A DNA stretch of 64,000 nucleotides from Tubiluchus corallicola (Eukaryota > Animalia > Priapulida): NCBI GenBank assembly GCA_030141605.1, contig JAQGDQ010000082.1, positions 496,001 through 560,000 on the forward strand, in the 5' to 3' direction. Position 1 is the stretch's first letter. Every line of letters begins with the position of its first letter. Below the pieces are notes generated by a model. That model was not told the DNA's origin. It saw nothing but the letters and a program-made list of their open reading frames with translations, and did not search any database. Below are positions 1-64,000 of the stretch, in pieces. The translations under genes and the position numbers were made by a program.

Positions 1-1821
1 TGTAGAAGCTTACCTCCGAATAACACCTACCACGTGGCATAGCTATTATAAAGCAAATAGAAAGTTGTGTACCCGCACTTATAATGACATTCGTCTAATA
101 AATATCAAAGTTGCAGATTAATATTATTGATAAAATGGACTGTATCTCACACACAGCAGCGTGCGATCGCACTACAGAAATTTCAATTGCTGCTATAATG
201 TACGTTTCTGGTGGTTTTCTTGGCTTTCCAAAACATCTATAGAATTTCTACATTATGGATGCTTTCCATAATATCTTTTTGGTTTCTGTGAGTACATAAG
301 CAAAGATTTCTTGTTTATATGAGTTCATAAACAAGAACAATAGCATCATTACATATTTGTGATGCACATTACATCATTACATTACACAAGCAAGACAATT
401 AATGCCAGACACCAAGCGCCACTGTTGTAGATAGGTCCAGGAATTTCGTAAAATTTATAAAGCTCAATTCCACCATCATTACACACAACATACAGAAGGA
501 AAATATTTGCCACCTGAAAGCTATACGTGAATTCAAACAAAAACATCACCTCGTTAAAAGCACCAGCGTGAATAACGACACTTAAACACAGCAGAGATAA
601 TAAAAGCAAAGACAGCAATACTTGCTGAGAATTAGACCTTGAAAACTTTGTTAAGAGGAGGAACAAAAGCACTAAAGAATAACTTAGCAAAAATGAAGAC
701 CCATGAAAAGCCCATTAAATTTCCTCCAATAATACACAGCCACTTTACATAGCTGAAATTTGCATGGAAAATGAACAGACCTAGGACAAGATAACAGCTT
801 GGATGTCATGAAATAACAGCCGGCTACACTTAAAAATTATTATAGGTAGATAATAATGTATTTTTAATGTGTTTAACGCGTTTTTTATTCTTTCCACTTC
901 TTATATTGTCAGATATAAAAACTCAACAAAATTCTTGAAAAATCATGACACCATTACCACTGAGAAACAAACATGAATTGCACCCTGAATTAAAGTCCTC
1001 GGTGCTGCGAATAACGGTCGTACTAGCCATTAAGATTAAGTGTTGTGTGCGTTACTTAAAATTAAATGATCTTTCTTGTAGCTTTGTTGGTTTTTATCTA
1101 GTCTTTTCAGTTTCTTTTGCACGAGGGGCAAATCATTTCCTGATATTCCTCCAAGTCTAAAAGCGCTGCGACATGGCATCTAAGCCCTATAGGAGCACAA
1201 GAAAGGCTTGCAAGTTAACCCGCACCTTATGACAGACAAAACAACAATCAGTATATATACATATTTTTACTACTTATATTATGACAGACATACACCCACC
1301 CACCTCCAACAATCAGTGTATATACATATTTTTGCTACTTATGTTACGTCTGGTTCGTGGAATTTTGTACAGGATATATACGTAATTTGCCTGAACAACG
1401 AGCCCATTGTTCACAGAATATTTCCATCTCTCCTGGGTAAACAAGAGACAGCCTCCCGAACCTGTCTCATTAGATTTTAATGACGGGTAAAAACTCTTGT
1501 CATAACGACGTTATTATTGGGCTGTATAATAATTATTTAAACAACAAGAATAAAACTTCTTGGAAAATATTCTGCCCTGCATTTATTTCACATTTTTTAA
1601 AATAATTACAACGATTTTAAGAAGGTTGCAGTTTGCCTAGCCAAAGATTCTGACGAACAGAAATTCAGAGTGTTTTCCTTCATATTATCCAACTTTGTTG
1701 CATGAACGAGATTAAGAGTATTGGCTACGGAGGTATAGTGAATAAATCTTGCGTTAGCAAGATTAAGTATCCGATTTGCCTAGCAACAGTTTTTAGCACA
1801 GTTTGGAATAAAACGAATACA

Positions 1822-1891
1822 ACAGCAGGTTACAAAGATTATAATGCAATGTAACGACAGCAGATTACAAAGATTATAATGCAATGTAACG
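1822..1891. repeat. Tandem duplication, 35 bp x 2
   Basis: ACAGCAG(G/A)TTACAAAGATTATAATGCAATGTAACG twice. Confidence 0.95.
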
Positions 1892-3464
1892 TAATGGGTT
1901 AAAATAGAACGGAACGAAAGAGAACAGGAGATATAAAACAAATCATATAACAGAACGAGAAGAGGAATAAACTAGAACACAGCAGAAAAGCAGAGCAGAA
2001 TAGAATTTATACCATTGCATATGTATTAGAGTTTAAACACTTTGAACACTTTTGCAACCCCTTAAACGAAAAACTTAAAATGCTTAAACAATTTTCATTA
2101 TCACCACCCTGTTTTTTGCCTGCATGGCTTGGCAGAAAACAAAATGGTTCACAGGATTGTGCAAATTCACACACGAAGACCTAGGTCACGACCAGTTTTC
2201 ACACTGTGGTCAATTTCTTGCACCAAAACCACGACGCAACAATGTGATGGTTGTCTTTTACCCTCAGAAATGTAACAGAAAAAACCTTAACAGTGGGATA
2301 TAACTAGTTTGGTTCTTGCGCTGAGTTTTTGAACAAAAAGAATATTCTTGTCTACAGAGGTCGGCTTAACCAAGTGCAGAAAGCAGGTTAGTGCCAGAAG
2401 ACTAAGACTACGTCTGTTCCTAATTACAGAGAAAGAGATAATAACTCAAGGCCTTTAAACTCATTCAACCTATAAGGGCAAAACACTGGCAGTATTTAGC
2501 AACCACAGTCAAACAGTTCCTAATTACACAGATAAGGCAAATGCAAAGTATTTCTGGCGGTTTACAGAAATAAAGTCTGCAGTTATGATATCACGACACT
2601 GATAATTAAACAGTACACCGGAACGCCTTGATTAGCGTTAATTAGCTATATATTTTGCCTTGTTCACATTTCCTTTGCTTTTAATTTTAATTTACAATGA
2701 ATTTTTCAATCAACGGGTTTGCCACTCCCTACCTTTAACCTGATACATATGACCCTATCCAATTAGTATATAATGAAGCATAATTAGGTATAATAAGCTT
2801 GAGTATAATTTGCAGTTATTTCAATAAGGAAATATTATAATTACCAAACCATGGTGAGGCGGATCATTTTAACCTTAAGCAATTAGCAGGCAAGAATTTT
2901 CCTTTTTCAGGACATAACGATTCTTTGGTTTTTAAAACGTACTGATTGATTTTATAACTTACACGATAGCATTATGATCGCGACTCAATGACTGTATACT
3001 ATCAAAATAAATTTATTCTTAATAGTAAATGTTTCAGAAACAAGTGAGCTGGAATCAGGGAAGTAATCAAACGTGTGTCATCATCTGCATACAATGGGTG
3101 ATCAATACACAGTAGAAACTATAATGGAGGTTTATGACAAATACGTTTTTTCAATTTTTTTGTTATTAAGAGGTTTTTCCCTGCTACCAAAATGTATGTG
3201 TTGCAAAGCTTGACACACATTCCCAGCAAATAACGTTCTTTATAGGCTAGCAAATAGCACCCATGGCTGGTTTCAGCAATGATCCAATGTTTACCTATTA
3301 TGATGTTAGAGTAAACAGACAAATAATAGGGGCTAAACTATAAATCAGGAAAATCCTATAGCCTTTCTGCCGCTTACAAAATAAGCAACAAAACATTTTA
3401 CTTAAAATGCGTTTCTAGAAAAATCAAGGCACGAGCACATAGGACGAAATGGCGTGCAAAACAC

Positions 3465-3669
3465 TCACTTCTTTTCACAAATGCAAATCAGAACGCCTCT
3501 TTTTTTTCTTGTATTTAGCTTTGCTACCTACGCCGTTTGCATCAACTAGCACTAAAAACATCATACATTCACTTCTTTTCACAAATACATATCAGAACGC
3601 CTTTTTTTCTTGTATTTAGCTTTGCTACCTACGTCGTTTGCATCAACTAGCACTAAAAACATCATACAT
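3465..3669. repeat. Tandem duplication, about 103 bp x 2
   Basis: TCACTTCTTTTCACAAAT...CACTAAAAACATCATACAT repeated with few differences. Confidence 0.95.
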
Positions 3670-3879
3670 CCTGGAAAAGCAGGATGCAGGCATAATTTTC
3701 GCTGAAGGTGGTCAATAGCCATAAAAAAGTTAAGAGTAGCACGCGCGCCTGGGCAAACACTCTGAAGGACTTTGTTGAAAGATGCTATCAAAATTTAAAT
3801 GAAGCTATCATTTGCATAAGAGGCTCAAGAATGAGATGTATTACGTACATTGCAAAGCTGTGTTATATAAGCTATGTGG

Positions 3880-4100
3880 AGAGCGGGAGAGAGAAAGAGA
3901 GAGGGGGAGAAAGAAGAAACACACAAAGAAAAGGCATGCACGAAAAGAGGGGGACGAAGAGGGAAAAAGAGAGAGGAAGGCTGAAAAATCATGATAAAAT
4001 AAAGCGAGGAGGGAGAGGGGGAAGAAAAGAAAGTGTGGGTGAGGAATAAAGAGAGAGACAGGATGAGAGACAGAAAAACAGATTACAGAGGGAAGAGGAA
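3880..4100. repeat. Purine-rich low-complexity tract
   Basis: Near-pure A/G on the plus strand. Confidence 0.9.
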
Positions 4101-4360
4101 CAAAATGCACAATGAAAATGCATTAATTAAAATAATACGAAATGGAATATCAGAAGTTTACACTGAAAAAGAATTACCATTGAATACTACACAAAAAACA
4201 AACACAAATATGCAAGCTAGAAAAGTGAAGATAAAGAGGCACCGATGTATAAAAGGAAGAACAAGGGTGCTGGGAGGGCAGAAAAAAGTTACAACCATGT
4301 AGAGTTGAAACTTAGTATGCACGTAAGGAAGTTTAAACAATGTATATATGAAAAACACAC

Positions 4361-4449
4361 CTGTCATACTTGTCTCTGTAATCCTGTCTCTGCTTTTGGA
4401 TAAAAAGTTGTAGTAACGTCTCATGCCATAATCCAAACATGTTTTCCAT
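4361..4449 (-). CDS. Candidate alternative first exon MENMFGLWHETLLQLFIQKQRQDYRDKYD(S/R)
   Basis: 29 codons open from the ATG to donor CAG|gtgtgt; phase 2. Confidence 0.35.
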
Positions 4450-7400
4450 ACTCGTCTCGGCTTTGTCACACTAGTAGTAGTATGGCTTATTGTGCTGCTT
4501 TTATAGTTTAGGAATACACAATATGGGACCACATTGCTTTTAGATACAAGTTTTAAAGACCAGTTACAAAACTGCAATCGATTCTTCAGCTTCCCAGTCA
4601 AGTGACTCCTTCATCTTCAAGACAGTGTTCCATTTTCAGAGTAAATCAAGAGAAATGTTTCCCCTTTGCAGCTAACTACAATACACAGATTTCATTCTAC
4701 ATGAACACAATTACGAACTTAAAATACTGACCATTGCTGGAATCGTTGTTTCACATATTCTGGCAGCGATAATGAGTTTGCCCATATTTCTGTTACTGTT
4801 CTGTTTAAAATGTTAATATTTAATCATTCGTTAATGTAAGTGTAGAATACCAGGTTTTCGTGTGTATGATGTCTGTATAATGAATGCGTGGATTGGATAA
4901 AAATAGATAATGTTTTTTATGTTTACGAACTATGAAAATCTGAGCTTATTTTTACACTAACGCTAGAAAAAAGGTTAAATCATTTATAGAAAAGTAAACG
5001 AGCTTATGTTAAGTTGTCAGTGTTGTGAGACATAAATACACAAAAACACACAAGTACATGACTACATGTACAATAGAACTTGAATAATTCATTCGTTTCG
5101 TTTCGTTTCTGCTACCTCATTTTGTTGTTAAGAACTCTATTCTTTAACTACCGCCCTTTTCGTGTGGTCTGGGTCTGCTGGGTGGTGGACTGCACCAAGA
5201 TGGCCCAGATATCGCTCAGGTGGAAACTGGTAAAGTAAATTACTCTCAGCCAGGAAGTATTACTGAGCGTTGAAGAAAGTTAGAATAACACAATCATCCG
5301 TATACTGATGTACATAATGTATACCGACAGGTCAGCTAGTGATCATTGTATTAACGGACAATTCGAAGAGAGAGAAAGAGAGAGTATTAAACTGTTTATT
5401 TATAATTTTGATTCCTCGTTTGATTAGGTAAGGTCATAATGGCTTTTTACAGAAATATAGAAAATAATACCTCGCTGATACGTTACGAAGTCGTTAAGAG
5501 CTGCAAAAACCAATTTGGGTCAAACGCATTTGAGGTCCAACCATTGAAGATCTTCGAGTGGTGACCTACCTGTCTGTATTGAGTTATGGATGGTTGAAAT
5601 ATCTGTGGTTAATGGATGTGAGTGCCCTATAAACGGTCATGTTAATACGTTTATGGCTGCTACTGTGAATTCATTGACTTTGTGCAACAATAGCTTAACA
5701 GCAAACGTACATGACAGTACGGTGTTTTTGGTTTAACCGCTAGTTAAGTATCATCAAAGGCAGTATGTCATAATTTGGCACTCGCTTATTACACAGTAAT
5801 TTTTAAACTGCGAAACAGCCAGCGGGTTGGGTCATTGTTTAATCTTTTTTCTCTACCTTAACTGAACGGCTGACACACGTCTTGGAAACTAAATGATGTT
5901 TATAATAGCGACATAGACACAGCGACAATAAACGCCATAAAAAACATAAAAAATTTGTTGCTAAAAAATCGGTAACGTTCAATGAGTTTGTCCTAGTCCA
6001 GCGTCCCGCGGGTGTTACGCCACTGTAAGGCAACGAATAGTCAATTTTCACTGCTTTTACTTTTTTAGAAAAACCAGCAAAGATTTAAATTCAAGTACTG
6101 AATAACGCTATGTAGGTGGCAGATTAATTATCGCATTTTAGTTATGTCACAAAACTATTCATCTATACCGTACTACATCAGTCTACAGATATTCATGCAA
6201 TATAGAGCAGAAAATTTAAAAATACAAGCCTTGTCCCTGAAAACGCGGATAGGTTGCTGAACTGTTTTGCATGATAATGTTAATTTCCGGAACCTGTCCT
6301 CGTGATTTCCGTTGATTTGTGGATTCCGTTAAACTGTGTCCCCCAGTTGGACAAGGACACTGTTCAATGTTTACACTGCACAGTAAGACATTACAAAAAA
6401 CATGTGAGCCATTATGGAATATAGTGAAGATAAAACTTAGAAAACTATATATAGACTTCTTCCGTTATTCTCGAAATTTAACGGTTACTCCGTACCCGGA
6501 ATTTTTCATAAACTGTACGTAAAGGTGCCATTGCCAAAAAGAAATAATGAAACGACCGATTTAAAAATGACTAATTTAACCTATACCTATACTCAAACAC
6601 GGTAAAACAAGAAATGTTAAAAGTGTCATATATAGATACAGAAATACATACACATACAATTATACAAACTCATACAATCGACAGATTTAAATTTCCTCAC
6701 TTTTGCGCAAATTTATATGCATGCACACATACATACATGCATAGTACAGTACTTAAGATACCTCTACGCAAAACAACGATGGAGCAATGGTCAGTTACAA
6801 AGATTAAAAATCTTTACAAGACGAACCGTCGCCACGAAATACGTCTATTAGTCAATGTATTTGATGTAATAACATTAAAAATCACAACACCAAACTATTT
6901 TTACTAGTGTCACGGAACAACAATAACCACTATCCACAAACTCAAAAATCCTCAATAATGCCGTGCACAGATACCCTACATAGTTTCAAAAAAAACCTCA
7001 TTGCAGTGCACAAGTACGATAAAACGCACACGCAGGTAACAGGTAAATCGAACTAACCACGTTCCACACCTGACGAGTCGGCTAGAAGCATGAGAGAGCC
7101 GACAGGGATTGACAGTCGGCTGGTAATGAGCGTGTAGCACAATGAACTGCAAAGACCGTTAGAGTAATTACGAGAAAACAGCGGCGTAGTTTTGAAAAGG
7201 TACAAATGTACTGTTGTCAGCAGGTGATAAATTGATTACTAAGATCAGTAAATGAGATTATAAGCGAGTTTAAACTGTGAACAGCGCAGTCTGAGCCCTA
7301 TAATTTAACCAAAAGTTGAGTTATTTTAATTATCGGTTACGCAAGAGAAACGCATTACTAAATAGACTGTGAAGTCTAAGTACTGTAAGTGCTGAATGTT

Positions 7401-10400
7401 CTAGACTAGCTTGATTTAAATTTTTTGCTCAAACAAGTCTGCATACATTTTAGACACACAAAGGCTTTATCGAATCTTGAAAATTTTAGATTTCCGATAA
7501 TTATTTCCGATTCAAATCTTGACTTTTTAATTTTTTTCTTTGAATAAAGTAGCAAAAACAAAAAACGAACTTCAGTATCTATCACACCACAATCGAATAA
7601 CATTAGTTATCAGTTAAATCATTATTCAGTCAATTATTAGACAGCAAAAGCATAATATCAAATTCCCTCGAAATAAGCACATTACTAGTACTAATAATAT
7701 GCAAAAAAAAACAGAAATGATTGGGTTGATAGAGCAAACTTTTATAAACGAGCAAAAAGTTTTGGAAAATACCACGCCTAGACCCGTTTAAAAGGAATGC
7801 AGAAAATTATTATTTTCAGCTGCGGTTAGTTTCACTGCGGTAAATGACGTTTATTTCGCACAACAACTAGAACAGAATGTTAATAGTATACAACCATTAG
7901 TTCAACTAGCTAAAAACTATTATTATCCGCTAAAACCAGCTAAAACACGAAATTTTTAGCTGTATTCGACCCACCAAAAAAAACCTGCCTGCGAACTTAT
8001 GCTCCAGACTAAGAAACTGATTTCCTAGGACAAGCGGCAGTATCATTATTTCAGCTGTATTTTGCAAAAGAAACGCATCATTATCTGTCTTTTGGTGCAT
8101 TTTTAAGACAGCTAAGTCACTGCCCGAAAACAATTAAATTCGAACTATCGATAATTTTAAGAAAACATATCAGCGTATAAAGGCAAAGGCTTACTTAACT
8201 TATATGATTATGGTGGAACCGGAAGTAGTTACATCATCTCTCAATAAGGTAAAAGCCAGAATCAGTCTGGTACGCGAAATCGCATAGTATGAGTACTGAA
8301 TCTGGCAGTCATCCCTCTGCTCATTAACCAGCCTCACCGTTGCTCAAAGTGCTGGTCATTAAGCACAGAATTTGACCACTCGGCTTTTCCCCAACCATAA
8401 ACCCCTGTGTTCGACATAGGATTGTGGCGGTTTGATATTGCTCAGCAAAACTTTTAAATTGTCTCCTGTTTTTCATAAACTACGATAACGCATTTATCTT
8501 GGTCATTAATATCACATATTTCAATATATTGTTATGTACAGATACACATTGAACTTTATGTATATGTACATATTTTCATTATGGTAGTGTTGTTTCAGCA
8601 ATGTAGAAGCATGTCGAATTTTTGCGTGTTGCTTTATAAATGTTGCCCAGTATGCATATCTAAGACTTATTTAATCCATATTAAACCAAGCAAGTTCCGG
8701 TTATATGGATCAGTCGACTTTTCAATAAGTCGTCATACTCGCAGAGTGTGGGCGAGTATATACACAAAAACACACAATCACACATGCTCAAAATGCTTAC
8801 TAGTGCGTCAATCGCAGAACCTTGCGTCCACCATGATAAATATTGATTTTTCGTTTTGAATCGGTGATCAGAACAAATGAATGACGCCGACCTCCAAAGA
8901 CGGGATAAGTCAACCATGTTATGTCAATTTAAACAAGAGAGTTTTTAAAAGCGATCTTTAGAAAATCCGGTTACACGTGGAATTAAAGTGATAGATTTCC
9001 AACAAATTTTACAAATACGGACGATTTTGAACGATTTTGAATCTTTTGTCACACGGGCAAACATCAACGTAATGTTGCTTTTATTTTTTACAATAATTTT
9101 TAAATTCTTAGCTAATTTAAAATACTAACTGACCACATCAATTAAAACTATACTGCTTATTTTGCAATATAGTTGTGTTTTGTACAGGTAAACTTTGCCA
9201 TTACTGGGCTTCTCAACTATACCCATTATTAACGTTAGAAGACAGGTCAAAATCTGCCTTCGTAAATTCTGCCTAATCTTTAAAGAACTTATTGATTATC
9301 AGTAAGGTGGTATGACTGCATTTTCTTTTGTAGACAGGTGACAATGTAGACCATACGCGTGTGATAACGAACTCGATTTACCCGTGTCGGAATGGGATAT
9401 TTACCTATGACTCATGTTCGCGACTATTAGCTCACCTGGAGTGAAGTTTCAGTTAGGTTGTAAATTTACATCTATGAAAGCCCGATTGGTTACTGGCGAC
9501 ATCTACCGGTGAGGAAAGTAAGTAAAATACTTCGGAATCGCCAAAATCCACTACTGCTAAACAACCCGCATATGATTCTCGAAATATAAAATAATAGGAT
9601 AAAAAAATTAAAGCATATATATTTGCTAGATATTACTAAAGGAAAATGGTATCCATCTGACATGCTCACAACAAACAGAAAATAACTGGCGGATTTTTTA
9701 AATCATATTTATCAAACGCTATTTAACTTGGCCTGGCTGTGTGAAAATTTTGAACTGTTCAATTGGCAAACGAGGAAATGAACGCAAACATCTGCCACCT
9801 CTAGTTATTCAACATTAGTGTCACAATCAATCAACTTCGCGTAACTACAGTCAAGAAAATGTCTTCGAACTAAAATGATTATCAGTGACTTTATAATGCG
9901 AAATATTGGTAGAAAAATACATATGAAGCTGACAAACCAATGCAAACATCCACTGATAATCCACTTTACCAAGTGGTGATAAGCATGCCTCGGTAATCCA
10001 CTTCAGTGGGATACACATCCCTTTTCATAGAAATCGGAAGTGGCCGGAAACGTGGCATCAGTGGAATGTAATGTGTGGGAAAAATTGGGCCGGAATGTAG
10101 TGTAGTTACAGGAAACTATTGCGGGGTAATGTGACGCATGTGTACAAAACTATCTCAGTACATGGCTCTCAAGGCAAAATTGCCTACCTCTAATCCCCTG
10201 TCCTGCACGGAATACGGAGGAAAAATAATAAGATCATAAACATTAAAGGCCCATGAAATGAAAAGAATATTGCACATTGGAGTACACGATCATAAACTAC
10301 AATTGCATGCAAATTAGGTTTTCCTGAGAATTAAATTTTATTTTTATAAATTAATATTTTTTCAACATTTTAGTCACATGAAACAATAGTACAATTTGCA

Positions 10401-10734
10401 GTTTCTAAAAATCAAAAACACGCATTTATATAAGCTACAGCACGTCTACAAATTCTACCCAAGGAACGAGATAGGTGCAGGCTTTATTGGATCTTTCATT
10501 CTTTTAGCTTAGAGAAAAGTAAATACGCGTTTTCACAACATTTTAATATCACACAACTTAATTATATAATATATATGGACAAATTAGGCATAATCACGTT
10601 AGATGTAACGAACTAAGTAATTATATCTAACGGCAAATGGTACCAGATCACTAACAGGCTATTTGTCAGAACTTACATAAAAGAAGCAAAATAACACAAA
10701 CAACACAAAACGTGCTTTGTTTATTGATGCTTAC

Positions 10735-11174
10735 CAGTTTCCATGACGTCTAGAACAGCTTCCACCATACCCCATCAATGATCCTTCACTATTTTGTCTT
10801 CTATGAAAGTTTCCTCTTTGCTCAGAGTATCGTGTCCCACGACTACAGTACCCCCCGAAATGACCAAGGCCTGGCGAAGCTACAATAGGCGTGATGGCGC
10901 CACTGCTGCTTAGGTAACCACCGTCGCTGCTAGAATCGTTCACCACGCTCGAGCAACAATGTCGACAAAGACATTCCGGTCCATGAGCGTCCTCCACTGG
11001 TAACTGATTAACAACAGGACGACTATAGGCGGTGTACACACGATTGGAGATGTACTCTCTAGTATAACGACAGTGCATGACTATGATCACGAGAATGCCA
11101 ATCACTACTGATGCTAGAAGCCAAGCATCTGGCTGCCACGCGAACCAACTACAGTCATCACTTACAAGCTGCAT
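10735..11174 (-). CDS. Candidate alternative first coding exon encoding a transmembrane N-terminus (146 aa plus a phase-2 remainder), probably of PDZ-GEF
   Basis: GC-richer, protein-like ORF; strong acceptor ttattttacag| at 11421; the ORF's apparent stop is inside the donor AACTG|gtaagc; hydrophobic run AWLLASVVIGILVIIVM. Confidence 0.65.
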
Positions 11175-12355
11175 AGCGATGGTGGTTGGACGGGTGCCAT
11201 GCTTATGTTCTCTATTTGGAACTATTTACGCCGAGGGGTTTGGTGACAGACGTTATCGCCGAACTGGGCTGTTTTTTGAAGCTAGTGAAGCCAGACTCAC
11301 TGAACTGACAATGTTCTGAGAACTTCTGACGTGTGCTGGCTTTCGTTTTTGATTCAGGAACAGTTATTATTAAGCAATACTGATTTCGATTTGGAAAAAG
11401 TACAGAAATGCTTTTGATCAACTGTAAAATAAAACAATAGAAAAGTGAAAACGATGTGGGAAAATATTAAAAAGTTTCAAATTCACTCTTAGCGGGAGTA
11501 AAATAAGATTTGGTGTCGAAAAACAACATTTTAAAACAGCAAAACCTAGAAGAAAATCAGCACAGAAACAGCAAAAACAAGGAATTATAATAAACAAGCT
11601 ACTTTCTTACGAAGTGTTTTGCTCAGCACACAATTATAATAAAAACCGCATTCCACACAACATTACATCTCATTCAGCGACGCATTTTACAAACGCCCAC
11701 TCTCAATAATTTGACTGATGGTTTCCCAGCTTCCCTTACTCGTTATATTAAAGGTAATTTCATCAGAATCCCATCCTCTCCTACGCGTTATATTAAATGC
11801 AATTCGATCATAAAATTGCTGCAAATGATGAGAATGTGCACCTGCGCACAGAAACTTATAATAATTTAAATCAAACACTCGGTTTTACTGAAATTAATGG
11901 CTTAACACACTGAAATTAAATAAATGCTCTTCGAAAAGTACAAGCAGAAAATTTCCATGCCTATGATGAATTCATTGAACTCATTGCACAATAACTATTT
12001 TTAATCTCAGTCTGTCGGTATACGTTGCCTTATGCGTCGTACACCACCACGCCCCCTACGCCACAACCAAGATCCACCGATGCAAACTCCCACCAGCACT
12101 ACCTACTAGAAATCACTTGTCCCACAGAAACCACACAAAAAGAAGCCATTGTAACGATATACAAGAAACCACTTGTGATATATAAATCCATGGGATTTCT
12201 AATGAAGCCAAAGTAAATAAAGATTTATCCAGCATTGGTATACGGTTCTGCCCACAGGAATGTAAACACGGTCAATTTATTGCCGAAATGAAGTGCTTTT
12301 TAATCCCATAGCATATAAAATGGGTGGAATTGTCAGCAAAACTAGGCCTCCGTCA

Positions 12356-12543
<188 letters not shown>

Positions 12544-15500
12544 ATCTCTATCTCCCCTACTCTGTTGTCTCTCTTCCACTCTTATTTTTCACTCCTTTTC
12601 GTTCCCCAGTTTATTACGTAGAATATGGAATTAGATGAAAATTGGTACCAAACTCATGTTTGCTTCTTTCTGTACTACTCCTAGATCTCTTCTTTTTCAT
12701 TATATTACTTTTTATGCTCATTATTTCCTTCATGACCCTAATCTCCACCCAGCCATCCACACATCTCCCCCCCTCTCTCTCTCTATCCCTGCCTTCCTAT
12801 CTCTCACACACTCGCACTCGCTCTCCCCTCCCCCCTCTCTCTCTCTCTCCCTCCCCATTTTACCTTTTCTGCGGCAAAGGTAAAACATTAATGAACTCGA
12901 AAGTCTCAATGATTATTTGTTTTTTTTTAAATTTTCTTCGCGGCTTCGCAGACTATACCTGTCATTTACATAGCTAGTACTTTCCGATTCATTTAGTTCG
13001 TTATACAGGACCTAAAGTTATAAGTCAGTTACGGAGCAACTAATGAGCAAATTAGACGCGCTCCATTTGAATATTCCTGCATTAAATGGCCATACTGAAT
13101 GATTTGGTCTAATTTTGTCGATCTGCAAAGTCTGCGATGAATTAAAGAATCACACTAAGGAATTTGGCCTAGATGTTTAAAGCCCCCAGGAATACTTCTG
13201 AGAATATAGTGAGAAGCCCTGCGTGATTTTATTAGTGTAGCACATCGACTTCCACATATAATTAGCAGAAACACTTCATTTCAAATATTCCGTGTTTCAT
13301 ACAGGACTTGGAAAACTCGGGCAGATATTTTTTACTCTGGAGATGGCAAGGCCTCGTAGCCCATACTAAAAACATTGACCAATGCGATACACCCTTTTAC
13401 AATAAGATTAATTTTCGCCTTAACTGAATCAGAAAAAAACTTTTCCGACATTTTCCTAGCTAGCTCTCTTCACTTGCAATTTCATCAAAGTAAAAAAGAC
13501 CAGGAAAAAACGGTGCCATTACATTGGCATTTGGTTTAGCTGGTTATTTGAAGTTATCATTCCTGCGACTGCATTTTATAAAGCAAGAAAATCTTCGCAA
13601 AAAAGGAATAAAAACGAAAGAAAATTTCAATCACATCTGTGACATCTTAAGACGTCTCTGCCAATTCAGTGCTTCACCTTACATGCTTTCACATCATTGA
13701 AAACGAGACAGATTCCAGTCTCGCCACAACCAACGGGTAGCAACCCTTTCGTCAAAATATTCTGCTGCAGCTTTTATAAGTCTTGGCACATTGTGTACAC
13801 ATTTTTTTAAGTTGTTCTAATAATTTTCCCCAATGACACACACTCCATTTCAAAACATCAAATAAACTGCATTCCTCGCTTACTCCTGAGGTTATTAAAA
13901 CAAACAACCCTTCAACAAACTACCCAAACATTTGTTAACACCAGGAAAACTAACAGCGCTCACGGCTCAAAATTCAGTTCAACAAATTCCTAGCACGCAC
14001 GAGCGAACTGACAACTTAAAACTCACAACAAACACACTCATGTTTAACATACACGGATTCATAACAACTCGCTTAAGTTTAAAATATTAGACGATTAAAA
14101 CACAAAACACGCTAATATGTCTATTAAGTAGGAAAGCGTCTAAAAAGGAATTGCTTTTTAGTATTACGAGGTTTAATGCAGTGTCTATATACGTACAGAA
14201 ACACATATGTGTATGTCATTACGAATAATCACAGAAAGAATTTTAGCTAACTGTAATTGCACTGATATAATTGCTATATACATCTAGCTAATTAATGACA
14301 CTGATATATTGCAACATACAGAGGAGATCTATACACATTGTAAATTGCCAGTGAACGTGAAAACATTCTCAGCTCCGGGCAAAAATGTCTAAAATTAATT
14401 TGGAATTTTCTTTCCTAATGATTGCTCAAGGCACAGGCAGTGTGCACAATGCTAAAGAAAGCAGTAACACAGCCTAATCTACGAGTTATATACACAAGGC
14501 AATAAAGGTCTAGCAAAAAACGCTTCCTTGAAAAAAAACAATTACAATATCATGATAAAATGGTCAGTCATTAAGATAGCACACTAACAATACAGAGTTA
14601 AAAATAGTCCTTGTGCAACACCTGACACACTCAAGCATACTCACACGTGTCTGCAGACCACCAGTTCAGCATCAGTAACCACCACAGAGACCAGCACCAC
14701 ACTGACACTGAAGCCAAAAGTACATGTACTTCATCACCATGTCAGTGGAAGAGACTTTAAGAGAGATAATTGATGGTAGACACCATAAAGTACAACCGGA
14801 TTCCGGAATTAACCAGCAAGCGTCAGCTTATCTTTACAGTGGCTTCTCACATTTTGTTTTTTATTTCCCCCTACAAACTCGAAACAGATTTAGGTGCAGC
14901 AAATTTATCTCAACTCGTTTTTCCTTTACAAACCTTAAAAACTACTGACAAAAAAGTAACGACTTGAAATCTTTAATGCATTCTTACAATAGTTCATAAA
15001 GAGAAATGGCACTTAAATGTGCTTTCATAAACAACTAACTCGCGCCCAAATAGACTTGAAAACGATTTTGTCCATACTGTTTAGTATTTAGTACTTGGTT
15101 TCCCAAGTGAGAAAAGAATTCGTTTAGAAGTACAAACGACAAATTTTATTTTACACCAAATGTTACAGCGACTATAATATATAACAAAAAATTTTCTCTA
15201 CTATTTACACGAAGCAAAGTTGCAGTAAAAGAAACTTTTCGACATTCAAAGATATCATTTATTCGGAATATATATGTAATACGTAGACCAATAAATCAGT
15301 TTAGTAAAATTGGTCATAATAATAATAATAATAAAAGCAGTTTATGATTACTGGAGAAATAAGCATTTTCAAAGCACAATATCTGTTTTAATGGGCTGCA
15401 ATGTAAGAAGGTTTGAGTTAAAAAACTTGCAACAAGACCTCTCAGTCAACGATAATGTGGGAACAAAGATATCCCGCGTGAAAATTTTTTACTTAGATAG

Positions 15501-15743
15501 CACATCGTAAAGGCGTAAACGATGAAATCAGCTAACGAAAAACATGCAGCATACTTCAGCAGTTCAGTAAGTTTTCATGAACCTGGTATAGGCAGCTTAT
15601 AGCACCGGTAATGAGCGGTATAAAACAAGCATGAAACTGATAAAATCAGTCATAAAGTAACATGTACTTATTTTCCACGATTTCGGGAAATTTATTACAG
15701 CGAATGACGTCAGGAGAAAGTTTTCGGGTCCGCGCAATAGGTG

Positions 15744-15844
15744 GCGGTAACAAACATGAAATTGAAGTTTGGAAGTGAAGATACGAACAAAATTGCGCGG
15801 TAAAAAACATGAAATTGAAGTTTTGAAGTCAAGTTATGAACAAA
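15744..15844. repeat. Tandem duplication, about 53 bp x 2
   Basis: GCGGTAA(C/A)AAACATGAAATTGAAGTTT(G/T)GAAGT.AAG.TA.GAACAAA twice. Confidence 0.85.
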
Positions 15845-16267
15845 GTGTCAAACAATTACCGAGTAAATAAGTTATTTAGCTGACGCCACTCAAACCTAAG
15901 TTTTCTCTCCAACGTTTCAGAGGGCCTAGAGTTGAGTGCCGTCGGCTGTATAAATAAATTAATTAGTTAACTTTTTCTTATACACAATTACGTTATACAT
16001 AAAGTATAAATGTTTTCGTTAATTTTTATCCAGGATAAAATTTTTAAACATGCTGCACGCACTCCAACTAACATAGGACAGATGACAGCTAGAGAGTAGC
16101 ACACAGCACAAACACTACGCAATTAATGGTCAATACACAAGCTCCAGTGTACTGATCGCGAATACTTCGCATTAAGTGTCAAACGGCAACCTGCGTTTTG
16201 TTCAATACTAGCAGGAGTAATATTATCATAATACTAATTATACTACTATTATACTATACTACTATTA

Positions 16268-16644
16268 GCGGCATGCCCACACTGTATCTCGACACTAGGC
16301 GGAGAAGCTGTACAAGCAGCCAACGGCTAGAGGGTGGAGGAGGAGGTCAAGTGACCCAACGGCCATGTGTAGAGGAGTAAACCTTCCAAATCAGGAGTGG
16401 AGCCCCGAAGGCGGACCAATGCAGCATGCTCACTGACTCCGGCAGCTCCTGCAGCCAACCTGGTACCAAACGTATCGCTCCGCTTTCCTTTGGACTGCAG
16501 CAGGGAGGAAGAGAGGGGGTTCCTGCGGTCTGGGCAACTCAGGATCTCCATACACCTTGCCCAGGCGTGCGCCCTGGAGACGTTCAAGGATCGGACTCTC
16601 TTGGCGCACATTCCATTGTCTTCCGAGACAGAAGGATGCCAACA
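16268..16644 (+). mobile_element. GC-rich non-autonomous retroelement (RTE-clade-like SINE or deletion derivative) with a 10-bp target-site duplication
   Basis: Abrupt GC-rich island flanked by ACTACTATTA at 16258-16267 and 16645-16654; ends GAGACAGAAGGATGCCAACA; resemblance to RTE-derived elements is from recall. Confidence 0.7.
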
Positions 16645-17567
16645 ACTACTATTATAACTAAACAATTCTTAAGATTTATACTACACTGCTCACTCATAAA
16701 TCACAGTAATGTCTCGCAAAGGAAAGATAAGGTGCTCAATACAACAACAATGCTTAACACTTGACACAGTATTAATTGCAGAAGGTGTAACTGGCTACAA
16801 AAAAATTACAACTACGTATATCAATTTTGGACACAGTCTACTTCTCCATTTCAAGGAAACGCTCCCGTCTGACTTTCCCAATCCGTCTGACTACCACATT
16901 TTTTCCAAAGTGTCAGCCCTTAAGAGCGTCAAGACAGCCTCCAATATGTAAACTGAGATTAGTATGCTGGTGCAGCGCACGTACTCTTATGATCATGTTT
17001 AATCACAGAAATACAAATAAATCGCGGTAGCCTGCAGCGAATTTCAGCGAAGCCACCAATAATAGAGGACGCGTAAGAGCAAAATGAAATTTGATCTCCA
17101 CAAATATCCCCTTAATGATTATGAATCCAAACAGTGCGCCCCATACAAATAAACGTAAACAAGCTCTGGACCACGGTGATAAGTCCCTGAAACCAGAAGG
17201 TAATTCAAACCGGATAACGCCAAAATAGAAGGAAGTTATACACACGAAAAATAGGAGCTTGGTATACCACTTGAAAATCGCATAATTTTTTCATTTCAGT
17301 TATCACTTTTTAAAAACTCTTGAAGCCAACACATTCAATATTACACTGCAAAAAAGCAAATTGTTTATGGTTTATAGCTAGCACATCCAAAGCCACACCT
17401 TTACCTTGCTGTACCTCTTAAGCATACAGACAGCTGTAAACCGGAAGTCGGAAACCACCTGCGCGCGCTGTCGCTTTGGCTTCCTTACACAAGCGATTAA
17501 GGGAAAGAATTGGAAAATCAGAAAACGCATTCATACAAACGAGCAAACAAACGAAAGACTGGTAATA

Positions 17568-17785
17568 CAAGGGGCTCCAAAAAACAGTACAGTAGAAATA
17601 AGACAAAGGGAATTTGGACTTCTGCACCTAGACGCCATGACGACATTGTATTTTTTACGTTATTATTCCAGTAATTTTAACACCATATAACTTGGTATAA
17701 CCAAATTTATTGCACTTTGCATGGTGTAAACATTGATACAATGAAATCATTTACTCTAGTGCGCTGTTTCTTTTGGACCACTCTT
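17568..17785. mobile_element. Second, more decayed copy of the same MITE family
   Basis: TA-CAAGGGGCTCCAAAAAACAGTACAGTAGAAATA ... CTAGTGCGCTGTTTCTTTTGGACCACTCTT-TA. Confidence 0.6.
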
Positions 17786-20700
17786 TACATTACGAAAATT
17801 AAAAGCACAGTAAATGAAGCGCATTTTCAGCTGGCAAAATTAAATTTGTACATTTGGTACAGGAGTACATAACCAAATAAAAAGTAAACGGATAGTGACA
17901 AAACATTTCCCAAGTTTAAAAAAGAATTTCGAAGCCAAAAATTACAACGCAAAACCAATGCTTCCTCGCGTCACAAATGAGGATCCGCTGTTGAAAATGA
18001 AAACACTGTTTAAATTCACTGGTATCAAAAAGAAATAGCTGTCTATATGTTTTGCTGTTCGCGTCCTCTAAGGCACAAATGTAATTGCACATTAACAAGC
18101 TACACGTCTTATTTTTTATCTAATGCTTAACCAACGGTTAATTTTAACTGGCCAAGACATAATATCAAGACTAAACTGGCAAAAGCAAAACTCGACTAAA
18201 TAAACACAAATATTACACAATTCAGACCAAAAACAGAAGTGCACACGTATTTAAGTCGGCTTCATTTCACTACATTTGCAAAAGTTGAACCTACTGAGAT
18301 GAAAATTCCAAGGCTTCAACGATCTTGACGTCGGCAAGCACACTGGTTTCATTGGTCACTTGTGGTTTCGGTTCGTTAGGTGGTTTGGTTACCGCCCGCC
18401 AGCCCAAAATAAACAAGCATTCGTAAATTATTGACAACCTGCCGCAAACAGTAGCAAATACATACATTTAAACTGCCGGAAGAAATCGGAACAACCGATT
18501 TGGAATCCCGGAACTCGGTTGATTTGATAAAAAATGGTGTTCGATAAAATCCGTAAATTTAAATATCATTTGTCTGTATAATATTTCCAAACAATAAAGA
18601 AAAAAATTGTATCACCTGTTTCATATATAATTATTTGTTACAGCTTCAAAAAACGATGCTAACCATCCCCTTTGAACCCTCACACAAGTAAAGTATCCTA
18701 GTTACTCAGTCAGGCACTAGGCAATATTATATTCTGGACAAAGGTCGTGATACCATATTTATAGAAAAACTTAGTAGATTTAAATATAAACGAAATAAAA
18801 TCTGGAGTATTTTGTCTACCAAAATTATCATTTTTAAGCTTTCTAGCAAACAAATTTCGTGTTGCCTATAAATGTCATGCTGACTGAAACAAATCAAGCG
18901 TTTTAGTAGGTTTCATTATTACTGCCTCACTTTCATTTTTTTAGTTACTCACTTACTAAATAACTCCATAAAGAGGTCTGTATCGCCGTGATATTGCTGC
19001 TGTCGTTTTCGTTCTCACTGTTGTAATAAATTTTCAGCCAGTTTTTAATATTGTGACGTTTCTAATAATTTCTTATTCTAGATTTTTTTACAAAAAAGAA
19101 ACAATTCCACGACAAAGGTTCTAAATGACATATCCAAATAGTTGAGCAGAAAAAATACGCAAGTAATCCAACGCTTCGCATTCCAGACTAGTTTTTGCCC
19201 CGTCTTTGGAACAAGCTACTCTACATTTTAGCAGCCACAATATTACAGCAACAGTTGCTTTATACTGGAAAAGAATCAGAATTCAGAAACGTCAAGCAAT
19301 TATTTCATCTGACAACGGTACTCCTAACAACAAGAACAACAACAACAACAACAAGAGCAGCAGTTTACTGCTCATGAATTTTGACACTGCAGCCAAGAAA
19401 CCGTACACGGCGTCGTTTATAAAATAATGACCACAGACAACGAAAGTTTAAAAATTCTACGTAGAACTAAAAACGCTTCACGTGCTCTTTAAAAAAGGAA
19501 GTACAAGAAAGCTTAATTGACACAAGCAACATGTTACTGTCAAGAAGTTTTTGTGAAATCGGATTACATTCTAAATTCCGAACCACAAACGAATCCGGAT
19601 TTGCCTACTTCCGACTCACCTGGATTGACTTACGCACAGTGAAAAACACTCGACTCTGGCTACGAACAAATAAACAAACAGATTACCATCGATCAAGAAA
19701 ATTGGTAACAGACAATCACAGTTAACTGATTACAATGAAGCAACTAAAATATCGAGGTGGTATTCATAGTTTAAAGATTACCCACATCTGCTTCAAGACT
19801 AAACACTGGCCAAATTAAAAAGCACTAGCGTATAAACTTTCTCTTAAAGGAGGGGGCCAAATGCTACGGTGTCCAATCAACTGTATCATTTTTTACAGTA
19901 TTCTTGTAACCACAAAATAAATTGTTATAGAGTTCTAGGTACCACAGAAGGCATTTACACAAGGAAAATACTTTTTGGCATTAAAGAAAATTAAATCATG
20001 TAAAATGTATGGTTTCACACACATAAAAACGAACTTTTGAACAAAATTCCAGTCTATGCACGATTACTATATTAAACTGATAAAAGAGAAGACTGAGCTG
20101 TCCTTAAATCCCTTAGTGATTTAATGTGTTTTAGCAATTTAGTAATCACAGCAACTTGAGTAAAAGATTCAACACCACATCCCAGCAACATGTCTACGAA
20201 GTGCAAACACAACTACGAACTTTTTACTCTTTTCTGTTTCTCCATACGCAGCGAACGTCTTAAGAAGTTAAATGTCTTATCTCCTCCGTGGACACGCACA
20301 TGGCTTTCACAGAATTCCTCGGAGTGCAGTCTTTAACAATTCAAACAAGTCCAAATCACTTGTTAATATGGGTGCTATACCGAGACCATTGTCCAAGCAA
20401 GAGGATAAATTGGTCACTAACTACACAGACCCCAGCAGAGCACACTGTTCATATATTGACAGTGAATAACTCTTCCTGTAATCTGTACATGAAACCCCAG
20501 ACTGGTCAATACGCTCGGACAATGAGTGGACAGTGGAACTGATCAGTGTTGATCACAATTGAACAGATATGGTTAACCAATGTTCTATAGTCGAAAGAGG
20601 CCGAATTTTCTACATGCATTTCTAATCAAACCAAATCAGATGTCATTACTTTTTAATGACTTTCTCACGCAATAAACCAGAATGCAGAAAAATGTAATCA

Positions 20701-22839
20701 CATTTTAAACTGATTACACGCTATAATCAAAGGCACATTACATAGTACAAACGTATAGATTTTATGTTATGTCATATTAACCACCACATTTAAAACAGGT
20801 CACATGCACAGTATAATGCATCATTTCCTGATGTAGCAACCCATAATAATTTATAATAATAAACTATAACACACACCTTAAATACACAGAATCACGTATA
20901 TATTGTAATTAAAATTAAATTAAATTGTAATATTTCCAAGCGATTTCTAGTGTTCTTTAAAGCACAAGAAAAAACTCTCCATAAATAAAGCTTAAAATTT
21001 TCGTTTTGAAATTTTGTATCACTTACATGCTTATCCTTATAATTATCTTATTCTTATTGCATACAAGGCCTGCGTTAGCAGTAACGCTTAGTAAAACTTG
21101 TATATTTAAGCTCCCGAGATTATCGTTAAGCGCAGCCATTTTAACGCTAAGTCGTTTGATACAAGTTTAGATAACATTCGAGTAAATTTTGAAAAAATGG
21201 TCACAGCATTCGTAGCGAACTCTTCGATAACTAAATAAAAGTTGAAATTACTTCATACTGTCAATAAAATGGATGTGTGTTTTTGTGAATCGCGGTACAC
21301 GCTAGTATAGCGATGCATATCCGTTTTAAACCAGTTGGCGCGAACATTTTAAATTATTCAAAATGTTCTTTTCCAATTACATAAGTCTTATATATACGCA
21401 ATGCTAAGTAATATAGCTTTGTATGGAAAATCTTTTGGGTTATACTATAATAAAAATTCCCGTTCTTTTCCTTTAGTTCATATTGAAACATTTTCCCGCA
21501 GACAACCAATTCAACGAAAAGCATTTCGTTATCATTGCTGGATGTGCCTGAACAAAGCTGAGTTCTAAATAACATTGATAAAGTTTATTCTGTTATTCAT
21601 TATGTTTACTTCAGATCATTCTTATGTTCAAAAACTTGTATATCTAATAAACTACATTATTTGCATAATCTTTGGGACTGAGAGGCGGAATTTTGTTGAA
21701 TATATGATGTCTAACGATTTATAAATTGCTAATGTGTAACTTGGTGAAAGCTATTTTAGCTTGTCTTATAGGATCTTATAATAATGAATACTTTTCGATA
21801 TTTTCCTTAACTGCATATAAAAGTAGTTTACTGTTCACCGTTTCATGATTTTCCCCTGCGTGTATTACATATTATATGGATTCATCCAGGGTCCTAATGC
21901 GTAATTTCTGGAATTGATAGTACTTTCATCGACCCAGCACATTCATGTTTGCTCAGGCGTACGAAATCTTAATTACTCGCTTACAATCTAAACCTACTTA
22001 TAGGTAATCTATCAATCATCCATACTTGATCACCACCGCCTTAGAAACATGATTAATTGTTGATGGAGTGTATATCCCGTGAATACAAAATTAGGAAGGA
22101 ATAGTAACGCAATGTTAAACAGAGTTCAACCTGCTGGACATTGGTCAGATCAACCAAAACAGTTTAGGAGTTTGGATTAAAAACAAGAGTGGGTGCTCTA
22201 AGGCTGCTAAACACTTATCAAGTAGTAAACCAGATAAATGTCATTAAATACCTAGAAAGTGTGCATGCATGACTGGCCAGTGACCACTGACCAGCACAAC
22301 CACTGTCCAGATGAACAGCGGTCAAGTTGGTCAAACTTAATCGAAAACGTGCCATATTTTAGCAAATGAGAATAATTTGAAGTTTACTTTGAAGGACTGT
22401 CTCACCATCCATTGCATTCCAAGTGTTAAGCACTATAACATTTCGAGTGAGGGCACTCTATAAAACTACAACTCAGTCGCAAGCAATTTTTTTAATTTTA
22501 TAAAAATTTTGAAACCTAAATACATTTAGAACTCCTCATATGCATTAGAAGAAACAATAATGAGGTGTTCGAGACTGAGTGTGGCCGTCCGGGCTCGATA
22601 CTCGCCCAAGGCAGTATTATTAGCAAATTCTTGGCCACTTAACTCGTAAAAGGAAGAGGTACGCGCAACCGAACGCGGCTGAGACAACTCTGCTGGTCCA
22701 GCGGCTCATTTTAGAGATATGTCCTTGATAGTCAGGCTCTGGCCATGCCACAAACATCTACGTTTGAGTACTGAATTCTGGCTTGTAGAACGCTGAAGTA
22801 TAGAAAGACGTAAAAATAGAACAAATTTCCGTAACTTAC

Positions 22840-22871
22840 CTGAATATAAGTTCTTCCTCCGCTGCGTCCAT
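22840..22871 (-). CDS. Candidate alternative first exon MDAAEEELIF(S/R)
   Basis: gatATGG start after an in-frame stop; consensus donor CAG|gtaagt; phase 2. Confidence 0.5.
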
Positions 22872-25800
22872 ATCTTTAAGTTCACCTTCACGTGTATTTC
22901 GTTTCGTATTTATCAGTATCCAAAGTTACGTCATGTGTGCGTAAATAAGGAAACGCGTATCATGTAGACAGACACGAGAATACAATAATCCATAGGATAG
23001 AACAATTTTATTAAACACCTCAGCAGCACGTATGCATATCTGATGCACTTATAGACTAATGATGCAAATAGATATTAAAGACGCAAATACATGTGCCATT
23101 TATATCCAGTAAGAATCATCGGATTATTTATAGCTAAATGTGGTTCGAAATTACAGACGTCGTACGTAGGAGTTCGCATCTTGATAATCTCAACTAAATT
23201 AAGAAAGCGAACGCGCTCAGATGCAGGGTGTCAGTTAACCATGAACAGTGCACAAGTTTTCCCGAATGACCACTGGCCAAAATCAAGACCAAAACAGACA
23301 ACCACTGGCTAGTATCATAACACAGAATCTCAAAGGCGTTTTCACAGTTTCACGACCTTCACATTAGCACAAATACACACTGTGAACGATTTAGAATCAC
23401 TTTCCAACAGTTATTCATCTCTGTAGGACAGCAAAATACTGATGATTCACACATTACTTTGAGGAAAAAGAAGGCGTCAGACATAACGTTCACAACGGTG
23501 TCGCAAGGCAACTTTTATTGACTTCTGTTCCAAAATTCAGCGAAAAATGTAATATTTTGACAGATGTAAACAGGCAGTGTCTCCAACTTAGACCACACGT
23601 GTGTCACATCTATCATGCGCTGAAACAGACAACTGGAGAACTATCCAACTGAAACGCTGCAAGCTGTGACACGGGAGATGCCGTTATGACACTGTAGTTC
23701 ATATAGGGTTTCATCTAAAACGGCCAGATGTACCTATCAAGAACCCAGTTTCTCTGGGAGACCGGACATTGGTGTGAAGAGGGAGTAATTAGTGAGGATC
23801 TGTCACTCTGCATAAACACTTAATATAAACAATGCATCTCATTTGGCAAATTCAAAATCCAGGAAAGCACTGACCTAAATAATTTGAAAATGTGCATCCC
23901 CGGGAGTGACCGAGTTAATACGGTCATTCTTGTTTGTAAACATGAAAAGTAAATAAAGAATACGCCCACGCCTCAGCTGGGTACAAGTTTTGGACTTTTG
24001 GTGGAAACTTTAAGCTTTGAAAATTAATAATGCTCCCCAGGCAGCAAAACCAACTTGAAAAGCTATGAAACAAGAAAAGAAACAAAGCATTAGAGCTTAC
24101 AAAATATTACGCAAAAATTATATATTCATGGTACGGTACATACAGCAAACTTATACGTGTACGCAACTAAGCTGGTGCATGTGTTTTTAAAAAAAGAATG
24201 TGCATACACCGGCAAAAGCAATGAAGACCACAAAGCTAATTTTTCAGAAATATTATTATTTTTGGATTTCAACGCCAAACAAAAAGTCTGGTTACAGCAC
24301 AGGGCACAGCGTTATGCGGAGCATTTTTAATTTTTCTTCTATGTAACAGCTGGCCAGTATGATATCATCAATAAACCATGCTTTGTCTAGGTCTCTTGTA
24401 CCAAAGCAACGAAGATGGAATTCTGTCATTAAAAAAGTTGATGAAAGCAAAACTGAGCCTGATATTTTTTAGAAATAAAAGAAATACGTCGATATATTTT
24501 AATTATATATTACATATTTATATTACTACTTTATGTATTATATTATACATATACATTCTATGTTTATATTCTATGTTTAATGACTGAACCATAGCTGTAA
24601 TTATACACAACTTGTTCTTAGTAAAGTATCGCTAATCGCAGAGGAGGAAAGAATTAAGGTTCTTACTGCACAAAATTTAACGAAAATATTTTAAGAACAT
24701 ACATAAAAAGCGAATAAAGTTACTGCTGAAAGCTTTACATATCCAGTACTTTTATCATCGGTTAAATTGTAATAGCTACACATAATAATTGTTACAGCCG
24801 ACACGCGATCTGTCAGAAAGTTTCTTTAAATTTCAAAACACGAAATTCAACATTGATACGGAGTAATTATTTTCGACTTTTAGGCCAGATTCTCTTCATT
24901 ATATTCGCAACACTATGACCTTTCGTGATCGTGGAGCCTAGAAGGTATAATTACCACCTTGAAGTAAAGAGATAGGTCAGAGAGATTTAAAATCACATTT
25001 CCTAACAACAAAAGGTCATACATGTAATAAGCTTATTATTATTATTATGGAGCAAACAAATTATCGAAATCATGTTCACTTTTCTAATTTATCAAGAAAG
25101 ATCAAAAGGCACATTATATATGGCATAGAAAACGTGATATGAGCCGTTCCAATTTCTGGACTGCAAAACATCTGCAGTTTATGTATACTGGCTTGACCAA
25201 CAAGCTTTTGATACCTTTCAGAAAATAGCAGTTACAGCCTTTTGTGACATATTCACTTATGCTTGTCCGGTCAAACTATTCTTTCTGAGAAGCTTCGGCT
25301 TACTTACAATCGCTTCAAAAAATGGAAAAATTACTTTCTTAAAGTTCAATGGGAACGAAAAGTATTTGTTCAAGCCATTTTGGTGTTAGGCGAATAGTAG
25401 GCAGGTAAATCTGTTGAATCCGCAGCTAGTAACAGTTTGTGTGTGTGAGGGGGGCTTGGAGGGGGTCAACTAGCACTTCATCCTTAACAAGGAAACCCTG
25501 CATTCTCTCGATATTTTTTTAATTTCCCACAAAGGCTTCAACCAACTTCAGTTGAAATTAGCGAAATATAAAGCGAATTATATAATTATTATATAATAAT
25601 AATATAATGTGAAGAAAACTACGCATTACTACTATAAACAGTGTATGGTTCAGTTCCTCTAATTTGCCTCAAATTAATTCAAAATATTCTCACTTCTCAA
25701 AGTATCTATTGGCAACTCCTATTCTATCTAAAACACAGTAATATCATTTAGCCTACATTTCAACCACAACTTCCGCCTTCATTCGGTAATGAAATATCAT

Positions 25801-26564
25801 ACCAACGATTGGATTTGATTATAATACTACTGCGTTTACACAGGAGAACAGAGAAAACTCTCCAGTCATTAAACGACGACCAGTCATTAAACAACTATGA
25901 CTATTAAGCATCAACATAAGAATGTAGCCAAAATCAAAAGCTGAGTGAAACACAACACACTAGCCAAGTAAAATGGCACTAGATACTTGACATGATGTAG
26001 TAATTTACGCGATCACACAGGACTGAGCTGACACTATCACTTTCTATTAAAACATTGCATTTCATTAGATAATTCCCGCTAGAACTAGCCACAACTACAT
26101 AATTTCTCGAACTCACGGCTGCCCGCTAGTAGCGTAACATTGCAACACAGTAACCGCTATATTATGTCGCCGTTACACAACGTCATATCATGGGATTTAG
26201 ATGGGACGCAAAGTGCAGCCAGCGAAATGGGTCAGTGAACAGGGAAATTGCTGTGTAATCGCATTTTGATACACTGTCACTAGCATTTTTACTGCGGATC
26301 AGCGGAAACAGTGCACACCAATTAAAAATTCCTAATGTTTCACAAAAAATATTGACTCTACATAATTATGGCTGTTTTTTCTTGTTGCGTGCTGCACAAG
26401 CAAAGTTATGTACATGCAGCAGAACTAAGTTCTGCATTCTTGCAACCAAAAGGATAAATAAGTTGTTTAATTTCCAGAAGTAAAGCGGTGAATAATTTTT
26501 AGATTACATACAAAATCTATACATGACATTGTAAAAAATCGTCTACAATTTTCTGACAAATATT

Positions 26565-26700
26565 TGGGCGAATAGAGTAGTCCAGTGGTGGTCAATGTGT
26601 GTACTTAGCAACCGAACTTAAACAACCCCAAGGCTGGTCACTGAATGGATGGGCAACCTCTGAGTTCGACACTTGCGCTGGAAGGTTTCGTTCAGCGTAG
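26565..26700 (+). mobile_element. Decayed SINE-like element with a 5S-rRNA-like segment; related copy at about 8305-8400 (minus)
   Basis: AACTTAAACAACCCCAAGGCTGGTCACTGAATGGATGGGCAACC resembles the 5S internal control region. Confidence 0.35.
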
Positions 26701-27282
26701 CGATTCTGGCTTTGGTCATTTAAATATAAAGGCACAATAGCATCAGATGTATATGCAGGCCAAGGACGATTTGTAGAATTAGCCTACTTAAGTGCTACCT
26801 CTGGTCTTGTAACATGCGATATACAACACACATAGATAGGACCACTGGGTAAAACATTGAGCTATTCACCTACAGATCCTTCAAAAATTTAAAAGACACC
26901 AGAGTCAACCATGAAAAACCTTTTGGTAAATTTCAAAAACTTCAAATGAATAGTTGAGGCTTTCAATAACTTTGAGAATTTCAATGACAGCCACATTATT
27001 ATATTGCCCATATATAGAATTTTAAACTCTTTACAGCGGTTACAAAATAACTTTTCAAACACTTTAAAATGTTGAAATGAAACTTTCAAACGTTTTCTAA
27101 TTTTACTAAACAAAAAGTTCATTTTAACTCATAACCAAAAAAGCCTCAAGGATTTATGCATAACAACGACAACGACGAACGCCACCAAAAACAAGCTCGC
27201 GGAGGCATAGTACGCCAACGACCTGAAACTCAGGATGCTGCCGCTTACAGGCAACAATGATTCAAATAAAATAGCTACTCAC

Positions 27283-27299
27283 CCCTGTGCTACAAGCAT
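27283..27299 (-). CDS. Candidate alternative first exon MLVAQG
   Basis: caaaATG context; donor GG|gtgagt; phase 2. Confidence 0.35.
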
Positions 27300-28645
27300 T
27301 TTGCACACAACTACTAATTACAGGTAATTTACCCATGAAAACACATGCTAGTCAAGAGCTGGAGAACAAAAGTTATACTAAACTGGCTTAAAACTGTGCC
27401 ATCGAAATTTATAGATGCACTAAGCAAATATGAAGTAAACACTAAGCGTGGTGTTGAATGTCCACCTCTCGCACGTACTTTTACTAAAATTCAAAAACAT
27501 GGTGAAAAGTGATTAATAAAAATCACTAATCAATACTTAAGTTTGAGAGACAAAATCTGTGAATATGCTTTATTCATCCATGACAAGCTATGGAAGCTGT
27601 GGCACAATAACTTCAGCAATGACCATGCAAACATTTTGAGAATGCTCGAAGCAACGAAGGATCTTGAAAAAAATCACAACAGTTAAGGTTCTAAACTACT
27701 GCAATTTGTGGGGATCAATTTAACTGACTAAGTATTAAAAAATCTGTGTAAATACTGGTTAGGTAGTTGTGTGATACTAGACAAATACATTTACCCTTGA
27801 ATAAGGAAATGACTGGTGCCAAATACTGATAAACAAGGTTAATCTATGTAAAGTGGAAGATGTGCAATTTGCTTCAACGTTTACTGTCATAAAATGAAGA
27901 GAGTATAGACGCTTAATTATCGGGTGACATGTTAAAGGTGTTCAAGCATAATTTTACTAAATGAACGTCCTTATTTCTGCATTCAGGCTGTAATCTTTGC
28001 ACATTCATTTTGGAATGAATGGACAAAGAGAGATGATCTTGAAATCCAAATGCACCATTTCAAATATCGGTGGCGCCATCTCTACTTGAAATTTTATATT
28101 AGCACGTACGTGTATACACATATTAACTAATTTCATGTAGACTAAAGATGCAACGCGTGATTTAAAACATTTTATAAAACTGTGAACAGTACTACGAAAA
28201 GAACATTACACAGAAACGCAAATTTAAGAAATAAAACATTACAGGTTCAAGAAACGATCTCAAAAGAAAGATTTTGATCACAACTTTTTTTCATTTTTTA
28301 TTGTTTTCAGGAGTACAACCGCTGTCCACACAATAGTAGTCAATACGCAGGTATGATCTCTCACGAAGTTAGCTACAAGAATATTCAAAAGAAAAGCGTA
28401 CATCAATCTGCTTCAACAGATGCTGCTGGTATTCGTTATCTTCACGGAACCGGAGCATTGCATTGGATCGTAATTCAAAATGCAGAAATCAGATGGCAGC
28501 ACCGTGCAATTTTCATGGATTATAAATAAAACCCAAAAAACGAGTTGACTGTGATCAATACATTTTATCTTACATAATATAATAGTCTTTCTAGTAGGTA
28601 ACAATAAAAATGAGTATCGTAATAAAATAAAAACTAAAAACTCAC

Positions 28646-28729
28646 CTGCTCCTTGGCAAGAACATTGATCCATCAATGAACACTGAACCAGAGAGTAAAA
28701 TGTACCAACAAGTTGATAATTCCCCACGA
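28646..28729 (-). CDS. RAPGEF2: PDZ-GEF (RAPGEF2/6) coding exon 3
   Basis: ctttgcag|T RGELSTCWYILLSGSVFIDGSMFLPRS AG|gtgagt; matches RAPGEF2/6 'TCWYILLSGSVFI..SMFLPRSS'. Confidence 0.95.
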
Positions 28730-28901
28730 CTGCAAAGGTATAAACGAATTTCTTAATCATGTAATATTACAGCACCTTGTAAAAATGTCACAATCATTTT
28801 AAGAATTCTAGATTTTTCAACATCAAATCTATGTCATTTCGATACTACGCTTTTACACTATGCAATCACTATACATTATACAAATCACTTTGTGAGGAAA
28901 A

Positions 28902-29046
28902 AATGATGCTGAAGAAGAAGAAGAAGAAGAAAAAGACGATGGTCATGTTGATGATGATGGTGATGATAACAACGACAATGGTGGCTGCTTTGGCGATGAT
29001 GATGATGACGACGGTGGTGTCGATGATAATGATGGTGATGATGACG
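28902..29046. repeat. Degenerate (GAA)n/(GAT)n trinucleotide tract
   Basis: Seen directly. Confidence 0.9.
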
Positions 29047-30202
29047 TTCAAAAGATGTGCAAGTATCTTTGTCAAAATAATGTTATGTTCACATTATACG
29101 TTGAACCTTGCTATATTTAATTAATTACTTAAGCAACTAAACAAACATTAATTGAAACAAGGAAGTGCAATATACTTGTTTCAATTAATGGCAGCTGAGC
29201 AGGTTATTTTTTACGCATATACGTAATTTCTGCAGGGCTTTTGAAACAAGTTGTTAGAGAACTACTGTAAAGTTGCTTAATTGCAATCTCGAAATTTATT
29301 TTGGTAAAATAGCATCATTTTTATATCAGCACCCAAATTGCTGAGAAGCGCAGCTGAGATCATCTAATTGCAATCTTGAAAACGCTAGAACAGTATGTCT
29401 CTGCGTAAAAGCAGCAAAGTCTGTATATAAAAGCTCAGCAAAAGCCTCGCTAGCAATAAAAGCTGCAAAAACCAATTTTGTAAGCAACTATAATTATTTC
29501 CATTAAATTAACAGCTTTTGAAGTTTGCAGTGCATGTATGTATACGGTAAGTAAGCACTAAACAATTAATTTCAGCATGCTGAAAATGAAGTTGCGCTTA
29601 AAATTTTACAAAATAACGAAGTCAAATTTGCCAGAGTAAACGGCAATGAACCGGACTGACAGATATTACAAAACTCTTTTCCCCAGGAGGAAAAGTGTGA
29701 AGAGCAGTAATGTTTCAAGACAGCAGCAATCATTCTAATGGACATTGCGAGAAATCATGTAATTATCTACGTGGGATGCATTGTCGGTTTAGGTCAAATT
29801 GCATATAGAATAATCATACTGTTACTGGCAATGTCCCTATTGAGGAAATCAGAGGTGAGGACAACATTTTTAAGATGCAAACTATGGCAGGACTCTTGAC
29901 AGAAATAAGTGCTCTCAATTGAACTATTTTAAACATCAACGTTTTCACAATGACTATTCAAGCTGACTAGTGCTGGCAAAATTTTTCTTATCATTGTTCA
30001 TGTTGTTGTTGTTGACGATATTAGTGATCCTGCCTTGGCATTGGTGATGGTGCTGTTTGCATTCTTGTTTTTGTAGTTACTGCTGCTGCTGCTGCAGTAA
30101 CTGTTGCTAAAAGGCCTTTGATCTTTTCATTCTGAATTTCGTTGTAACTTTCTACAAAAAGCACACTTAAAACTTCAAATGTTGCGCGATTATGAACATT
30201 AC

Positions 30203-30243
30203 CTTTCTGTAGAGGCTACTGACATTAGAGTGACGGAGTGCAT
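30203..30243 (-). CDS. Candidate alternative first exon MHSVTLMSVASTE(S), upstream of exon 3
   Basis: Donor AAG|gtaatg, phase 2, compatible with the exon-3 acceptor. Confidence 0.25.
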
Positions 30244-31507
30244 AAATTTTGAAATTACTATCTACCCTTATAGCAGCCTACCAGCCCTCTAAATAATTTT
30301 AGATTTGTCATCAGGAAATCTTGATTTCAAAAGAAATACAATCACTAGAACAGGCACTGTTGCATAGATAGTAAGTTAGTAACATCATTATTTTATTAAG
30401 TACTTGAATAATTAAACCCGGACTAATAAAATCTTGCTAGGTCTATTTAGATGTGACTAACAAATTTAGGCGCATGTAAATAGCATGTGAAAATTTTCAT
30501 ACGCTGAACACTGGAAAAAATGAACAAAATTTGTTTTTAAAAGACCAGCGTTTGAAGAAAACAGTCGTAAATGTATATTAATAGTATTATGAATTTGAAT
30601 CTATTGCATCACAACAAACTTTGCCTAAATTCTGGAAAAAGTTATTAATGGTTTTTATTTGGCGTATTTCATGACAAAGACATATGTTGTAAGTGAATGA
30701 ATGAGTGAGTGAGTGTGTGAGTCAGTGATGTACGTTTAGGAGGCCTTTCCTAAAGGTCATCTTATAGCCTAGTTTTTCTTTGTTGCAGTTGCATGGCCAC
30801 TTTTGTTTGTTGTCTCTTCTTTTTCGCTCCTGTAGATATTGCTGTTGGTGGGAACTTACTGCCTCAGTGACAGTCGTTATTGCTGAGATGCGCTATTGCA
30901 GCAGTTGCCGTATTGAAACATCATCACCGTTTTTTACGTCTACACAGTTGCATCAAGAGAAGTTCAAATGACAGATGAAATATACAAGGACAGATAAACG
31001 TTTTAACGAGTCTCAGTTTGCTCAACGTGTTGACACTGACCAGAACCAACAGTTTTTCTTCCAACACAAAAACTCGTTCATCCTACAAACTTTATCTCCT
31101 GGAAGAAACACAAGGGACTCGAAGAAACGCAGCTGCAACTGAGCAAATAGAGCATTTTATTACACTATCTTCACTCTGCTAGACTGTCTCCAAGTAAATC
31201 ACGCATTAACCATGAATTGAATGCAGGGCAGTTTCAATAAAGCATCTATTAGCTTGAAATCTCCAACGTCTAACCGGAGGGTATTTCGGTAAACGAAAAA
31301 CTCTGTCTTAGTAATTGGCTTTTTAACATTCATAGCATGATCAAAATTACTTTGACAATTCTAGTTATCCACACAGAGACACAATTACGCGAATCAAGAC
31401 TAAATTTGTCTTGTGTGGGTGAAGCTTTTAAAAAGCGTTTTAAGTTACAAATACAAGGTAAAATAATATTTCCTAAGCTTCCTTTCTATACTACATGTAG
31501 AATACTA

Positions 31508-31696
31508 CAGGGTGTTCCAAAAGAAACAGTGCAGTAGAAATACGCTGATATGCTACAATAGGGTGGATAATGATATAAAAACAATTATCTCTGCATAATT
31601 ACAATTTTCCTATCATTGTATAAACCTGATTTTAGTACATTCCAGATAATCATACGACCATTATTTCTACCGCACTGTTTTTTCTGGAACAGCCTA
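31508..31696. mobile_element. Tc1/mariner-type MITE
   Basis: About 35-bp terminal inverted repeats CAGGGTGTTCCAAAAGAAACAGTGCAGTAGAAATA / TATTTCTACCGCACTGTTTTTTCTGGAACAGCCTA, flanked by TA. Confidence 0.75.
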
Positions 31697-31867
31697 TATA
31701 AAAGACAGGCAAAGTATAGCAGACAGATGTGGAACCAATTTTCCTAATGACATTTTCATTTCTATGAAAAACAAGTTTAAAATACTATTTGATATTTAAC
31801 CGTAACAGCTTCCGGCAAGAACAAGGAAGTTCCGGTAGGAAGCACTGTGTGTAGCCTATGTACATAC

Positions 31868-31995
31868 CAGTAAAGTATATCGTTGGCCTTGTGACGTTCA
31901 TAGCGCACGTTACGACAAATTGCTCTCAGGGCTGGCTCCCTAAGTTGAGATAGGGCCTCCATACCATGCAAATGAGCAAAAATATACTGCAAGTC
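31868..31995 (-). CDS. RAPGEF2: PDZ-GEF (RAPGEF2/6) coding exon 2, N-terminal cNMP-binding-like domain
   Basis: ttttttcag|DLQYIFAHLHGMEALSQLREPALRAICRNVRYERHKANDILY TG|gtatgt; matches RAPGEF2/6 'YSYLHGMEALSNLREHQLRLM..VRYERH.AN..LY'. Confidence 0.95.
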
Positions 31996-32109
31996 CTGAA
32001 AAAACAGTAAATGTGTTTCAGCATGTCATCAGATAAGCAACTCACAGATAAAAATGTATAAAACGTAAATAACTTTACAACTTTTATTTTTACGTATATT
32101 ATTTTTACA

Positions 32110-32242
32110 TTTCGCCCCCCGTTCCTCCCGGTGGGCCCGATTCGAAAAATAAACCATCAATGAGAAGACACTAGATCGAGACCTTTCGTTTGATATATAG
32201 ATCGCCGCAAATGGTGCCGTCGTCGAAGCTGTAGCCTCGAAT

Positions 32243-32276
<34 letters not shown>

Positions 32277-32280
32277 GATA
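32110..32280 (+). mobile_element. Possible DINE/Helentron-like non-autonomous element end with a (TA)n microsatellite
   Basis: GC-rich patch ending in (TA)n then TTAAGAT; family assignment is from general architecture only. Confidence 0.35.
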
Positions 32281-35200
32281 CCAAGAATATTAATATAAGG
32301 GATAATGTGCAATACAATACAAGTACTGCTTATGATGAAAATTTCTTGTAGATTTTGCCGAACAGGCATCACAGGAAGCCTTCGAGCCGTTTGTATATTA
32401 ACAATAAACCTAATTTCTAAGTATACGATTAGAATACCAAAAGCCCTGTTCTGAATTCATCGCACTTTAACCACTCATAACGGAAGTAAGGTAAGTAAGT
32501 AATTTATTGACCAAGAATATGATTACACTATGATCAGGATAAATGCACGGAAAATAACACATTAAATTGGTCCAAAATTTTCTCCAAAACATTAATACAT
32601 TGACGATCGTAAAAGTGCTATAATGGCATTAAACAGAGTGTGGCAAATTAATTAGCACGTTATACTATCAGTCCTACAAGAAACTGTGATTAATTGTGCA
32701 AAACATTTAAGGCACTGATGAATATAGCCCACAACTTATCGTTATGCCTGAACCTAGAGTTGATGGATGCCATCAACATTAGAGAGGCGAAGTCAGTCTT
32801 CGCACAATTGCAGAATATAAAGCGACAATTTAGGAGAAATGGAAATTTCATACTATTTCAAGATTATTCTTGCCGCCGGTATCCTAGTTTTCACTTGCAA
32901 ATTTATTTATACTGGATAGTGCGAGGTTAAAAAACCACACGGTTCTTTTTTTGGTATTTTTGGGAAGACAACAGCTATCATACAATGTAAGTAGCGCACG
33001 TTTACAGACGATAAATTCAAAAACATCGTCAATTTGCTTGAACCAATTAAAAAATCGGAAACAATTAAGCTGCGTTCACATAAATCAAACAATCTAAACT
33101 CCACCGCATTAGTGTCAGTTTTCGGGTTAGTCCCATGACATGCAGGTCCACAGTTCTACAGCACGTTTATAGTGTGTAACATCCGGTTTCAAGTGAAATC
33201 ATTGAAAACCACAGGCTCATTGATGTTTTTGTGAGAGAAGTGTCGTCATGCTATTTCCACTAAGAGAAGCAAACAAACTTAAGGCAACTTGACGCTCAAA
33301 CATAATTGACTCTTTGCACTTTAACTGTAAAATAATAAGAGACAACGTCCCAATGTGCACCTGGGGGTTAACAGCTAAATTGCAAGGCAGCTATGTGGCA
33401 TACCTGTCACCTTAATTACAAATATCGTTCACAAATGTCATAAATGACAAGCCCCAAAGGTGCATTGCCTAAATACTGATTGCTTTCACGGTTCAATCAT
33501 GTGCTGCCGTTTCTGTAATTAGTAATACATGAAAGTCATGTATGCAGCCCACGCTGTAATAACACAGTATGTATGGCACTACAATTGTTATGCATTGTAA
33601 TTCTATGCATGTTTGCAATCTAGTTACCGAATAATACTGGAATAAAGAGAATAATCGTGTACTTGCCGAGCTTCAACTGAATTATATTAACAGAGAATGT
33701 GAATTACTGTATGTTGGCATACCCTCAGTAAGAAGTGGTATGTTTTACGTTAATTAGGACCAGGTATAGTATATGTATATGTTAATGTACAGTACTTATT
33801 TTTTATTTTTACCTGCAGGCAACTGAAAAGCAAACTCTGGGTAGTATAAAATATATATAATCGTTGTGGTTTTTAGCATTAACGTTTACGTACCAATGAG
33901 TGGCCACGCATCACCATATTTATATTTCATCTGATATTAATATGCCTTTTGAAATTCTAATGTTGTCTTCAAATATAATGTGTTGTCTTTATTTATTTAT
34001 TTACTTTTACTATGTATTATTGCTACATTGCAGATGCATACTATGACTTTGTTACATAACTTATGGAATACTATTAAATAAATTATTAAATAATTAGCAA
34101 GTGAACACATAAATGTTATATGAAGGAAACAATTTAACGATACTGACAGTATTCAGAAAAGTTAACACTCTGATTTTATAGTATTCTTGCGAGTAGTAAG
34201 TCTGTCGGAAACAGTTTCTTTTAGTGTATCATAGGCGCATTCCTGTATACAAACGAAATTTTTTGTATATGTGTATATGTGTATTTGTGAATAGTATAGA
34301 TTTCTGTGTTTTGCATTAAGTTCTTATGATAAAATTGCAACAATGAACAAAACATCTTATTCCTTGTAGATCATTTACGTGTACTATACAAGCATTTACT
34401 GCTTAAAAAAATGCATTCACATCACGAAAAAGGTGCTAAAAGCTGCTTTCTGAACTACAAAACTGAAACCGTCTGGGACACAATTTTACAAAAGTTCTCT
34501 GCTCTCTGCAGAGGCACCATAATATTACGAACATAGCATCTTCTTTCAACAGGTAGAGATGAGGGGGCAGATATCAGTCACAAATCTTCAAAAACAGGTT
34601 CCTTGCTGTGAATAGAGATTTTCGAACAATGCCCTCCAGAAAACGCTTTCACTTTATAGCAAACGAGGGCGCAGCCAATACAGCAAACAGTGAAATCGTG
34701 GGTAAAAAGTCCTATCATAAATTAAACATCAAAGCTTTTTACAATAATTTCAACCCAGTTCAAATCTTAAGAGAGAAATCATTACTAAATACCTTCAGCA
34801 TTACTTCTATTATAATTTAATGTAAATGTACCATATGCCATCAATATACAGACAGATGGCGGAATCAGAGACGCTGTACGAAATATTGGAAATGGCTACA
34901 AGTCATCTCTGAACAGGTGGAATTTATGTAGGTCTCTCACAGAATGGCGCGTGCGTTTACAAAGCAGCTGGGGTGAGTCTTCAGATTTACAGGCAGGTCA
35001 TTTTCTCATCAGAGTGACCAGCCCGACCCATTTTGCCAGCTGAATATCGTCTTATGAATATCCCATCACCACCATCCGAACTTGGATTAATTAAAAAATT
35101 TGCATTACGCAGAACGTGAAGTTTATAGAAAATTAAGTTCGCATATACTAATATCTCAGTCTAGCACGAATTTTACTTTGAGAAGTTGAACTGCCGACCA

Positions 35201-37724
35201 TTCATTTTAATAAGTGAGATTGCTTCCACTTCTGAACTAACATCAGTATTCGTCAATGTTCACGTTACTGACGATAGATATCATGTACAGTACTCCTCAA
35301 CATACCAATCACGTTGCTAATTTTTACCTAACGCCATCTTACAAAACACGTCTTTATACAATTTTTGGAAAATGTTCAAAAATGCGAACAAACACTAAAT
35401 AATGGCTCTTATTCAATACTCCTGATACACGCCCTTGGGACCCCCTGGGCGGCAGGTAATTTCTAAATAAGAGTTTAGTACAGCGTAGCCAAGGTCGCTG
35501 GTCTTTCAAATGTTTACTATTCCTCCTCACAGTATCGGAAACTCGGATACTCGGACGCTGTTGAACGCTGACTCGCAAAGAGCGGAAAAACGAAAATCCT
35601 CCACCTCTTCGGTTACAATAGTACATTTGTTTCCATCAACCGTGACTCACTGCATACTTGTGAACTTATACATACAATTCGCGTGTAAATACGCAGATGG
35701 ACATTATGATTAGCAGGCACTGATTATTATATTCAGCATTAATTTTATGATTATCAATGAACAAATTATCGCTGGAGAATTTGATGAAGTTGGGCTCTCA
35801 CTGCTCCATTCTCTGTTATTTTATAAATTAATGCTAGAACTAATTCGTGTCACTCTTTTTCTCGCTTCATTTCCGTTTAAGGGTCACATTCAGCTCTTTT
35901 AGTGTCAAAAATTCCTATCATCCTTGAACGTTTGAGCATAGAAGGCTCTCGAAATGATATGGCTGGACACACAGTGTTAATTGACAGAATTTATGCTAGC
36001 CAGACATGAATGCGCTGTATTTTGCCATAAAACATAATATTACAAGGTTTTTCCATGAAGGATAAAGAAACAAGACAAGAACTTAAAATTAAAGTAAATG
36101 CCTATTCGTGAATAATCAAGATTATGATAAGTTACAAGATCATTAGTTCATGACACGAGACAATTTTACCTAATCACAATCATTATACACGTACAAGTGT
36201 ATAATGATGCAAATTTTCTGCTTTCTCATTGGTCAAAACGGGATCACGTGACGAAAAATAGTTACACCAGAGTTCATACTTTCCGAGTTAACGATCGATA
36301 GCCAACTGTTGGGGGATTTCTACCTCTTAATACAACGTGTTTTCTCAGAAACTAAACTGACCTCAATCTCAATCTTGAAATCAGCAATCCCCTGAATCTC
36401 AGTTTAGAGCGTCGACACCCCAGTGGAATTGTTGAAACATGGAATACGGAATGCTGTTATTGCAGTTTAATTGTGCTTTCTAGTATTAGAAAATTCGGCA
36501 TTTAAACAAAAATCAAATAAGACTTTCGTTTGTTCTAATTAAAAAATCAGAAGACTGCTATGCAATTACATTTGCGCTGCATGTAGATTTTTACTTCGCG
36601 CGTCTTCTACTTACATACTTCACTGGATTAAAAACTGACAGCAAAAACGATTAAGCCGATGTTTGAAGACAAAATGCTTAGCATGAAGACAAATAAAACA
36701 TTATTGTGATGAGCAGCAGACACGTCAATAAACTTTAGACGAGATGCCGGTCTGTTGGGAATCGTTAATTCCAGATTCAGACAGAAAGTCGGACGATAAA
36801 ATTCATATCTGTAGTATATATATTGCCACTGTAGCGGTGTTCTCGTCGAGATCGGGCTGCGAGGGCCTCAATGGCTCAGGGCGGGATGACAAACTGCACT
36901 CGAGTTCGGGGTCATATTGGAATCGAGTCGAGACCATGGGCTTCGAAACGGCACTGAATGTTCAGGATTTTATAAAAGTTCGGGATCGGGATGGAGCTAT
37001 CAATGACCGATATTTTGCTAACTGCTAGACTGTGTTTTTCACGAATTAGGTTAGCTTGTTTAAATTTACTTTAGGACTATAATACTATAATTTTATTTCA
37101 AATCCAAACTATACGTCTAATTAAACCGAAATGTAGAAGGGTTATTATTTCGCATATTTTGGTCTTTTATTTTACTTCTTTGGTCTCATTGTAAATGCAC
37201 TTGACAATTTGCATCACCATTCTGTAAATTAGTAGTTTATGTTAATGGGAATAAATTTAACTGACCTAATTAATATAATTCAGCAAAAACGAATAAGATA
37301 ATTTAATTTTTTCTGCGATTTACACCACAGGTTTAAACGGCTTGAGCACATAACGCAAAGTAATGCTAAAAAACATAAGTACAAGCGCAATATCCAGAAA
37401 TGGGTTAGTTGACCGGCGCAAACTTTTTTCTCAATTACTTAACGAGAGTACAAGTCGTTTGTTCTACTAAACAGATTCTTTATGGACATGTCAAACTTTC
37501 ACTACATAATTTTAGCGTGTACACTATGTCTAATTAAATTTCGAGCCACATTTAACTGTGTCATAAGAACAGATTTTTAAGATTGTATCATGTACTGAGG
37601 ACTACGTCATAAAATCCATAAAATCAGTTTTAGTAGACCTGATTAGCGATGCTGTAATATAAAACTTACACTGATCATATCACCAAGAGTAATGAAACGT
37701 ATTAAGACGTTTATGAGTATACTT

Positions 37725-38030
37725 CTAACGGGCAACGAAAGGGATGAACAGCGCAGAACAGAAGAGATGACAGGAAAGAAGAGCACAGAGCATGACAAGA
37801 AAGGAGAAGATGAGAAAGAGGAGCGAAGGAAGTTGAGAGAAAGGAGACATAAAAGGAGACGAGACAAGAAACGAGGGAGAAAACAGGAGGTGAATTGGAG
37901 AAGGGGAAGGAAACAGAAAGGCAAAAAAGGAAAGTAGAGAGAAAAGGAAAAGGGAAAATGAGGGAACAGAAAAAAGAAGAAAAGGGAAGAGACCTGCGGA
38001 AAAGAGAGGAAATGCGAAAAAGAAGAGGTG
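37725..38030. repeat. Purine-rich low-complexity tract
   Basis: Near-pure A/G on the plus strand. Confidence 0.9.
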
Positions 38031-38981
38031 GGTAAAACTTTGCACACAGTGCGGCGGTATATTTTGCAGTTTGGTCAATGTGACATGAAAAAAGCTACAA
38101 AATGACGCATAAATCACGTGTTCAGGACATGTACATAATATTATACATTTCACATGTATGTAGTTATGTACAGCACACAAAGCCTCAGAGCTTACTTGAT
38201 ACACTCTTATAACACATACGTAATAATTTAAAATTCCAAAATATGTAGGCTTATCACGGTACCAGTAATCAAAAATAATGCCGGTGTTGCTATACTTATC
38301 CAAATTTAGATATATCTTACTGCCAAATTCACACTAATCCGCTATTCACCCACATTTTTCCATACCACTGAGCTCCCTGTATGCACTTCTAAAATTCTGA
38401 ATGAATGAACTAAGCACGCACATAGATACAAATCAAAACAGGAAAAAAAACGTCCAATTTACAGCATACAGCATGATAATGCTATATCCAATACGTGCAG
38501 AAACACGCATTCAGCGAGGATTATTACCAGAAGAATCAGGTGTAACTCGGGCGATTACATTTAAAACTTCTACCTCGCTTAAATTGTAATTAAAACTGAC
38601 TGATGATTTATACGCCGATGTGAAAGGTTGTAAGAAAATCACCTTTCATCACAAGATTCATAACCTTCCATTGTGAACCTGTGACAAGATGATGAGTCAA
38701 TAACTGATGCATTTTTCATTAAAGTTCAGACAGTCGAGGGCACGAAAGACAAACGAGACAAACTCAGTAGGATAATGAAATATTTTCTGCCGAACAAATG
38801 TCAAACAATCATTTATTATGGAAGTTTCAAAACTCTTACTACGATAGGTGACACAAAAAAATTGCAAATTTATGTGATGACAAATTTTACAGAAGCATCA
38901 TTTCACTGTTTCATGTTTCAGCCTTTCGAATTACAATATATTTACCGTACTCGATTTATTTCTTTGCAGAATACACTAAAA

Positions 38982-39290
38982 ACTATGCTGCACTATGCTA
39001 CACTACATTATATTTCATACCCTACGTCATGTTACACAATATATTAACTCCACTACCCTATCCTACACTATACCAGATGCACTACACTATGCTACACTAC
39101 ACCACACTGCATTAACCTAAACCTACTCTAGAGTCTAGTCTACACTACACTACACTACACTACACAGCATCACACCACAACACACCACACAACACCATAC
39201 CACATTCCACTACACTATACCACACACAATATACTAGATCGCACTGCACCATACCACAGCACAATACACTACACTACGTTAAACTATATA
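38982..39290. repeat. Degenerate (ACACT)n pentanucleotide microsatellite
   Basis: TACAC/CACAC/TATGC units. Confidence 0.9.
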
Positions 39291-42200
39291 ATGCTTGAGA
39301 GCGCCACGTAAAAAATACGTGACTGAAATTCAACTACCGCCTAAATTTCAAATACGAGATTCATTGCAAACTTAATTGACATTTATAGGCGCATAATTTA
39401 TTTTACGTGGTTAATCTGCTGAACGATTTCATTAACGCGTAGTTAATAAAGTTGCAAAGACCTGTGTCTGTGTCTACCATATTTCAGCAAAGAGAAACTC
39501 AAGCCTCCATCCCAACAGTCTTCGGTTCAAAACAAAATTTGTAAGTGCAGCAAATGACCTAGAATTCTTTACATATTTTTGTCAGTTACGATGCGTATCT
39601 TGTGAATTCTAGCTATGACTTTCGTCCACTCGAGAAGATTTGTTGTTGCGCAGATGGAATCTGTGAATTGTGTTTCTTTGCCCAAGTTTATTTAAACACT
39701 GATTTAAGTAAATGTGGGACAAAACGATAAAGTGTGCGTATGTGAACAAAACACATAAAAAGGCTGTTACTACAAAAGGTTTATCCCACCCCACTGCTGA
39801 AAAATTATTCTTAGTATTAGAGTTTCTTTGTAATGCTGAAATGAATAATGGGAAATGATGGGTACAGAACTAATCAATGACAAGTAACTCAAATTTTTTA
39901 AACTGCCACGAGCTTAGTTTTGAATTACGACTCCAATGAGTCAAGTGTCCAAGTGAAAAGAGAAAAAGCTAAAATAGTAAAAAGGGTTAATAACGTTAAT
40001 AATGTCAATAACATTTTCCAGTTTTTGCTCTCGGGCTTCTTATCTGTGCAATTCTCTATCAGAAAATTGTTTCCCTAAAAACTAAATCTCACAATTCAAT
40101 AAGAATATCAAACAGATGCCTTCTCTCACTTGCAAATTGGTTAAATAGATTTATTTTTTCGCATATATATTAACAGTTTCACCATACTGTAGCTCTTGAT
40201 TGACCAGTGATCTAGTGTGATACGATTTGTATGGCTTACTGAACATTTTAGAAACCAATCCTTTAATAATATGCATAATAAAATTTTGATTTAATGAATT
40301 CAAAAAAATTACTTTTCGTTGCTTTCGTACAAAGTTTGAGTTTATTTAAATGATAAAGTAGATAAAATTTGGTTTGTTACGCGCTCTTAACTCTATAGTA
40401 TGCAAGATGGACATTTTTTGTAAGTATGTTAATTTCATAGTGTATTTACCCGGTGTTAATGTCTACAAATAAACTAACTAACTATAAAAAAATTATGCAA
40501 AATGCTACCAGTTTTTACATAAATACGGGAAACTGTATTTATGAACATAATCGATAAGGTTTCACCATATTTTTATAATAATTTCCCATCACAGTAACAG
40601 GCAATTTACTTTTGCTTGTTTGATTTGCCAAACGACCAATTTCAAGCCTTCAAGTGTGATTGATCTTGCCTAAGCGAGAAGAGAAAAACGAAAACGCGAA
40701 TCAATCTAATGCGTTGTCGTCAATCGACCAGAAACAAAATTCAAAAGTCTTGATTTTCCTTTAAACGAAACACAACAACTAAGAAATAAGTATAGAAAAA
40801 GTGTAGCACCAACAGACAGTTGTATTATTTCAATGCTACCCAAATTACTATAAGCTATTTTATGGACATACCTATACTCCTACAAACTACACCCATATAA
40901 TTAAAAATTAATATATGGCCTATTTCTATGAGCAACACAAAAGCAATGAACTTTGGGGGGGGGGGGGGGTAGGGAGCGGGATGGTAACCCAACATTGGAC
41001 TTTTTAATTTACAAAAACTGGAATTACCTACCATCTTGACAAGTTAATATTAATGCTTTATGTAACGTGCATATATATAGATTTTGTCGAAGCATTGACG
41101 ACATTTATTTAGACATTTAACTTATACAACCACTGATATCCAAGAAGCATACAGCAGAAGGGTAAATTCTCTACACGAAGCTCAAGAAATTCCTTGATCT
41201 ATTGATTTATTGACCTAACGTACTGTTACATGGATACAGTTTATGAAAATTACTATTTCAACTCAACTGCACCCTCTGTGCTAGTATTTATGTCCACAGT
41301 CCACATCAAATAATTACCCTGTTCACTTTTGCTGTGCACAATAAATATTTTATGGAAAGATGTTTATTGTACCTATTAGATAATTGCTACAGTGCATTGA
41401 ATGCCATTGGGAACAACTTTAGACTATAGTAAATAACTAAATACCAACTCAAAGTAATATTCTCCCTGTTGTAACTTTTGATGCCATCGCCCTCTGGCAA
41501 CAACTGAAAGTAGCCAAATATTTATTGAGAATACCTTTGTAACAGGCAAAGTATAAAATTGCAAGTCCTACTTTTACTATGGTGTCTGCTTAAAAGATCG
41601 ACGTCGCGACCCACGACCCGACATAAGCATCTATTTGACATATTGCTTTCTGAAACGTTTCAATTATTATTCTATGACGAACTAAGTAAACAACTGAGAG
41701 GTCACACTGCGAGATTAGAAACTGATGCAACACTGGAATGATTTAGTAAATGTATTGGTGACTGTCAGACAAACAGCTTCTGGTCTGGGCGGATTCAACC
41801 ACTATTCTGCTCCCAGCTGTTTATCTCTTAGATCTGAGATGTATGCATCCGAAAGTGATTAAGGCACTTCTGACAGTTCAAAATCTCTTGTTAGGGATTT
41901 ATTCTTGATGACCATCATTATCTCGAGACAGGTAAACACCATCTAGAAAATGTCCAACCACTTGTCAGCACCACTTCTATTAGATGCTTAGATAAATCCC
42001 GGTCCCTCCACAACCATTCAGCATTGTAGGCCCATCGTTCGGGGCTTGCAATGTACAGGTTGTACAAATTGTGGATAGGAGGCAGATAGACAATTAGGCA
42101 GATAACCAGCAAACAAGCAGGCTATGTAACATACTGCCTAGCTTATATATAAGCGTCCTATAATGGCATGCACACCAGCCTGTGGTCTTGTCTGGAACTT

Positions 42201-43749
42201 TTACTTTTTTACTGAATAGTGGCTAGACTCTTACTATGTGAAGCAAATAAAGGCTATGTAAACAGTACTTGAAGAAAAGAATTGTCTCTTGCAATTACCG
42301 AGCTTGTGGTGAATCTTCAGAATTACTTGTGCCAACACTAATCTACGGTTCCCATGGCTACGACAACGGTATTTGCCAAGAAATTTGCGGAAGATGTCAG
42401 GAAGTATCAGGAGGACCCGCCACTTGATCTTGAGCACCATGACAGCAAAAATGTAATTTCGCGAATTTTATCCTGTTATGGTACGAGTTTATTTGAGAGT
42501 TCTGTCTGATTGTCCAGCTGAGTGAGTTAAGCTCCCCTTTCATAACGTGGCGAGAATGGCGACGTCAGTACCATCTCTTAGTTGTACGTAGGTTTAACAA
42601 CGAAAATAAATGACAAAGAAAGTTTGTAGCAAGACCGAAATCTAACTAATTATCAAGGAAAATCTTCTAACAGGAAACAGGAAAAGTATCTTAGCCATGC
42701 TTCACGTGTATGTATATCCTCTCTCTTTAGGAGGCAGCATGCACACCGAACCACCCACAAACAGCTCACGCAGTGGTCCTCGCACCGTGGCACTGCTTAG
42801 CTGTCTAATAATTGTCCGTATTATCATATACGTGAAAACCATGCAATTTATTTGCAATGCGATTTGCACGTTTACAAAATAATTTTAACTTATCAAACAA
42901 TATCACACGCTGCATTGAGTATACACGATAGTTAAATAAATGCAGTTGCTCATAAGTTACTTAAACTTTAAAGGAATTCGAAAAATCATATTCTCAAGTG
43001 AAAACTTGAAACTTTTGTCTTCTCGAATGCTGAAACTATATAAAAGTGAAAACTCAACTTCGGCAAAATTTGTGACAGCTAATCTTAAGATACAATCAGT
43101 GTCACGTGACGTTCACATTATAAAAATCGTACACAAGAATAAATCCACAACGACTCCATAGTCCTAAACCAATCAAAACAAGGAACAGAAGCCTACACAC
43201 CACGCATACCAACTAATTCATCTTCACACTTGGCCGGGTTGACTTATATCGTAACTGATTTACATTCAAACAGCATACTAATAATAAATGGCCGCTGCAG
43301 ACATTAAATACAACTGAGTCATTTTTTTCGTATGAAATACTGCAGTCCTGCTTTTTACAGCCATCCCAGGGAAAATTATCTTGTCAAAGGCGGCGGCACA
43401 GCGTCGTAATTAAACACGGCGGAGGCGAATGCAATTGCGCAAGCAAAATACTGCCTGATTGCCACGAAAATAGCCAGTAATTTCCAGAAATTTTGTTGCC
43501 AAATTGACGTAACGCACGCAAAACGGTTCAATTACACACTAATACTTTCCCGCAGCTGAACTCAGGAAGTATGTTGCTACATGCGAGATTTGAATTTATG
43601 AAGTGCCTGTACTGTGTAGGACTACAGATATATTATAGTATCATAATTAAACATCTTTACACGCATTTTACAGTACAGAATACTAGAGATGCCTAGGTTC
43701 TGTTGCCGTACTTATGCTTACATATAATCCTTTAAAAATGTGATATACA

Positions 43750-44143
43750 CATGTATTGATAAATATACTGGATAATCTTCAACCTTTATTTACCCGTCGT
43801 GAAAATTCTTGTAAAAAGTTGTTCTTATCAATTCAAAATCCTAACACTCTATTGCCAGATGCCTATATTCATAGATATAGTATTCGCCATTATCTAGAAT
43901 ACCCCTTACCTAAACGCAGAACAGTGTTTGGTTCTACAACAGTTTTATTTCATATGGTTTACATAATTTTCAAACTCAATTCATTTAGTACATGTGTATT
44001 GTAACAGTGTATATATATGGTGCTTCTCGCTGTATGTTCTACCTTGTTTAGTCTTTTAAACTATTATATTTTGTAAATTTATACAGTGTTGTAATTCAAC
44101 CTTTTTGTTGTAATGATAAATGAACTTATATTATTATTACTAT
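43750..44143 (+). mobile_element. 3' fragment of a CR1/L2-clade LINE
   Basis: 'TRRENSCKKLFLSIQNP..LLP...YSIR...YPLPKRRT' resembles a LINE ORF2 C-terminus; ends in an (ATT)n tail. Confidence 0.55.
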
Positions 44144-47100
44144 AGGAAGTCAGATGCCTGTAACACGGACTTGATAAACGCGGATTTCCTTTGGGTTCCT
44201 TGAGTTATTTGATATCATACTCAGGCCGCAAACTCTGATAAGTTCCTTTGCATATGCATACATTTTTACACATGCACCTAAAGACATAACTGAACGTGCT
44301 CTTAGATCGCAGAGACACGAATTAAGTAAAGTAGTATCATTGCTAAATTGCTTATTGTGCATCATAATTATGAAAAAGCAATGATTATGATGCACAAAAA
44401 ATCTAAAATATTGTAATTCTTTTTTCTTGTGTATAACATGTATTTGGACGTAAATTCACATATAATTCATTTACTATTGTACTCGCGGTTCATAAGTACA
44501 ATAACTACTGAAAGAGAAAAGGTGGACAAACAGGGCAATATTAATATAAATACAGCTACACATCTCTGATGCAGCATAAAACGTGCAAACTTACACCAAT
44601 TCACTAATACGTAATAATGAGTTAGTTTGTGCATATAAGGGGTCTGGATATTCAAGCAGTTTGTGAGATACAGATTGTATATATAAAGTGTTGTACAAAT
44701 TGCCATGAACAGCATCTATAGTACATATACGACCTCCATTGTAGTCCATTTCCTAAGCCTTCCAGCAGCACTTCACTGCTACTTTGGCCATCTACGATTC
44801 TTAGGCATAGTACAGTGCCAATTTTGCTAACAGTACTAGGTGACCTGCGTGGGGCCGGCTATGGACACTTTATACAGACAATACAGCTCACAAAGAGATA
44901 ATAGCTGATGATATAATTTGTACTGCTTTGATCAAAGTACATTTCTCGGTCTAAGTCCGCTTCTGGGACAGCCGAACAAGGTTTTTATCACACACCAGTC
45001 AAAAATGACATTAGCCCGATCGAGAGAAGTGCCAGGACTAGCTGTTCAGTACATGAAAGCGCAATTTGCCAATCAGTCAAATACTCAACTGCAACAGTGC
45101 GATATGGCAGACGTCAATGGTACAGGTATTCATTTGCCACACACAAAACTAATAACTAACCGGGTCATGTGTTAATATAATGTTACAGGATTTTTTTTTG
45201 CAAAGTGTAAATCCAACGCCAACAAATGGGTGGCAGCAGCCAACAAGGTCCAGTTTCCGCATCTTTTCTCCTTCCCTCTTTCTACGGCTGCCTCTGATCA
45301 TCTAAGTGGCCTGGATAGAAACTGATTAAGTTTTAAAGCTTGGCCCGCGAGAAGAATTACAGGAATCCAGTCAGACGGCTGTGTGTACTACACGCTTACA
45401 ACTACAGTCAAGCGTTGATAGATGGAACGCGTGATCACAATACTAAAAACGTGACAAATTATCTTCCGAAGTAATAAGCCTACTGTACATGAGGACGATG
45501 TTAAATAGGCAAAATACTTTGGTACTGGCACTTTTTTAAAAGCACACCATGAAAATAAATTTAAATTGCAGTAGGAATTAAGGACTTCGATCAAACAGTC
45601 TAATTCTTTTCTTATGATATTACATATGTAAGCAGAGCTTACAGTAAATGAATTAGTCTTTCAACGACTGTTTCCACGAGGACTAATGCCGCAGAAGCAC
45701 CCAAAGTGTCCAAAAATGCACGTGTTACTTCTTTTGCTAGTAGGTTCGCAAATTCCTTTGCTATTGATGTATAAAAATGACAGTAAGAAAAATCTCTAAA
45801 TCATTAATTACGTCCTGCTTTAGCTTTAAGAAAAACATCAGATTTTTACTTTGTTGATTACCATATCAGGTCCAGGCATGGTCTTTTAAATTTCTTTCTT
45901 TCATCTGAACCTCAGTTTCTGCACTTTTCAATTTAAGAAAGCGGTTCCAGAAAATAAGTAGCAACAACTTGCCCTGGTCTTTCTAAAAAAAATAAAGGGC
46001 GCTCATGCGACAAACTTATTAGTTATTCAATTCACTAAGCAAATTCGAAAGCCATAAAGCGCATGAAGCTTTGTCCGGTTTTGCTCTGAAAGCGAGGAAA
46101 ATATCAATTTTCAAATTGCTTGAAGCACTATCTTCAACAGTCATATGATCGTCCCGTCAGTGCCCTTGAGAAAGAGTTATTGGAGCCGACGAATGCAGCA
46201 ATCATTAATCAACATGTAACTGGCAAGAACGTGGATGAAAATGGATCTGGAAATTTCCGTAGATGGTTCAGAATTTGTGAAAGTAAACAAATAAATCGAG
46301 ACTCGTACAGATATGGCTTGCTGAAGACACAACATTTACTTTTCAACACTCGCACTGTGCGAAATGAATGACAATTTAAAACTGTTTATCGAGGGTTATG
46401 AACTAGCTAGACAAATTTATTTGGCTCTAACAACGTAAATTATTTTCCACGGTTCTTGCTTAAAGGCATGGAGTGAATTGTTTGTCAATTATTGGGATGG
46501 CATATTCGCATGTTCTTTGCCACCCCATACCCACTTTGTTTAGACAAATAAATATTTATGTCGTCTGTTTTTATTTTGTCCGGAGAAAATAATGATTTCA
46601 ACTTGAACTACTAATCTTATTATTCCTAGATGCTTAAATCACGGACACCTAGTTTTGCCTATTCGACGATTACACGAATGTCTGAGTCTACCTTTAATTT
46701 GTCTGTACAAACATCAAACAAAAACGAAAATATATCACTGTTTCAGTTTAGCTTTTCAGTTCTTGATACGTAATTAGTCTTTTAAAATTCAACAAGTTGT
46801 ACGTTAGCTCGTTAACTCAGTTAGTTAATTAGTTCGTCCTGACGCGAATTCTATTTGCTTAGACAAATTGACATATAACAGAAATGAATTACAAAAGAAT
46901 TTGTAAAACCAAGGTGATAAAAACGGCTTGTTGCGTAAATGCAATCTGGGCAGCTTGCATTTACGAAATGTTTCCATATTCGCTGCAAAGTACCACATTT
47001 GCACAAAGTTTGCGCAAAAATATCACAAAGCAACATTTTTGCATTAAACATACATACATACTTTACATACTCACTTTATATACTTATCAATATCTTCTTT

Positions 47101-49743
47101 TTGTTAAAAATGTTGATGGATAACTCAATGATATCTAAGTATGACAAATGGATCTACAACGTCAAATATTTAATTTCATACAGTCGTTTAAGTGGTCAAA
47201 GATCAAGTGTTGCTCCAAGATTACATTTCAAAGTTTCACCAATTACGACAGTAAGCTGATGTACCATTGATACATTCTGAGCAATTACACCCGTTGCAAA
47301 ACAGCAAAAAACCCTGCTCAAAATCAGGAAATTATTCAAGAGCAATGCGGCGAAGTCTAACCGAGTCGGGCGGACTGATCACTATCATTGTGACTTGGTG
47401 ACTCAACTAATGACGATATTGGCTTAAATAACATATTATTCATGTCTGTAAAGCTGCAATTCTTTTGAAATTGTGTCAAAATCCCAGCGGTTGGCCCGCC
47501 CCACCTGTTACAAAAGGCGCAGGAAGTGCACAATTTTAGGCGCAGATAAGTCCAAATTAATAGCAAGGCTCGACCGTTCGAATGTAGGTCTTTTTTAAGA
47601 TATGGCTATAGCTAGATAGAAATAGCTATGGCAAGTGGTATTAGGCGACCAAGCAGAGAGCGCAAGTATCTGACAAAAACTTTTATTGTCATAATGACAA
47701 TTCTGATCGTTGAACTATTGAAGCATTGCCAGAATGTATGAACTGTCAGAGCAGTTTTTGCCGAGTCCACCAATTCGTATACATACTGCAGACCTGCCAA
47801 TAAGATAGCAAATCAGCAGTTTGCTGTTCAAATGAAGGACATGTGGGATTTCCAACACAATTTCAGTATTAATCCCCCAAAAAAGCAGAATGTTCAACGT
47901 TTTTATTCTATACCAGTTTCATATATAATAAGGTCCAGCTATATTTAGATACATAATATATCTATATACAGCAATTAAGCATTACTTTTAAAAATAACTA
48001 AGAAATGAGACGTATTACACAAAAAAACAAATAAAACTTTAGCTAGGGCAATAAGATCAAGTAAACTATAAAGACGTAAATTGTTTTCATAAATTTCATT
48101 AGCTTAATTAAAAATTTCAAATATCTCTGACACTCAGTCCAGACTAGAGGTAACTATTTTCTGTTAACTTCTACAAACTTACACAAAAGATTAACTGTAT
48201 CAAACAGTCCCAACTATATAAATTTCTAGTAACGTACTAACTAATAATAAAAGTCTAAAATATAAGAAAATGTAAGTTCCTCAAATGACAATCATAATAA
48301 TAATACAGTAAGAGGTCATATTCTCAACAGACACATGCATATTAATACATCCTCCACGTCCATGTAGTCGTCAGCTATATCCTTATAGTGTTTGTAGACC
48401 AATATTCCGTTCACTGTGATTAGTGAAGAGTTCCATGTTAGTCCTCTCCTCCTCAAGAGCATAGTTGTGAAGCCAACATTACAAATTGGTTACATGCATG
48501 CATGTAATGTTATGCAGGACATTATGCCACTCACACAACATGACAGTTGGAATTATTCCCTGTGGTCTACACCGCTATTATTGAATAATCTGGTGAATCA
48601 CGATAATCAGGTCACGTCTAGACGAGGGTTATCATAAGACTCAGGAGACATTTTCACTTCCAGCACAACGCACTTATAAGTAAGTATATATAAATAAGTT
48701 AAAACAACACTAAGCATTCTCTGTAAAGCTGCAAAGGCTTTATGGGCTTCTCTGTGGTCCATTTATTCTAGCTGTTCAGTCAACAAGAAATTTAGAGAAA
48801 GTTATTCTCAATCAGAAACCTTGTACTTGCATACCCAGTAAAATGTTAAAATAAGTAACAAAAAAACTGGGTTAGGACTTTGACAATGAAGTTATAAAAT
48901 TTTCACGCACATAGTAATCCTGCCTACAAATTAATGATCTAATTATATGGTAATATCTTTGATTTCGTCAAATAACAAGTGATAATAAAACGATAATATC
49001 ATTACATTATTACAGTCATTAAACATAATATAGCAACGTTTCTGAAGCATTAAAACAAGATACTAGTTTCATAAAAAACATAGTTCCTTGCAACTTGTTT
49101 ATGCATTTATAATCAACAAGCAAATATTTATAATAGATTTATGAATCATAATTTTGCCAAGTCATAATGTATACATATAGACTAAACATAGGCCTCAACC
49201 AACATTGATCACTGGACTAGTAAATTACAGTAATTGTCTCAAGATTGCTCCCTTTAGTTGGCAATACCCAGCTTTCAATCTGACTCAATAAAGTGGTTTT
49301 ATGATCCTTCATCCTATAAACCTATATTTTTTGTTAAACATTTTCTGTTTTTACAACTCTCAAGCACACGTCAATCACCACACTGGAAAAGAAAGATAAC
49401 CCACTCATAATTCACTTAGCTGGAAGGCATAAATTTTTTTATCACACTGCCAAAAGTACAAAGAGAACCATTGAGAGTTGCAGTAATTTATTACTGAGCA
49501 ATTGGTCTCGTTAACGTCTTGAAACTGTGGCCTACATAGAGCACTGGGTGTGAAAAGAACACCCTTTCACTGACTTTATTAACGAAACCCCACCGAGCTA
49601 GCTGAGCTAAAATTTAGCCACGAAAACGGCTAAAAGCTTATTATTATTAAAAACTTATATATATTGTGTAAAAGCACCCCTTGCACTGCCAAATAATTTA
49701 ATTTTTTTCCTATAGTAAATATTTAGAAATCAAAAAAACTTAC

Positions 49744-49902
49744 CTGAGGCATACGATCAGATGGGGGCCGCCTAACAGCCTGTATGAACCATGGATCAGG
49801 ATATGCAGTGGGTGGTGACAAAAGAGGAGGGGGAAGAGGAGGTGGGGAATGTGCCACTGGTCGGGCAATCATGGGGACTGGCTTCGCACCAGGGTACCAC
49901 AT
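49744..49902 (-). CDS. RAPGEF2: PDZ-GEF (RAPGEF2/6) first coding exon; the exon begins at 49962 with 5' UTR
   Basis: MWYPGAKPVPMIARPVAHSPPPLPPPLLSPPTAYPDPWFIQAVRRPPSDRMPQ|gtaagt; its end matches vertebrate 'FRQAVMKNPPERTPQ'; phase 0 into the next exon. Confidence 0.85.
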
Positions 49903-51925
49903 GTTGCTGTTGTCGGCGCCGATCTAAGTACACGAGATGTTCTCCATGTAGTAAGATATGAACTGAAAATAAAAAAGATTCCAGTACATGAAATAGTAAA
50001 TGTAAATGCAGTTAATAATAACTTTGTACCTACTTAGTTTCAAGCTTTTCAATCATTAATATAATGAAGAAACCAAATTTATTGAAAACTAAAATGAAAT
50101 GTGAATGAGCCTGCAATTCAACCAGGATGCTTGGGATAAGAGCTCAACGTTTTAGCCATAAGACCATCTAGTCCCTTTTGGCTTTTGATTTTAAATATCA
50201 TTTTATCACCTATACAGTTACATGAGCAAACAAATGTATGCTTAGTTACGTACAACTTATATGCATTCTTATGTCAAATGAATTGCATGTAATACTAGAT
50301 ACACTACAAAATTAAATTTAAGCCTACCACAAAAATTCTTACTCACAGAGCAAAACGTGTAAATGTCTTAATGTTGCTCTAGGTAGGTCTACTGAGCGGA
50401 ACCATGTGCATCATTCTGTTAAGTTCTGTGAAGTCTAAACTTACATTACAGAGCTTGCATTTACGTCTAAAATAATTTTTCTTATTTATTTCTCCTCTAG
50501 GACATGTGCAGATTTAAAATCGTGTACTTACTTACAGTACTTGCCCAACATCAGATATAAGACCTGACATGGCAGAGTTTGTCAGTGTTGATGGACCGTA
50601 TGGACACAAAGAATCACAGTGAAATATAAACATCATTCAAGCTTGACGAAATAAAGCTAGATCATCATTCTCGATATGAACAGCCAATAACAGTGTGCGT
50701 TGGTGACTCAGTAGAAGAGCTCATTTATACCAGGTGCTGTACGTTTCCCAATCAAAACACATAATGCTGATAAGTTGCAACAGAAATCATTTCAGAAATT
50801 CTACAAGAATCAAACCAACTTACCTATACCATCTGTATGTTGTTATTACACCCAAAATTCTTCTTGGTATCCAATGAGACTGAGATACAACGCGTTAAAC
50901 AAAAAATAGTTGGCAATTAGGAAGTTTGCAAAACAAATTGCTTGGAAGCGTGCCAGGAATCAACGACTCAAGTAACACAGGTTTCAGATACAACACACTG
51001 CACTCAACGTTGATATACGTAAGGCACCTATAAGCTAGTACCACGTGAAATAAATTATAAAATTACTAACACTGTCATTCACGATGACTACCAATGGATA
51101 AACGTAGCTTACGACTAGCGCTGTATAATATTTCCATTTGAACAATTTTACTGGATCAGTGTCTAATAATGCTTGGGGATGGCCAATTGCATACAACAGG
51201 CAAAGAAATTGATCACTGTTATATTTGCTGAACACGCAAGTGCTTTCTTATAAATAGATCACTGTTAAACTGGCAAAACACATACACATTAATTATTCCA
51301 TAATACTGATGGCAGTCCAAAAAACTCTGAATCACACTATAACTGGTGAAACAGAAGTGCAGATTTCAGCAGATCGAGCAAATGCTTACAACAGCACAGC
51401 AGTTCAGCACCTGTAAAAAAGAACAAACTACTATTAGTATAACAACAACAGCTAATTACAAATGCCCAGCTTAATGCCTACTATAAAATGATCATAAATC
51501 TGAGGGTGCAGTGTTGCACGGTAGTTGGAACACGCAAATAAACTAAAAAGTCACGAACTAAATTTAACTAATGTTTAATCAATGTGGTCACTTAAGCTAG
51601 TCGAACTACTAAATCAAAGGAAACAATTTAAAGAATTGAACCAAATGTACCAAATAAACAAATGACCAAAATAATAATAGTCATAAACGGTTTAAACGCT
51701 TACTACTTTGCACACTTTCTGTTAATTAAAGTTTCTCTTTTGACGTTAGTACTGTAATTTAAAGTTCAGGCAACCAGAATCATCCAACGTAATTTTCTAC
51801 CGTATACATGTACAGATGAGATAAGAGAACAGCGCGCTACAACAACTGTAACTCTAAAATGAACAATACACAATTACGCGCCGCGATCAGTTGTCCACAA
51901 AAGTAAACACAAATACATAACTCAC

Positions 51926-52300
51926 CAAATCATCATTACTAATACTAGCTAAGACAATGTATACTCCTCCCGTCATTCACGTTAACGGCATACACAAATG
52001 CTTTCGCTTTCAAAATAGTGTTTATTTTGTAAACAAATAACTTGAGCGACATTATACCATCACAAAATACTCAACAGCAAACTACCAGACAAACTAAATA
52101 CAAAAGCGAAGTGTAAACCGCTTTCTGCTTTACGGTGCCAGTTCGCTTACTCTAGTACTCTGCTCACAACATCTGGCGAAAGCATTGGGCGAAACTCGCA
52201 CACCGCGAGAGAATCCGAGACGCGCACCTGCTGTAAGAAAACTACGAAAACGCACCACAGCCAACCGCTCGCTCGCACAGTGAAAAGCGGAATGACGCGT
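51926..52300 (-). promoter_or_regulatory. Putative PDZ-GEF promoter and first (5' UTR) exon
   Basis: CpG-enriched patch at about 52130-52300 followed by donor TTG|gtgagt at 51926; further candidate UTR exon with acceptor at 51410 and donors at 51390 or 50824. Confidence 0.5.
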
Positions 52301-52439
52301 TCAATATTGTAGTTTAACTGAATAATATGAATATCATAGCTCTGGGTGCATGGATTAATACTCTGTCTGTAATAAACACGCTCTAAGTTATTGTCCGCTA
52401 ATGTAATCTATATCAGTGTAACCAAATAAAAGCCATTCC

Positions 52440-52741
52440 AGACTTACAGTAATTTACACTGTTTTACTTATGAAACTAATAGGACACATAGTAAGGCAGT
52501 TCTTTTTAGTAATAGAACTGCTTGTCTATCGAACAGCTTACCTGAGTATATAGTGTTGGCCCCCAGTACAAATGCTTTTAAGGAAAGATATGACAGACAC
52601 TCATAATTATTTTGTAAAATAATTGAATATCATTAACGGTGACTGTAGTAATCAATTTGAAAAACATTTTTACGATGTGTACTTTTTATGTATTGAATTC
52701 ACACTTTTATCACACAATAAAATGTATTATTATTATTATTA
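52440..52741 (+). mobile_element. 3' fragment of a CR1/L2-clade LINE
   Basis: Degenerate 'FFFSNRTACLSNSLPEYIVLAPSTNAFKERYD' (typical ORF2 C-terminus), then AATAAA and an (ATT)n tail. Confidence 0.65.
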
Positions 52742-54143
52742 CGAACCTAGTTCCTCTGTTTACCATCTAAGAATTACCTAAAATTACCATTCGATATCTA
52801 TGATCTAACACAGCTAGTCATTGCATACCTCCTGTTAATCTATTGATCAATATATCCACAGGTTTCACTTTCAGATTTAAATCAATGAGATTTTAATATT
52901 AATTTGTTTTACTATTTTAAAGACGAATTAGATCTACTGTTATAAAAGTTTTCGACATTGTATTATAAACGCTATTAATTTTATCTTTAATTGGATTTCC
53001 ACTTCAGCTTACTTTTATACCAGCACAAGTAGCTATTCATAAAATAAAGGTATTTGCGGTACATATGAAATGGTAATTAAAATATAGCACTAATGAGCTT
53101 AGACTAATCACAACCTTTAGTTTAGCTGTAATGCACATTGTTCACAGTTGACTTGCCTAAGTTGCAAAAAAGTTGCAATTGGAAGAACTATTATTAATAG
53201 AAAAGTTTTATCATCAGTCACTCTAGCTGTCACTTCATGCCACAGGCAAATTTTAAATAAACGTATATAAGGATAGCATCCACAATTCCACATAATTTAT
53301 TGTATTCTGAGTTTCTTTTTATAAATAAAACCCAATAAAATAAAAACTTGTCAAAAAACACAACTCACATGACAACATAACATATAAAAGTTGTATTAAT
53401 TTCAATTAATTACTAAGTACATGATGTGGTAATCAGGAATGAGGATTAGTAATTTGCACAAGCAACTAATTTTTAGTCCTCTACCAACGAACAAACAGAA
53501 AATTAATCATGGGAAGAATACACAAATACATCTAAAAATATTTGTGGGGATAAGTTTGTAAAGCAAACAATCATATTTTTTACATGTTTATTGTAACTTT
53601 ATTTTTATCAAATATAGACAACGGACAGATTTCAAATGATGCTTGTTAAAACAATACAAGAAATAAATGCATGTGTTTGTTACCTTGTTCTACCTTTTTA
53701 AATATTATTCTTGCCTGGCATTTCAAGAAACTTTCTTGTGTTAATGAGACACGATCAGATTCATTTTACAGCTGAATGGCAAAGTGCTAGTTTATTACAG
53801 AAGTACAGGACCATTATCGAACGACAGTACCAACTAGAGCCAGGGATGCCCAAGCATCGGGAAGCTAGAATGATAGCTTATGTCTAATCCCTGTACAGTA
53901 TACGATTTGCAATAATAATTTTAATCACGAACCACATTTCAGAATGGTCGATATGGCATCTTAAAATTTAAAGCCATCAAAGAATACCATTGAAAAAAAT
54001 ATTCATTTTTGTAGTGAACACTTCAAATCATTTTATTACGCAAAACAAATAGATGGAAAAATGCCAAATGAGTGGTCAAGGTGTGCCCTTATTGACACAC
54101 GATAGGCAATGCGGAGCCTATTCAGTAAATGGATAGGTGGCTG

Positions 54144-54212
54144 TCAGGAAAGCTCCTCTGGGACAGCTTCACGTCTCACTTTCTCCAGCTGTTGAGTTCG
54201 TTTAAATAAGAC
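54144..54212 (-). CDS. Candidate alternative terminal exon of LRPAP1 (VLFKRTQQLEKVRREAVPEELS*)
   Basis: ctttcag| acceptor, phase 0 like exon 8, 22-aa charged helix-like ORF of similar length in a locally GC-richer patch. Confidence 0.35.
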   Translation of the reverse strand, partial: VLFKRTQQLEKVRREAVPEELS

Positions 54213-54908
54213 CTGAAAGTGACTGAACATGACTGTTGGCTTACTGTTTCATCCTAGGCGATTATTATTGATACTAAGCTAGATTTTGGTCCTGCCACAC
54301 TCATGTAAAATTGAGTTCTGAATTCAGCCTTGTAAAATGCAGCATGTAATTACCCAAATAATGATACAGTTGGCATTGGTGGCAAATTATAAATGACCTA
54401 ACCGCTACAAAATTCTGAAATGCAGAATTCCAGCTTTCTACATCAAGCACTACAAATACTATGTACACATCTTACAATAACATGAGCAAGAAAGTAACAA
54501 TAATTCGGCTATCAAACCTGATGCACCACAAAATTTACAACCTGAGAGATTGCTGACAAATATAAACAACTGAAAGTATAGCACTAACTCCAATCTCCAA
54601 TTACCATATTACAAAACAAATATCAATACAAAAAAATGTCATATAAAAGAACAATAACAGCTTTTTGAATGTATGTTGTTATGCACTTTTTTATAACTGT
54701 ACTAAACATCACAAGTTAGCAAATAGCCTCATCACAGCTGCCTATAATACAACAACAGCTTGCAGTTCGCTTCCCCACCTCCACATAACACATGCAGAAA
54801 GAAAAAAATCAGTTTTAGAAATAGTCTGTAGTCAAACAGAATGCTGACTTTGGGAGCAAAAAACAGTAAAATGTCATATAAAAACTATCACAATATGTTG
54901 CTCTAGTG

Positions 54909-54974
54909 CTATAGTTCTATATGTTTCATTTTCTTCTTGATTCTTTTCTGAATATCCTTTTCAGTCTTTTCCAC
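54909..54974 (-). CDS. LRPAP1: LRPAP1 exon 8 (terminal, HIEL ER-retrieval signal)
   Basis: cag|VEKTEKDIQKRIKKKMKHIEL*. Confidence 0.92.
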   Translation of the reverse strand: MEKTEKDIQKRIKKKMKHIEL

Positions 54975-57900
54975 CTGCAATGAGGAAAAACAACAATGTC
55001 AACTTGTGACAAACTTGATGTAGATAAAAGGGACAGTAATTACATTTACTTTAATTTCACAACAGTGATTTTGTTTGTGTAAAACAATGAATGAGATTTC
55101 GGACCGTACATAAACAATACTTCTCATTTTCAACATAAAACATGCTTCTCCACAGCTTTACAATTATAATGCACAAGCTTGACATCTCAATTCACAAAAA
55201 TTTCAAAGCACATTTAGTAAATTTTTCAAGTATTTTTTTGTTTAATTGGGAGTGGATAAATATGTTTATACTTTACCTATAATTAAACATACTAAATACA
55301 ACATGCAGGAATGGCAAATACCAACAAAATAAAAACAAACATGTATAGTTTGATTATTATAGCTATATGCATTAAAACTTTTGGTAATATGACATAAAGC
55401 TGTTTCAGCAATTTTTAATCTGACGAAAGACAGGGTTTTAGTTAAAATATTTTCACACCTTAATAATTTTAAAATAAAAACTATCCATCACTTGTACAAC
55501 TAGAGTGATAATTATGTTAAAAAGTATGTTTACCTTTCGAAAATGTTCTTTGTGTTTCTCCTTTGTTTTAAAGTAGTCGTCTTTCTGCTTCTGCTTGGTT
55601 TTCGTTTCAGAATCAACCTTATGTTTTGATGACTCAACAAGCTCTTCCAGTTCTTTTAATTTTACTACTTTCCGTTCAAAATGTTCTAACTCTTCCTACA
55701 AGTAAATTTACCTTTAATGTCCCAAGTTTGTCTGCAAGTTTTTTAATGTAACCAATTTGCATATGAACTGCATAATTCTTACATATTTAAGTGACGCAGA
55801 AAAAATGAGCCGAAGTTTAGACTATAATAATATTAGAAGCAACTCACCTACAAAGCTAAAATTTCAGTGATGTATTACAAGGCATTAACTCCTAGCTGTG
55901 AAAGTTACAACTATATGGCTTTAGTACTTTTTGCCATGTTAGAAATAAATGCCAGAAAAATGTCAGCTAATCATCAGTTAATAAACAATCACTAAAGCAA
56001 ACAACAACAAAAATCAACTACTAGCTTACAATAAGGTTTTCATCACAGAAAACAAAGCATTGATAAGGATTTGTTGTGAGTCAGTTAAATAGGACTTAAT
56101 CTTTTGGACTGCCATATCTGGAATTCCGTTAAAGACAAAAGTGCAGGACCCAGAGCTGCCTGATGCAGAGGAATTAATGCTAACAATTTTTTAGTGCTGG
56201 GCCAAATGCCCCTTTTAAAGAAATGAGAAACTGTATCAGCTGTACAGTAACTGTAACTTGTTGATTTAAAACTTCCGTATCTTTGCAAAATCTAAGAAAA
56301 TGACCTTTATAGAGAACTGAATGCAATAGCAGCGTAACAATTTTCAAGGGATTCCGTTATACTCTTCTTATAATACTACAATCAAAACCTGGGCATGTTT
56401 TTTGCACCACCTGATATACCAGATGCACGTTTAAGTACATACATGTTCCAAAAGATAGTACTCAAAAATTAAAACAGTTCAACAAAGCAGAAATTAATAG
56501 ATGAAATTGTTCTGGAATACTATCGATTACCGTCCAAGACTGAGTCATGAAAACCAAAATTATAAGAAAAAAATCAAATAAAACAGCAATACCTTCCTAG
56601 TCTGTACCAAATGCCTAAATAGTACATGGTACCACCCGACTAATTATGAAAGGGTGCTGAAAATGAACATTTATATAATGAATGTATTATTGTAATCCAA
56701 GTGATCGTACAAAATAATGAAAAACTTCAAACAAATTTTGAGGCGAAATGACAAAATCACATGTAATACTCGAAAATATAATGCACTTTTGCATGATAGG
56801 AAACTGACCCTCAGAGACTGCAATTCTCTGTCAGTAAAATTTGCCATCGCTGCCAGTTGCCAAAGCTGCAACACACGCTGCTCGCTGAAGTCAACTGAAT
56901 CCTTCCAGTCAGATGTCTCCAGTCTACAACAGTAATTAATATTTTTACATAGAAGAATAATAATTCATGTAACAAAAAAAATGTGCAATGGAATGTTCAG
57001 CTGATAGCTAACAAACAGAGGAGTATTTTAGTGGCACACAATTCAATAAGCCTTTTTGCAGTTTCATTGTGCACAAGTGCAGTTGCTGTAGGTCAAAAGT
57101 TAAGTGAACCCCAGCAATGAATCTTAACTACAACCGTCACGTGAAATGTGTGTAATGCAAAGCCGTCTGCCGCATCAGTTCAGTAACTTCAGTTGTTTTT
57201 TACGAGGACTTTACTTAATTATATCTATTTTTAGTCTATGCTTAGAATGATTTACTAGCAGGATCTTGCTTGCAGACAAGAAAAAATAAACCAGGTAAGG
57301 TTCTAGCTAGCCATTAAAAGTGTTACTATTGCATAATGTAATAGTACATACTGTAGCATGGGCTGCGAGGCATTGTCAAGTGTACAAAAATGTGTTATCT
57401 GGTTCACTTAACTAATGACCTTTTCATGATCATCATCAATGGAACTGTGGAAGTGCTTATTCAGACATTTTGTCCAAAATTACTTAGTTTGTCGATATAG
57501 CGAATAGACTGCGAGTGGGACAAGTCAAAACCTGTGAGTTCATGTAGTATCGTTAGTACTTGGACTGGTCATGTATATGAACTGACTTACTGAAATATTT
57601 TAACAAATACTATGAAAAATACAAGAGTACTTTTGTAGAAAAACACACATAAGACTGAGACATCAGCACTAATTGAAGTGACAGTATGTTAATTACTCAG
57701 TGATTTAATAAATCATCTGAATTTAATCATATCCAAAAAATTGATTTAATTATAATATATTCTGTAGCTTTGGCACACGGGTAAAATTATCAAGCATAAC
57801 AAAATACCTTTGTAAAAAATGAATGGCTTTTCAATTTTTAAAATATAAAACTAAATTAAATTTACTCTGATTTTTTCTTTTCTGCTGAAAGCTGTCATTA

Positions 57901-60900
57901 ATTTTTTGAGCAAATTGCAAAAAGCAATCAGCTTATATATAAGCAGAAGATACCTTCAGCAACTTTCTCCTCATAAAATGTGGTTAAAAAATCACTTTTT
58001 AACAATCAGTCTAAGCAACAGTAGGAATGACAAAAATTTTAAATCAAGTTTTCCTAAAACTAACTTTGAGCTGATTCTTTTGAAGTTCTCTTGTAAATTC
58101 TGATGTCGCTCTTTCAAGTCAGACTTTTTTAGACGTTTTCCGTCCTCATCTTCAATGGCATTTGGCAACCTATCTAAACAAGACATTACAAATAACTAAA
58201 ATTTGTACTTTTAAGCCAGATAATGTGAGCAACAGTTTTAAATTATTAAAAAAAACAGTAATTGCAGTAAAAATAATAAAATGGTAAGAAAGCTTAATGG
58301 CAATTATAACAGCAGGTTCACAAACTCAGTCCCAGTTACACAGAGCTAAAATTATGCATATTAAGCATATCTTCTTTCAAGCCATAAATAATATAATTTT
58401 TTCAGAAAGTAACAAATACTCAGAAGCTAGGCTCGTTCTTGTTCATGCAATAAGTTGTTAGCAAGTTTTTATATTGTGACATCGCAGTCAAAACTTTTAC
58501 AATAAAATTATTTCTATGGCAACAGTATTCTAAATAACATGTTCAAAAAATAGATTCTATGACAGTGCTAAGTGGTGTCTAGGCAATCAAGCAAAAAAAT
58601 AACCAGCAAACGAGGAAGCCAATGCTTCGCATTGCAGAATAGTTTCTAAATACTAAACTGAAGTAGAACAGTACCAGTGCATAAACAAAACAAAGTTATC
58701 AGCAATTTAAAAGCAACATGTTCAACATACTTCCATCCTGTTCCATTTTATCGGCTAGTGATTGTAGTTCATCCAGCTTCTCTTGATGATGAGTAAATTC
58801 TGCTTTCAAAGCTAGTATTTCATCATCTGCAAGAATTAAAATTTTTAAATTGGATTCTTTTGCAGAAATATTTTACCTTCCACTATAGCAATAACATAAT
58901 ACTATACCTTTTTTTAACAAAATTTGAAAGTCGAATCTTTGCTCATTTTTAATTCTCTTCTTATAAGTGATAATAATGACTTAAATATTGAAGAATCATC
59001 CAAAAACTGCAGATAACTGGGCATTATTCACTATGGAATTACAGAAAAGCACTACGAAAAGTTTATAGACATGTAATAAGCCATAAATTGCATAAGAAAA
59101 TGAACCCACAGTAAAATAATTTTTGAAACCAAACTTGAATATGCTTGAAAAAGAAAATCTCGGGAAAGAGCTTAGATTCAAACTATAGACATTCATATAA
59201 CAAGTTCAAAGCCATCACCAATAGACCACACAACCCCTAGTGATCACATCCTAATGCACTCGTAATCCATACTGAACCAGGTTCATTCTATAATTAATCG
59301 ATAATCTTGAAATTACAAGTACGAAATAATTATTTCATTCAAAACTTTTAAACTAAAATGCAAAAGGTGAATAAACTAAATTAATATATATCCGCATATT
59401 CCAAATTATGAGTAAAAATCACATCTCTGACCTATTTCACAACTTCTAAATATAGCAAATACCTGAAAATCCAGATTTGAGGGCTTTATTCCATAGCTTG
59501 TTGAGTCTTTTATCAGAAAACAGATCCTTCTCTTTTATGACCTCATCTGTAACTTCATTATGCTCTAGTTTACTGCCTGTCTGACTTGGAGTGAAAATTG
59601 GCTTTACATCCTCCTTCAGTCCATAATCTTCCATCAAACCTTTAAAATATCAGTTAGTTTAAACTCAACATATATGACATCAATGCTCTTAGAAATACAT
59701 AATTATTTATAACTCGTATGCAAAAGAGAATCAGGTGAAAAACAGAGATGAAGCCGATGACGTCTGTACCCACAATACGCACTTGTACAGTACATTTTAG
59801 TTGGTGGTAGATGAGATCATTAAAAATTGTGGGTAAAAATTTTTCATTGTCATTTTGTCGGCTTGAAGAGATGAAATTTGTCATTGTAAGAACATAGGTA
59901 ATAGTTGAACTTAATAAAAATTGTAAAAAAAATTATAAAATTATAAAACAACCAATCACATGAGGAGTGGTCTTGAAAATATACATTCATAAAGCAACAT
60001 GTTTGGCTCAAAATCAAACTTGATCTGAATAAGGTACCACCTAACTAAAGAAAAACTAAAATGCTAGTATTAAAATGTTCGAGAATGCCAGATGGTGATG
60101 AAGTCTAATTTGCGATGAATGCAATAAAAAGCTTAAAACAATCCTACCGAAAAATTATAATAATCAGTTTCATCGGATATAAATATAACGTAATAAGTTA
60201 TATTGTTATACTGCTTATACACAGGGGCATAACCAGGTTCTAAAGTTAGGGAGAGCAAGCGTATAAAAAAGGCACCGTGATACATACCAAACAATTCTCA
60301 ACAGAAAGGATATATAATTCACAGTAGGCCTGCTACTAAACGATCGTGCGACCAGAATATATATTAACAAACAGATTTGGTGCCTTAGTTCAATCAATCA
60401 ACCTTAACAAATGAGTACAGGAAGGTTGGACAAACAAAGTAATGATTCCAGAAAATTCTTCCACAGCAATTCGATTAAAAAAATAAAGAAAGATTCGACT
60501 TTTATCACACAAGTGAACTAAAAAGTTACAAAATTGTTGAAAAGGTGACAACTGCTCTACGTGATACTAGCTACGCCACTGCTTATACAAAACACCTAAT
60601 CAGGCCAACAGTAAAAATACTTCTGTTTCCGTCTATTTGCCCAGGGTAGTATTTTTTATCGCGCACTCGGCCGGGAATTTTATAATTTTTTTGTACGGTC
60701 ATATACTTACTTGACGCAGTCATATAAAAGGGTTTTCCTTCAATTTAAATTGCAAAGTGCAATAATAATTATAACAATTAACATCGTACTTTCGGAGATC
60801 GCAGGATGCGGCCATGCTTTTCCACGGGCAACACTCAGCCAGGGTTGCCGTGTCGTATGATGCTCATTGTACTAGACTACTAGAGGCTAAAAAATATCGA

Positions 60901-62869
60901 ATTTTCCGCCAAATCGATGTATGAACGGCCGAGTTGTATTGCCGCTTATGCCATAATTGTCAAAACATACACGTTCATGATACAAATTAGATTATACAAT
61001 AATTGATAATTGTACTATAATTTAGTAAAGCGAAAAAAAAGCGTAAAAAAATGTGCAATTAAAAAATTTAAAACATTACTGCTAACCAGTGGGAAAAAAG
61101 CAAACGTTGATCTCAACTCATTTTAAATATTCCACGATTCAGCTTTTAACATTCACAAAGCATAAAAAAAATTCCTCCCTCCCTACTGACGCTCATGATG
61201 TAAAACCAATTTTTTTGTGGCCTGCCTCAACTGCTACATAAATTTTCTGACATCATATAGTTAAATTTTGCAAATTTCAAGCGTATTGTCTCGGACTTGT
61301 CAGTAAATTGAACAATGTTTCCTAGGCAAATTCAGTTGTAATAATTAAACTAGTTCTTACTAACAACAGCGCACTTAACTACTCACTAATATTTAACAGG
61401 AAACTTTTAGTTCTTGTACTTGTATTGATTTATTGACACTTGTATTGAATTTATTGTAATATTGCAATGAGTAAACTACTTACTTATTTATTATAACTAT
61501 GACATTGAGCGATCGTTTGCATCTGAAATATGTACAGCACATACAAGTGAGGACAACAGTAAGCAAATATAACACTAAGGAAAACAGGGAGTTACCCAGC
61601 AGACGATGACGGATTTCTGCTTCTTTTTCTCCATCAGTATCACCACCAGAATGTTTAATCTTCTTGAGTGCCAAAAGATCACCATCAAATCTTTTCAATT
61701 TTACGTACAGTTCCTTTTGTCTTTCGGTGCCAAGATTCTAAAAATAAAAACTGCAATGAAATAAATATATCATATAAATGCCTAAAACACCTACCTCATT
61801 ACTTACATTTTAGAGTGTGACAAAAAACAAAGAAAATTGATTTCTTATTGTGCAAAAAAGACAACATAAACATGTAATAGAAGAGGTAATAGCTGGAAAA
61901 ATTGTTACTGCTGCTACTCAAGTGATTCCTCGGGATCTGCTTTCTGTTCACGATAAGTTAACATTTCTCACTGCATGTGCAGAATCAACTATTCCTGGTA
62001 CCGCATACACATGTCATGTTTAGAATATTCTTTCTTATTTCTCCATGTTTTTCCTTTGATATTTATTTTTTTGTCAGGTTTTTATAATTTCGATTTACTC
62101 ATGACTTGACATTGCTTCATTTTTTTGCTTGTTATGTTGGGTTAAGTTCTTTACTTATATGTAATTATTAGTTTCGTTTTTGATGAGTTTAAATTTTCCG
62201 TTTTGTTTGCTAATTTAAATTTTGCCTCTTCTCATAGCCAAACTTATTTACTGTTTCTAAATTCAAACTCATTTTAACTTGTTGCCTCATTTATTTTAAT
62301 TTTATTAAGTTGCTGATTATTTTCATTTGTACATACCTTACATGACAGGTCACTTAATTTTCTTCAGTTTGGATAGGAGTGGTTTACTTGGTGACCCTTG
62401 GTCTTTTCGCCACCCCGTCTCTTTTCCGTCTTTATTTTAGTTTTTACCTTTTGTTTAGGTTTATTTTGTAACATTCACATGATTCAGAGACAAATAAATT
62501 TTTTACTTACTTACTTTTTGACTGTAATACTTGTTTGTATTACTTTTTGCCGACAATTTATAAAGCACGCATGTTTCTGCTCTTGGTTTCCATGTTTAGT
62601 TTTTTATTTTGAGCTCGTGCATGATAAACTAGTTGCATGATAGCACCAGCAGCACGAACCATTTTGAAATGAAATCAACAAAAATGCGCTAATATACCCA
62701 CATATTTTGCTTTCGACCAGAGCATATTCAATTTATTCATCCGAAATGGATGTTCGGGTAAAGAATCCTTTGGCACATTCTTCTCAGCCGTGTATTTGTT
62801 TTCAAAAGAATAGGTAAAAAACCAAAAACATTGCAAATATATAAAAACTCTCAATAGGGACGCCGCCAT
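54909..62869 (-). CDS. LRPAP1: Alpha-2-macroglobulin receptor-associated protein (RAP, LDL-receptor-family chaperone); complete 8-exon gene, 344 aa
   Basis: Exons 62869-62702, 61737-61596, 59639-59463, 58826-58731, 58173-58065, 56923-56809, 55695-55534, 54974-54909. All introns are GT-AG with compatible phases (0,1,1,1,2,0,0), giving 1035 nt. Hydrophobic signal peptide, RAP motifs PFRMNKLNMLWSKAK, RLNKLWNKALKSGFS..E...LK.EF.HH.EK and RVLQLWQLA..ANFT..EL.SLREEL.HFE, and C-terminal HIEL* (human HNEL). Confidence 0.95.
55534..55695 (-). CDS. LRPAP1: LRPAP1 exon 7
   Basis: tag|EELEHFERKVVKLKELEELV...KEHFRK|gtaaac. Confidence 0.92.
56809..56923 (-). CDS. LRPAP1: LRPAP1 exon 6
   Basis: tag|LETSDWKDSVDFSEQRVLQLWQLAAMANFTDRELQSLR|gtcagt. 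Confidence 0.92.
58065..58173 (-). CDS. LRPAP1: LRPAP1 exon 5
   Basis: tag|NRLPNAIEDEDGKRLKKSDLKERHQNLQENFKRISS AA|gttagt; phases fit both neighbours. Confidence 0.85.
58731..58826 (-). CDS. LRPAP1: LRPAP1 exon 4
   Basis: cag|DDEILALKAEFTHHQEKLDELQSLADKMEQDG A|gtatgt. Confidence 0.92.
59463..59639 (-). CDS. LRPAP1: LRPAP1 exon 3
   Basis: aag|GLMEDYGL...FSDKRLNKLWNKALKSGFS G|gtattt. Confidence 0.92.
60602..61223. mobile_element. Possible decayed non-autonomous DNA transposon in LRPAP1 intron 2
   Basis: Imperfect inverted ends AGGCCAACAGTAAAAAT / ATTTTTTTGTGGCCT around a CpG-richer interior. Confidence 0.35.
61596..61737 (-). CDS. LRPAP1: LRPAP1 exon 2
   Basis: tag|NLGTERQKELYVKLKRFDGDLLALKKIKHSGGDTDGEKEAEIRHRLL G|gtaact. 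Confidence 0.92.
62702..62869 (-). CDS. LRPAP1: LRPAP1 exon 1 (signal peptide and start of domain D1)
   Basis: MAASLLRVFIYLQCFWFFTYSFENKY...PFRMNKLNMLWSKAKY|gtgggt. Confidence 0.9.
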
Positions 62870-63210
62870 ATTTGGAAAGCGCCACGTAGCGCATAGCATT
62901 AAACTCGTATTTTTCCGTGTTTTCATTTAATTACATAAAGTATACATTTGCAAATCTTGGCAAGTAATATATTATTCGTTTCTAAATTTGCCATAAATTG
63001 TCTTACAGTTGTATCTAAAGTTATTAATTTTAAAATTCGAGTTAAATTTTAAAAAAATCTGAAAAACGCAGCTTCGGAAAAGTTCGGTATTTGCCTCGTG
63101 ACAAAGTTATGGTGCTATTTGTAAACAACATTTTGCTGTACTTTTGCATCTGCGAAGGCGATTGTTGATTTTCAAAATTTTTGTCCGAGAAGTTATTTTC
63201 AGCCAGCAAA
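62870..63210. promoter_or_regulatory. Bidirectional promoter and 5' UTR region shared by LRPAP1 and 4E-BP
   Basis: 341 bp between divergent ATGs; YY1-like ATGGCGGC overlaps the LRPAP1 start. Confidence 0.7.
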
Positions 63211-63334
63211 ATGTCAGGTCGTACTGTTTCGTGTGCAATCCCTTCTCGAAGGGTCCACATCAACGATCCTTCACAATTGCCTCACGAATATTCAGCCACC
63301 CCTGGAGGAACTTTATTTTCTACAACACCTGGTG
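63211..63334 (+). CDS. EIF4EBP: eIF4E-binding protein (4E-BP/Thor), first coding exon; the rest lies beyond the window
   Basis: caaaATG; [42 protein letters not shown]|gtaaga contains the diagnostic [16 protein letters not shown] motif with a phase-1 intron after it. Confidence 0.95.
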
Positions 63335-63469
63335 GTAAGAAATTAGTTAATGTATAATAGTCGCCTTCCTTTGCTCTCCTACACTTTACAGTGCCTTTTA
63401 CATGTCTCGAAGATGTTTTACCTTCATACAGTTTAGGCGTGCTAGCACTATGGCAGGGGACATACTGCT

Positions 63470-63620
63470 TTAAACAAGTTCTTGAGTCTGAACTTGCAAA
63501 ATTATCATCAAATTTGTTCCAATAAGGAACAACTTTGTTAGCAAAGAAATGCTCTCGTATATTTGTCCTGACAGACGGAACACACAGATTGTGCTCAAGA
63601 CCTCAAGTTCTATGAGTGAC
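63470..63620 (-). mobile_element. CR1-like LINE 3' fragment in 4E-BP intron 1
   Basis: Minus-strand 'RT*GLEHNLCVPSVRTNIREHFFANKVVPYWNKF' matches the TRGH..L...R..FF.NRVV..WN motif. Confidence 0.6.
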
Positions 63621-64000
63621 AGAAAAATGAATTTCGATCGATGTGCCAGTAGTTATTCATTAGTTCATATACTTTTTTCACTAAACCTAATGATGCCCAG
63701 TGTTGTTGCAAAGTAGAAATGTTGGCAATACCTTGACTGTTACAGAGATAGCCTTTAAACAACATCATCACAGTTCCTAATGAACTTGCAGTGTTGATAT
63801 CTGTTTACACTATCTACAATGTGAGCTGGATCCGAGTCTACTGACATAAGTGTAAGGACATGACTACCAGGTGGTCACTTTTTGGTTACTCGATCGTTAC
63901 AACATTTATTTAGTGAGCCAACCAAGTTCTGTACTTGGGTGCCACAGCATTCAGCCAAGATACCTCTTGCAGCAAGTCTTAGTACTTGACTCTCAGCTTG

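Follow-up and report, generated by a model that had tools for sequence, protein, structure and literature searches.

A candidate composite first coding exon with a predicted membrane anchor in intron 3 of an animal RAPGEF2/6 gene

Within intron 3 of a RAPGEF2/6 (PDZ-GEF) gene, we identified a 687 nt candidate composite exon (10735..11421, minus strand), made up of a 247 nt untranslated leader and 440 nt of coding sequence. The block is a real, non-random exon-like unit. With a probability of about 0.5, we interpret it as a composite alternative first coding exon, whose spliced product would be a Rap GEF with a type III membrane anchor and whose polyadenylated product would be a 147-residue membrane protein. 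The spliced membrane isoform, taken by itself, we regard as an even proposition. Judging from the sequence, the block most likely represents a new variant, anchored in the membrane, of an isoform class that is already known, and it may yield a short second product as well.

The window, by which we mean the whole 64 kb stretch of animal DNA that was analysed, has a GC content of ~35% and carries the RAPGEF2/6 gene on its minus strand. Using tblastn, we recovered coding exon 1 (49744..49902, 53 codons, phase 0), exon 2 (31868..31995, ending in phase 2) and exon 3 (28646..28729, phase 2 to phase 2), all on the minus strand. Exon 2 shared 76% identity with hemichordate RAPGEF6-like proteins, and exons 2–3 scored almost equally against molluscs, scorpion and brachiopod, indicating that the compared proteins include no close relative. 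A motif scan, tblastn and an ungapped scan all failed to find the conserved exon 4, which starts with S-FGKR in relatives, or the later exons in the 64 kb window, and the block is therefore located in intron 3. This phase 2 intron begins after exon 3, is >28.6 kb long and extends beyond position 1, so that 28,645 nt of it lie within the window.

Two exon-like stretches in the intron, 5226-5152 and 9502-9436, were considered as downstream RAPGEF exons and rejected, as they did not match relatives. GC-richer open frames at 16668-16330 and 5226-5152 (minus strand), also without a match to RAPGEF relatives, are possibly insert remnants or further exons. At ~9200-9265 there is a short high-copy repeat, with a depth near 900 and loose ends in the contigs of sequencing run X1. 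That run gave patchy contigs across the intron and the block with no joints, and run X2 gave none; these data have no bearing on expression. The ATG of the canonical first coding exon has a T-rich acceptor ~60 nt above it, at 49963 (minus strand), which implies either trans-splicing or a non-coding exon further upstream. Elsewhere in the window, a minus-strand multi-exon gene at about 62900-55450, which we take to be similar to LRPAP1 (receptor-associated protein), stands head to head with a plus-strand first exon starting at 63208, ~300 nt away, which presumably belongs to a gene resembling eIF4E-binding protein.

The first-pass annotation had proposed a 687 nt exon with its acceptor at 11421 and its donor at 10735, and both boundaries were correct. 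A T-rich tract and ACAG precede the first exon base at 11421, and the last exon base at 10735 is followed by the donor in the context TG|GTAAGC. The acceptor (11422..11444, minus strand) has 16 pyrimidines in 20 positions, 15 of them T, and only 5 of the 345 YAG candidates in intron 3 are more pyrimidine-rich. The donor GTAAGC (10729..10734, minus strand, phase 2) is one of the eight places at which the sense strand of the intron reads G|GTRAG. Base composition follows these boundaries: GC content is 0.44-0.55 across 10800-11299, falls to 0.22-0.36 below 10700, and is 0.29-0.30 across 11400-11599. The drop across the donor, from 0.47 to 0.32, resembles that at the three known donors of the gene (0.53 to 0.30, 0.48 to 0.36 and 0.41 to 0.27), and no comparable step was seen at any of the six other strong donor-like sites in intron 3, the eighth site (position 14) being left out of the comparison. 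The peptides are as quoted, but the open frame occupies only the 3' 440 nt, from the ATG at 11174, and the first 247 nt contain six stops in that frame. Folding of the leader RNA gave no signal (z -0.77). Lying 0.6-1.1 kb upstream of the acceptor are a 100 nt GC-rich patch (0.54; 12000-12099) and a 97-copy TC/GA microsatellite (12360-12554), which together represent a possible promoter or non-coding first exon.

The coding part of the block (10735..11174, minus strand) is a 146-codon ATG frame that reaches the donor with TG, in phase 2; read through unspliced, it ends with Trp and a stop at 10731, giving 147 aa. The presence of a stop inside the donor is no additional evidence, because it is automatic for a phase 2 GTAA site. 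This is the longest ATG frame in the part of intron 3 within the window. Block-wise dinucleotide shuffling of the intron gave an ATG frame of at least 147 codons in 9 of 400 shuffles, a frame of at least 100 codons reaching a phase 2 G|GTRAG donor in 4 of 400, and one of at least 146 codons reaching such a donor in none, in controls that cover one intron while the block itself was picked by a genome-wide scan among many introns. When the ORF was shuffled, the frame was still free of stops in 2 of 5000 cases. Synonymous codon usage, from 394 training codons, missed the true frame for most of the nine known exons.

It is highly unlikely that the block is a chance product, that is, a GC-richer intronic patch or a decayed insert in which a frame and splice-like sites arose by accident. 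The shuffles in which a frame of this length arose, the selection of a best case among many introns by the scan, and the lack of a homologue in the searches made all speak for chance. Against it, five features meet at two sharp boundaries: the acceptor, the frame, the helix, the phase 2 donor and the poly(A) signal with its tract.

Three more short ATG frames end on phase 2 G|GTRAG donors on the minus strand of intron 3, at 22871-22840 (10 codons), 8417-8338 (26 codons) and 27299-27283 (5 codons), and could be further alternative first exons. Such frames showed no enrichment for phase 2, being found at 4 of 8 donors in phase 2 and at 3 of 8 in each of phases 0 and 1. A phase 1 start near the 3' end of the block (ATG 10768 or 10744) was rejected, because relatives have their exon 4 in phase 2 and their exon 5 in phase 0.

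The encoded peptide begins with 16 acidic residues (net charge -3), followed by a predicted type III signal-anchor helix at residues 17-33 (11076..11126, minus strand) and a net charge of +2 over the next 15 residues. The best 19-residue hydropathy of the ORF, 2.57, was matched by none of 5000 residue shuffles. Among 163 ATG frames of at least 40 codons in the window, only two reach this value within their first 40 residues, namely this ORF and one in a CT-rich repeat. The type III signal-anchor pattern that had been noted earlier thus holds, with one N-terminal hydrophobic helix and more positive charge on its C-terminal side. By the positive-inside rule, the more positive flank of a helix faces the cytosol, and from the charge difference across the helix the C-terminus is predicted to be cytosolic. 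On inspection, no small-residue cleavage motif was seen after the helix that follows the acidic N-region. An AlphaFold single-sequence model placed one helix, at residues 15-51, with pLDDT values of 96 and 92 across residues 21-40 and <50 from residue 55. Two further motifs that had been pointed out, a Cys/His cluster (HGPECLCRHCC) and a basophilic-kinase-like site (HRRQNSEG), are both present as sequence motifs.

Searches with the 146 residues suggest that the block is apparently restricted to one lineage. None of 184 candidates of 257-2000 residues matched the peptide at E values up to 1, Pfam returned no family at E values up to 10, the ESM Atlas contained no match of 0.9 or above, and the peptide was absent from the exact-sequence collection. 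None of 165 pattern matches in metagenome contigs was confirmed. The sole match among 1.84 billion representatives was a 2503-residue repeat protein (E 6.8e-4), which we rejected as compositional. Feature likeness to small single-pass proteins was weak (best 0.86) and is a lead only.

An AATAAA poly(A) signal (10720..10725, minus strand) starts 5 nt after the unspliced stop, and is followed by a GU/U-rich tract (10679..10710, minus strand). The AATAAA at 10725 was spotted by eye prior to ranking; when the 186 AATAAA sites of the window were ranked by downstream G+T content, it came first in six of seven window settings, with 31 of 35 positions against 24 for the next best. The same tract also ranked first among 15 strong minus-strand donors, and it could therefore act as a donor enhancer, that is, as an intronic splicing enhancer, in place of or alongside a role as a poly(A) downstream element; it can also serve the poly(A) site alone. 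A donor followed by an in-frame stop, an AATAAA and a GU-rich element is the arrangement of a composite exon. The two alternatives offered by the first-pass annotation, a RAPGEF isoform or a nested gene, are probably not exclusive, as the strong poly(A) signal directly behind the donor supports the idea that this one exon has a stand-alone protein as its second product. The poly(A) signal was absent from that account, as were the overlapping upstream ORF, the donor at 11301 and the truncating last-exon use described below.

The same signal, whose GU-rich downstream tract is stronger than any other in the window, would also be expected of a nested, lineage-restricted gene that encodes a 147-residue single-pass membrane protein with its own poly(A) site and is never spliced to RAPGEF. 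The long intact frame, the clean helix and the weak feature likeness to small single-pass proteins are consistent with such a gene. However, the 28.6 kb contain just eight strong donors, and the frame runs precisely up to one of them in the phase that exon 4 requires, a coincidence that we roughly estimate at ~1 in 100, and the 3' UTR would be only ~30 nt long. We therefore consider a nested gene unlikely.

The strong acceptor and strong poly(A) signal could also bound an alternative last (or poison) exon. Joining exon 3 to the acceptor at 11421 gives AG|T (Ser) and then a TGA stop one codon later, so that the product would be 124 residues long, the ORF would be untranslated and everything else in the block, as far as the poly(A) site, would be 3' UTR. 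A hemichordate RAPGEF fragment of 105 residues (P0002) ends at the same junction, and may be a split annotation. Such use of the block would, however, leave the 146-codon frame, the helix and the phase 2 donor to chance (0 of 400 shuffles). Moreover, the canonical first coding exon is itself preceded by an acceptor, that at 49963, so the acceptor of the block would fit an intron in the 5' UTR too. An alternative last exon is accordingly an improbable reading.

The reading as a composite first coding exon draws on a pattern common in relatives. These were retrieved by a search with residues 100-470 of P0004, from which we took the best 120 of 1,377 clusters and the members of the clusters of 24 proteins, up to 15 each. 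Among the matches listed, 324 RAPGEF-type records comprised 203 with the canonical N-terminus, 61 without the FGKR motif and 60 (36 distinct) with another N-terminus joined at FGKR. Within the same matches, N-termini swapped at the FGKR junction were found in molluscs, arthropods, a nemertean, a brachiopod, a hemichordate and lancelets. The junction residue of the 36 distinct alternative N-termini listed was S in 23, C in 6, N in 2, H in 2, and G, T and V in the others; it was never K, E, Q, M or W. All of these residues allow a codon ending in a pyrimidine, which points to a phase 2 junction with a pyrimidine as the first base of exon 4. Of four metagenome loci, three looked spliced with AGT or AGC (AGY) at the junction codon, and the fourth had exon 5 in phase 0. 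The TG at the end of the block, joined to the first base of exon 4 (a pyrimidine, judging from relatives), would encode Cys at the junction. The block, whose ATG frame in intron 3 stays open as far as a phase 2 donor, matches this common type of alternative first exon in both position and phase.

Invertebrate RAPGEF2/6 isoforms joined at the FGKR exon, such as XP_067136216.1 (scorpion), XP_042883464.1 (prawn) and XP_077999088.1 (acorn worm), share the junction, the phase and the loss of exons 1-3 with the block, and the Cys predicted for it occurs at the junction in 6 of the 36 among the matches listed. These isoforms, which are predicted records, differ from the block in having no transmembrane helix and no significant sequence likeness to it among the matches listed: a transmembrane-like stretch was present in none of the 29 distinct alternative N-termini of at least 19 residues, and their best hydropathy was 1.49, against 2.57 in the block. 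In scorpion, tick, millipede and decapod isoforms (P0147, P0307, P0169, P0069 and P0077), a short basic alternative N-terminus carries Cys at the exon 4 junction, and is perhaps a conserved phospho-regulated leader. A likeness of the ORF end to such arthropod N-termini (RRxS ... RRxxxC; basic-pair spacing) was not significant (P 0.02-0.32, depending on the test). When anchored at the junction, this likeness was equalled by 2-12% of the frames in the window and by 6-32% of the shuffled sequences.

The non-membrane character of all 36 annotated alternative N-termini among the matches listed, many of them short, is also what would be expected if the block were an alternative 5' exon of a soluble RAPGEF isoform. 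Translation would then start after the helix, at one of the later in-frame ATGs (11078 or 10775), or the competing donor GTGAGT (11295..11300, minus strand; last exon base 11301) would be used, yielding a 121 nt non-coding exon that skips the ORF, with a start in exon 4. Isoforms that start in exon 4 are known among the relatives. In addition, a 12-codon out-of-frame upstream ORF (11162..11200, minus strand) overlaps the main ATG at 11174; its own ATG at 11200 is in a good context, better than that of 11174, and it would carry ribosomes past the main start. Set against this, the 32 open codons above 11078 encode an N-terminus that is more hydrophobic than any other non-repeat one in the window and has the correct flanking charges, and we view a soluble product as quite unlikely. 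It should be noted that several observations count against the composite-exon reading: the 146 residues have no relative in the searches made, none of the 29 alternative N-termini scored is transmembrane-like, an out-of-frame ATG has the better context, later in-frame ATGs and the donor at 11301 exist, and exon 3 meets an immediate stop when joined to 11421.

A composite exon is the most economical reading that accounts for every one of the signals. If the block is a composite first coding exon, an internal promoter upstream of 11421 would drive its transcription, and translation from the ATG at 11174 would proceed through leaky scanning past the short upstream ORF. The product would insert into the membrane with 16 residues outside and its C-terminus in the cytosol. 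Where the donor wins, in-frame splicing to the shared exon 4 would yield a type III membrane protein, in which the 16 outer residues form a tail, a single helix follows, and ~113 flexible residues lie in the cytosol together with the entire RAPGEF body. Exons 1-3, which encode 123 residues, would be replaced, and the cNMP, REM, PDZ, RA and RasGEF domains would be kept. In P0004, the cNMP, RasGEF_N, PDZ, RA and RasGEF domains detected by Pfam all begin at residue 346 or later, so all five types are retained by a join at residue 105. The segment lost with exons 1-3 is presumably a degenerate first cyclic-nucleotide-binding domain; Pfam detected no such domain in that segment of P0004. Where cleavage at the poly(A) signal behind the donor wins, the 147-residue anchor alone would be made. 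We speculate, tentatively, that intronic polyadenylation turns this one exon into a toggle, in which splicing would give an integral-membrane Rap1 GEF and polyadenylation an anchor that has the same cytosolic tail but no enzyme; the switch would set the amount of membrane-fixed Rap GEF, and the short form would be a possible competitor of the long one.

N-terminal isoforms that carry a lipid or peptide anchor are known for other signalling proteins, including the acylated long variant of RasGRP2/CalDAG-GEFI and PDE4A1. The secreted/membrane switch of IgM involves competition between a donor and an intronic poly(A) site. In each of these an alternative end sets membrane attachment, as proposed for the block. 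The block differs in that its anchor would be a predicted N-terminal transmembrane helix, and in that use of the poly(A) site would cost the product its enzyme part while leaving the anchor in place. Our literature search returned no report of the acylated long RasGRP2/CalDAG-GEFI variant.

Within the Rap GEF family, mouse Rapgef2 has families of alternative first exons, according to the part of PMC5611689 drawn on here. As described there, NCS-Rapgef2 of mouse and human (the exon 1' family) resembles the block in its alternative first exons, tissue-specific N-terminal leaders and common body, but is joined further downstream, at the exon beginning LPAD, and is described with no membrane anchor. 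Epac2 isoforms (Epac2A/2B/2C, RAPGEF4) lose the first cAMP-binding domain via alternative promoters and change location (PMC3701594, in part). In the text drawn on, domain loss leaves Epac2B diffuse in the cytoplasm, with no transmembrane helix substituted, unlike the block. The first-pass annotation regarded an integral-membrane Rap1 activator as a form not known to be described, and indeed no transmembrane PDZ-GEF or RAPGEF isoform was found in annotated relatives, among the matches listed, or in a relevant report in the open-access literature. As for the activator itself, the frame, phase, position and topology of the block fit it, but its join to RAPGEF is one that we only infer.

At rest, the mammalian RAPGEF2/6 proteins (RA-GEFs) are found in the cytoplasm, and stimulation brings them to membrane rich in phosphatidic acid (PMC7325102, in part), indicating that switching them on includes their recruitment; the main text of that article, as far as it was available, does not use the word 'transmembrane'. 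The spliced form would instead sit permanently on the membrane together with lipid-anchored Rap, and would dispense with the regulated recruitment described for its mammalian counterparts. The weight of this sequence-based finding is limited by the apparent restriction of the block to one lineage. If the proposal is true, a transmembrane helix of its own would separate the localization of the enzyme from its activation, and would offer a natural test of the share of recruitment in Rap1 control. The block would also be a clear example of an alternative first exon bringing in a new targeting module.
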